Source of the DNA: the human T2T-CHM13v2.0 reference genome, Homo sapiens
Reading direction: 5' to 3' (one strand)
Length of the DNA: 64,000 nt
Assembly: GCF_009914755.1 (NCBI RefSeq)
Contig: NC_060947.1
Every line of letters starts with the position of its first letter. The stretch's first letter is position 1. The position numbers were made by a program, and so were the translations under genes. Positions 1 through 64,000 of the stretch are shown one piece after another. Under the pieces are notes generated by a model. The model had not been told where the DNA came from and ran no database searches. It worked only from the letters and a program-made list of their open reading frames with translations.

Positions 1-3000
1 TATCTGTTCTCACTCTCCAATTTAGCCATTAATTAGTAGGTGTCTTTAAATAGTTGGCAAATTAATAGTCTATGCCTGTGTTGACATCTGTTTAACTAAT
101 GATTTGTGCCCTCATTGACTGACATGTTGAAAATTTCCTGCATTCTTTCATATGCAATTTTTGATCAGGAAGAAAATTCCCAGAACACCCTTTTGGCTCC
201 ACTACCTTTACAGAGGTTGCTCCCCAAATTCTGCCTCCCTAGAAAGTTTTACATTGACTACCAGAAGGAATGGCAATAAACTCCTGTAGGCCCTTCCCTA
301 CCTAATATGTAATTCCCAGAGCCTAGTATGTCTGGGTTGGTCTGTGCCTGTGTGCCTGTCTATCTGTCTCTTTCACCCTACCATCTCTGGACGTGTCTTA
401 GCTACAATGGAGCAGGGAGAGCAGTGAGCATATCATCTCAACATTAAATGGGAGTGAAGGCTTCCTTACCCCTTCTCCCACTTTTTTTTCCCTAAGGCAG
501 GCTGAGGAGCACAGCTGGGGGAAAACAGTAACAGTGGCACATTCAACATATTACTTCTGGGTAAGCAATAGGTACTGATGAGTGACCACAATGAGAGACA
601 GAAGAGGGCAGCGTAGATAGCTCATTTATCTGCTGAGAAGCCAGTTCAGAAAATATTTAATAGTTGTGTCCACTGCTCCTATTTGAAAAGTCTCAGGGAA
701 GAAACAAAACACCATAAAATCACCAGAATTCAACAATGATACTAGAAGTCAACATCAGCATAAAATATAACAGAAATAAAACTAAGAGAGTGATCTTAGG
801 AAAAGACAATGAATAAAGAATTCAGTCCAACTTCCTAAGTCCCTAAATATGTTATTTATTGCCACTCTCAAGGAAATCATTTTCTTTCTATTATATTATG
901 TATGTTATGGCAGGGGATATATTAGGAAGAATGCCCACAGGATGGTAGGACCTTAGAATGTTTTATCAACTCTTATTTTTAAAGCCAATGATAGATTATA
1001 AATATATTCTGGTACATTTAGCTTGATGAAATATTACATAGCAGTTAAAATGATAATTAGGAAGACCATGTAGAAACATGGAAAATTGTTTATGATACAA
1101 TGTTAAAAAGTAGGACATAAAATGGTATATCAGTGTGATTACAACTCTGTAAATATATACACATATGGACAGATTTGAAGGGATTATGCAAAAGTGCAAA
1201 TAATTCTGTTATAGTTGATGGATTCTGGCTGGTTTTTGTTCCTATTTTTAAACTTCCTCTAATGCTGTTTTTTAATTGTCTTCATGATCAAAAATGGGAT
1301 AAAAGTCTTTGCCAGAGAGTGTAAAGAAAAGAAAATGCAGCTATAAGAAGGCTGCCTGGAATGAAATATTATCAAGGAAAGAGGAGGGAAGACCCAATGT
1401 CTTCTCAAGATCTCCTGCAGCCATAGTATCTAAGATAGTCACTTGCTAAAGATTACAAATAATAGATGTAAACTGCCCTTATCAAAAAAATAAGCGATGA
1501 GACATAAGAATATGGGAGTAGCTGGATAACCCCAAAGGGTCACCCTCGACCTCTATACCACACAAGTTTCTGGAAAAAGAAAGGCCAGGAGAAATGATTA
1601 GCTCCCTGGAGTCTTGCTTTTTTTATCCCCTTCTTTTGGCTGGCCTGATGGCTATCAAATTTTCCACATCAGTGGTGAACAGAGGGTAGATTAGGGGGTC
1701 AATCAATACTTGTCTACTCTCATTCACTCATTTTTGAAGGTATGTAAGTTTAAAATGAGTTGGCAGTGAAATGTGATTGTCAAAAAGCCTAATACCATTT
1801 TCAGTTAGAAAAAAGAAGAAATATATTGAGAGGCAAAAATGGGAGAGGCAATTGGAAGGTAGTCATACCACTGCAGGAGAGCAGAATTAAATTTTGAGTC
1901 CACCCTCTTTTCAGAGGAACACCAAGAAAATAGCACACAGCCAGAGGGGAGTGAGCAGGGTAGGGAGGGGCCTGAAAAGCAACATCATGAAGAATGATGG
2001 AAGACATAAAATTTGTTTGTCTTAGATAACACTCAGGGCCCATTGAAGGCCTGTCACAGGGCAGGGGGAACAAAAGGGGTCTGTGGCTCTTACTGCCAGG
2101 TATGCTTTGAACGCCCCATCTGAATGGTAACAGGGAACAGGGTACTATGGCTCAAGGGAGGCAGTTTCCTAGAGCCTAATCTCTGTCTCCTAGGAGTAAA
2201 GTGGGCATGGGTGGGAAGGCAGGCCAGAGAGTAGCTAAGATAAATGTGGGTATTATCAAATCAGTCACAACTGGCATAAATTAGCTCTGGCATTGTTATG
2301 GTAACAGCAAGGAAAGCTGCCCATCTATTTCACTTTGTTCTTAAACCCACCAGGGCTGATCTACGAGTTGAGACCTAGTGCATTGATCTAGAAGTAATGC
2401 CTTGATATGGGATATAAACAATACCCAAGATCTCCAGAAAAGATCCTAGAAACTACCAGAAAATAGGATGAACCAAACAGCCCCTGGATCATCTGGGGTT
2501 TAGGAAATTCTTTAGGGAAGGGCCCTCACAAAAAGTTTAGACCTCAGTGTCTCTGTCTCTAAAATGAAGACATCGAAAAAGATGTCCATGGATCCTTTCA
2601 GTTCTGACATTCTAGGGGTTTCATATGTCTTTTTTTTTTTGCCTGGAACCTGAGGCCTGATAGGCGACCTGACAAACATCTTGAAGACATTTTTAAGAAA
2701 ATTAGGAGATAATGACCATGGTTGTTATTCACAGCCGTATCCTCAAAGTTTAACAGAATACCTGGCATATAGTTGCTGCTCAGTTATTTGTCAACTAAAT
2801 GCTAATTAGTTCTTCCCATGCTGGTGATGATCAAAGGTAAGTTAGAAGCAGAATGTTCAAATTGGTGGTTTTCTTTTATTTCCTTCTTCCTCTCTTTGAG
2901 ATAGGAAACCCTTTCTTCAAATGAAGTAAAAAAGTTATTCAAAAACAAGAGAATAAAGAAGATACCTGCAACATGGAAAGTTGACAAGGAGTTCATATCT

Positions 3001-4844
3001 AGAATATACAAGGAACTCTTACAAATCAGCAAGAAAAAAACATAAGAAACTCCATGAAAATGGGCAAAGTATAGGAACACAGCACAGAATGTCCAGACAG
3101 AATGGACAGGTAGGGCCTATGGCAGGCAGAAACCCCTGGGCTTGGCATTTTAGGCTGACTAGCTGACTCATATTTTTATCCTAGGATACTGTACAAATAT
3201 TACTATCTTATACAATGTGTTATCATTTTCTATGTGCCAAGATGTAAAGACTATTGGGATGTATTGAGATAGGCAATTTGCAGAAGGGAAAACCCAAATG
3301 GCTAATACGTTTGAAAACCTCAGGCTTAAAATATACCAAATGGAAATGACTTGAAGCTACAGCATGCCTAAGGAAGAATTTCTTGATAGTGAATGGTATG
3401 ATCACTAATACAGAGTGAGTGAGGAAAGCTAGGCCAGCTTCTCTGGAGGCATTTGAAGACAGAAGGTATTTCATAGGTATCAGATGGCTGAGATTATCTT
3501 CCTCAAGAGAAAGCAGACAAGACAGCTTTATAAAGCATCGTTAGCTCTGCTTACTCTTGCCTCAGTTTCCTTGATTGTACTTTGAGTTCTAAGGTTATAA
3601 GAGGCAATATCACCAATTGTTGGTCAAGGTGATCTAGAACTAAACTGAAGGTATTTTATACCACTGTCTGGGTTTAGAAAGAAGAATGTAATCTGCAGAG
3701 AACTCATTTGAAAAGATTATGTCTCTTACTGACCTCATTGAATAACTTCAATTAAAAACCCCTTTATTTCCTACTTCTTCATTTGTAAAATAAGGGTGTT
3801 ATAACTTAAATGTTTGTAAAGCACTTTCTGCTCCCAGGAGGGAAAAAGAATGTCCTCTAATAAATAGTGTGACTTTTTTTATATTGAATATAATTTTCCC
3901 CCTTTCCCCTTCAACAAGTACAAAAGTAGGAAGTGTTTAGAGCTCTCCCATAACCTACAGAAAGAGTGGTTTATGCCATGTTAACACATCCATGCTTGAG
4001 TAAGACATGCTTCCAATGGTACCAAGAAGGAAGAAGCAGAAAATGCAGAAGTAGCCTGGCTCGCTATCACAGTTTTTCTCTAGTGAGGGCATATCTACAT
4101 CTTACAGAACTAGAGAAAAAGTAAGAGCCAAACAGAACTTAAAGAGCTCCTCCAACCTATGCAATTTAGAGATGGGGTACAAGCCCTAGGGTGAAAAGAC
4201 TCATCTGAGATTCCCCAGTCAGTTAGTGACCAAGGTAGGTCCTGAACCCAGCACTCCCAATTCTGAGTCTGGTATTCTTTCTGATAAACCATTCGCTCCT
4301 CACAGCTTTTGGTTTAAAGATTACACAATCCTGGGCTAAACTACTGTCTTCTGATCCAGCTAGATGCAGCTTTCTCCACTTCCCTTTGATGCCCGTGATT
4401 ATAGGGTGAGAAAAGGAGATAGCTCCCATTTAAATACTTACCTTCAGCACCAATAATTGTTGAAAAATAAGGAACCAGCAAATTGTCAACAAAAGGTTTG
4501 ATTGGGTTGGCTGGATTGGAAACTCCTTAAAGCAGGATCATATCACCCCCTACTTTCTGGAAAGACAAATAACTTCCATTGCTGTCCTGAGTCTGTGTCC
4601 CATAGGAAGAGGCCAAGATGTGTGGGAGTTGAGAGAAACTTCTAAGGACTTCCACTGGGCTAGTACCTGAGAGCTCTGGGAAAATAATTTTGCTTCTTAG
4701 AGATTAAATCTGTTGATCTAGAAAATAGGAATAACAATAACAACTTTTGTCCTGTTTGAAGATCAAATGACATATGATGTGAATGTACTTTGCCAATCAA
4801 AGCAGTACATACATGTGAGCAATTATATTTAATTTTGACTTTAA

Positions 4845-5470
4845 GCAATATTTATCGAGCATCTACTATGTACCAGGCACTGTGCTGGGGGAATATATCA
4901 GTAAATCAATAGATGAAAATCCCTGCCCTTCATGGAAAGTACATTCCAGTAGAGGAGACAGACAATAAACAAAATATATAAGTTAAATATATAATATGTC
5001 AGATAGATAAATGTAACAGATAGAAATAAAGCAGGAAAGGGGCAGAGGCAGTGCAAGGTTACAGGTTTCAATAGAATGCTTAGAGAAGTCTCAAGAAGAT
5101 GATATTTGAGCAAAGACTTGAAGGAGCTGAGGATGGGAGCCATGTAAATGTGGGGTGGGGAGGGGAATGCTTTAAGCAGAGGGAAAAACCAGTGCAAAGG
5201 CTCTAAGGGAGGAATATATTAGTAATGCTGAAGGAAAAGCAAGAGGCCAGTATAGCTGGAGTAGTAACGAAAGCATAGCAGAAAGGAGCAGGAGGTGAAA
5301 GTCATAGAGGCAAGGATGGGTTGACCACACAGGCCCCTGTAAACAATAATAACTTTGACTTTTACTCAGGTAGAAATGGTGAGCCATTGGAAGGTTCTGA
5401 GCAGAGGAGTGATATGACCTGACTTAGATCTTGACAGCATCCCTCAGCTACCAAGCGAAGAATAGATTGT
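4845..5470 (-). mobile_element. LINE-2 3' fragment
   Basis: Begins with the reverse complement of the L2 3' end (aatatttatcgagcatctactatgtaccaggcactgtgct), followed by typical L2 body sequence (gagcaaagacttgaagga, tgagccattggaaggttctgagcagaggagtga). Confidence 0.75.
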
Positions 5471-5522
5471 ACTTAATTTTATGAAAAACACTATGACATT
5501 GTAATATAGGTATCATTTTGGA

Positions 5523-5680
5523 GCAATGCTCCTCAAACTTTAATATGTATTATACATCAAATAGTAACTTTGTTAAAATGCATAATCTGATTCAGTAAGT
5601 CTGGGTTGGAGCCAAAGATTTTGCATTTATAACAAGTTTCCAGGTGATGCAGATGCTGCTCTAAAGTACGACACTTTGAG
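5523..5680. mobile_element. MER5A-like hAT-Charlie DNA transposon relic
   Basis: tgattcagtaagtctggg...tttgcatttataacaagtttccaggtgatgcagatgctgct matches the MER5 consensus pattern. Confidence 0.7.
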
Positions 5681-6244
5681 GCTAGAAGTTATGTCCAGGC
5701 CTGGCACAGAACAGAATTCCACTAAAAGTTTGCCGAATGAATGAAATGTCAGTGGTTTGATGCTGAATGCCATGTAGCACATTCCGAGGGGGAATTTTTT
5801 TAGCATCAGCCATTGATGTGAAGGGAGGAGGAAGAAGAAAAAGACATATGGATGGATGGGTGAATAAATTTAAAAAGGAGGCAAAAAAGAAAATTACCTT
5901 TTTCCAAATACAGCATAGGTTATTGCAATATTCTATTTACTTAATTTCCTCAACAAACTTAAGAGATTGCTATAATGAAGCCCATTGGAAAAATAAGAAA
6001 ATTGAATGTCAGAGGAGTTAAGGGGTATCTTCAAGCCCACAGGGTTAATTAATGACCAAGTTAGAATGTGAAAAACCAGCATTCCATGTCCCCAGACCTC
6101 TTGTTCTTTCTACTCTATCTGCCTCATGGCAGGGCAGGGAGTGGGGCAGTGGGAAAAGATAACTTTTAATCTTCCTGAAAGGGGTGAGAAAATGAGTTGA
6201 GATAAAGAAAGTTCAGGCACAAAATCCTTGGCCTTGGTGTTTCC

Positions 6245-6465
6245 AGAGCTATACTGTTCAATGTGGCTGTCATTACAGATATATGGTTACCTAAATTAAA
6301 GTTAATTAAATGTAAATACAATTTAAAATTCCATTTCTCAGTCATACCAGCCACATTTTAACTCTTCAACAACCATAAATTGTTGGCTTATAGCTACTAT
6401 ATTGGAGAATGCAGACATGGAACATTTTCATCATTGCAGGAAGTTCCATTGGGCAGTACTGATGT
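6245..6465. mobile_element. MER3/MER33-like DNA transposon relic
   Basis: Termini ctatactgttcaat ... ttccattgggcagtactg, with internal catttctcagtcataccagccacattt. Confidence 0.6.
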
Positions 6466-6628
6466 AGAGAAATAAGAACTTTGAAAAATGTTGGAGCTGT
6501 ACTACTGACTCCACAGTGGACCCTAGGCTGGGGGACAGAAAATAGAACCTAACCCCTCCTCTGGAAGGAAGGAGACAAAAAGATTCAATGCAGAGTTTTC
6601 CGAGTCAAGAAGAAAGATATAAGAGAGA

Positions 6629-6629
<1 letters not shown>

Positions 6630-6672
<43 letters not shown>
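6630..6672. repeat. (TG)n microsatellite, about 21 units
   Basis: Directly visible perfect TG dinucleotide run. Confidence 0.98.
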
Positions 6673-6674
<2 letters not shown>

Positions 6675-6959
6675 AATCCTTTTAAAACGCTGCCTTCATT
6701 TCCCATTGGTTTTCCCTTCCTGTTCAGTAAAATGCCCTTTAAAAATGCCAACTTGCAGCTACTAAGCTTAAGAGAGTACGAGAGTGAAGGCTCTCATCTT
6801 CATTTAGGACAGAGAGATGGAAGGAATGGGGTTAGGGAATGTAGAGAGACAGCTCTTGGGGAAAAAAAGTGACATACTGAAGGAGCCCAGGTTTGTCCAT
6901 CCAGCCTCCATCTTCTGTGGAGTCCTGTCTCCAAGCTCTTTTCTGCTTAAACTCACAAC

Positions 6960-7145
6960 CGGTGTTCTCCAAGTGAGAGAGTAGGACCAGCAGCATCAGA
7001 ATCACCAGGGATGCTCATTAAACCTAAAAATGCTCATGCCTTACCTGAGACTGATAATTCATGACTTGGGGGACAAGAGTGAGAGGGCTGCTTAACAAGC
7101 TCCCCCAGAAACTCTGGTACATATTGAAGTCTGTGAATCACTGGC
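6960..7145. mobile_element. MER5-like DNA transposon relic
   Basis: gtgttctccaagtg...accagcagcatcagaatcacc...ttaacaagctccccc...aagtctgtgaatcactg. Confidence 0.6.
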
Positions 7146-7356
7146 TTGGCGGGAGATGCATTTTGCTTTAATGAGTGAGGTTAAGCCCTTACATGAGATG
7201 GCTGTAACTGGATCAGATACCAAAAAGATAAAGGTAGAGATGCAGGGGAGAGAAGGAGGAAGACTAAGAAAGGGTAAAGACAGAGAGACAATGAATATAA
7301 ATGAATAAATATTAAAACTAGACAGAGAGAAAAATGTGAAAAACAGAGATTGAGAA

Positions 7357-7412
7357 ACCCTAAGGAAGCAGTTTTACCTCACTGACCCTAAGGAAGCAGT
7401 TTCACCTCACTG
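7357..7412. repeat. 28-bp tandem duplication (2 copies, 1 mismatch)
   Basis: accctaaggaagcagttttacctcactg / accctaaggaagcagtttcacctcactg. Confidence 0.95.
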
Positions 7413-7527
7413 AACAGAATCTGGGAGGCTATGTGCCCTTTCCAACATCTTGGGACTGTCACAGGCAGGGCCCAGGAGGGTTGCTGGTTCTTCGTGGAAG
7501 TGCCTCCACATGAACCACCATGGTTAC

Positions 7528-7719
7528 CTCACAAATATCCTTGAGGTGCTTGATGTAGTGACGCTCAGTGCTCATTATCTCATTGATGACATTGGCCCGC
7601 ATCTGGTCCCGGTTCTGTAGTGGCCGCCCCAGACAGAGGCAGTCTGAATTGGGGTCCAGGTGTCCGTTCTGCACATCGCTGGGCCCCTCCTCCACCTCAT
7701 CCTCCTGGTTCACCCAGAG
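7528..7719 (-). CDS. ARHGEF9: Collybistin (Rho GEF 9) coding exon: SH3-DH linker and start of DH domain ([12 protein letters not shown]...[13 protein letters not shown], 64 aa)
   Basis: The translation matches collybistin as I recall it and contains the DH N-terminal motif [14 protein letters not shown]. Acceptor ttccacag|CTC at 7720/7719, donor GAG|GTAACC at 7528/7527; 192 nt, phase 0-0. Confidence 0.97.
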
Positions 7720-8259
7720 CTGTGGAAGCAGGCAAAAGAAAAATAATGAGTTAGCTTCCTTCTTTGGGAGGTTTCCAGGCAAGTAGAAAAAGGATGAACT
7801 GAACTTCTCAGGTATTCAGAGAACCTTCAACCAGAGACCTGTGCAAGTAGAATTCGAAACCTGGCTCTAGGGTGACTTTTTGCCCTGGGCATGGGTTTAA
7901 TCTTCTCTAGGTCTCTGGTGACCTATCTGTAAATAGAGTGGAGGGACTAAATTCATTCATGCTGGAGCACATCTAGGTAGCACAACTGGATTTTTAAAAA
8001 GGTTAAGCTATACATCTTGAGTGCCACATTTGGATTGCTGTCAAAACACAGCATTTATGCACCTGCAAGTATAGAGGCCAAAGTTAAATACTAGAGTGGG
8101 TGTCTTGAAAACAAAGTTTAGTGTTGATTTCTGTGATGGGATATACAAATAATCATCAAAATTTGACTGTAAAGTGCCTTGGACATGCAAAGATCTCTAC
8201 CTCTTCAAGACTGGGATAGGGATGGGAGAATACTTCCCCACCACATACTAGCAATAGCT

Positions 8260-8475
8260 ATTAATTGGCACCAACTATACACCATTCACTGTGCTAAGAG
8301 CTTGCAATATACTGTATTCAGCCCTGCTAGATAGGTACCACTATTATCACCATTTCACAGAAAAGGAGACTGAGGCTCAGAGAAGTTAAGTAATCTATCC
8401 CAAGTCGCACAGGAAGCAGAGGAGCTGGGATAGGAGCCAGTCTGTCTCTAGAGCCTATGCTTTTAAACACTGTGC
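8260..8475 (-). mobile_element. MIR SINE
   Basis: MIR core: ccatttcacagaaaaggagactgaggctcagagaagttaagtaa...gtcgcacag. Confidence 0.75.
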
Positions 8476-11329
8476 TAGAATCTTTGTGCCTCTGGTTCTA
8501 AGGAAGACAGGAAAAGAAAAGGAAAGGGCTTGGGCCAAGGTGGGCAGACAATTATTAGAATCATCAGAAACTGATAAATTCGCTAACAGTTGAGACTGTC
8601 CATCCTAAATCATGAAGGCAGTGGGAAGCTAAAAAAAAAAAAAAAAAAAAAAAACCTTTGGGACGGCCGAGTGAGATGTCTCTGGATATTCTAGATGACT
8701 TTGACTGAAAATCAAGAAGGCCCAAGAAGATAGCCCTTCCCGCCACCCCCCACAGTCCTAGGAAGTGGGGAAACCATGGGGGCAGGAAGGAAACGAAGGG
8801 TGGGCCCGCTTGGCAGAGTGACAAAATCTGTCAGGGGTAATTAGCCAAAGAGCTTGCCAGTTGTCTCAACAGGTTTAATCAATTCTCCATATTTTCCATA
8901 TTTTCCCTCCTTAAACCCCAGTTTTTTCCACATTCCTGCCTCAAGAAGCTAAAATCACACAATTTAGATGCATCCCTATTTCTGCCATCAGAAAAGCCTT
9001 TTAGTGGGTAATCACTCGGGGGGAAGAGGCTTTGGGATAGAACTAGAAGGATGGTAGTTACTTCCCAACTCTGTATATTCTTCCTTCTTTCTTTTTCTCA
9101 CAGGAGGTGAGGGGGCATGATTACCACTCAGTGAACTTAGAGATGTCACCAGCGTATATCTCACTGAATTGTCACAGGCCAAAGTAAATAGGGCTCACTC
9201 TGTTTTTATGTATTTTGTATATACAGCCAAATTTGCAAAATGTATCTCTATCCAAAACCTATCACCCTCTGCAAGTGCTCCATTATAAATATCTTTCCAG
9301 CTTCTAAAAGGTCAGCTTTGTGTCTTCAATATGCTAATAGCTGTCCTTTAATGCAATCAGTAAGCAATATGAGAGATAATTATTCAAAAGAATAGACCTG
9401 GGCAAAAAAAAAAAGTGATTTAAGGCACTGAAACAAACATCTCATATACATGATGCTGTCTATTTGTACCAATGAAAACCTCACCCTCTTAATAATCCAT
9501 TAGCTTTTCCCTGCTTCTCACAAAGCAAGCTAAACTCTGCTATGGAAAGGGTAACATAGGCAGGCCTTTAAGGAATAAGAATCATTTCTTTTCTTCTTAG
9601 GAGTTTAAGAAAAGTCAGGTCCAAATGTTCACTTTTGGATAGCTGGAATAAGATGAATATTTTGAACAATTCTAGTGGGAATGAAGACAGGATATGAAGG
9701 AAAGGGGAAGCAGATGTAAAGGCAGAAATAGAACCACATTTAGGTTCAAGCTATACACCATGACACTGTCGTTCCAAATAACAATGAGAAAAGACGAAGG
9801 CAACTGCAGCCAAGTGAAAACAGATTCCTTATAAAGAATTTGGTAGAGAAGTCCTTCTGGTTATAACTAAAGGCCTGTGTAGCAGGGTCCTTCATAAGGA
9901 GCTTCTGAGAAGACACCTTCATCTACTCTACTGCAACAACCCCAGAAGCCCATTCCTTAGGTTAAGATGCTGCTTTCATCCCAAAGAACTACTAACAGAT
10001 TCATTCATTCATTAAATCTATGCCAAGTGTGGATAATGTGCCAGGTATTAGGGATACAACAGCAAATAAAAAAGACAGAAATCACTGCCCTTTATAGAGC
10101 TGACATTTGAGGGAAGATGTTTCTTAGCCTAGAAAAAGGTGGCATATAAGGCCTAACTGTTTTTCTCCTGATCCCAGGTTCCCACAAAACATCCCCCGGG
10201 CCTAATGATAAGACTTTCTGGTCTAACCTCTAAGTCCTCTGCTCTTGAGAGCTTATCTGTTCTGTACAGAGGAAGGTCTTTGTCTGCATGTATGTCAGAG
10301 TGCACTGACACAGGTCAGCCCATATGCTTATCTGCCCTGGTTGAAATATCAGACCAGAGAGCCATTATCAACCCTGCCCAACAATCCGTGCAGGCTAATG
10401 TGTACCTTTTCTTCATTGATGCTGCAATTAGCACATATAGATGCCTGGGTGACAAGTAAGAAGATAGACAATGCCTGGAACATGCCAGGTTGAAAGGCTG
10501 TCCTGGAAGTCCTCTTAGAGTGCTTAAAGGCTGGGGAAACCAGCCTTTGAACTTCACTGAACTCCGAAGCAAGGCTGATTAATGCAGTTCAATTTAACAA
10601 ATACTTTGGACCTATTCTGTGCCTAACCACTAACTGTGAAGGACATGAGGATGAGCAAGACAACTCACTCCTCCCTCCTCCTTCTAAACCACGGAGTGCT
10701 TTCCAAATTGGAGACAATCTCTGGTCTTTATTACTCCCTTTTCTATTTTCACTGTCATTGCTCTCATACTTTTATACCTGAACAAGTCCCTGGGTGATCC
10801 TCTAGCTTTTACCCTTCCCACATACCACTATTAGACCAATTTCCTTGACTATCACATTGACTGGCTAATCCCATAAACCCAAAATCCTTAATAGCTCTCC
10901 ACTGATTATAAAGCAAGTCCAAATCCCTCACCCTGACATTAAAATATTACCATAATCTGACTCCAATCTGTATTTCCACTCTTACTTCCTACTACTTCCT
11001 TTAGGAATATTGGGTTCCTCCCAGACTGGTCTATTTTCCGTCCACAAATATTCTCATCTATGTCCTTTAATCCCATGCTCAAACATAGAAATACTATAGT
11101 CCAAAGGCTTTCAAAAACTTCAGCAACAGTAATCCATCCTCTCAATTTCGTAATAAAGAAACTGATACCCACAGAGACAGCCAGGGAGTTAGCAATATAC
11201 CCATATCTTTAATGTGCATTTTTATTTTGTGCCTTCCATTTTTTTTTCTATTTTTAAAATTATACATTATACAAGAACACATTTGCCTTGCAAAAAGTTA
11301 AAATAGAAAAAATAGATTAAAATTATTAA

Positions 11330-14010
11330 AATCATGGATGAAAGAAGAAATATTACTACCAGTCTTACAGAAATAAGAATTAAAGGGAATATTATGACCA
11401 ATTGTATGCCAATAAATTACATAACCTGATGAAATGGATAAAGTCCTAGAAAGACACAACCTACAGAAACTGACTCAAGAAGAAGTAGAAAATCTGAGAA
11501 GACCTATAACAAGAAAAAGATTTAATAAATAATTTCATTCAATCTTGAAAACTTCCCACATGGGAGAAAAAAAAAAAAAAAAAAAAAAAACCTCAGGACT
11601 AGATGGCTTCACTGGTGAATTCTACCAAACATTTAAAAAATAACTAACATCAATCTTTCACAAACCCTTCCAAATAACAAAAATATAGAAATCCTCAATA
11701 AAATACTAGCAAACCAAATCCAGCAACATATTAAAAACAAATTGCCCACCTTACCAGATGCGATTCCAGGAATGGAAGGTTGCTTCACATATGAAAATCA
11801 GTCCATGTAAATTACACCATATGAGTGAAATAAGGTTACAAAATCCCACATGATCATCTCAACAGGCACAGAAAAGGCATTTGCAAAATCCAACACCCTT
11901 TCATGATTAAAAAAAAAATACTAAACAAACTAGAAATAGAAGGGAACTTTTCTCCAAATAATAATGAACATTTATAAAAAATCCATAGTTAATATCATAT
12001 TTAATGGTGAAAGACTGAAGGCTTTCATCCTACAATCAAGAACAAGACAAGGATATTCACTTTCATCACTTTTATTCAACCTTATACTGAAGGTTCTAGC
12101 CAGAGCAATTGGACAAAAAAAGAAATAAAAGACATTGCATCAGAAAGAAGTAAAACTATCTCTAGTCACAGATCATATAACGTGATATACAGGAAATCAT
12201 AAGGAATCCACCAAAAAAAAACCTTTTATAATGAATAAATAAGTTCAGCAATGTTGCAGGATATAAAAATCAATTATGTTTCTATATACTAGCAATGAAC
12301 AATCTGAGAGTTAAATTAAGAAAATGATCACATTTAAATAGGAAAAGAAAGAATACATAGGAATAAATTTAACAAAAGAAGTGCAGTCTTATACAATGAA
12401 AACTGCAAAGCATTATTGAAAGAAAGTAAAGAAGAACTATATAGAAAAACCTCTCCTATTCATGGATTGGAAGATTTAATGGTGCTAATATAGCAATACT
12501 CCTCAGATTAATTCAGATTCAACGCAATACCTATCAAAATCTCACCTGGTGTCTGCAGAAAATTGAAAAACTGGTACTAAAACTCGTATGGAATTTCAAG
12601 GGACCTAGGATAACCAAAACAATTTTGAAAAAGGAGAATAAAGTTGGAGGACTCACACTTTCTGATTTCAAAACTTACTACAAACCTACAGTAATCAAGA
12701 GAATGGGGGACTGGCACAAGAATAGATATAAAGATCAATGAAATAAAACCAGGAGTCCAGAAATATATCCTACATTCATGCTGAATTGATATTTGTCAAA
12801 GGTGCCAGGATTATTCAAGGGGGAAAATATAGTTTTTTCAACAAATGGTGCTGGTACAACTGGATATCCACATGCAGGAGAATGAACTTTGGCTCCTACT
12901 TTACACTATACACAAAAATTAAATCAAAATGGATGAAATATCTGAATGGAATCAGATTATAAAAGTCATTAAAGAAAACATAGAGGAAAATCTGTAACAT
13001 TAGACAATAGTTTCTTAGATATGACACCTAGAACACAAGCAACCAAGCAAAAATAAAGTGGACTTCAACAAAATTAAAAACTTTGTGCTACAAATGATAC
13101 CATCAATAAAGTGAAAAGGCAACCCAGTAATGGGAAAAATATCTGCATATCATATATCTGATAAAGATGTAGTATTCAGAATATATGTAACTTAACAATA
13201 AAGTAACAACTCGCTTAAAAATGGGCAAAATATCTGAATAGACATTTCTCCAAAGAAGACATATAAATGGCCAATAAATACATGAAAAGATGCTCAATAT
13301 CATTAGCCATCTGAGAAATGCAAACCAAAACCATAAAAAGATACCACTTCACACGTCCTAGAATGGCTGTAATAATTTAAAAGGTCAATAACAAGTATTG
13401 ACGAGCATGTGAAGAAATTGGAACTCCCACGCACTGCTGGCAGGAATGTAAAATGGTAGAGCTGCTGTGGAAAATATTTTGGCAGTTCCTCAAAAAGTTA
13501 AGCATATAGTTACCATATGATTCAACAATTCCACTCGTAGGTGCGTACTCAAGAGAAATAAAAACACATGCTCACACAAATTCTTGTACACAAATGTTCA
13601 TAGTAGCATTATACATAACAACCAAAAGTAGAAACAACCCAAATGTTCATTAATTGATGAATGGATAAACCAAAATATGGCATAGTTATGTAATAGAATA
13701 CTATTATTATTGGAAAATTGCTAAGAAAGTACAGTTTTAAATGTTCTCACTACAAAAAATGATAAGTATGCGAGATGATGATATGTTAATCATTCCACAA
13801 TATGTGTATACATATATATATATCAAAACATTACATCCCCCAAATATATACAGTTTTATCTATTAAAAATGATTTTAAAAATATGTTCCAGAATTAGACA
13901 ATGGTGATGGTTATACAACTTTGTGAATATACTAAAACCCACTAAACTGTATACTTTAAAATGGTAAATTTTATGGTATGGAAATTATATCTCTATTAAA
14001 ATAAATACAT
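11330..14010 (+). mobile_element. Old 5'-truncated LINE-1 (L1M, ORF2 remnant plus 3' UTR), antisense to the gene
   Basis: Degenerate ORF2 motifs (gatggcttcactggtgaattctaccaaacattt, caaaatccaacaccctttcatga, ggaggactcacactttctgatttcaaaacttactac, ttcaacaaatggtgctgg) and L1M-type 3' ends; many stops and frameshifts. Confidence 0.92.
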
Positions 14011-14966
14011 AAAAAGCTAAAACTGTCTAGATAAGGTGAAATTTCCCCTGATTGTTCCTCATCCTAACCATATTCTACCTCTCCTGAGGAAACCATGGTT
14101 ATGGATTTTGTGTGAAATCCTTGTCAACCTCTCTCCTTGCATTTATATACCTATATGCATATTCCAATAGACTCACCATTGTTCCATATGATAAAGTGAT
14201 GATTACCCAGCCCTTGGTACAACCTCTTCAACATCTTTAGTAGCCCCTCCCTGCAAATGGATCAGTAGTTCTAAAAGAAAACTACCATAATATCCAGCCA
14301 GTAATTCCTTCATAAAGTCAATAAAGGCTCAAGGAGTGTCTTAGAAAGCCAGCCGGCCCCTGTCTCCAGCAGTGTAATATTTCTGAGAAGAGAATGGGTA
14401 AGCGGTATTGTCTAAATCTCACCTTGATATTTTCAAAGGCCAAATCTAATCAACCAGAGAGGAGTAAAAAGCAAGACATCCTTTGAGAAGGTGAGGGGTT
14501 ATTGCCAGTCTTATTGAACAATAGACTCTCAGAGCTATAGAATCAGTTTATAAAGGAAATGGAAGGTGGACTAGTCCATGCCACCCCTTGCTCCCCAATC
14601 AATACATAAACTCCCTTGACAACATACCCTGCCAGCAATTGCACAGCCTATCTGCTTGAACACAACGAATGATGAGATTACTGTCTCCCAAGGCAGCCCT
14701 TTCCTTTTTCAGATAATTCTAATCATTCTAATCATGAGCTCTGTCTCTGTCTGAATAAAGTTGCCAGCCAAAAATCTCAGCAAACACTACAAAAGGGCAA
14801 AACACAGATAAAGGAGAGATTGGAGGGAACGTGAACTCTTCAATAACAAAGGTCACCAAAAGGCCTTTTCTCTGCCACCACAGTGAAGCAATGGTGAAGT
14901 GTGGATACAAAGGTGAATGTGAGGGACTGAGAGGAACCTGGTTAGTTGCAAGCAGAGCTCCCACTT

Positions 14967-14972
<6 letters not shown>

Positions 14973-15003
<31 letters not shown>
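14973..15003. repeat. (CA)n microsatellite
   Basis: Directly visible. Confidence 0.97.
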
Positions 15004-15005
<2 letters not shown>

Positions 15006-15789
15006 AGTTTTGGAGCCCCAGTCTCAGCTTTCAGGAGGATCAGAAGTGCTTAGGGATTCCTGAATGTGCATGCCAGGAAGCACTTAGCATTCCTGCCTGG
15101 CACAAAGACAATCAGCACGGTATGTACAGTCAGACACAGAAACTACTCCTCTACCCCTCAAGGGAAGATTTAATAACTCTCACTAATTATATGAAGTATC
15201 ATAATAAGAAGGCTGCTAACAAATTGTTCTCCCTCTCCAGCACCAACACAATGAGAAATAAGGAGCTTCAACCAGAGCAATGAAAATTTTTGTTATATAA
15301 CAGACAAAAAGAGAAAAAGAAAAGACCTGTGTGAATATACTGTTTTTGCATTCATGGCTTCCCATCAGCACATTAAAATGGGACCGACCCACCGAGTTTC
15401 ACTGCTCTTCAACACAGACGTGTGACCTCAGGCAAGCTACCCTTCCCATTCATTCCAACACATTCTGTTTATTCACACCTCTGTACCTTGTATCCTTCTA
15501 AAGCCTGCCCCCTACTCCTTCTTCAGGAAGGCCTTCCCTACTCTTTTCTATCATTCTTCTTTTGTCCCTGGCTTCTCTGAAAACCTAGTTCAAGAACAGT
15601 GTCTTCCCACGAACTCTCTTACTTGGACTTCAAAACAGCCCTGCAAGGCAGGCAAGCAAACCTTTTTATTTCCATTTCCCAGATGAGAAATCCAAGGCCA
15701 GACAGGGGGATGCATCAAAGTGGCAGTCAGGATTGAAGCAAAGTCTCTGGACTCTTAGGCCAAAATTAGGAGAGACAGTCTGTGACAGT

Positions 15790-16020
15790 GGTAAAGGGTG
15801 AAGACTCGGGATCCTGATTTCAAATCCTGGCTCTACAACTACCTCTGAGTAACACAGAGTAAGCAACTTTAAGTTTTCTGATCCTCAGTTTCCTTACCTC
15901 TGAAATAGAAATAATATCTATCTATCTCATGGGGCTGTTGTGAGGATTAAATAAGGTAGTTTATTTAATCCTTATTAAACTGTGCATGTAAAACAGTTTC
16001 TAGCACAGAGTCAAATATTA
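15790..16020 (+). mobile_element. MIR SINE
   Basis: ttcaaatcctggctctac...cctcagtttccttacctctgaaatagaaataat...gttgtgaggattaaa. Confidence 0.7.
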
Positions 16021-17079
16021 GCTGTTCTTGTTATTATCCCCTAGGTTGGCATCATCTGCCCCTAGAACAATGAAGCAACATATGAGAAACATTGTCCTCT
16101 CTAGTCAGGGAAGAGTTTTAGGAAGTACTTTTGTAATTGCTTTGCAATTGTCCCAAATTTCTTATACCCCAAATGCCACCTCCTTGACAACCAGACTCAA
16201 AAACCCTTCCCAACGAATGGAGACTTACTTAGTCGAGGCTGGAGGTATTGATGATTTCTGCCCATGACAAGGCTTCTTAAAGTGAGAACTCAAGCTAGAA
16301 TGGGGGTGGATTGGAGTGTAGGGAAACCCTTCACAGATAACATAGCTTCCTTCCCAGTCAAGAAAACTAGATGCCTCTAATAAGAACTACACTCCACTCT
16401 ACCCCTAAGTCTTCTCCTTTCATTGGTTTTCATGGAATTATCCTGCTTAGACGTTGATAGAATTTAGGTTAATTAGTTAAGTAGCCAAAAAAGGAGTGCT
16501 CTGCCAGGACCTTTAGAAGTTCATTTATTCTGTATTTCCTTTGATTTTCTTTCTATTTGAGCTAAAATGAAGAGAAGACTTCCATTTAAGCTATTCAGAT
16601 ATGGAAGTACCGATTTCATGATGAAAGCCACGCTAAGCAGAATGCTGAAATCAAGCTGACCTGAGTTACCCATCTCACAGAAAGCTTGCAATTATTTGAC
16701 AGACATTTAGAAAAGAAAAAAAAAAAACACTTCAGGATGGTGATGTGGCAAACACTGGCTTTGGAGTTGGAATGTGATCTTGTTTGGGCTATGCCATTTA
16801 CTAACAAGTTAAAGGCAAGTCTGGCAGGGTCTCATTTACTTTCTGATCCTCCAGGATAGTACCAATGCCTTAGATGACACCTGTTCCCTATTGAGGCTTT
16901 TCCCGCAACATCTGTCTTATGTTTTTTACTCCTTTTAGCCTGTATCCAGGCTGATGTAGTCTCCTATAGCTACTGAAGTCATATGCCTCTTCCTGACCTC
17001 AGTTCCTATGAATTTAATCCCTTCCCTAACTATCCTGTATTTTCTACCTGCTAACATTTGTACAAAACATTATACCATC

Positions 17080-17270
17080 TACAGACTGAGAGGAGAGAGG
17101 AGTGAGGAATGAGTGTGAATGGGTATGGAGTTCTTTTTGTGGTGATAAAAAAGTTCTGGAATGAGATAGTGGTGATGGTTGTACAACATTGCAAATGCAT
17201 TGAATTGTATACTTTAAAATGATTGAAATGGGGAAGGTGATGTTATGTTTATTTTACCTCAACTAAAACA
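17080..17270 (+). mobile_element. L1M 3'-end fragment
   Basis: ggtgataaaaaagttctggaatgagatagtggtgatggttgtacaacattg...tgtatactttaaaat. Confidence 0.75.
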
Positions 17271-17275
17271 AGATT

Positions 17276-17583
<308 letters not shown>

Positions 17584-20500
17584 AATTATGGAGAATGGGC
17601 TAGAAAAGTTCTTGGAGTATATCTGTTCCAACCCCTCCATCTTTCAGGGGAGAAAAGTGAGATTTGGCAAAGGTAAAGAACTTGACTAAAGTGACAGAGC
17701 TTTGGCAAATCACCTCCCTTATGCATAAGTTTTCACATCTACTATCAGACTCTTAGAGGATGGGCTGAAGTTCTAGAGTACCTCTGTATCTTCTCAGTAG
17801 CCATTTGATGATCATCTGTTGGGTGAATGAATTTTTATTAAGTCCTTCATTCTACAAATTAAGAAACCATTTTCACTGCATACTCCCTGCCTCTGGATAC
17901 CTGGTCACCATGCTTTACCTGCTTATTGAAGCACACTAAACAACCTGACGTTGGACCAATAATACCAGTCACTTGTCATGACAACAAACCACCCTCTGTC
18001 TGCTGCCTACTGATGCTACACTCTACCTACTGGGCTGGACTTTCTCCCAATATTTTCAGTTGGGAGGGACCTTACCCACTGCGCACACACTCTCAGCCTA
18101 TCCCAACCCACAAGGGAAAGTGAACCTCTAGGACCTGCCCCAAATTCAAGTTCATCTGGCTGCACTGTTTTTCAGGGCTACTGCTGGCCCTGTCCCGTAT
18201 ATAGCATCTTTATTAAATGTACGCTTAACAGTAAGCTATGCTTACTTTATATAAATATGGGAATGAGTCCATCGCACACATGGCACATGGCATTCAGGGC
18301 CAAGCTCTACTGAGCAGCAATGTCAATAACTGTACTACCTTAATAAGCTTATCAAAACAAAGAGTTGGACCAATGGGCAGAATGTTCAGGTCTATTATTA
18401 TGGCTTTTTTCCCCAGTATATTTTAAAAAGAAGTTTTTCAATCCATTCTTGGGTTCCTACATATAACACAATGTTCCACCATTTATTTGTTCCTAAATGG
18501 AAGCTAACTGCTGATGTATGGCCCCAGTAACATTATTATGCCTCTTGGTAGAGGTCAGAACAGCCAAGAAAGAACATTGTCCAATTACATGTTCAGCAGG
18601 GTCATTAGTTGTAATATCATTCCTATTAGTCTTGAAAGCCTGGCAGTGTCAGCATGTCCAGGCCTCCATGTAGCCCATGTTCTCATACAAGTGGCTGAAT
18701 GGAGTGGGCCTTGCATGCCCGGATGGCCTCAGTCTAGCCACTCACACATAGCAGCAACAAGAAACTGATTCATCCAAATAATGGCTAAAAGGTGAAAGCT
18801 CAGAAGCCTGGAGGACAGGAGAGGCTTGGCTGACCTGGTCTGAGGTTTCAGATCTCTGATGGGCTATAGACAGAGTGGAGAGTCAGTATATTCCAAGAGG
18901 GTTTGAGAGAGGAGCAGGGAAAAATGAGGACATTATTTCTACCATTTACATTAAGAGTTTGCTGCAAGTATTACCAGTATTATTATTGAGTGTTTCCTAT
19001 GTGTCAGATCCCATTGTCAGTGCTCTTCCTGTATTTTGTTTAGTTCTCCTGACAACTTAATGAGATAGGTGTTGTTATATCCTCAATTTAATGATGAGAT
19101 CACTGAAGCATACAATGGCCACTTTGCTAATAAATGGAAAGGCTCTGATTCTAATCCAGAAAGATTATCTCCAGAGCCAGTTCTCTTGGACATTTACACC
19201 CTTCCCATGAGTAGAAGCTCCAGAAAGACAGATTCTAGTTCAACTTAAGGACAAACTATTTCAGATCTGTCCTGAGGTATAACTGGTGGCCTGAAGAGGT
19301 ATGGAGCTGTCAGTTTTCACTTCTGAAAACTAAAAAAAGAGACCAACCCACTTCTGAGTATTGTTTCTCTAGTGACCCTCTAATATAGAGGACAACAGAC
19401 CTCTCAAGATGCCAGATACCCTTAGTACTTGTCTAGACCACTCCAGGAGGTGGCTGTTGCTAAGTGCTAGACAGTCACTTTTGTTCAGGACTTAGTAAAT
19501 ACTGGTGAGAAGATATTAATAGCACTAGAGCCATGTAAAGATAAGTGGTTTCACTCTTACTCATAATGATAAATATACTGATGAAAAAAGAAAATATATA
19601 TATACAAGTATGATGATTTTCCAAAAATGTTGTACTTTACAAAGAGCCACAGAAACAGACCTCATCTCCAGGTACTCAGTCATGGTCCTCCTCTCCTCAA
19701 GTCATCACACCACCAAGGCAGTATATACACGATGCTAGGAAGGTCTAAGCTAATCCCCAAATAAACCCGGGGGTTGATTACACAGAGAAAAACAGGTGCC
19801 AGGCCCAAGATCATAGCCTCAACTCAGGCAGCCAACCAGGTTACAAATCCATGCTATGGGTCAACAATAGGGCCTTGGAAAGCCCCAGAGCCAAGAAAAC
19901 CATTCAGAATGTCTCCTACTGGTGTCAACTCTTAAATACCATCTTCCTATTGAAAAAAGCAACATGTTTCAAGAAATTGGCTCAGACTACAGCATAAGGG
20001 CTAGTAGCTGGAAATAACAGAGTAGTTCAAGCTTGGTTTACAGATGCTGGCCAGGTTCTCAAAAGCCCAGGGTAATTTTAGCTCTGGTCCTGCCTGGAGG
20101 CTGAGGGATAGGCTATATGACTCTCAAGGTTGCTTTCAACTTGGGATTTCTATGAGGGTGACCTGTGCTACCTAATTTGGAGGAATCATCTGGGTGATGT
20201 AACAGCTACATTTAAGATTCTCTCTGAGCTGAAGAGGTCTCCATATTAAAAGAAAAAAATAAAAAACCTCCAATTAGCCAAATGATGTACTAGATGATGT
20301 AATCCAAAAAATGTGCATAGTGAGAAGCCATTAAGATGGATTATGTGAATGCAAATGAGTTATAATAATGTCATTTGAAATTCTAGTACAGGGGAGAGAA
20401 ATAGCCATAATCCAGGGAGAAAGACTCTCCCTGTTAATGTCAGCCTAAACTCACAACCTATAATGTGTTACCTCTAGGGCCACAAGCAAGACCTTCTACA

Positions 20501-20699
20501 TAAATGATATAAATGTTTAAGACTAGAGACTTATGAACACTTTGAAGCTTGAATGGATAAACAAGGGTTGGTATAGTGAAACTCCTCTCAAGAACGCAAA
20601 AACACTATTGCCTTTAGTCTGGAATGGAAGGTAAGTCCTCAAGTGTTAACAGTCTTGTTAGCAGCCCAAGCCTGCCCTTTCTTGATTATGCTATAGGCC

Positions 20700-21860
20700 A
20701 GAAAGCACAGGATTAAGATTCAGAAGGGGACAACATCACTAAAAGTGGTGGAGCAGGGCACACAAAGAATCAGTTCTTCCACTGAAACAACCTTAAACTG
20801 GCAATGAATGACAGAACACATTGTTTTGGAACTCTAGAATCTAATCCAAAACTTGCAGCAACTTACAGGGGACTGTGTAATGCAGAAAAGGGCAGCAAAA
20901 ATTTGGTAAGAGAGCATTGAAGCACTTTTGCTTATCCTCTTACCATTCCCCATTCCCCAGTGGCTGAGGTGACAGTGGCCCACATTCCTGGTGTGGCTTG
21001 CTGGTGCCAGGAGATAATGACCTTGTTCTTTACAATATTGTAGCTGTGCATTTTGACCTTTTTGGCACTGAGGGACTAGCACAGAGGTTGACCTCTGGCT
21101 GGAGAGGCTTTCCAGGCTGTGGCTGCCTTTGTTGAAAGATTTAAAGACATACACTGCTCATGCCCACTTGGGACAAGGGATTGTGGACAGGACAAATAGC
21201 AAACACATGCAATAGCACAGGAAGGAGGAAGCTAAAAAGGAAGTTTCTTTGGGGAATAAGGATTCATAAGGGCCACCATGCATACCAGGGAAGTCACACT
21301 ATAACACGCATGCCCAGGACCAGATGCATGCTCAGAAAAAAACCTCAGAGGACCATAGGCTTATATTTCTGGAGGATGTGTGATCTACATACAAACAGGA
21401 GGAGAAGGCTGAGACAGAAGAGTTGATGACCTGGCACAGTCTCAAGTGGGTACTCCAGCTCAGAGTCAAGCTACAAAAACCAGGAAAGTAGTATTGTTTG
21501 TTTCTTCTTGGATCCAGATGTTTAAAGAAATGTCAGGTTATTGGCTGACCAATGAGATAAAAGAACAGAGACTTCAGTGACCATATATAACAAGAATACG
21601 GTCTTGCAAAAATAGTTGGAAAAAGTCACTAAACAAATGGACAACCACAGCCCTCAACAATCAACAGTAGAAAACCCTGGGGAGAGAAGAAAATCTGATT
21701 TCTAGAGTTACCACATTATAATATTGAAAATGCCAAGTTTTCAACAAAAAATTGCAAGGCCTACAAGAAAACAGGAACATGTGACCTATTCACAGGAAAA
21801 AAATAATTTGGCAGAAAACATACCAAAGGAAGCCAAGACATTAAACTTATTAGACAAAGA
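20700..21860 (+). mobile_element. Old L1M 5'/ORF1-region fragment
   Basis: aaaaagtcactaaacaaatggacaaccacagccctcaac and agttttcaacaaaaaattgcaaggc...aaacaggaa resemble L1M 5' regions. Confidence 0.55.
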
Positions 21861-24800
21861 CTGTCTAGTAAAATTGTCTTAAGATTCAGGAGGCCTGGGT
21901 TCAAGTCCTGGCTTTGCCACTAATTCCCTACATGAGAAAGCAAGTCATTTCCATTTTCTGGGCCCATGTTGCCTCAGTATTTATACAACGTGGAGGTAGG
22001 GTGACCAATGGCAACAAGCTGGGTCCTTGGGAGATAATTTATCCTACAGATGTGTTTTGTTTGACTCTCACTGTGCTTCTTTAAAAATATGAATTCCTCA
22101 TTAACATTTTTTTAAATATAAAGAGTTTTACATAAAAATCCAATTCCCGGCTTTTCTTGAAATACTAGAAGATCTGGCCCCTCTGGGCTTTCCTCTCCAC
22201 TATATCCCACTCTAATGATGGGAACCATCCAAGTCACTTTTGCTGTCTTTAGATGGGGCATGGATCTCCCAGTTGGACACAGGTGCCCACTTACCCCTTG
22301 TCTCAATTTGTTTCACTCACTTAATTGGCCCCTGTAAGCATCTAAGTTGGCCACTCTTGGCTAAGATGGTTATTTTCAGTTCTAAATCTACAGTGAATCT
22401 AGGGTTTCATAGAGGTGAAAAGCTTTTCCCAAGTATCTCTTTTTGCAGCCAAAAAGAGATAATACATAAATAAAAGCCAGGTCACACTCTGGAACAATGG
22501 GCTTTCCTTTGAAAAGGAAAAGTTGGGTTTCCATGACATCTGGTCTGTAGAAAGCCAAGAAATGATGGTAATGATTGGCTTAGGTGATCCTTTCATCTCC
22601 ATACTTCCAAGCAGGCCAGAAACCAGAGAAATAAAGAATTTGAAAGAACAAGAAAAGTATATATCCAGCTCCTGATGACACCTCAGCAAGCTCTTTACTT
22701 TCTGACCAAACCCATGCCTTGTCACACGAGCCTCACCTCCCATCAGTAACAGGTTGTCATGTGTCCTGTCCACAACCTACCCTTAATTAGGCAGCAAGCT
22801 CTCCTCAGGCCATGGCCCAAAGTCAGAAAAAAAAGGTTCATTTTGTGCACAGTGACAAAGGAAAAGAGCCTGAATGACTTGAAGTTAGGGTCTATTAGAC
22901 AAAAGGAGGCCCACCACAGAGGTGGGATTTGCTACTTAGAGACACAATCATATCCTAGCAGTCTACCCTTAGCTCCTAGCAGGGAAACCAGCCCAGGAAA
23001 ACAGCTGACGATGTCGACAACTAGATATGAGGACTGATGTTCAGCAAGTTTAATTCATTTAACCTTACCAACTACTGGGAAGGTATATCAGCTCCTACAT
23101 TGCTCTTGTGAAGCCATATCCCCAGTACAGAAAGGAAAGAACCTGAGAACACACACACACACATATACACACACATAAGCACATACAAGTATGAAATTCT
23201 GAACAACAGAGGAGACAGGTGTGAATAGGTCAAGACACATATACCTGGTAAGTTCCTGTACAGTGGCTAAATGGTATTATAATTCCTCTTTACAAGTATC
23301 CAGCATATCACAGGTAACAAAGCATTTTTACAAGACTGAATTGTCCCCATTTTACAAGGAAGAAAACTGATATTTGAAGATGCATAGGAAGCTGCTCAAG
23401 TTGCATTTCTAATAATAGAACTGAGGCAAGCATCTGGGTTTCCCAGACTGCAGGTTGGGTTTTAATGTGTAACAACAGGTAGGGCTAACTTGAACAGAAC
23501 CACACTAACCACCCTTGATTATCCATCCTAGGGTTCAAATGTCAGCAATGAGACTTCCAGGTAGGGAATGAAGATACCTCACCATGTCAGTTACCAATTT
23601 AGTCAAATGATCTTATTTTACTAGCCTGGAGGCTGGGTGTTAGTGTTTTTGTTTGTTTGGGTTCTTCTTGTTGTTTTTTGTTTTTTTTTTTTTTTTGTGC
23701 TACTGAAGTGATTCTGTTGTATAGCCAGGGTTGAGAACCACTTGAGCTAGACTCTGGCTGCTGGGGCTTTGTTCCTGTAGGAACACTCCTCCCGGCCTTG
23801 GACTTAGGGGCATTAATGGCTGCCCACTGATATTCTGAAGTCTGGCTCTGTCATTTGCTTCCCTGAGCCATCCTGGCTTGCTCAATCATTTCCCCCCATC
23901 CTTGGATTTACTATTTATTATAAAAGTAACATTTCCTTGAAAATGAAATGCATTTGGATTTGGGTGACATCATCATTTGGTACAGTTTAATCCTTCTTTT
24001 AAAGAGGGAGGTCTGTAAGCACAAGACATACCAGCTGTATGCGTACAGGGCCTCACATTAGTCCTGAAGGTCTGTGGTTATTGATACGCTTTTTCTGACT
24101 ATCCCTGGGACTGATTCTTTAACCAGCAAAGATGAGATGGGACACAGATGGCATTTGCAGACTCTGACTGAAGAGAAGAAAAGATTGGATATTTCATTAG
24201 AAGATTCTCATGATAGAAGGGAATGAGAGGTAATTTTGTCCATTCCTCTGCTTCTAGGCAGTGCCCTCACCTAAACTGTCCCAACCAGGTAACAATACTT
24301 TCTGGATTTTTTACCTTGAGGAAGGAGGCCTCTATCAACCTCAAGGGAAGCCTTGATACATGGACCTTCTTGGAGCTAAAAAGGTAGTGGTGATGATTAT
24401 AATTATGATGATAATCATAAAATAAGTTACCATTTGCTAAGTTCCTAATATCTGTCTAGCACTGTGCTAGACACCTTATTGGCATGTATGATCTAATTCC
24501 TTATAAAAAGTCTGTTATCCCTATTTTTCAGATGAGGAAATCAGGGCTCAGGGAAGTTAAAAATCTTACCAAAAGCTATAGAGCTAGAAGGTAGTAAAAC
24601 TGTATCTAGAGTTTTCTAACTCCAAATGCCCTGTTCCTTTCTTTATATCACATTGCCATAATTCTAATATTGGGGCCCTTCAACCTCTAGGAGCCCTAGC
24701 TAGCCCTTCTGACCTTTTGTTTGGGGTCTAGAAGACTTCAGCCTAATTTTACAGGAGAAACTAACAAAACGTGATAGGCTGTCGTAAGGATAGTTATAAG

Positions 24801-25639
24801 ACACCCTCATGTAGCTTCAGTACTTGTCTTGCCACAAAGCAGTTTTCGCATGTTTTATCTCATTCACTGTGACATGCCCTGGCATTAAAGAACTGTCAAG
24901 ACCATTGTGCAGATGAGGAAAATCAGAGCTCAAAATAGTCAAATAGCTGATTCCAGCTCACAATTCCAAGAAAAAATAAGAGCTGAGACACCTAACCAAT
25001 GTTATTCTCCCATAGCACCCTGAGGTCATAAGCACATTGGGATCACTTCCTTTACAGTGACCCAGAAAAAGCAAAAACTGCTGAGAAATTCCTCCCAAGA
25101 GCCTCTCTGTTAAGGGCCAGGTTCTTCATGGTACAATGTCAAAGAGGCAGAAGGCTTGCAAGACCTTACATGCCACTTGCTTCCCACCCCCAGCACATTT
25201 AGATCCCAGCCACTTGATTCTCTTGAAAAAAGTAAAATTTGATATCAGTAAGCTCTAGCGCCTGGGGGGCAGGGAGCTCACACTCTTATATTAACATCTG
25301 AATACACAGTGACAACACACAGGGGTGTGAGAGGCAAAGAAGTAGACAGGAAGGAGAGAAGAGCAGAGGAGCAAGAGGAGGAGATGGGAAGAAACTACGA
25401 GAAGAAAGAATAAAAAAAAGATGAGAAATAGAAAGCAGAAAAAAGAGAGATAAGAAAGACAAAAGTTCACAGCAATATAGGGTTAAAAAGTCTTATTCAA
25501 AAACCACCAAGGCCAACCCCAAAAGAGGAAACCAAGACCCAGACAAGGTAAGTGATTTGTACAAAGGTGGGAGGTGGTGGGGCGGGGGTGTTAAACAAGA
25601 GACAAATGAAAAGTCTAAAAATTAAAAGGGCACAGATTA

Positions 25640-26158
<519 letters not shown>

Positions 26159-27459
26159 TCAACTCTCTGTTAGCCAGTGCATGGAATGACCCAGAATATG
26201 AATATGTACTACATATGCCTCATGCTTTTTATCCCTAATCATGAACTTCTCCTGTGCAGAACAAAGAAAGCTCCAGTCCATCTCTCCTTGGTGCTTCAAG
26301 GCAGCTCTAGGTCAGGAATGGGTGGAGAGGCTGACAGCAATGGCTAAAATGAGACTCAAGCTTATTTGCTTTCAATTCCCTGTGCTCCTCCCCCTTTCCT
26401 CCTCCTCCTTGGAACTGACCAATTGAGAGTTGGTGGTACATTATTTAACCCCACCGTGACCCTCCTCCTGGGGTAACAGACCATAACATTCCTCACGCAT
26501 AATGGACCCCAGTCCTGCAGCCTCCTCCTCTCACTCACACATGATGCCATCCAGAGAGGTCATGGGTAGGAAAGAATATGGCTTTCTGTGATGCCTTGCA
26601 CCCAAGAAACTCAACTTTAGCACACATTCTCTCAGTGATTTGTACAACCATCCTGTGAGATACAGTAGGGGGAGAGGTCTGGGTTGAATTCTGCATTTGA
26701 TGGATGGCAAAACTGAACAAGCAAGTGATGAGCTGGAGATCAGCTGGCAAGGCAGGACCTGTGCATGGAATGCACGCTAACCCTGCTCACTAGACTTCAC
26801 GGCTAGCAGGACTGGGCTCCACACAAGAGCAGGCAGACATCTATTCCACTGCCATACCAGCAAACAGACATTCATGAAACTCATCTAAGCACGGTGATAG
26901 GGATGGGGTGGGGGTGGGGAGGTAGTCTGCCTCTCTTTACCATCCTGCTCACTGTGTTATTTGTTCTTTTTCCCTCAACTGTTCCAGCTTGTATGGGCCA
27001 TCAGTCTTCTCAGCATTTGGGGTAACAGATTCCAGAATAGAGAACACATGGCCTATCAGGCAAAGAGACTCAAGCACTCTCTCCCAAGCATTGAATTTCT
27101 GAACAAGTCCTCTAGAAGTCAGCTTTTCCATCAGCCTACTTTGCTCAAGGCAATAATGGCTCCATAAGACCAAAACTAAAACAACTTTAAGACAATAGAA
27201 ATAGTCTATAGAATATACATCCTGTCTCATATATCTACCCTCCAACATGCTAGCCACAGAATAACCCTAGGTTCTCAAAATAAATGCACAACACATACGA
27301 ACACATATATATGAACACACACACACATACACACATGCTGATCTTTGACTTAAGTTAACATGTTTTGTTCAGGTCCTGCCAGATGCATCTGTCATGGCTC
27401 AGGATTCATCTTTGTGCCTTCCACAGAAGGTAAGGCATAGGGTGAGCTCTTCAGGATAG

Positions 27460-27909
<450 letters not shown>

Positions 27910-28969
27910 ATTTACCTATATTTTAAAGATGAGGAAACTGAGGCTCAGAAAGGTGACCTAGTCCTTCAGCCAATAACACAAGTAATACATTATGAAGCTG
28001 GGTCTTCTAACTTTGTGTGCTCTTACAATTATCAAACTGTACTACCAATGTCTACTCATTATCTATACTGAACTCCATCTATGATATCATAAGCCAGTTG
28101 GCTCCTATTCTTAAAGAACCCTACAGGAGATGTACACAGCCACCTTTAATCATAGGTGCCCCTGATGCTGAGGACATTCATTTTTATGTTGAACTTGCTT
28201 TCTTCCAATTGTACTAAAAGTCAATTTCTCCTTGTTTTGGCCTCAGTGAAGAAAAAGAAAAGCTGGTCACTGGCTTACTAAAGTAAATTTTTATAGAGAA
28301 GTCTCCCCTCTCCTGGAAAAGATGGGTCCCAAGTGGGCATTGTTAGAACTCAGTAAGCACATACAGCCCCAACCCAGAGCACCATTAAGACCTGTAGTTT
28401 AAAGCTATATCCATAGCTTTTTATCAAGGGTCAAAGAGTATCTCAGTATCAATTACCAACCTTCTGCTCAGGACACTATCTGTGGTGCTCTTTGAGGTCT
28501 CCCAGGCCCAGATCTGGCTGATTCCACTGTCTATACTTTTTTACTTTGCAGTCTTCTTTTCAGGAACTCCATGCCTGGCTTTTCCCAGAAGCAGATCGCT
28601 GACTTTTGTCCCCCATTTAGTCCAGCTGATATACCTGGGCCCTCAGGTCACAAGGCTCAGCTATACCCTGGACAAAGCCAATCTAGGACCTAGTGGTCAC
28701 AAAAACAACTAACCAACTTGCAAGCCTGTTGTCAGGGCCTACTTAGAATCAATGACTGTCAGAATTGGACAGAATTTTAAAGATCATCACCTTCATGCCC
28801 TCATTTTATAGATGAGGTTTAACAAAAGTAACTTGCCTACAGTCATCAAATGGTCAGCCTTCTGGACTAGTGTTTTTTCTAACATAACACCACAGAGAGG
28901 GAATACAGGTAGAAAAAATAATCTGAATTTAAGACCTTGTTATACTACTAGCTAAAGGTGTAATGATAA

Positions 28970-29220
28970 TTATGATGATGTTAGCTAATAAAGAGCGCTA
29001 TTATGTCAGGCACTATTCTAAACACGTTATATACATTAATTCATTCAAGCCTCACAGCAGCCCTTTAAGGAAAAACTATTACTATTCATATCTTACAGAT
29101 GAGGTAGCTGAAGCTCAAAGAAGTTAAATAATTTGCAGTTCACACAGCCAATAACTACTGAAGCCATTATTCCAGTAGAGGCACAGTCTGGCTCTAGAGA
29201 CTCTGCTCTTAACTTATAAA
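28970..29220 (-). mobile_element. MIR SINE
   Basis: ttacagatgaggtagctgaagctcaaagaagttaaataatttgc...cacacagc. Confidence 0.7.
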
Positions 29221-31762
29221 CTATTCTGCCTCTGGGTCCCAGTTTCTTCACCTATAAAATGGGGATAATTCTACTCTACCATCTGCTTTGTAGGGTATAA
29301 AACACTGAACTGAGAGCTGACAGGTATGTGCATGGAGGTGAGAGGAACGCTAATCCAGAAGGCGTTAACAGCTGTGTGGGGCTTCTGTGTTCTCTCCTCA
29401 CAAACACAAGCCGGAGCAAAGGGATGTTCCTCCCTCATCTTCTGAGTTGTTTTGAAAATGTAAACTAAACTTAACCTGGAAATTGGTTCCAAATCTTCCA
29501 TTTGTGTACAGAATTAACTTTTAACTTGCTACAATTTTTGTTAAAATGCACTTTGCTCTGCTCATCCATCTTCCATCCAACATTCATTCATTGAGCTCCT
29601 ACTGTGTGCAGGGATCTGCTCACTGTGACTCAGCTGCAGTCCTTACCTGAAGAACAAAGGGTTTCCAGGTACCAACAATGCATATCTTTCCAGCAGGACG
29701 CAAAGGTGGTTTTATGGGCACGCATACCTACCTTCGATTCTGGGCTTTACTACTTTAGAAAGTAGCAATGACAATAGGAGGTGAGGAATAGAAGAGGAGT
29801 CAGAAACACAAACTTAAATGTAATTGTCAGCATGTAATTATGACATCTAGGAGTATAATTTCACAAAAGCCAAAGAGTTTCTAACTATACAACCTTGGGT
29901 CTCAGTTTTTTCATCTGCAAAATGGGGGTAATAATGTTTGCCTCACAGGCAGGGTTATAGAGAGGGTGAACTCAGATGGTGGATATACAGTGCCTGGCAT
30001 GTGCTGGCCTAGTACAAGACTTCAGAGAAAGGAGGTTGATTACACATGGGTATTGGGCTATAGAAAGGTTTTGTGTGGCAATGAAGATAGCCCTTAAAGG
30101 ATGGGTAGGATGGTACCAGATACAGGAGGAAAGGGAGGGGCATTTGAAGCAGAGAAATGAGATTAAGCCAAGTCTCAGAGAAGAAGACTGGGAAATGTGA
30201 TGGTGAACAAGTAGTGGAGTTTGGAGAGGTTAGGGTTGGGAAAGGGGAGTGGAGGGAGTGATGGCTAAAAAGGTGAGTGAAGTCATGTTTGAAGGACCTT
30301 GAATCTAGTCTGAGGAAAAGAAAAAGGTCAAAGTTAATTTTTGGGTGCAAACGTCAATTAAAGCATAGGACAAATTAGGAGGAAATATTGGCTTGGCTTT
30401 GCAAAAGAAGTGATGACAAATTTTCTCTTTAAGGTGTTAAATATGGGGGGCCAGCAGGACATGCAGGTGGGTGGGAAGCTCAAGAGAGATTAGGGTATAT
30501 ATACAGGGTTGGGAATCAATGGCCCAGAAGAAATTGTGAAAATCAGAGTTTGCCCTGGAAAAAAGTGCTAAGGCCAGAAGCCTTGGGAAATCAAGATTTA
30601 TGCTTAAAGATGGAATGTGAGGTAAGGAACAGAAAAAGAGCTACATAAATAAAACTAAAAGAAGCTGTTAGCACATCATTAGGATACAAAGGAGCATGAT
30701 CTCTCAAAAGTCAAAGACAAGAGTTTCAAGCAGCAAGAGCTCATCAACATTATCAAATGGTACAGAGCTATAAAAAAGAAAACCAAGAAAAGGCCATTTG
30801 GGAGTAGCTATAGCAGAGATTATATTCTCTATTCCCAAACTGGTTTATATTCCCTCCCTGCCAAAATCCAACTGTTACCATCCTTCATCTTGCAAGCCTA
30901 TCATAAAGCCAGAAGATGGAGCAGCATCATTCTAGCAAGGTACTCAAAGAGCTCTGAGCCTTAGGACAGCACTACTGTGGCTTCTAACAAAATAATTCCC
31001 AATCCCCAGGACATTTCAGAGGAAGCACTAAATATAGGGAAGCTCTTGCTCAGACTTACAAGTGAGTGGGACACATAGTGTTTCCCACTCCCACATCAAC
31101 AAAACTTTTGGACATGAATAAGAGGATGGGGAGGGTTAAGAGTCCTGCATTATGCTTAAAGACAGAATAGGATATTATTTCTTTGTATCCAGATTTCCGA
31201 AGACAATCCTAATATCAAATATTCTATCTAATTGCTCCCCAAAGTAGATATATCTGTTTATCAGCTGTCATGTGCCTTGATTTTTAACCTAGAAATATGA
31301 TTGCTATACCCTGGAGGCACTGGGAGTCTGAGATCTAAGGCTGGTCTCTGTGACCAAAAAAGGCATGTGTGTTTGCAGTGAGCTTGGGGTGGCCAGTGGA
31401 CCCTTTCAGTGGGAACAGAAGAAGAAATGGGAAAGACAGAAGGAAAGTAAAAGAGTTATAAAGGGAAGGACGAAGCAAGAGAAGCTTATACTTGTAGAAA
31501 ACATATGCTGCAAACTGGATAAAGGGCTTTCTTTTGTGATTTCAACCTCTATAATTCTCCAATGTAAGCATTAACATCTCCATTTTTACTGAAGATGACT
31601 TGTGAGATAAAACAAGTAACCCACAGTTACCCAGTTAGTAGGTGGTGGAGCAGATTTAAATCTCCAGTTGGCCTTACTCTACAGCTTTGCTATTTGCCAG
31701 TCCCCCATGGAACCAGTCAAATGGCAGGGAGGGGGACCAGCTCACCCTGTGAATGACCTACA

Positions 31763-31935
31763 GCAGTGATTCTCAGTTCCTCAGAGGTCTTGTTAAAACA
31801 CAGGTTGCTGGGCCACATAGGCCTTGAGTATTGATTAGGTAGGTCTGAAGTGCAGCTTGAGAACCTGCATTTCAAATAGATCCCCAGGTGATACTGATGC
31901 TGCTGGTCTGGGAATCACATCTGGAGAACCACTGC
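31763..31935. mobile_element. MER5A DNA transposon relic
   Basis: cagtgattctca...gtaggtctg...cctgcatttc...ccccaggtgatactgatgctgctggtc...gagaaccactg, with inverted termini. Confidence 0.75.
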
Positions 31936-32822
31936 CCTAATGGACTGTCCTAGTGTAGGCCCTACCCTTGCCTCTTCTGATGCCTCATTCTTCACAGATT
32001 TCCCCATGCCACACCATATGTTGTGCTCCCTGCCTCCAGCACTCCCTTCCTATCTACAAGGCCTTCCTCAGTTGTTGGTAAATGTCTGCAAAAGGGTATT
32101 TGGGGTCATGTAAGCAGCATGCCCAATGTCAGGCTGTGTTAACACAGGAAAAAACTTGGGATTATGGCTGTCACCCAGTCTTTTAGAGCCATGCCACTTA
32201 TCTACAACTTCTTGTTCTTCCCCTCTAGTTCAACAGCACCACCCCCAAAATAGACATTTAATTAGCCTTGGTGGCTGTCAGAAATATTAGTGTTTTAATA
32301 AGAAGCAGCAGAAGGGAGAATGGGTTAAAAAATGTGAACCTCACATGTATGGAATAGCAAATATGCCAATTGCCATGAAGGTAGATGAGCTGGACCTGCC
32401 TTCCAAGAAGCTCCGTAGGAGGAAAAGGAGGGACATGACAGGGGTTTGCCTATGAGGTTTTCTCAGGTTGGTGTCTGCCCGTATCCTCTCAGAAGGCCCC
32501 CTTCTCCTGAACAGCTAAACTTGGGCAAGAGCAAATTATTTTCCCTTGCTCCCTTAAGCATATCTAAAACAAGCTGAGATTTTATGCTCTCTCCTGAAAA
32601 AGCTAGATTCCTTTTAATACAGCCTTGAAAACGCTCTGGCTATCTTGCCCAAAGTGTTGAAGGATAATCATCCTCCCTATTTTTGGGAAGGTGTGAACCA
32701 GGCTGCCCCAACAATAGCTATGAGGTACCATGGTGTACAGTAAAGACTCAGATTGGCTATTGGAAGAAAATCTGCCAGTAACTCACCAAATGATCTTGGA
32801 CAGGTCCCTTTCCCTGTCTCAG

Positions 32823-33155
<333 letters not shown>

Positions 33156-33491
33156 TGACAGACTGGAACCATACAGATGACCTCTCAAGTCCCTTCCAGC
33201 TCTGGTATTCTACTGAGGCTAACACTTACTCTGCAAAGGACGGGGATGTCATTATTGCAGCTTAATTCTCCTCACCCTTCTTTGTGCTTGATAGGATGCT
33301 TTTACTGCTTTCTGCTCAAAAAAATGAGAACTTTTTCCTGAAGATAACTCACTCAAGCATTGCTGGCAACACAGTCAGACTACCTGGGAAAATTGAGAAG
33401 TGGGCTTCCCACTTAAACCCTTGACTGCCGCATTCAAAAGTCAATAGGGACCTTTGCTTTTTGTTCTCTCCACTTAGTTCTTCAGATGAAT

Positions 33492-34086
33492 CATCCTTCT
33501 CATGACATCAGTTCTCGCTCACCTCCAGTCCCATATTTCCTACTGCCTGCTCCACATTTCACTGGATGGCCTGCTACCACCTCCAATAAAATGCAAAATT
33601 CATCATATTCCCCCATTCTCCCTCCTTCTCAATTTTTCCCATTTAAGGAAAATCTTCTGGCCCTGCTATTTCTTTCTTCTTCATGTCTCTCCCTCTCAGA
33701 TACAACGCATTCTCTTCATTCCCACTGTCTTATCCTGGTCCTCATCAGCTCAAACTGTCTCCCAACCGGCTTCCTTGGCCCTTACAGGTCTGTCCCTTCC
33801 TCAAGCTATGCCTTAATGATGCGAATCTTAAAGCATTTTTGCTAGTATCACTCCTCAAGCTCAAGAAGCTTCAGTAACTCCCCACTATCTCAAAGCTCTC
33901 CTTAATCTAGCCTCATCTCTGGATCCAACCTTTACCTCTAACAAGGCAGGGGCTTTCCACCACTCTTGTCAAAATGAGTCTCTTGCATCCTTCTCATGAC
34001 ATCAGCTGTCACTCACCTCCAGTCCCACATTTCCTACTGCCTGCTCAACATTTCACTGGATGGCCTGCTACTGCCTCCAATAAAAT
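33492..34086. repeat. 101-bp direct duplication (33492-33592 and 33986-34086)
   Basis: Hand alignment gives 7 mismatches in 101 nt and no gaps. Confidence 0.93.
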
Positions 34087-37000
34087 AATGATCAATCCTA
34101 CTTCTGTGCCTCTGATTTGGCCATATCCTTAGCCAATGGTTACACGTAGCGACACTGGGGCCAGGCTGCTTCTTCCTAGCTGTGTGATTGTGGCCGACCT
34201 ACTCCGTAATCCCTTCTCTGATGACTCCAGGCTGCATCCTCTCTCTCTCTCTGCCTCTTTCAGTAACCTTATCTACCTAGGATAAGCAGAAAACAAAAAT
34301 TTGGAAGAGCTATTCAAGTTGCTGACCAGAGTGTTATTCTTCAAATAACCAGAGTATATACTTCTGAATGATAGGTCTAAAACATAAGCTTAATCCATAA
34401 TGAACAATGTGTATACTCCACTTAAAGTTCTGACTTGAGTTCTAAAAGCAAGCAAACTCTGAGGCAGAACACAGCAATAGAGTAAGCATCTCTGTCAGGT
34501 GGCAGAACAATTTATGGGGCCAAGGAAATTGTTTACATAATATGTACCCAGCTGCCCTATATGCCAGTCCATTGTTGCCAGGATTTATTGCTAGGTGGCT
34601 TCTATGGCAGGCCAGTTTTTGCTAAAGATCTGCACTGGTGCCCAGTGATCACCAGGGAAAGAGGCAGAGATAGATGCTAGGTAAGAAAAATCCCACTGTG
34701 AATATCAAAAACATCCCAAGAGTTGCTTTTTCTTTTCCTCAGGTTTTAACATTTTGCACTTGATTGTTTCCAGTTTCAATGTGGGTGTTGCTATTGCCCA
34801 CAAGTAAATAATTTCATTTCTTGGCAGAATAATTAATGCACTCAAGTGATAATGACTCTAAATATGCTGAATGGAAGTATGTACATATATTTTTTCATGA
34901 CACAAAATCATCTTTTTCCTAATTTGGGTGTGTGATTTGTGAGTCATTACACATCAGTTTCCTTCAATATCCCATTATACTATCCAGTTTTCACTTTAAT
35001 AAAATGAAAGATCTACTGTTCAGCCACACCTGGCAGACACAAAAGGTAGGCCTAGATGGGGTCAGCCTTGAGCAAGACAGACCACCTGATCTAGAGCCCA
35101 ATATGAACAGTGGTCATAAGCCGATTCACACTTTCCAGGACCTTTTAGGACATTTTAGCTTGGAAAACCCAGAGAAGCCCCTTAGGGCATGATGCCATCC
35201 AGAATATTTTCTCACTGAGGCTAATAACAAAGAACAGCTTCTTCCTGCACTTCTTCCAAAGGAAGTTAAAAGGTGATCTCTGCTCTAATGGTGACCCAAC
35301 AGATGAGAAAAGGGTTGTTGCTTGCTTGTCTGGACCTTAGCAATAGATGGTAAGAAACCCAAGCCAGTAGCTCAGCCAAATGGGCCCAGGAGTTTCTGAA
35401 GTGAGACCCAGCTGCTGCCTCAAAGTTCACAATGTTAAGAACTTGGTCTTGTTTAGAGAATGATCCCCTTTAAAGAAAATGCAGCCAAATGGGCCAAGGA
35501 TTGCACAGATCAGAGAGAAGACATGTTTCTGAATGGCCAACCTAGATGATGTTGGCTAGAGAAGGTCCTATATACTACAACAGCTCCCAATCTGATAAAC
35601 ATTAGCTTGTATCTACAAAATATCTTGGAAACAGGAGTAATTGTCAAGTTATTCTGGGATATTTTGGCACTTCTGACGCATTACAACACTGTTTCTTAAT
35701 GTGAGGTCCACAGACCCCTGCTCAGAACCACCGTACCATATTTATTAATAACAAGCAACCAGAGTGATTCTGAATCACGTGCCACACTGAAACCAACTGT
35801 CTTAATCTTTCTGGGACCAGAGAGTTTATATTGCAGGAATTTCCTCTTACTGCACTGGGCCACTCAAAAGAAACCAGAATCTCTGGAACTCCAACTCTAG
35901 GCTTATCCTTCTTGTGTCAGATTCCAGAAAGGCTGAGGAATTACGGTGGCCTGTCGGAGAGGATTTCTCCCAGCCTGCCTTGAGAGACTATTTGCTTCTG
36001 CTCTGTTCCACCCTCATTCCCGTCCCAACCTTCAGGCACTGAAGCTACCACTAGTTCTAACAGCAAGTCCTAGCAGCATCTCTCTATGCTATAATCTGGA
36101 AGAAATTTCCTAGAGCTGTATTAAATCTCCCCAAGGCAACCTCCAATATTCTAAGAGACAGATGGTTAGTAAAAATAATAATAATGGACTCAGCAATGCC
36201 CTCTCCATGAGTTCCTGAGTCAGAACATGCCATCTCAAGCTTGAGGTTACCCTGACCTTCACCCATCTGTTGAGCCAGCGTGGGTCTTATACCCAAAATG
36301 TCCCTGCCCTGGGAGCCATGCTCGTCTTCTTGGACTTGGTGTGAATGCCGAGCTCCAGCTACCCACTGGAGACTTTTGTTGCCTTACTACCCTGAGATAT
36401 GGGAGCTGACCAGGACAAACCTAGGGAATATGCAGGGATGCTCTAAGAGCCACAGATCCCTTAGGCGACCTAAACTCATCTTAAGGTCTGCATCTGGGTT
36501 CCTGAATTTCTTCATGTAGTCGCCTTAGGACCAGTCCTGGGAGCTTTAACTTTTCCTGGACTACGACTTGAAGCCAGGCCTTGGAGTTTTCTGGGCAGGG
36601 GTGGGGTTCCTTTGTTTCCAGAAGGTAGGAGGAGGGGGCTAGAACTACAAGAAGAATCTGTCCTCCATGACTCCCACATGCATGGTTCTATACTCAACAC
36701 CACAGGCAGAGGGTGGGTGGGCAAGGCAGAGAGAAAAAGGGAAATTCATTTTTTATCCATTTGTCAGATGTCGTGTTAAAATCTTGTAGAGAAAGGAGAG
36801 CTGAAGGTAGCGGGAGGAGCAGGGGAGGAGATAGGTTGGAACTAAGGGTCCTAACGTCGTTAAATGTGACCATCTGGTTTACAGTGACAAGAACAGAAAC
36901 AACATTTAGTTAGGAGCACTGTGACCTGCTCCTATATCTAGAGATGAAGCAGGAAAAATGAATATATTTCAATTAACTGAAACCACCTTTACGTCTACTG

Positions 37001-37974
37001 AGCATGCCCAGCAAGGACACAGGCTTGCAAAAACTCTAGACCTTGGCATACGTTTCCAAAGAGAATGTAAGTATCTCCCAGGGAGTTTTTACAGCCCAGA
37101 GAGGACATCTGCATTTAAACAGCCCATCAAAAAGTGGAAGATAGTTTCCAGTGGTGCAATGATTTCCCTCTACCTATTGGCTCACTGTGAGAGAAAAGAC
37201 ATCCAGCCAAGGCCAAGGCACCTAGCAATGCCTCTAGTCCATGTCAGAAGCCTTTTATGCTCAGGAATGGACTATGTTCTCCTAAAAAAGTCTAGCCCAG
37301 TCCTGGATGAGGAAGTGGCAGAGGGATTCAGTGAGCAGCCATTGGGTCAGGCCCCAAGGGACTCAAACTGGCTGAGCTGGCTTCCCCTCAGACCTTGAAA
37401 CCAAAGACTTAGCCAGAGGGATACAACGACTAAACCTAGGCTGCCAGAGAGGACAAAATAGAAGCAAAATCAGACACACCCTCAAAGCTCAGAAGGGATG
37501 GCACCAGGTCTGTGTCTACAGGAAAAGTGGTTGTGCTTGTAACAAAACAATGTCAAGTAGGTTCGCTAAACTTATGTAAGGAAGCATCTACCAGTCTGGG
37601 CTAGGTGAAAGTGGTGGGGGTAGAGAAGGGAAGGAAACCAAGGCAGCTGATAGAGGGATAAAGCATCTAGTAAGGTGTCAGGGCTTGAACTCCTTTTAAC
37701 TGTCTCAGCTCAAGAGCCCCAAAGGCAGTGGATTCTTATACTCAGAGGTGGTCAGGATTGGAGATTTCCAAGTAACTAGTTAGCACACCTAGCTCAGTCC
37801 TCCCTTTCTTACAGGTAAGAAAAATGAGGCTCCAATGAGAAAAGCTTCCTAAGGCATCAAGTTAGTTAGCAGCAGAGCTGCCAAGATTAGAAACCAAGCC
37901 TATAGTCTTAGAAGAATGGTAGCCAATAGTTTTTGGATCATGTACCTCTAATGTTAAAAACAAAAATACAAACA

Positions 37975-38125
37975 TTTAGCTATTCTTGTCACAAAAAAGT
38001 AATTCTGTGAAATGACAGATATGCTTCACTACAGTAACCATTTTACTATCTATCTATATTACAATATCATGTTGTAAACCTCAAATATACACAATAAAAT
38101 TTATTTTACAAAAAACAAAACAAGA
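37975..38125 (+). mobile_element. L1MA-type 3'-end fragment with A-rich tail
   Basis: tcacaaaaaagtaattctgtgaaatgacagatatg...catgttgtaaacctcaaatatacacaataaaatttatttt followed by an A-rich tail. Confidence 0.7.
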
Positions 38126-41100
38126 AACACCTATCCCAATATTTAAATATTAATGTAGTATGTGTTTTATAAAAAAAAACTCCACAAAATAGAAATTAAA
38201 TAACAATGAGATTAACAATTTAATATATAAAGAACTAATATTTTCTCCCTAAGTCTCACCTTGGAGGTTACCGCTTTCAACATTTTCTGGTGCTCTTCTC
38301 TCCCACTGCTCTATAGACATCATCCCTTCAGTACTAAAACCAGAACCTGACTTTCCCTCCCTGCTCAGGGTCCCAAACAGGTCTGACCCTGAAGATTAAA
38401 AGATAAGAACACTTCAGTATGAAGGATTAGTAAAGATACTTCCAGAATCTCCCCCACGACCAGATGATTTTTGCTAAGGAATCTCAAATTCAAATTCACA
38501 CTAAAATGCAAATGTCAGTAATAAAAACTGGGATGGGAAGAATGAGCTCTAGGTGTAGCTTGATTCTGGACTTGCTGTATGAACTTGGGCAGATCCAGCG
38601 CCTCTCTGAGCCAGCTGTATTAAATTATTTCAAATGGAAAGTTGAGGTCATCTTTGACATATGCTGCTGCTTTGCTTCTAAAAGCAGGTTTTGACAGGGG
38701 TGGGGTGGCCCCCCAAAAAAAATGAAACAAGGAAGTCAGGAGAGGGATGGGGTGGAATAAAAAAGGTCAGAAGACAAAACCTGAGTATTTCAAAATTTTG
38801 CCATGGGCTATCTCCCACTCAAAATACAACACCAGTACAGGGATGGCTTTTGGGTTCCACTGGCAGAAGGAAAAACACTGCCTTTTCCACCCAGTTCAGA
38901 CCACTGGGTTCAAGCCACCCAAAGTAGTGTCTATGAAAATATTAAGTTGCACTTCTTCCATCTGCTCAGAACATCACAATTGCTAAGTTGCCTTCATATT
39001 CATGAGCTCACTGGACCCACCCAGAAATCCTGGGGATAAGCAGAGTGGGGATGAGTTGTTCCATTTTAAAGGTAAGGAAACTAATTTGTGAACAAAGGAA
39101 GTTACCCAGCTATCCCAGGAGCACAGAGGCCAGGAGAAAACCTAGATCTACTGGCGCTGGTCCAGTGGGGTTTTTTTCCTAATAATAAAAAATGGCTAAC
39201 ATTTATTGAATGTTTACTATGTGTCAGAGACAAATCTAAGTTTTTACATATAATAACTCATTTGATCCCTAGTTTAAAGATAAGGAAACCAAAGTTCAGA
39301 AAAACAATGAAGTAACTGTTGAAGTTCATAGAGCCAGAATCCAAACCTGAACCCAGACAGTTTCCCTCTAGAATCAGTGCTCTTAACCTCTACTTTCCAC
39401 AGCACATCTTCACATCCCCAAAAGGTGAAATTCAATGAAGTATCAAAGAATCTCCAAAGCATAGCAAGGTACAGAACAATATGTGTTGTATATTACCATA
39501 AAAAAGAGAAAGAGGAATATATTCATATTTGTTTATACATCCACATAACATTTTTCTGGAAGGACTCATTGGTGGCCTCTGCAGAGGGCAGGGAGTGGAA
39601 GGGAGACTTTTCACTGTGCACTCTCTTGGACCTTTTGAATTTTGAAACATGTGAATATATTTCCTATCCAAAAATAAAATTTTAAAAATAAGGTATCTAT
39701 GGTCAAAAGAGATTAGGAAACTGCATGGCTACTTCTTGGCAGGGCTGTGCCAGCTAACCTTTTCCTATTCACTTCTCTGGGCTCTCAAATTTGAAGAAAA
39801 GAAAGTTCCTCTCCCCATTTTTCCTGAAGCACCGCATTCCCCCCACCCCACTTCCCTGCCCCACTGCTTATCCAATCCCACAGAAGACATCCCTCAAAAT
39901 GAATACTGTAGTCATTTTGGAGGTTTGAGCAGCAAAAGTGAAGATAACAACAGATTGGATTAGGCTCCCACAGCCAATCAGTGGAAGATAGGAAAATAAT
40001 GCATCAGCAGCAATACAAATGAAGAGAGACACAAAAGCCCTTTTCCTCCAATGCCTGCCCCTCAAGGCCTGAGCTCATCAGATTCCTCCATCTCTTTCCT
40101 CTCACCACTCCACTCAATGTGTCACCCCTTCCCTCTTCTGGGCTCAGAATAGCAAAAACAAGCAAGCTAGAAAGACTCCAGGAAATCTGACTGAACACGA
40201 GAATCTGTGGTGTACAAAGGAAAACCACACTAAGGGAGAAAAGGTAAGCCCAGCTGGGTTTTAATGTCCTCATTGAGGCCAGGTGAAATTCAGCCCAAAT
40301 GGTCTCCAGAGACACTCCCAGTTTTGGTTCTTGGATTATTTCCATAATCTTATCCCTCAACTATTAGCACAATCCTCCAGAGATCAAGGCCCTCAAATAT
40401 ATTTCCTTAGATCCCTTTCAGCCAACCCCTTAGGCAGGTCAGGGGTACCCAAAAAACTGTGAGGAGGTGCGGGTGACCAAGGTGGATTTTGTGCCTCCAA
40501 GAATCCTCCTATTGTCTTGAAGTGGCTTAAACCGGCAGAAGGATTGCTTCTCACAACAGCCTAACATCTCCAATTCTTCACTGCTTCCAACATGCAGGAG
40601 ACAGCAGGACATGAGCTGCTGTAGGAGGGATGAAGGGACAATCAGCGTGTCTCTCTTGGGCAAGCAGGGAGAGTGCTGGGTAAAGCTGTGCCCCAGAGAA
40701 CCCCCTGTACTGCTTGTCAGAGAAAAATCTAACTCTTTATATATATTTACTTAAGTAACCTCTGGCAGATTCCTTTAGCACTGGAATTCATTGGTGGCAG
40801 CCCAGGGCCAGAGTACATTGGGTTGGGAATCTGAAAGCATGGCTTCTAGTCCTGAATCTACCACCACCTAATCCTGCCACCTCAGACTTGTTTCTCTTTT
40901 CTCTGAGCCTCAGTATCCCCATTTGTAAAATGGATATAATAATGCCTTAAAAGAACGGTATGGGAAAGGGGTAGAGAAATAAAGTGAAGTTTCTCAATTA
41001 CCTCCAAACTATGTGTAATTACAACCTGGATGAAATCTTAACAATCCAAACAGCAGGAACACATGTTCAACATTTTACAAGACACTTTTCACATCCTATG

Positions 41101-42759
41101 TCACAATGAAGTCTTGCACTTAAAACTCTTATGAGAGACTACAGTTAAGCCCATTCCACAGACCAGAAAACTGAGGGTCAGGAGAACTTTGCCCACAATG
41201 TCTGCAGCAGGGGGAAACTTGAACTACATAGTCTAGTTTCTGACCTTCTCCCTCTCAGCAAACCAGATAAAATGGCCATGAGCACAAACACAAAGAGGAT
41301 TCTCTTAGAGCCAGAGCTGGCACTCTAGGCTGCCTCCTCTGGCAGGTGGCAGGTACAGGTGACCTGGTCTTGCATTTCCTAGTTTAGGAAGAAATCCCTG
41401 CTCCTGATGCCTCCCCTTCTCTCATTACCTAGGAGATTCCTGAGGAGCCAAAGCTACATGACCACCTAAATGCTGCAAATCTGTTTTCTTTCCCAGAATG
41501 ACTGACCTGGCATTGAAAAGCATCTGTATATGTGGGGGTAATCTCAGCATGACTTTGACCAACCTGACTCCATGAGGGTGTCTTCTCTTGGCTCCTTTTT
41601 TTTGGCCTTTGCTGTCTACAGCTACTCCAATAGGAGTCAGGTCCAATTGTTGGCAGGAATTGAATCCAGCTTAGGGACAATGATGATGCAGCTTTATGCA
41701 TGGAGAAAAGTGTATCTTCAAAACATTTTCTCAACTCTTAGCCTAGCTGAGCCTTTCCATCATCTAAGGGCAATACTGGATGTTTTATAAATAAAGCAAG
41801 TAAGACTCAGACAGCAGAGGGGAACGTGACTGAGACACACTGTAAGAGGCAGAGTAGCAACTGAAACTCATGTTTCTTGACCTCAAAGCCAAAGCTGAGA
41901 AATGGGCATGAGGCTGTTATAGTTAATAGTAACCCAACTGAGGCTCTGAGGATGCTGCTCCCAGGAAAGCCTGGTATTCCCCAGCTACGTGTCCCCCTGC
42001 TTCCCACCCTTCACTCAGACCCAATCTAGGGCCCTGTCTTTCCAGCTTCAGCCTTAGGTACCAAGGACCACAAAGGCTTCCCCAGGACACCATGACCTGG
42101 TTTCCAGCTTGAGGAACTCTAAAAATAGCAGGTATTCATTAGTGGGGCCAGATGACCCAAGCTGCTGTGCCTAGGGGCTAGGTTGTGGTCATTAAGGATG
42201 AGGCTGGTCTCAGACCACCACTAACCCAGGAGAGGATGGGCCACTGCCCAAAGGGATCTCCCGCTTATGCATCCTACCACTTCCCCTCACACCCTAACAC
42301 CCACAATTTAGATATCTTTGCTCTAGTCCAGACTGTTATTTCATTCCCAAGAAAGATAAACTTTAATATCCAGTGACTTTAGGCCTTCTTTGACATTGCT
42401 TCATAACCATATCACTCCACAATGGTTTGTAAGTGAACTGGGGGATGAAGGAGCAGGCTCAAGCTTTCTGCATTGATCAATCCCAATTTGTGTTTTCCAT
42501 TCTTCTGCATCTGCCTGTTAACTCACATCTGAGGGCTCTGCTCTGAACCCTGTTTACCTTACAGAGCCTGCTACAAAACATGCCATCTTGAACATCCATT
42601 TTATTACTGAGCATACTGCCCTCTCAAGTCTAATTTCAAGGTTAAAGGAGAGCCAGAGCAAACTTATGGAGGCCCACCAGCTGGGACCAGTTCCCTGTCA
42701 TGCCCACTTAGGAAAAAGTGACAGCTGGCTGGCCCTAAGGGAAGGACGTGTTCTGCATC

Positions 42760-43240
42760 AAAATATGTCCCACATGGCTGTGTGGAGCATGTGGATATGT
42801 CCCATAGGTGTGTTCAAGTGTGACTCAACACTCAAGTGTGGAGTGTTGTTTGCCCAAGTAGTCTTTAGGAGTGTGTATCTCAGGTATAGGAGTGCATGTC
42901 CTGGGTAACAGTATATCTGAGAGTGCATCTCAGCATGCCCCATATGTATGTGGGTGCACAATTGTGCCTTATATGCATCCATGTGCATTCACACATGCAG
43001 ATGCGTACAAGTATCCCTCATGTGTGTTCCTGTGTGTGTATCCTGCCTGTGCTGAGAATGTGCAAGTGTGAATATTCCTCCCATGTTTAACTGAATGTGT
43101 GTTCCAAGTGTGTTAATGTGAAAATATGTTCCAGCTGTGTGTCCCATGTGTGTCCCAAATACATCCCATGTGTCTGAGTATGTGTAAGTGTGCATCACAT
43201 ATGATCTATCATGTATGTGTATGTGAAGGTACGGGCATAG
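42760..43240. repeat. Degenerate TG/CA-rich low-complexity tract
   Basis: Dense tgtg/atgt/tgca repeats without a perfect period. Confidence 0.8.
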
Positions 43241-44224
43241 AGCATGGATAGACAGCAAAGCTGAACCAATTTTCTTCCCCATCAATTTGTTTCTAACAGC
43301 CTTCCTTCAAGTCTGGGTCAATCTGCTCTTAAGCAGGACAAAAGACCTGGGTTCAGATTTCATCTCTGTCACTTCCTGAATGTGGTAATCACAGGTGCTT
43401 TTCCCAAGAGGCTTAGCCACCCCTCATTCATCTAAAGAGCCTCACAAATGTAAGGTAAATTAGCCATTGGCTGACTAGAGAGAATAGGCAAAGATCACGG
43501 ACAAATTCTGAGACTCTGGGCAAGTTCCTGCCTCTCCTTAGACCTCAGTTTCCCCAGAAGTACACTGAAGGAACGAGCTCAATGCTTGGGTTCCTCTCAC
43601 TGTTACCCAGTCACTTCTCAGCTGAAGTACTATGGACAAACTCTGCTTGCTCCCCCCAACACCACAAAGAATCAGTGTGTAGATATGTGCACGTGGATTA
43701 GCACCTGCAGATGTCTCATCCCAGCTAGGCCCCCTCTAACCCTCAGCAAGCTATTGGTTGTCTCCCTATTCTTGTCATTCCACACTCATTTTCCCAGTGG
43801 CCTGAACCAACTGGAGTAAAAGGAATGGCATACAATCTCCACCAAAGCCCAGGCAAAATGACATGTAGTTTATCCAAATCATTCTTCCCCATCCTTTGGG
43901 ATGACCATAGAAACTGGTAATGGTAAAGAGCCTGCTTTTAGGATCAAGGCCCAGTCTTTAAGAACATGGCCAGATAAACCCACAGAGAGAAAGCGTCCAA
44001 ACTAAGTAGGTCACCAAAGACTACAGAATCTGGGGCCACTTTTCTTCATTTTGAAAGGCCTCTCATGTATCCCTGGACAATGTGATATCCAGATGAATTT
44101 ATTGTAGATCCAGTAGATGCACCAAAATACCAATTAATGGTTCAATGCCAACCTATCCAATTATCCAGTAGCATATGCCTACTTCTTTCTTCTATCTTGA
44201 TTAACTTTTGTAAAAATGCTTAGA

Positions 44225-44500
44225 GCCAGGTGTGGTGGCTCACTCCTGTAATCCCAGCATTTTGGGAGGCTGAGGTGGGTGGATCACTTGAGGTCAGGAA
44301 TTCAAGACTAGCCTGGCCACCATGGCAAAACCCCGTCTCTACTAGAAATACAAAAATTAGCTGGGCATGGTGGCGTGCAGGAGAATTGCTTGAACCTGGG
44401 AGGCGGAGGTTGCAGTGAGCTGAGATTGTACCACTGCACTCCAGCCTGGGAGACAGAGCAAGACTCCATCTCAAAAAATAAACAAACAAACAACAACAAC
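44225..44500 (+). mobile_element. Alu with internal right-arm deletion and (CAA)n tail
   Basis: gccaggtgtggtggctcac...; TSD aaaatgcttaga (44213) / aaaatacttaga (44501); the ctgtaatcccagctactc segment is missing from the right arm. Confidence 0.93.
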
Positions 44501-47500
44501 AAAATACTTAGACAGAAGCAAACTACAGAGGGAATCTTAAATGGCTTGCCTAGAGACACTTGGTACTGGTGAGTTGATAATACCTAACGCTATATACTAT
44601 GTTCTTCCTAGCTCACCACTGACTTTAAGATGCAGTACTGACCTGAGTCAATCAAAGCAATTCTCTGAGCTTCAATTTCCTTAGCCATAAAATTGGGAAA
44701 ATAATCTTGGCTTTGGCCACCTAATAGTGTAATGGAGAAAAGAACATGTGTCAGGAGCAGAAGGCTATACAGTAGTCTTTATCTTCTTGTCCTGCCCCCA
44801 GATCAGTGAGATGTTTCCAAACAAAATAATGCGAGTATAAGTGAAGAGTGTTGATTTGTTCTACACAGCTCATTGGGCAAGAACCTGCAATTTCTAAAAC
44901 AGTTTTTGATCATATCATGAAAACCCAGTAATCCATCACAAATCCTAGCCAAGGATCTAGGGGCCAAGAATTGTTTTTTAATTGCCATGTGCCTAAGTGG
45001 TTTATGGCTTGATGGACTTAAGAAGGTGCTAAATAAAAACACAATTAATTTTGGCTTTCTTCCAAGTTCCTCTTTTAACTTTGCAGGAGATGAGGAGAGA
45101 CAAAGTTAGTCTGCTCTTCATAGCAGCGAGTGTGTGACTGCATGGGAAATGGAGCTTGGGATAAATAAAAGAAAGCTTATTTAAAAACAACAACAACAAC
45201 AAAAATCAGAAAACAAAACAGCTTTCCACCAAGCACCCAAGACATGGGCCGGGTCACAGGGCCTTTCTTCTTCCAAGGGAGAGAAGTAAAAAGAGTCCTC
45301 CAAAAATGACAGACAGAAATGAGGGACAGAGACAATGGGATTTGTTCAAGGTCACACAGCAACTGACTTCACATTTGCACCTCCTTTTTACTCATGTGTA
45401 CATCTTCCATTCAACCAAATCTTTATAGAGGGCTTACTGAGTGTCAGGCCTCCACTGGGGCAGTCACCCACAGTTCTGCCTGAACTGAAAAATAACAAAC
45501 TCCTAGTTCTGTGACACTTTGCTTTCCATCACACCACACAGGTTTCCCAAACAACCCTTGAAAGACCACAGTGGCTTGCACATCTTGCAGGTCCAGGAAT
45601 TCACATCCTTGCATGGCAATGTTCTAATTCCAGCACTACTACAGATGTACTACATTTCCTGGGGCAAGTCCTTTTCTTCTCTGGACCTAGTTCCCCAGCT
45701 TCCACAATGAGGAGATTAGAATCAGGACAGCTCCAGCACCTATTTTTCTAGAAAATATAGCTGTCTGCAGTGACTTTAAGTGGCACTGTAACTTCCAGAG
45801 CTGAAGCCCAGAAGGCCAGGCTAGAAGCAGCTATGTGACAATAAGTCTTTGAACATTCTTTTTCTCACCTGTGAAATGGAGATAATCTCTGCCCTACCCA
45901 CTTCACAGGGCCACAGAGAAAATCAAGTGAGACGATGTACAAAATCCACTGAAAAGTGTAAGACTGTTCAAGAGGAGTAGTTAAGAATCAAGTGAGTACC
46001 CACTAGCCCCAGTTGCTTTCCTCTTAATCCAAGTAGAGTGTAAGTCTTCCCATGCAGTTCAGTCTAAATTTACAAGACATGAACTTCAGCTGGTTGCATG
46101 CTCCAAAGGAAATTAATAAATCCCTCAACTCCCTTTGGGTCCTAAGCACAAAGCAATCTCATCATTTTGCTTTTGTTCTAAGCCCTCCTGCCATGCAGGG
46201 CTTATCAGAGCCCCTCCTAGAGATGCCTAGCTCCTCCTCTGCCTCTATCCCAATGCCAAGGCACCTACTCCCCAGCCTTCTTGCCATCCTGCACAATTCA
46301 CAGAGGGAGGAGGGAGAGAGTGGGTGGAGGAGAGGCTGTGGGAGGTTCAGCTAAAAGTAGCTACTGCCTTTAGGCACCACACTCTGAGGGGGTGGGGGGT
46401 GGGCTCTTAGTACATCCTTCCTGCAGCCAGCTGGGCACGGAGGTACATGGCTTTCCTTTCTCTAATGAAGGCAGGCAGGCGGAGAAATCAGCTGCCAAAG
46501 CCATTCCCAGAGCTGGCTATGGATGTGCAGTGCTGGCCTCCTCTGGGCCCTGAGGGTAGATGGCCACTCACAGGGCTGCATCTACTGCTCTGCCTCAGGA
46601 GAGCTAATGTGGCCTTCAGGAGACTCTGTGTTCCCCTCATCCCCATCCTACTCCCTGGAACTCCAAGGACTACTAACAGGCCTGCTCCCTCTCCAGGAGG
46701 TTATATAAAGCTCTTGTTCTCCCAGCCTCTCGTCAGCTTGCTTTCTCCAACCAAACCTGAAAGAGCATTCAGGTCTCTGATCCAGCCAAGGGAGCATAGA
46801 GCCAGAAACCTATAGGGGAGGTAGCAAGTTACAGCAGGCAAGAGCCCTATCTAAAGAATCAGAATTCCAGAACTATCACTGCAACCTTGGACCCATCCCT
46901 TTCCCCTCCTGTGCCTTAGTTTTCTCACTTGTAAAAAAAGGAATGGGGGCAGTGTGTTGTACTAGGCACTTTAATATCTGCCCCTAAGTGATTCTCTGTA
47001 AATCCTGGCCACTTAAATGAAATACCCACCCCCATCACACAACTCTATCCAAGGATGCTCTATCTCCCCAAGCACTATGGCTGGGCTTGGCAGAGCCATC
47101 TCCACTCTTCTAATTCCAGTTCCCCTAATGACCAAAATCTGCATACGCAAGATGGTTCCCTGGAACTTTAGACTCTGTCCTCCATACCTGTCCCATGCCC
47201 ATTTCAACCAGACCATCTGTGCTTTTTCCTGTTTTATATAGAAGCTTCTGGCTAACATTCCATTTGAGAACATAGTTCTTCTACTGAAACCACTCTCATT
47301 TTAGTGACGTGGAAGCTGACGCCTAGGTGGGAAGGGCCTTGATCAAGATCTGGCAGCAAGGTAGGTACAGAGCCAGGGCTTAATCCTAGGGCTCCTAAGG
47401 CCTTTTCTTGTTTTTTCTCCTACTGCAAGTCTGCCTTCCCTATGCTATCCTTCTGCCATGCATGTACAACTTTCCTTCTTCTCTGCTACCAACACTCAAC

Positions 47501-48824
47501 CTTGGTGCTCAAAGATCAATGGCCAATTCCCATCAGGGGCCTGGAACTAGCACATAAGAGTGATAAGGGCAAGAGAAAAACTGGCCTGAACACATCCCTC
47601 TCTAAACCTTTTTTCTTCCTCCACATTGCCCCTTTTGCTCCTTTCTTCAAAGCTTCCTCCTGAATACTGCTCTATGTCAGTAAAACCCCTTTAATTCTCA
47701 GAGTCATGACTGCATCCTGACCACAGAGTCCACTATGCAGGCTATACCAGAAGCACTGCAGGATGTGGTATCAAGACGCCTAGGTTCTAGGCCACTAGAA
47801 CTACCACTACCACTAGTCACTACCACTACCTGTTTGACACTGAGTAAGCTGCTTAATCTTTATGAGCCTCACTTTCTTAACTACTTTTAGGTTTGAGGAA
47901 GAAGCCCATGAAATACATAGGAAACCTTATTTGTTGAAATTCTTATTAATAGAAGTAGTATTATTAACCAAGTGAATGGCTACTTAAAATACTGCAGGAA
48001 GGGGCTCTGAGCTGTCAAAGCAATCCATCTTTTTCAGACCTATGAGACTGGTATTATATCTATGAGAGGCAATTCTCAATTATCCATGACATATCTCTTT
48101 AATAAACAGAATCCCAAACTGGCATACCCTAGCTACTCAATTCACTGTACCACTTCCTTCCCTGTTTGGCAGCCAATGCGTGTTCATACAGTCTCCTTTC
48201 CTGCTTGGCGGCCAGTGTGTGCTCAAAGAATACAACCTAAGTTCACTTGTTCTAAAAGAAACCTAAGCCAAGTATAATTAAGAAGGCAAAACTGCTATCC
48301 TTAAAACCACTCTGTGTATTCTAAACCTGCTAAAATGGATCTCTGGATTACCTGCTAGATTTAAATAATATCTGTACTCGTGTTGATCATTAATATTAAT
48401 CACAAAATAAGCACATATTGTTGGAGCTAGAAGAAATCTTTGAAGTCATCAAATCCACCTATCCTTATTTTGCTGATGAAGAAAACCAAATTTCAGAGGA
48501 GAGAAGTAATTTGCCTGAGGTCACTAGCAAATGAGCAGAATCTTCCCCATCATTACAGCAAATGTGTAGGAACTGACTTTTTTTTTATTCCTGAAGTGTT
48601 CAAACCATCTCACAGCTGATTATTTTAAATACAATTAGGTCTCCAGACTACTCATTCCCTAGGGTTGATTCCTCCTTTTTAGAGTGAGCACAAGCCCCTG
48701 GGACTTATCGAGGCTCCCACAGTCCTAGAATAAAATTTCACCATCTGTGAAGCTTGCCTAGTCACATGTGTGATAAGTCAGACAGGCTGAGCTAACATTT
48801 CCTATGAAGCATTCCATAGCAGTC

Positions 48825-49000
48825 ATTCTCACCCCTGGCTGAACATTCCCATCACCTCAGGGAACTCTTAGAAAAATATTGATGCCAGGAAACCACTATG
48901 ATCAACTCAATCAGATCTCTCCCAAAGATTCTAGGAATTGTTGTTACTCTTAATATTCCAGGTGATTCCGATGTGCAGCCAGTGCTGAGAACCACTGGGT
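48825..49000. mobile_element. MER5-like DNA transposon relic
   Basis: cagtcattctcacccctggctgaacatt...ccaggtgattccgatgtgcagccagtgctgagaaccactg. Confidence 0.7.
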
Positions 49001-49892
49001 TAATGGAAACAATTAAGCAAAACAACAAGAGAAACATACACAAAGAATTTCCGGAACTCTTTGAGCACAAAATATATTCTGTTTTAAAGCTAAATCCATT
49101 ATGTCCTGCTTTTTCAAAGAGGAGAAAGTAATACACAGAAACTACAGTTGTAGTACTGACCCTCAGCCAAGTTCTGAACCCAGTTTAGAAACATTTGCAT
49201 TGTAGGCACAGAAAGAAAACAAGAAGCTCTGGAGCCTGCAACCAGATTTACCATGAGTAAGAGGCCAAGTAACTTATACTGCTTTTTCTGATGGGGCTAT
49301 CAGTTTGGCAGATGCTTGCTATGAACCTAGCATATCTTGATGCCCACAAAGCATACAACAAATCTATCGTGCTATGTTATTCACATTAACACCCTGGTAG
49401 GATAAATGCTGGCACAACCAGGTGCAGTCTGCACTGGTTGACCAGATACATACAAAAATTAACAAGTCCCAACTCCAAGAGGGGCTCTGGTGAGGTGACA
49501 GAAGAGCTAGCATTAATCATATCATAGTAAACATTTCTTTGAATCAACGACTCGAATGCCATTTATTTGGTGTTCAAATAATGCAACACTAGAAGAGGCT
49601 GCTAACCTGTTGTGTGACATGAAGAAAAAAAATAAAAACCTCCCAAAGGCTAGAACAATAGTCCAACCAAACAAATAGAATTTAACTGATGCAGTGCTAG
49701 AAGGGACTGCTAATTTGTAGCACAGCATGAAGAAAAAATTTTAAAATCCACAGAAAGCTAGAATAATGGACCAACATGTCAAGATAAAATGTAGCAAGTT
49801 TGGTTCAAAAAACCCTGAAGTGGCCAACTTCACAAGAGAGTAGAGGACTGGACTAGACAGTAAATGGTTTGGACCTACATGCTCAAAAGGCT

Positions 49893-50083
49893 AACTCTTA
49901 ACCCTGGCTGCACATTTGAATCACCTTAGGGAACTTTAAATTAAAAAAATAAATAAATAAAGCTCCCTGGGATCTAGCCCATGAAAATTAAATCAGAATC
50001 TTTCAGATAGGGGACCTGGCATGGGTATTTAAAAAAAAGCTTCCCAAGTGATCTGAATGTTCAGTGAGGGTTGAGAATCAGTA
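49893..50083. mobile_element. MER5-like DNA transposon relic
   Basis: ctcttaaccctggctgcacatttgaatcacct...cccaagtgatctgaatgttcagtgagggttgagaatca. Confidence 0.7.
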
Positions 50084-50440
50084 GAAGGCTGCATTATTAG
50101 ACATTTCACAGACAAAACAAAGTTCTTTTGCACTTGATCTCAGTCAGGTGGCACCTAGAGTAGCATGAACAGTTCTAGGCAGCAGATTTTTAAAGAAATA
50201 TAGAAAAATAAGTGTGCTTCAAAGAGAAGAACAATTGTATTAAAACTACAGTTCCTTGAAAACATTCTGTATTTTAGGCTTCAGCAATTCACACTGGCCT
50301 CTCACCTTGAAGATCCCAAATAGTGAGTTTTCATAAAACTAAACAGAACTCTTTGATGCATATTCAAGACAAAAAGGCATTTTATAGAATGAAAATTCTG
50401 AGCAAAAGTGCTATACAAATGAAAGTTATTAAAAATGTGA

Positions 50441-50804
<364 letters not shown>

Positions 50805-53800
50805 CTCCCTCCCTACATTCAACATCACACTAGTTAGGAATGACCAACTCTGACTCTCCTCTCTATTTGAAAGGCAGACCCACTCCCATCCCAACAATCT
50901 TGCTGACCTTTACTTTCCTCATCTGTAACACTGGGAATTACAATCATCTCTACCCACTTCACAAGGCTGATGTGATGCTCAAGTTAGAAAGGATGTGAAA
51001 TTCCTTCATAAACGCTATAGGCCCGTGCACTGATAAGGAGTTATTAGTATTGTCATTACTGGACTGCTTCCTGAGCCTTCTCTCCCCTCTATGTTCTTCC
51101 CCTTCTAGTTTTTCCTCTTTGTACTTTCGTGCTAGAGCAAAGTACAATAAACTAAATACTCTATGGAGCTAGATCCACCTAAGACAGAAGGAGACACTCT
51201 GAGCAGATACTGGAGAAGCTAAACCTTCATCAAGGATTCTTGGAAAGCCAGAGACTCAGTTGGCCTAGAACAAGTTGCAGAGCTGGAAATAAGAGCTAGA
51301 GAGTCCAAGATTCCCCTCCTCCATCCCATTTCTTGGGGCAAAGCCACTGGAGCAAGATCCAGATGCCTTGTAGGAGGTCTTCTGAGGAGGCAGTTATTTT
51401 GGGAGAAAAGGCTCAATTCTTATATCCCTGCCCAGAGCAAGCACTCTGCAGGTCAAGGGACCAGAAACTGAGATGGCAGACAAAGGCTAAAGAGGAAGAC
51501 ATGCTTTGTTACCATCCTTCAAACCACCAGACTGTGCCCTCTGGTTGCTCTCAATCTGGGCCTTACCTCAAGGGCAGAAGAGCACCTCACCTACAGCCTT
51601 TTTGGGATCTTTCAGCTCCCTAGTAGCTGAATCACACACACACCGGTGGGTGAGAGTCTCTGAGCCAGGGTCCAAGCCCTGTTTACCAGCTCCATTATCA
51701 AACTTGCTCTTTCAACTTGTCCAGCCTCCCCCGTCAGAAACTACTACACCAAAACCACAGAAAGAAAAATTCCCAAATTCTATAAAGCTAGGCTGATCAG
51801 GATTCCCCAAGCCACAGACAAAATTGGGGCACACTGCACAAGCACACTGCAGGTTCTGACAGATGGAGGCTGTCTCAATGGAAGAAGAATGCTGTTCAGT
51901 TTGTTCCCACCAAGATATCACTTCACCCCCTCCCTGATGCAGCCAAAAGTTAGGGTGAAAAAAATTGTTTTTTCAGGACCGGCAGAGCTTCTGGCACTAA
52001 AGCTAGGCAGTAAAATGGCACAGTTAATCTTAAGGAGATGGGACTGACTAGAAAGGAATTTGAAACCAGGAGTTTTCTAATAAATAATCTCATAGCTGGA
52101 CGAGGCTAGGCTCTACATGTCTGCTGTGGACATGTTTCCGAGGCATTTGCAGGAAATTGGGATTCTGTTCTTTCTTTGTTCCCTCCCCAAAAGCATCTCT
52201 CCAAGTCCCACTAGGCTCTAGTCCCCTTTTTCTAGAGTTATTGGTGCCTGGGCCTTTAAAGGGTGGGCTCTGGAGCTCAGTGGGTGCTCAGTGATACAGG
52301 GGTTGCTAGGATACCAGTAGAGGGCATTTTCTTTAATTCTTTGATGGGGATCCAGGAGCGAAAATCCCTAAGCTGGGATTTTGCCCCTCCTACATGGCAA
52401 AAGCTTATCCTCTACTCAAAGGGGCCAGAGAGGAGGGAAGGGAATGGAGGAGCTTTATTGGGAAAAGTTGGGACAAATCAGAGAGGAAAAGTCCTCTTCT
52501 CTTTTTTACTTCTCACCCATTTACAGTGGGGAGGTGGGAGGAGGAGGTGGTGTCAGGGGTGGGAAGAAAGGAAGAAGGAGAAAGATTAAGAGAGAAGGCA
52601 GAGGAGGAAGGAAAAAAGAAGACAAGTCAAAATGCATAGGGTTCCGCTTCTCTGGGCTGCATTTCTCATTTTCTCCCACTCTTTTCTCTTTTTGCTAGAG
52701 AAAAATATCCTCACAAGTCTGAAGCAGAAATGCCAAACCTTTAGGATTCACACAAGTAAAAAGTCACACTGCTACCTTTTGTTCTCTACTCTCAAATTCC
52801 CTTCTGGTTGCTAGATGGTGGCCTGCCATCTGGCTAGCAACATCCCTTTATTTGCCTGGAGACAATTTTAAAAGCGCTAACCCATTTCAACAGCTAAATT
52901 ACTAATGGAAGGGCTCATTCAAGACACCTCCTTAGCCTGAGGGGTTTTAGGTGGTGAAAAGAGGAATGGCATGGGTGATACCCATCCATCCCAGCATTTG
53001 TGAAATCCTTATAGGTCCTAGCACAAGGAGGCTATTCAGAACTGTGGAACTCAATACTGTCTTTCTTCATTCCTACCACCACACCCCGCATCCACACTCA
53101 GGAGTGTGCTCCCCCCCACACACCCCCATGAACATACTGCCACACACCCTACACACACACATACATTCCCAGAGGCTTTCTGCCAAAGGTCTGTCAGGCT
53201 CACAGAGGAGAAGGCATTTCGTGACACTATTTAAGTCATAAACCTAGATCAAAGACTAGTCTCAGAGACCCCTTCTCCCCTTGGGGGAAAAAAAGTCAAA
53301 AAGCATTCCCTTATTGCTGTCCCAGTTTCCTTCCCAAATAACTAGGCAAAAAAAACCCCTTCGCTTAAACTTGTTATCCAGGCTGTAGTACCAGATATCC
53401 TTCCCCTCCTCCCATCACCCTTTGATTAACATTTTCTTTTCCTTTTCACTTGTCTTTCCAGCTCATCCCCCCCACCCCCCACAACTTCAAGTGTCTAGGG
53501 GTCATAAAATCATAAAATGCAAGAACTTGGAAGTCACCTAGTGGAGCCATCAAAAAATGCCAATGTTACTGGGAATCCCAAACCCACCGAGGAGGAAAAA
53601 AATTGTCCAAGGTCAAACAGCTGCTGAATGGAAAAAACAAAAAACAAAACAAAACAAAACAAAAAAACAGGTCTGCAGCTGCCCAGCATAGAGCCATTCC
53701 CCACTCTCCAACACTGTATCAAAACAAAGTGCCCAGAAAAGATATAAGCTTACTTTAAATAATACAATGAAGCTAAGGGGGGAAAAAAACTCACTAAATT

Positions 53801-55577
53801 ATCTTTGCAAAGAAATAGGTTCTCAGTTCCATCCAGGGGGTCTCCACAAACGGACCAAAGAGTAATTAATAAGAACCAATGCCAGCAAACCTCCCAGATC
53901 ATGTTTACACCATGGTACTAATCTCACAAAAACCTCAGCTTCTCACCCACACCAAGTCAAGGATAGCATGCTTTGAGGCCCAAAACACCCTCTGACGCCA
54001 TTAAATAATACTCTCTGGGTCCTGTGGCCAAGACAATTTCAAAGGCCCCCTTCACAGCCCCTCTCCTTTCATAATCATTTCCAAAGAGACTGAACAACCG
54101 GACATGGAACTTGACAGCATAATGCCAGCAGATTTGCACATCAGACATGAACAGCCACCCACATGGGTGGAGGGGGAGCATGTGTGTAGATGTGTATGTG
54201 TCCTGATTCACTGCTATAATACATGAGCCATAAATGGCATTATTTCAAGCCAGGTAAGCAATGGAATGGGGAAAGCCTGCCTACATTAACAGGGGAGAAA
54301 GAAAATCAAAACGCAAAAAAACAAGTATTATACAGACTGGCATGAGACATTTTTTTTCCTGGCTCTGCCAAGAGCTTTCTCAGAGGAAACAGAAATATAA
54401 AAATAATAGCAATAGCAATAACAACAGAAACCACCACCACCATCTGATACAGACAAGCAGTCATATCTCAAACTGGAATGTTGCTTCCAGCTCATGTTTT
54501 CCATGCTCTCATCCCTTTCCTTCTAGACGTTTTTGGGTTTTGGTGGTCAAATTTAGCACCAAAATTTGATAACTCTTAATTTAGCACATTACAGACTTTC
54601 AGTTTGTTATGGGAATGTTTCAATTACAGAGACCTCTGATCTTAAAGTAACAAACGGGAGCAAACAATAGCATCACCACTTTCTCATCAGCCTTATCAAG
54701 TTACATTTAAAATGTAGTTCAAGAACATCATTGCAAACGAGATTATCCCAAAGGAGCCATATCCAAATACTATTATTCCCAAGGTGGATAAAGAGCTGTT
54801 TTTTCTTTCTTGTGGGGTTTTTTTTTTTTTTTGATGAGACAAACAAAATCCCCAAACTCAAATCCAGGGGTACAATCTTTGGGAAAGGGAGCCCAAATAG
54901 CTCCTGTCAAAGTCCTCTCTTGCCAGTTCAAAAAATCAGAGAATGCTTTCACATACTATTTCATGATTCCAAGGAAATTGACATTTTAAATATCTTAAAG
55001 CTTTAAGGTTCAAGAAGTGTTTTAAATGTGGCTTCTTTCAAAATTGAAAATTGTGAACCCTGGAGAGCAAATTGAGATTCAAAGGACACAGTCACCAACT
55101 GCCAGCACAACACACCCGTGTCACTTCCCAAATTCTTGCTTCTCCTTAGACACTAAAGAAGCATTTTCCCTAAATCCATTCCTTGCATCGATTATTTTCC
55201 CTCTAAATATCCACTGCAAAGACTGTCTTTCCTATGATGTCAAATATTCATCATGCTCTTCCACAAACCCTTTTCCCCTCAAACAAACCCAAATGCACTC
55301 CTGATGGCAAGAGAGAAATTTTGACTAAAATTCCCTGATGGAGTTTAAAGGTAGTCTTCAAGGAAATGAGTTAAGACACCACAGACAGCAAAGCCACTGT
55401 TTAAGGACGCAGAGCTTGCTCCATGAACGCCACATAGATTAAAAATGCACACACGCATGCACACTTAAATAGAAAGCATTTCTTCATCAACAATTTCACT
55501 CAAGCAATAGGCAACTATACGCGCAGGCATTCTTAAAAGACAAGACACGACAAAAGATTTAGGGAGAGATAATATAC

Positions 55578-55586
55578 CAACGTCAT
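55578..55586 (-). CDS. ARHGEF9: Collybistin start exon CDS (Met-Thr-Leu)
   Basis: ATG ACG TTG|GTATAT. Splicing to 25981 gives [11 protein letters not shown]..., the collybistin N-terminus. This numbering places the Gly of EEGWF at residue 55 and the Arg of QMRAN at residue 104, consistent with the disease positions G55 and R104 as I recall them. Confidence 0.9.
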
Positions 55587-55758
55587 ACATATCACAGCGA
55601 GGCCATGTTGAAGCTCAAAACGTTTTCCCCCCTGAGTAAGAAAGCTTGTTCTTTCTCTCTCTTTCCCTGTCTCTGTCTGTGATTTTTTTTTTTTCTCGGT
55701 GGCTCTCGGGATGAAATCAAAGCGAGAGTTCGCGACAGCTCAGGTGGCTGGACTCCAT

Positions 55759-55938
55759 TCAGCGCGTTCCCAGGAAAAACATGAGTATGACATTGACAAG
55801 CAGGAGGACTACAATCACGGCAAAAACGACTACAGTTTGCACATCCAGGGTCATGGTGCAATGCAGAACACTGTAGTGTTCCAGGTGGGGGGCCGGCAGA
55901 TTGGGAGATGTCAGTCTCTGTTCTGTCAGACTGTCCAT
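55759..55938 (-). CDS. Candidate 59-aa upstream-ORF microprotein with a C-terminal transmembrane helix (31-aa form from the internal ATG at 55854)
   Basis: Hand translation from ATG to TGA: MDSLTEQRLTSPNLPAPHLEHYSVLHCTMTLDVQTVVVFAVIVVLLLVNVILMFFLGTR. Residues 36-56 form a 21-aa hydrophobic span, encoded by varied, non-repetitive codons. Confidence 0.65.
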   Translation of the reverse strand: MDSLTEQRLTSPNLPAPHLEHYSVLHCTMTLDVQTVVVFAVIVVLLLVNVILMFFLGTR

Positions 55939-56014
55939 ACAGCCACCATGCTAGAAAGGAGAGGAGGAAGTAGGGTGGTTAGAGAAGGGCTGGGTTTGGC
56001 GCCCGAGTTTAGTC

Positions 56015-56042
56015 GGGGGAGGGGAGGGGGATGGGGACGGGG
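56015..56042 (+). other. G-quadruplex-forming motif
   Basis: GGGGGaGGGGaGGGGGatGGGGacGGGG: five G-runs of at least 4 with 1-2 nt loops. Confidence 0.75.
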
Positions 56043-56099
56043 TGCTTGGTTCCCCCCTTCTCAGGATTGGGCTGATCGTTTGTCCCTAGCTGAGAAATC

Positions 56100-56760
56100 T
56101 TAGCTTGCGCTGAAGTCGGCAGAGTCCAGCATTCTCTCTCGGGCGCCACGGGAAAGGCAAAATCCTAGCTTTCAAAGGGAAAGGCGGGGGGAACCTGTGA
56201 GTGGTTCTCCGGCGCCTGCTCAGTCTGTCCGGGCGTGCGTCCGTCCGCCTGCCTGGCTACCGGTCAGTCTCAGTCTCCCCTACTCCCTTTACTTCGCTCG
56301 TTTTCCTAAGCTTGCTCGCTCTCTTCGCTGGGCTCCCGGCTGCCAGACACTCGTTCGATCCCTGCCTTGCTGGCCCTATCCCTCTTCTCTCCCCATCCCC
56401 CGCTCAGCCCATAGGCTGCCTTTTTATTCACCGAGCGACTGCGGGCGCTTGCGTGAGGCGCGGCCAGAGCCACTGACATACCCGCCGACCAATAACAGAT
56501 GCCGCAGTAGCACGTTCGCTGCCCAGGGGCGGGACTTGCGCTGGCGTGCTAGCCGCGACCGCCAATCAGAGCCTCAAGGCTCCCAAGCAAGCTCGCTCTC
56601 CCCAGACCGGCGAGAGTCACCAGCCACCAGTTCTGGTTTGGGGGTGGGGAGCTTCTTGGGGGCGGATAGAGGGGGTATATAAGGAGATGGGGAGGAAAAG
56701 GACTGGGAAAGAGGGAGGGAAGGGACCCAATAGGATGCAAGGGGAGGAGATCACGTGAAG
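56100..56760. promoter_or_regulatory. ARHGEF9: CpG-rich promoter of ARHGEF9 (GC boxes, CCAAT boxes, TATA-like box, E-box)
   Basis: The main CpG-dense region of the window. GGGGCGGGAC at 56526-56535, GGGCGG near 56660, GCCAATCAG at 56561-56569, ACCAAT near 56488, TATATAAG at 56676-56683, TCACGTGA at 56751-56758. Confidence 0.85.
56482..56650 (-). other. ARHGEF9: Putative short non-coding first exon (5' end uncertain)
   Basis: Consensus-like donor GCGG|GTATGT at 56482/56481 inside the CpG-rich promoter, about 530 nt upstream of the 55950 acceptor. Confidence 0.5.
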
Positions 56761-57594
56761 AGGGAGAAAAAGAAGAAAAGACGAGGAGGAAGGAGAAGAG
56801 AGGGAAGATAATGAAGAAAGAGAATTGTGGGGAAAGGCAGAAAAAAGGATGGTGAGGAGAAAGAAGGAATGGGGGAAAAACGGATAGGTAGCTGTGGAGA
56901 ATGCATGTGCCTAGCAGCCACTTTGTTTGGAGCCTGGGCCAAGGAGGAAGCAAAGGTGCTTTTGGCCACTGCCTAAGAATTTACAGGCAACCCACAATTA
57001 GCTATAAAAAGCCAACAAACCAGTGTTGTGGACAGAATCACAGGGACACACGACAGAATTTCCAAAATCCAATTCTATTTGGCTTTCCCTGATACCACTG
57101 CCCTTACCTGGTCAGATTTCCTTTCTTGATTATAGATTCTTCAGACTAGGACAGTTAGCTTGCAATTTTCCAGCATTCTGGGTACTATGAAGGGAAGCCA
57201 GCATAGGGTTAAACATTCGCCATGGAAAATCCTCTACAGAACTTGCAATCTGCTTCTAATCATTGCCCTGCTCTGTGACCTGGTATCTAGAGCTAAGGAG
57301 GGAAAAGCCATGGAGTGGAGACCAGAAGGTTTCAAATTTACTCTCAGCCCTACCTCAAACTTGCTGTATGACTTTTGGGCAATTCCCTTTTCCTCTCAGG
57401 GGTCTGTCTTCTGTCTCCCTCCTGTCAATGAGGACTTAGACTTATCTGAGAATTCAGTTAAACCTCAGAACACTCACCTCAGAAAAAAACAATTTCAGTG
57501 GTTCCCTGGGCCTTCAAACCAAGGATTCCCTTATACAGGAGATCTCTCAGAGCCTTTTTGCTCTTATATTATAGGATTATATGACTGAACAGAT

Positions 57595-57880
57595 AGGTAT
57601 ATACCTAAGAAAAATGAAAACATGCCAACACAAAAACTTATACATGAATGCTTATAACAGCATTATTCACAATAGCCAGAAGATGGAAACAATTCAAATG
57701 TCCAACAACTGATGAATGGGTAAACAAAATGTGGTATATACATACAATGAAGTATTATTTAACCATAAAAAGGAATGAACTACTGATACATGCTACAACA
57801 TAGATGAGCTTTGAAAACATGCTAAGTGAAAGACGTGAGAAAAAGGCTTTTGTAAGATTCCATTTATAGAAAATGTTCAT
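57595..57880 (+). mobile_element. L1M 3' fragment
   Basis: cagcattattcacaatagcc...caaatgtccaacaactgatgaatgggtaaacaaaatgtggtatatacatacaatg. Confidence 0.85.
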
Positions 57881-58049
57881 ATAGTTAGCGTAAATACTGT
57901 TTCATGATGCTTTTGTTTCAGTTATATATAAATATAAATGTACTGGCCTGTAATGTGAAATGTGTTTCTTATAGCAAGTAATAGTCAAAACGGTTTGAAA
58001 ACTACTCTTCTAGATTATGTTGAGACAGATACTGGTGATCAGGACAGTA

Positions 58050-60245
58050 CCATAATATAAACAACTACAGTCTTTCTCCTAGTCTTTGAAAGTTCAGTCT
58101 TATCCTGTCTCTATTTCCTCATTATCTTTTGACCCCTCAACCCACTGCATCCTGGCTTTACCCTCATTGTCCTATAGAAAACTGAAACCTCTTGTGAATA
58201 GGAAAAAAAACAACCAACTTGTTACTAAATCTCATGGCCAACTTTCAATCTTTACCTTTCGTAACTTTTCTCCCATTTGACTCCACTGATGCCTTCCTCA
58301 ATCCTGAAATGCTCCTTTTCCTTGGGAACACCATCCACATGACCTGTATGTTTATGCTGTCTTCACTTCCTGCATGGGTTCTTCTTCATCCAGTCATTAA
58401 TGCCATGATTTCTGAGTTCTTCTGATTGCAGTCCCCTTTTCTTCTCATTCTGCATTTGCACTGAATGGGCTCATCTACTTCCAAGGCTTGAACTACCATC
58501 TACATTGCACATTGATGCACCTCCTTTCTACAAAATTACACCACCACTGGGAAACAAAACAGACATAGGACCTTGCTTGCACGTAAGCAGAGAGCTGCTG
58601 ATGACTCCAAGGTAGCTCTCCTGGACCCCAGAATGAAAGTTCTACTGCTTTCTGGATATCTCCTCCTTAGTATCTCACAAGCATATCAAACTTAAAAAGT
58701 CCCAAATTGAAGTCATCTCCTCCCACTCTTGCTGGTTTCCTTCTTCCCCTGAGTCCTTTGTCTCCTGGGAATGGCAGTCACACACTGAGCTTGCCAGAAA
58801 CCAAGAAAATATCTACAAGTTTTTTCTCTCCCTCACCTCACTGGTGGCCAACAAGTCTTTTAGTTCTGTTGATCCTCTTCCTCCTTAATCTCTCTCATTT
58901 GTCCCTTTCTCTCTTCCTGCTGTCACTACTTTTAATCAGTTCCTCATCATCTCTGATCCATCACAATTCATTACCAGTTATCTTATGCTGCTCTCCCTCC
59001 CCAATTAAGCCTCTACTCTTCTGCCCAAATTCTTTCCTCAAAAGCAGTTTTGCTCTTGTCAATCTTGGGTAGATACTCTGGATTGGTTTTTAAGGATCCA
59101 CTCCTTCTAGCCTGCCTTCCTATATTGCTGAAAAGCTAAAAACCAAAAAAACTACAACAACAATAAACTGGCATTTCCAAGATTCCTTTGCAGCCAGCGT
59201 TCTGGATATGACATAGTGATGCCAATCATATGCACATGCACAGTATTTAGAAGGAGGTGGTTGGTGAGCCAGAAGTCATGTCTCTGTTGCTTCTGTTGGA
59301 AAGCACAATGGTGAAAGTGTTGGGGTTTTTTTGTGTGTGTTACCGTAGGTTCCAGTGTCTAGCCATTGGCTTTGTGCATTCTGAGAGCCAGAGAATGGGA
59401 CTTTTTTTTTTTTTTTTTGTCACTGAGGATCTGGTAGGCATAGTGATACTCTAGCCAACAGATGGTTAGAGCTGTGGCAGCTTCCTCATTCCTAAATTGC
59501 AGACAAGGCAGCATGCTCCTAGAGCCCCTGACGCCTCATCTTCCTGCTTGTCAGAGAGAGCAGCTACCCTGACACTGTTCTTGGAGGCATAGCCTAAAGC
59601 TTGCCCCTCCAGCCCTCCCACCAATTTTGTAAGCACTTTATTTTCTATATTAAAACTCCTTCTGCTGAAAAGAACTACAGTGGTTTATTTTTGCAGCTGA
59701 AACCTGACTTATATAATGCCTCTGTTCAAAGGCCTTCAATAGCTCCTCGGCGCATTTAAGGCAAATTCTGTAGTGTGGCATAAAATGTCCTGCCAATCTG
59801 ATGTCCTTCGGCCTCTGTATCCTCAGCTCTTACCAGTGCCCTCTCATTCTCTGTTCTCTAGCTACATAGAACCTACAGTAGTTCTCATAACTCATGAGGT
59901 TCTCTTGCCTCAGGGCCTATATAAACTGCTGCTTTATTTTTCCAGCTCCCCATTTCAAAGCTCAGCTGAGGTGCCACCACCTCCAGAAGGCTTTCTCTAA
60001 TGTTCTCTTCCTCAACAATATTCTGAATGATAGTCCTCTCCCATAGGATCCTACGTTTAGCCCTCTTGAAACATTTATTAAACTGTATTGTATTTTTTTC
60101 TTGTTTGTATCCTTTACTGGACTGTGAAGCTAGGAGGGCAGAGACCACGACTGTCTTGTTCACTGCTTTCTCCCTTTGTGCCCAGCGCAGTGTCTGACAC
60201 TTAGCAGGTGCTTCATAACAAACACCTATTGGATGCATGAATGTC
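58050..60245 (+). mobile_element. LINE-2, interrupted by an LTR at about 59.06-59.71 kb
   Basis: Pyrimidine-rich L2 body on both sides of the LTR, and an L2 3' end (agggcagagaccacgactgtcttgttcactgc...gcaggtgcttcataa...gcatgaatg). Confidence 0.65.
59060..59710 (+). mobile_element. Solo LTR, ERVL class (LTR16/LTR33-like)
   Basis: catttccaagattcctttgcagccag motif and LTR 3' end attaaaactccttctgctgaaa...tgcagctgaaacctgact. Confidence 0.5.
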
Positions 60246-60837
60246 TCCTTCATCCACTGGTCTCCACTCAAAGACTCATATCTTCCAACCACAGAAGGCA
60301 GGACCTGATGGAACCACAGAGAAAAATCTAAGCCCTTATATTCCAGGTTCACAGAGAAGGGAAGCAACTTGTCAAAGATTATACAGCTAATTGCTGGCAG
60401 AGTGGGAACCAAAGCCCTTGTATCTTAAGTCTCAAAAGTACTTTTGAGAGATTTCAGACCCTGGAACACGGTATTTGATACCAGCCCTGTCCATGTGTGG
60501 GTAGCTTTCTGAGTTATGTGACCAATCAACTTTGCTCACAATTTTTTTTAATGGAGTCCTCTACATTTGGAGTAGCAATACCCCTCCCGAGATCTATTCC
60601 TTCTTGCTGACAAGTCTCAAGGAATTAGATAATCTCTTGGTCTAGCACAACTCCAGTTCCATCCTGCCATCCCTTCTGCAACATCCCCACTAATTGGTTA
60701 TCCGGTCTCAGCTCCAACACCTATAATGATGGGGCAGTTCCTCCCTCCCAAGACAGCCCCTTCATCTTTGGGACAATCTCAGATGGTAGAAAGTTCTTCC
60801 ATCTCTTTGAGCCAGATGTTGTCACTACTTCTACCAC

Positions 60838-62347
60838 AGCCAGGGCTGAGGAGCTAATCACTCCATGAGAGGGTCTGGGATAATAATGCCCTCAAATTCA
60901 CACTAGTTCTCAGATCTGAAAGGCAGTTCAATAGATTATGATAATGATAGTTAACACTTACAAACTGCTTACTCTGTGTCAGGCACTGTTTGAAGCCCTG
61001 TACATACATAAACTCTTTTAATCCTCACAACAACTCTATGAGGTAGGTACGGTAGGTACTATTATTGTCCTTATTTTATAGATGAGGAAACTGAGGCAGA
61101 ATGAAGTTAAATAACTTGCCTAAGGTCACATGGCTAGTAAGATATGGAGCGCAGATGTAAACTCAAATTGTCTAGCTCTAGAGTCTGCTATTAAACACTA
61201 TTCTATATAAATGCCAATAAGTGACACATGTCCCATCTTTCAATAACATCTGACATGATGTCTCCTAGGTCACAGGGATAAACTGTTTCAGTGTCTTCAT
61301 CTGGGCCTCAGTGGCCTACCTCCCAAACCCAAGATCCCTAGTTCTCAAACCTTTTCCTTCTGTCAGGGAAAAAAAAAAATTCCTGGTTGTCCTTTGCTTC
61401 TCATGTTTTGCATAGCTCCCAAAGACCCACTTCTGCCAGGAAGCACTCCCAGGCAAAGTTCCATTTTTTTTTGTCCCGATCTCCACTGCTGCTCACTTCC
61501 CATCCAACCCCTACCCTAGCTTCCTCATAGTCCCTCATGCTTGCTACAGTCTACAGATACTGAATCCTGTCTGTTTATTGTCTTAGCTACTGATACGACT
61601 AGATGCTCTTGCATGTTCATGGGTATCATCTCTATTTAAGACAGGCTGCCCCCTAAGGACAAAAACTCCTGTTTAGTTCAATTATTCAGCACAGAAATCA
61701 CTACTCCTCCAAAATCAGTTCAATTCAATAAGCCCTTATTCTGACAGCTAAGGGATACAGAGTGGATCTCAGGGATTTTACAGTTTAGTGGGAGAGCTAA
61801 TCAGTGATGCACATAATTTCAATGTCATACAGTAAGTATCCCAAGCACAATCAGGTGATGAATAAAGTTGTTGATGATTACGAACAAATAAATAATTTTA
61901 TGTTCAAAAGGGAAAAAGAGATCATCTCCTCCCAACCTCCCTGTGTAGGTATCCTCTCTATAGTACATGAAAGGTGAGGGGGAGGAGGAGAAGGAAACAC
62001 CTACTCACCTACTTTGGGCCCACATGGTGCTAGGCCTTTTAACATATTATTTTACTTAATTATCCCTAGAAGTTTGAGAAGAAGAAATTGTTATCATTAT
62101 TTTAAAAGAGTAACTATACCTGAGAGTGTTTACATCATTTGCCCATAACCATACAAGTTTGAGGAAGCAGTAGCAGGATTTGAATTGAGATCTCTTTCCA
62201 AAGCCACTCTTCCAAAGCAGTTTGTAAGTGTTAACTATCATTATCATAATCTATTGAACTGCCTTTCAGACCTGAGAACTAGTGTGAATTTGAGGGCATT
62301 ATTATCCCAGACCCTCTCATGGAGTGATTAGCTCCTCAGTCCTGGCT
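60838..62347. repeat. 133-bp inverted repeat pair (60838-60970 and 62215-62347)
   Basis: Hand alignment of the reverse complement gives 131/133 identity. Confidence 0.96.
60940..61200 (-). mobile_element. MIR SINE
   Basis: attttatagatgaggaaactgaggcaga...ttaaataacttgcctaaggtcacatggctagtaa. Confidence 0.8.
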
Positions 62348-63951
62348 TTCCAAAGCCACAAATCACCCATGGTCATTTGTGCAGGTTACCGCCTGAGACC
62401 AAGGGTATGCCTGCCACACCTTTGGCAAGGCTGTTGAAGATTTAAAACTACCAATGCTTTTAAAAATCTACCACTAAAAATAAGTCAGCCGTTTGAGCTT
62501 TTGGGGAGACAAGAGACTTGTTTGAGGTCACACAGCTACCAAGAAGCAGAGGCTGGACTTACATCTGCCTAAAATATTACATATTTTTATTGTTTATTGA
62601 TTTATTGTCTCCTTTATAAAATGTAAGCTCCATGAAAGCACATTGCTTTGTTCATATCTGTATCCTCAGCACCTAAAATAGTGCTTAGCACTCAATAAAT
62701 ATATTTTTAATGACTGAATAACTAAATTAATGAATGAATGAGTGAATGAAGAGCAAGGCATAGCCCTGAGGACTCGCAATGTAAAATGTAAAGGAAGTCT
62801 TGTTATGGAAAGTATTCTCTGCTACAGCCTGAGAATACCAATCTTCACCCTTCTCCCACCCCAAGGGCCTTCATTAGTAAGTACTCCTCCAAAAGGTACT
62901 ATAAAGATTACAGTTTGAGAATTTCAAGATCTCTTTAGTTTTCTGTTCTCCGATGACATAGTTGCCACCCTAAACCACCACCCAGAAACTTTTCCCTCAA
63001 GAAAAACTGCCTATACCACCCTCCTGTGGCTAATGACTGAATAAATACCTGAGTAAATACCCAGGAAACAGCAGTTTCCTTCTGTTCCTTCACATGAATC
63101 TATTTTGGGCCTATTTCACATTTATTTTAGGCCTCTTTCAGTTCTATTTCAAGCAAGCTAGTAGGCCAGACCATCTGGCTCTACTCAGGGTAGAGAGAGA
63201 ACTGGTTGGAAAAGAGCAGCAAAGGTCTAAAAGCCCCTTTAGAGGAAGTACAATGGTTTTCTGTCAAGCTCAGGATCTTTCTGGGGTAGCTAAAGTCAAT
63301 CATGCATCAGTTCAAGACTGTGGTGGGGAGTGAACATTTCTCTCAGTATCAGAACCCAGTGTTTAGTTGTAGAGCCTAATCTCCTGGATAATTCCACTCC
63401 TGAGCCTCATAACTCATTCAGTCAGCTAAGCCCCTCTGACCTCCATGTCCAGGTGTATTTGTTTACAAGCTTTATTTGAACTGCAAGCCATTGGACATTC
63501 GGGACACAATCACTCATCATCAAATTAAGCATGGAGCTTTGCTTATAAGAGGTACTCAACAAGAATCACATAGATAAGCAGGTAGGTGGGCAGGTAGGTA
63601 GCCAGGATATGGTAATATGTTGAAATTGCAAAACAAGAAAGGAGGTAAGTATAGCTGGGGAGTTTGTAAGAGGCTAGATTATATGTCGGAGGGAGACTAA
63701 GGAATTCACTTTGAGGAGCTGTATTTTCTGTAGAAGGCCAAGATAGTCTAGCAATGAGACTCTAAGTGAAGATGTTAAGAAAGGGCTGGACATCCCCAAA
63801 TATTGGTAAAGAAGAGAAGAGTGCAGGACACATAAATAGATGGGGGCTTATAGAAATTCATGAGGGCCTAGCTAAGACTGCTGAAGCTCTCTGTGGACTG
63901 ATAGGGAGAGATTTTGAAGATATGCAATGTGGAAAAAGCAAGATGCAGAAT

Positions 63952-64000
63952 ACTGTTGACCCTTGAACAACACAGGTTTGAACTGCACAGGTCCACTTAT
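63952..64000. mobile_element. Terminus of a Tigger2/MER8-like DNA transposon (runs off the window)
   Basis: ctgttgacccttgaacaacacaggtttgaactgcacaggtccactta resembles the Tigger2-family terminal sequence. Confidence 0.65.

What the first reader, a model, noticed from the sequence alone, without database searches (positions are those of the whole stretch)
55759..55938. Hidden tail-anchored membrane microprotein in the collybistin 5' leader (possible bicistronic locus)
Seen: a clean ATG-to-TGA ORF of 59 codons on the gene strand, absent from the supplied track (whose shortest ORFs are 60 aa), ending 172 nt before the collybistin ATG. The product has a polar 35-aa N-terminus, then VVVFAVIVVLLLVNVILMFFL (21 residues, one central Asn, 55771-55833), then a 3-residue tail GTR. 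The hydrophobic span uses varied synonymous codons (GTA/GTC/GTT/GTG; CTC/CTG/CTT), so it is not a repeat artefact. Established: this layout is typical of tail-anchored proteins, and collybistin recruits gephyrin to inhibitory postsynaptic membranes. Inference: a co-encoded membrane peptide could act at the ER or the synapse, or the ORF could throttle collybistin translation. It may already be listed as an uncharacterised 'novel protein' in recent annotation; I cannot check that, and I know of no function for it.
Basis: partly seen in the sequence, partly recalled or inferred. Interest (0 to 1): 0.88.

Follow-up and report, generated by a model that had tools for sequence, protein, structure and literature searches.

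The report
SPICA microprotein in ARHGEF9 leader
The small ORF is real but already described: it is SPICA, a conserved brain membrane microprotein encoded ahead of collybistin, and it appears to have a sister, SMIM39, sitting in the same place ahead of the related gene ARHGEF4.

Summary
The 59-codon ORF at 55759-55938 (-) is there as described. It is not hidden. It is RefSeq gene LOC128031833 (hub table). Mackowiak 2015 lists it as a conserved 5'UTR sORF: the mouse protein is identical to the human one, phyloCSF is 474.8, and the frame is intact in 44 assemblies out to coelacanth. A 2018 preprint names it SPICA; its antibody peptide equals residues 1-26. That preprint reports Ribo-seq signal, a brain protein, and ATG-to-TAG null mice with normal collybistin but altered maternal and anxiety behaviour. 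ORF length alone is unremarkable: 85 of 1696 ATG ORFs in the window are as long or longer. One C-terminal helix is predicted; tail-anchored topology is plausible but untested. New here: SPICA's best non-self match in the human genome is SMIM39, and the reverse also holds. Profile comparison gives 97.6% probability, and 0 of 300 column shuffles reach the real score. Both ORFs lie in the exon spliced onto the homologous 180-nt SH3 exon of paralogous GEFs, ARHGEF9 and ARHGEF4. I found this link in no paper I could search. The molecular function remains unknown.

The parts
55759..55938 (-). SPICA coding sequence (RefSeq LOC128031833): 59 codons plus TGA
   Evidence: The preprint's antibody peptide equals residues 1-26. 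The mouse sORF in Mackowiak 2015 has the identical sequence.
55771..55833 (-). Codons of the hydrophobic segment, residues 36-56, with Asn49 invariant in both the SPICA and SMIM39 families
   Evidence: Hydropathy peak 3.35. AlphaFold2 helix at residues 33-58, with block-mean pLDDT of 86, 97 and 85 for residues 31-59. Asn present in 26 of 26 and 22 of 22 sequences.
55762..55854 (-). Conserved 31-residue core starting at the internal Met29 (-3 A, +4 A). It equals the whole zebrafish arhgef9b sORF and is the part shared with SMIM39.
   Evidence: Invariant columns start at Met29. Zebrafish 31-aa utr5 sORF. Start context. hhalign match covers residues 24-59.
55926..55949 (-). 7-codon mini-uORF in a strong start context (-3 A, +4 G), out of frame, overlapping the SPICA ATG
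   Evidence: Its effect on the choice between Met1 and Met29 is inference.
55592..55606 (-). 4-codon mini-uORF (strong context) ending 1 nt before the collybistin ATG
55582..55590 (-). Downstream collybistin start ATG-TAT-GAC. The donor after 55582 joins it in frame to the SH3 exon.
   Evidence: of the three annotated donors (55589, 55582, 55578), only 55582 gives an open frame into exon 25981-25802.
55578..56397 (-). ARHGEF9 leader exon in its longest annotated form (alternatively it starts at the 55950 acceptor). It carries the whole SPICA ORF and is absent from the selected transcript NM_001353921.2.
   Evidence: Hub annotation table; sequence.
25802..25981 (-). 180-nt SH3 exon of collybistin, onto which the SPICA exon is spliced. 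It is homologous to 180-nt exons on contig 2 (ARHGEF4) and contig 13.
   Evidence: 68-70% identity, same length. Exon-size lists.

Best explanation
[quoted passage not shown] It is a translated, strongly conserved 59-residue protein encoded in an alternative 5' leader exon of ARHGEF9, upstream of a collybistin start codon on the same mRNA. It acts as a protein in its own right, not as a mere translational brake. This much is shown by others or by sequence. Inferred from sequence: it is a single-pass membrane protein whose C-terminal helix (about residues 33-58) ends 1-3 residues before the C-terminus. A 59-residue chain cannot expose that helix before termination, so it must be inserted post-translationally, most likely by the tail-anchor routes into the ER with the N-terminus in the cytosol. 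The functional unit is the 31-36-residue core: Cys27, Met29-Thr35, and a helix with invariant Gln34 and Asn49. This core is all that zebrafish arhgef9b encodes and all that is shared with SMIM39. My best guess at mechanism is that the core binds another membrane protein, or itself, within the bilayer through these polar residues. Found here: SPICA and SMIM39 are paralogues. Each sits in the exon spliced onto the homologous SH3 exon of a paralogous GEF, ARHGEF9 and ARHGEF4. So the two-cistron arrangement most likely existed before these genes duplicated, early in vertebrates. My odds: identity and coding status about 0.97; membrane helix about 0.9; common origin with SMIM39 about 0.85; N-in tail-anchored topology about 0.65; intramembrane partner binding about 0.4.
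For: Identity: the preprint's immunogen equals residues 1-26 of the translation. The only papers found for the peptide string or for SPICA+collybistin are that preprint.

Translation and trans function (preprint abstract and passages): the uORF has more Ribo-seq reads than the main ORF in human and mouse brain. Immunoblots show a brain-specific product, higher in hippocampus and cerebrum, appearing from postnatal day 12. Changing three ATGs to TAG removes SPICA without changing collybistin level or gephyrin/GABA-A clustering. Null mice show impaired nursing and more anxiety-like behaviour.

Conservation: 17 reptile and amphibian relatives at 73-90% identity. The mouse protein is identical to the human one, with phyloCSF 474.822, reading frame conserved in 45 species, 44 assemblies without frameshift or nonsense, phastCons overlap 1.000 and SignalP negative.

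Membrane helix.

Core: invariant columns begin at Met29. The zebrafish arhgef9b utr5 sORF is 31 aa and starts there.

Paralogy: SPICA and SMIM39 are reciprocal best non-self hits in the 3.1-Gb genome (E 0.095 and 0.107). BLASTP gives 18 of 44 identical, ungapped, to both C-termini. hhalign gives 97.6% probability, E 3.9e-12. The real score of 58.0 compares with shuffle maxima of 18.4 and 33.8, so 0 of 150 reach it in each set. Sixteen of 36 positions share the majority residue, including invariant Cys, Gln and Asn. Base identity at codon positions 1, 2 and 3 is 25, 26 and 13 of 36, with flanks at 19-30%.

Synteny: the SMIM39 ORF lies 3.6 kb upstream, on the same strand, of an SH3 exon 68% identical to collybistin's. 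Transcript exon sizes run 63,382,180,192,180,233,130,132,244,69 (mouse Arhgef9) against 298,180,180,180,233,130,132,244,78 (mouse Arhgef4). The sORF exon directly precedes the first 180-nt exon in mouse Arhgef9, zebrafish arhgef9b and human ARHGEF4. [quoted passage not shown]
Against: The functional data come from one 2018 preprint. I found no peer-reviewed version or follow-up, and I did not see its figures or supplements. The preprint gives no localisation or topology data: 'membrane', 'transmembrane' and 'hydrophobic' each occur 0 times in its text.

SPICA's flank charges (N flank net -3, C tail +1) do not support N-in under the positive-inside rule. The N-in argument rests on the paralogue (+6).

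The genome-wide hit to SMIM39 is weak by score alone (E about 0.1). A control hydrophobic ORF reached E 0.70. A single-sequence phmmer search of 1.84 billion representatives did not retrieve SMIM39 at E <= 0.001, and the SPICA profile search returned no protein named SMIM39 other than the SPICA-type P0009.

Identity at codon position 2 is inflated because hydrophobic codons share T there. In 2 of 150 TM-only shuffles hhalign still gave probability of 90 or more. Conserved positions do not lie significantly on one helix face: 661 of 10,000 shuffles reach the observed moment. No third copy was seen at the third paralogue, so linkage is not universal in the GEF family. Deleting the whole SPICA region did raise downstream reporter translation, so a cis effect coexists.
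Confidence: 0.8

Rival explanations
1. The ORF is mainly a cis-acting uORF. Its translation, or the presence of the region, sets how many ribosomes reach the collybistin ATG, and the peptide is incidental or acts only as a nascent chain.
For: The leader holds several upstream ATGs besides SPICA: at 56396, 56132, 55949 and 55606, two of them in strong context. Deleting the entire SPICA region increased the downstream reporter (preprint passage).
Against: ATG-to-TAG changes abolished SPICA without changing the reporter or brain collybistin. Human and mouse proteins are identical, and phyloCSF is 474.8 across 45 species. A stable product is seen on immunoblots. A paralogue keeps the same residues through different codons: 9 of 16 identical residues use different codons.
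Confidence: 0.07
2. The conservation reflects a DNA or RNA element, such as an enhancer, a promoter-proximal element or a structured leader or IRES, and the open frame is a by-product.
For: RefSeq marks an enhancer and a silencer about 350-650 bp upstream (56283-56596, hub table). The mouse sORF's overlap with phastCons elements is 1.000, which does not by itself distinguish protein from nucleotide constraint.
Against: The ORF RNA folds no better than shuffles: z = +0.58, and 142 of 200 shuffles fold at least as well. No Rfam family comes near threshold; the best is 14.8 bits against a gathering score of 160. phyloCSF is strongly positive. Similarity to SMIM39 is confined to the coding core, is weakest at codon position 3 (13 of 36), and is 19-30% in the flanks, despite GC content of 0.51 against 0.76.
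Confidence: 0.02
3. The similarity of SPICA and SMIM39 is convergence or shared composition of two unrelated hydrophobic microproteins, and their positions upstream of related GEFs are coincidental.
For: Transmembrane segments match easily. The genome-wide E-values are only about 0.1, and a control ORF reached 0.70. The N-terminal halves are unrelated: 7, 6 and 6 of 20 bases identical at the three codon positions. Mackowiak's homology graph did not connect the two.
Against: None of 300 column shuffles reaches the real profile score (58.0 against maxima of 18.4 and 33.8). The polar residues Cys, Gln and Asn are invariant in both families in the same ungapped register from the C-terminus. Each is the other's best non-self hit in 3.1 Gb. 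Both lie in the exon spliced to the homologous 180-nt SH3 exon of genes whose later exon sizes also match. A chance top hit landing within a few kb of that exon in one of the two closest paralogues is of the order of 1 in 10^5 to 10^6 (my estimate, not computed).
Confidence: 0.12
4. Chance ORF with no product.
For: 85 of 1696 ATG ORFs in the window are as long or longer, and a neighbouring intronic ORF is just as hydrophobic.
Against: All the conservation and expression evidence above.
Confidence: 0.01

Closest known systems
[quoted passage not shown]
   Same: It is the same ORF. The coordinates equal the RefSeq CDS (hub table). The immunogen peptide equals residues 1-26. The mouse sORF sequence is identical to the human one.
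   Different: Nothing differs in the object itself. The preprint's main text does not mention a membrane segment or any relative, and the RefSeq name is still 'uncharacterized'.
SMIM39 (small integral membrane protein 39), found by whole-genome PhyloCSF (Mudge 2019, PMC6886504), in an alternative first exon of ARHGEF4
   Same: Same size class (56 against 59 aa) and a single-exon CDS. The C-terminal 36 residues align without gaps to the C-terminus at 44% identity, with shared invariant Cys, Gln, Asn and a terminal basic residue. Same position in the exon spliced onto the SH3 exon of a paralogous GEF, and cotranscribed with it. Brain expression, with peptide support in frontal cortex.
   Different: It is a paralogue, not an orthologue. 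Identity over the last 31 residues averages 80% within each family and 44% between them. The N-terminal halves are unrelated: basic and Pro/Arg-rich in SMIM39 (net +6), acidic in SPICA (net -3). In the human ARHGEF4 exon no ATG follows the stop before the donor, whereas the ARHGEF9 exon carries the collybistin ATG. No functional data on SMIM39 were found (4 papers).
Tail-anchored membrane proteins (GET/TRC40 and EMC clients)
   Same: One hydrophobic helix at the extreme C-terminus, a 3-residue tail and no signal peptide. The protein is so short that insertion must follow termination (established reasoning; not tested).
   Different: Orientation and insertion route are unknown. SPICA's own charge distribution is neutral to opposite.
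Single-helix regulatory micropeptides of muscle (phospholamban, sarcolipin, DWORF/STRIT1 and similar); names recalled, except DWORF, which appears
   Same: Works-like analogy only: a very small protein whose conserved part is one transmembrane helix containing a conserved Asn.
   Different: No sequence relationship was detected. Pfam at E <= 10 gives only a sub-threshold ECSCR match (13.9 bits against 27). A family profile against all PDB chains gives 0 hits at E <= 10. Expression is in brain. Here the Asn lies in the C-terminal half of the helix.
Other vertebrate bicistronic mRNAs whose uORF encodes a functional protein (general class; examples recalled, not checked here)
   Same: [quoted passage not shown]
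   Different: Here the arrangement is apparently retained in two paralogous genes since before their duplication. I did not find this described in print.

Membership tests
SPICA / LOC128031833 (identity) | Same protein sequence as the published SPICA product | tested here: met
   Residues 1-26 of the translation equal the antibody peptide quoted in the preprint's Methods. The full 59 residues equal the mouse Arhgef9 utr5 sORF in Mackowiak 2015.
SPICA / LOC128031833 (identity) | Lies in the 5' leader of ARHGEF9 transcripts, upstream of the collybistin start | tested here: met
   The ORF is inside exon 55578-55950/56397. The ATG at 55590 joins in frame to the SH3 exon via the donor after 55582 (hub table).
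Protein-coding sORF (conserved, translated) | Reading frame intact and under codon-level constraint across species | tested here: met
   Full-length relatives at 73-90% identity in reptiles and amphibians. From print: phyloCSF 474.822 and 44 assemblies without frameshift or nonsense. I could not compute dN/dS myself because no orthologous DNA was available.
Protein-coding sORF (conserved, translated) | Ribosome footprints and a detectable product | not testable with these tools
   Reported in the preprint (Ribo-seq in human and mouse brain; immunoblots with two antibodies; signal lost in null mice), seen as text passages only.
Tail-anchored membrane protein | Single transmembrane helix within about 30 residues of the C-terminus, with a short tail | tested here: met
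   Hydrophobic run at residues 36-56 and a tail of 3 residues. Predicted helix at 33-58 with high pLDDT.
Tail-anchored membrane protein | No N-terminal signal peptide | tested here: met
   The N-terminal 35 residues are polar, with hydropathy windows at or below 0.22 up to window 18-36. The SignalP column reads False for the identical mouse protein.
Tail-anchored membrane protein | N-terminus cytosolic; post-translational insertion by GET/TRC40, EMC or a related route | not testable with these tools
   Charge bias is ambiguous for SPICA (N flank -3, tail +1) and favours N-in for SMIM39 (+6). No localisation data appear in the preprint text.
SMIM39 family (as a paralogous member of one superfamily) | Significant profile-level similarity of the conserved core, beyond composition | tested here: met
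   hhalign 97.6%, E 3.9e-12. None of 150 + 150 column shuffles reaches the real score. A joint HMM scores 74.0 and 72.0 bits for the two ORFs, against 12.0 bits or less elsewhere in about 133 kb scanned.
SMIM39 family (as a paralogous member of one superfamily) | Equivalent genomic position: the exon spliced onto the SH3 exon of an Asef/collybistin-type GEF | tested here: met
   (own genome), and exon tables. Mudge Data S2 text.
SMIM39 family (orthologue of SMIM39 itself) | Groups with SMIM39 sequences and not apart from them | tested here: not met
   Over the last 31 residues, identity averages 80% within each family and 44% between them (maximum 58%). SPICA is therefore a distinct paralogue. 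The snake protein named SMIM39 (P0009) is SPICA-type.
Phospholamban / sarcolipin-type micropeptides | Match to the family's sequence models or to solved members | tested here: not met
   No such Pfam family at E <= 10. 0 PDB chains at E <= 10 with the family profile.
Purely cis-acting regulatory uORF | Removing its start codon changes main-ORF translation; the peptide sequence is unconstrained | not testable with these tools
   From print, not met: ATG-to-TAG changes left the reporter and collybistin unchanged, and the peptide is highly constrained.

The most novel reading that the evidence does not exclude
SPICA and SMIM39 descend from one microprotein cistron that already sat in front of the SH3 exon of the ancestral Asef/collybistin-type GEF gene before the early vertebrate duplications. 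The linkage has been kept in two paralogues for over 400 million years because the membrane microprotein and the GEF work together, for example as a membrane-embedded partner made from the same mRNA at the same place and time. On this reading it is a vertebrate operon-like unit and not an accident of transcript structure. The 31-residue core (Met29 onwards), possibly also made on its own by initiation at Met29 after the overlapping 7-codon mini-uORF, would be the active part.
Probability: 0.3. Interest if true: 0.7.

Novelty: already known. Interest (0 to 1): 0.35.

Why it matters
The ORF itself is no discovery. It has been catalogued (2015), studied in mice (2018 preprint) and annotated in RefSeq. 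It still matters for three reasons. First, ARHGEF9 is a disease gene for X-linked intellectual disability, epilepsy and anxiety-related phenotypes. The preprint argues that deletions or mRNA-destabilising alleles remove two proteins, not one, so variants in this exon deserve separate interpretation. Second, the protein's biochemical function is still unknown. The preprint's text does not mention a membrane segment (0 occurrences of 'membrane', 'transmembrane' or 'hydrophobic'), although that segment sharply narrows where to look. Third, the relationship to SMIM39 shown here would make this a two-member family of brain membrane microproteins, each tied to a paralogous Rho-GEF. That gives a natural test for redundancy (double knockouts) and for whether co-encoding reflects a joint function.

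Tried and rejected
The binding idea remains untested.

3. Own-genome search with the family alignment: this query type is not accepted for this genome. I repeated it with single proteins.

4. One conserved helix face (heptad-like spacing of the invariant positions): not significant. 661 of 10,000 shuffles reach the moment at 100 degrees and 2089 of 10,000 at 102.9 degrees. Dropped.

5. A third copy at the third paralogue: the family HMM over the six-frame translation of 60 kb upstream of the contig-13 SH3 exon gave at best 7.5 bits, E 0.73. Genome-wide protein searches found nothing else credible; L003 has an internal stop and no ORF. Only the best candidates are scored by that tool, and alternative first exons further upstream were not scanned.

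6. Pfam: only ECSCR, below its cut-off. PDB profile search: 0 hits. ESM Atlas: holds the sequence but gives no usable neighbour. Rfam: only noise. RNA folding: not unusual.

7. An SH3-ligand idea. SMIM39 has a basic-x-x-P-x-x-P stretch near its N-terminus, and SPICA has L-P-A-P (both seen by eye). These N-terminal features are not shared between the families or with the fish forms, so they are not ancestral. I make no claim from them.

8. dN/dS on orthologous DNA: not possible, because no vertebrate genome other than the window's own is reachable with these tools.
Full report
OBSERVATION. On the minus strand, window 55938-55759 reads ATG...TGA with 59 sense codons. The product has a polar N-terminal 35 residues. 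Residues 36-56 (window 55833-55771) are hydrophobic, with a 19-residue Kyte-Doolittle peak of 3.35. Asn49 lies inside this run, and the tail is Gly-Thr-Arg. There are two further in-frame ATGs, Met29 at 55854 and Met53 at 55782. The gap to the next cistron's ATG (55590) is 168 nt, not 172.

IS IT MORE THAN CHANCE? Not by length: 85 of the window's 1696 ATG ORFs have 59 or more codons. Not by hydrophobicity either: an intronic ORF 1.3 kb downstream (54306-54464, minus strand, 52 codons) peaks at 3.40. That ORF served as a control. It scores 1.3 bits against the family model, and its best non-self genome hits are E 0.70 (with an internal stop) and 4.2. Conservation is what separates the two. A word-indexed search of 5.8 billion proteins returned 17 relatives at E <= 0.01. 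Fifteen of them (P0002-P0016) align over the whole query at 73-90% identity. Most are from squamates and amphibians, and several are named 'uncharacterized LOC128031833 homolog'. An exhaustive phmmer search of 1.84 billion cluster representatives gave 10 proteins at E <= 0.001. A profile search gave 38 at E <= 1 among 4791 candidates.

WHAT IT IS. The hub's table already shows RefSeq gene LOC128031833 (NM_001414729.1) with exactly this CDS. No paper holds that LOC name (0 papers). However, the search 'ARHGEF9 + uORF' found one preprint: Kitano, Pratt, Takao and Aizawa, bioRxiv 10.1101/325571, 2018. I read its outline, abstract and passages, not its figures or supplements. It names a uORF of ARHGEF9 'SPICA'. 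The peptide used to raise its antibody is identical to residues 1-26 of the translation.

The preprint reports the following:
- More Ribo-seq reads on the uORF than on the main ORF in human and mouse brain.
- A brain-specific product on immunoblots, higher in hippocampus and cerebrum, first seen after postnatal day 12.
- Replacing the first ATG and two internal in-frame ATGs by TAG abolishes SPICA but leaves a downstream reporter, brain collybistin and gephyrin/GABA-A receptor clustering unchanged.
- Deleting the whole region raises the reporter.
- SPICA-null mice show impaired nursing with poor pup survival, and more anxiety-like behaviour.

I found no later paper on it (the second paper is about plant MSH1).

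Earlier still, the supplementary tables of Mackowiak et al. 2015 (PMC4568590) list a mouse Arhgef9 'utr5' sORF of 59 aa whose sequence is identical to the human one. I saw the table rows and column legend; the main text does not name the gene. The row gives phyloCSF 474.822, reading frame conserved in 45 species, and SVM-predicted True. It also gives phastCons overlap 1.000, signal peptide False, and 44 assemblies with conserved start, stop and splice sites and no frameshift or nonsense. Those assemblies run from mammals through platypus, four birds, anole, turtle and Xenopus to coelacanth. The row names a human counterpart on ENST00000253401. The zebrafish table lists a 31-aa utr5 sORF in arhgef9b, conserved in 5 fish, that begins at the equivalent of Met29.

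ANATOMY OF THE LOCUS. The ORF lies wholly inside the leader exon 55578-55950, or 55578-56397 in its first-exon form. The selected transcript NM_001353921.2 lacks this exon (hub table), so only a subset of ARHGEF9 mRNAs is bicistronic.

On the gene strand the longest leader contains these ATGs:
- 56396 (6 codons).
- 56132 (10 codons).
- 55949 (7 codons; -3 A, +4 G; out of frame, ending 12 nt past the SPICA ATG).
- SPICA Met1 at 55938 (-3 T, +4 G).
- Met29 at 55854 (-3 A, +4 A).
- A 4-codon ORF at 55606 (strong context).
- The collybistin ATG at 55590.

Of the three annotated donors, only the one after 55582 joins ATG-TAT-GAC in frame to the SH3 exon 25981-25802. My inference is that ribosomes translating the strong 7-codon mini-uORF skip Met1 and could resume at Met29, giving the 31-residue core that fish encode. 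This is untested. The antibody in the preprint sees only the long form.

THE PROTEIN. AlphaFold2 with a 27-sequence alignment gives one confident helix at residues 33-58, with block-mean pLDDT of 86, 97 and 85 for residues 31-59. It also gives a low-confidence short helix at 19-29 and an unstructured N-terminus. Mean pLDDT is 70.9. Invariant columns start at Met29: in the 18-sequence alignment they are Met29 to Thr35, Val37, Leu47, Leu56 and Arg59, and a similar set appears in the cleaned 27-sequence alignment.

Three of the four features of a tail-anchored protein are met: a single C-terminal helix, a 3-residue tail and no signal peptide. Orientation is not established. SPICA's N flank has net charge -3 and its tail +1, which does not favour N-in. 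Homologous helices are expected to share orientation, and the paralogue's flank is +6. On that basis I put N-in at about 0.65. The preprint text has no occurrence of 'transmembrane', 'membrane' or 'hydrophobic'.

No known family claims the protein. Pfam gives only ECSCR at 13.9 bits against a cut-off of 27. The family profile finds 0 PDB chains at E <= 10. The ESM Atlas holds the sequence but returns no usable neighbour.

A RELATIVE: SMIM39. One snake homologue (P0009) carries the name 'small integral membrane protein 39'. Four papers hold 'SMIM39':
- Mudge et al. 2019 (PMC6886504) mentions peptide support in frontal cortex and brain-specific expression.
- A review table lists SMIM39 among the aliases of ARHGEF4.
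- A 2026 review places it at 2q21.1 beside ARHGEF4.
- I did not open the fourth paper.

Mudge's Supplemental Data S2 describes SMIM39 as a 56-aa, one-exon CDS. [quoted passage not shown] It is conserved in vertebrates with a zebrafish gene (one note cell is truncated by 442 characters).

I then searched the window's own 3.1-Gb genome in six frames. With SPICA as query, the best non-self match is contig 2:131469447-131469572 (E 0.095, 38% identity). That locus holds a 56-codon ORF identical to the SMIM39 sequence in the supplement. With that ORF as query, the best and only non-self match is SPICA (E 0.107). These E-values are weak on their own. The third hit (contig 10, E 0.21) has an internal stop and no ORF.

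Stronger tests followed:
- BLASTP gives 18 of 44 identities with no gap, ending at both C-termini.
- I aligned 27 SPICA-type sequences (A3). I left out P0016-P0019, P0022, P0023, P0027, P0029, P0032, P0034 and P0038-P0040, which are extended, truncated or frame-shifted predictions.
- I aligned 25 SMIM39-type sequences (A2): the human ORF plus 24 of the 28 hits. I left out P0051, P0055, P0065 and P0066, which are longer or partial.
- hhalign of A3 against A2 gives 97.6% probability, E 3.9e-12, over 36 columns to both C-termini.
- Shuffling the last 36 columns of A2 gives scores of 11.9 +/- 2.4 (maximum 18.4). Shuffling only the 25 TM columns gives 21.7 +/- 4.0 (maximum 33.8). The real score is 58.0, so 0 of 150 shuffles reach it in each set. 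In 2 of 150 TM-only shuffles hhalign still gave probability of 90 or more. The reversed alignment scores 16.6.
- I counted residues in ungapped register from the C-terminus in 26 SPICA-type and 22 SMIM39-type sequences. I dropped P0037, which has a deletion in the helix, and P0060, P0062 and P0064, which had low coverage. Sixteen of 36 positions share the majority residue. Cys(-33), Gln(-26), Val(-22), Asn(-11) and Leu(-8) are invariant in both families.
- Identity over the last 31 residues averages 80% within each family and 44% between them (range 26-58%). P0009 is 90% identical to human SPICA and 55% to human SMIM39, so its name is a paralogue-level label.
- At the DNA level, the 36 core codons of the two human genes share 25, 26 and 13 bases at codon positions 1, 2 and 3. 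Nine of the 16 identical residues use different codons. GC content is 0.51 against 0.76. The flanks and the N-terminal 20 codons are at 19-35% identity. One caveat applies: hydrophobic codons share T at position 2, which inflates that count.

SYNTENY. The collybistin SH3 exon (window 25802-25981, 60 codons) finds two 60-codon exons in the genome at 70% (contig 13) and 68% (contig 2:131473168-131473347, + strand) identity. The next best hit is 42% (15 matches in all; alignment). The contig-2 exon contains the string that Mackowiak's table labels ARHGEF4. That contig 13 is SPATA13/Asef2 is my recollection, not a tool result.

SMIM39 ends 3.6 kb upstream of the contig-2 exon on the same strand. 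SPICA lies 29.8 kb upstream of the collybistin exon on the same strand. Transcript tables give the following exon sizes, in transcript order:
- Mouse Arhgef9: 63, 382 (holds the sORF), 180, 192, 180, 233, 130, 132, 244, 69, 3211.
- Zebrafish arhgef9b: 56, 256 (holds the sORF), 180, 201, 180, 233, 130, 132, 244, 69, 2935.
- Mouse Arhgef4: 298, 180, 180, 180, 233, 130, 132, 244, 78, 1632 (sORF typed utr5).
- Human ARHGEF4 transcript ENST00000439368: 317 (holds the sORF), then 180.

In the human ARHGEF4 exon the stop is followed by 26 nt without an ATG and then a GT donor. So both microprotein ORFs occupy the exon spliced directly onto the homologous SH3 exon of paralogous genes. Both families have fish members. 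The duplication is therefore at least as old as bony vertebrates. The simplest history is one ancestral two-cistron gene that was duplicated together with its GEF; this is inference. No third copy was found: the genome-wide searches gave nothing else, and the family HMM over 60 kb upstream of the contig-13 exon gave at best 7.5 bits, against 74.0 and 72.0 for the two real copies.

IS THE LINK IN PRINT? I did not find it.
- The preprint has 0 occurrences of ARHGEF4, Asef or paralog.
- Mudge 2019 has 0 occurrences of ARHGEF9 in the main text and in the 8 supplement files searched. Two files were not searched, and one cell is cut.
- In Mackowiak's homology-graph column, the Arhgef9 sORF is linked only to its human orthologue, the ARHGEF4 sORFs only to each other across species, and the zebrafish arhgef9b sORF to nothing.
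- 'ARHGEF9 + ARHGEF4 + small ORF' returns 0 papers.

Family databases other than Pfam could not be consulted. NCBI's naming of a SPICA-type snake protein as SMIM39 suggests that an annotation pipeline has noticed the similarity.

MECHANISM. Shown by others: SPICA is a separate, stable brain protein whose loss changes behaviour without changing collybistin. Shown here by prediction: it has one C-terminal membrane helix, and a conserved 31-36-residue core is shared with fish forms and with SMIM39. Inferred: it is inserted post-translationally as a tail-anchored protein, and its function works through intramembrane contacts that use the invariant Gln and Asn and a juxtamembrane Cys. A test for a single conserved helix face was not significant (661 of 10,000 shuffles). 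An RNA-level explanation finds no support.

VERDICT. The residual interest lies in two things. One is the unrecognised membrane nature of SPICA. The other is its apparent paralogy with SMIM39 in an equivalent position in ARHGEF4, which points to an old, retained two-cistron gene design.

Noticed in passing
window 54306-54464 (-): Intronic 52-codon ATG ORF with a hydrophobic run even stronger than SPICA's (hydropathy peak 3.40 against 3.35). It has no relatives: 1.3 bits against the family HMM, and its best non-self genome hits are E 0.70 (with a stop inside) and 4.2. It looks like chance and was useful as a negative control.
   Followed up: yes
window 55926-55949 (-): A 7-codon mini-uORF in a strong start context begins at the second base of the exon form that starts at 55950 and overlaps the SPICA ATG out of frame. 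It could shift initiation from Met1 to Met29 (55854), which would give the 31-residue core that zebrafish arhgef9b encodes. I did not check whether it is conserved.
   Followed up: partly
window 55578-55590 (-): Three annotated alternative donors (after 55589, 55582 and 55578) lie within 12 nt. Only 55582 keeps the ATG at 55590 in frame with the SH3 exon. The other two give stops when joined to that exon, so those transcripts must use another start or another acceptor.
   Followed up: partly
protein P0009 (database hit, snake): It is named 'small integral membrane protein 39' by its source but is SPICA-type: 90% identical to human SPICA and 55% to human SMIM39 over the last 31 residues. The name is a paralogue-level label.
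   Followed up: yes
G000 contig 13, 23433295-23493294 (L012-L017): The third GEF paralogue's SH3 exon (70% identical to collybistin's) has no SPICA/SMIM39-like ORF in the 60 kb upstream (best 7.5 bits). The copy may be lost or may lie at a more distant first exon.
   Followed up: partly
L002 1462-1632 (+) (contig 2, SMIM39): SMIM39's N-terminal half is Arg/Pro-rich (net +6) and includes a basic-x-x-P-x-x-P stretch conserved in mammals. SPICA's N-terminal half is acidic and has a conserved L-P-A-P in tetrapods. The two N-termini are unrelated. I could not test whether either contacts the SH3 domain of its GEF.
   Followed up: no
window 56153-56337 (-): A weak Rfam match to IRES_VEGF_A in the leader (14.8 bits against a gathering score of 160, E 0.92). 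I take it as noise.
   Followed up: yes
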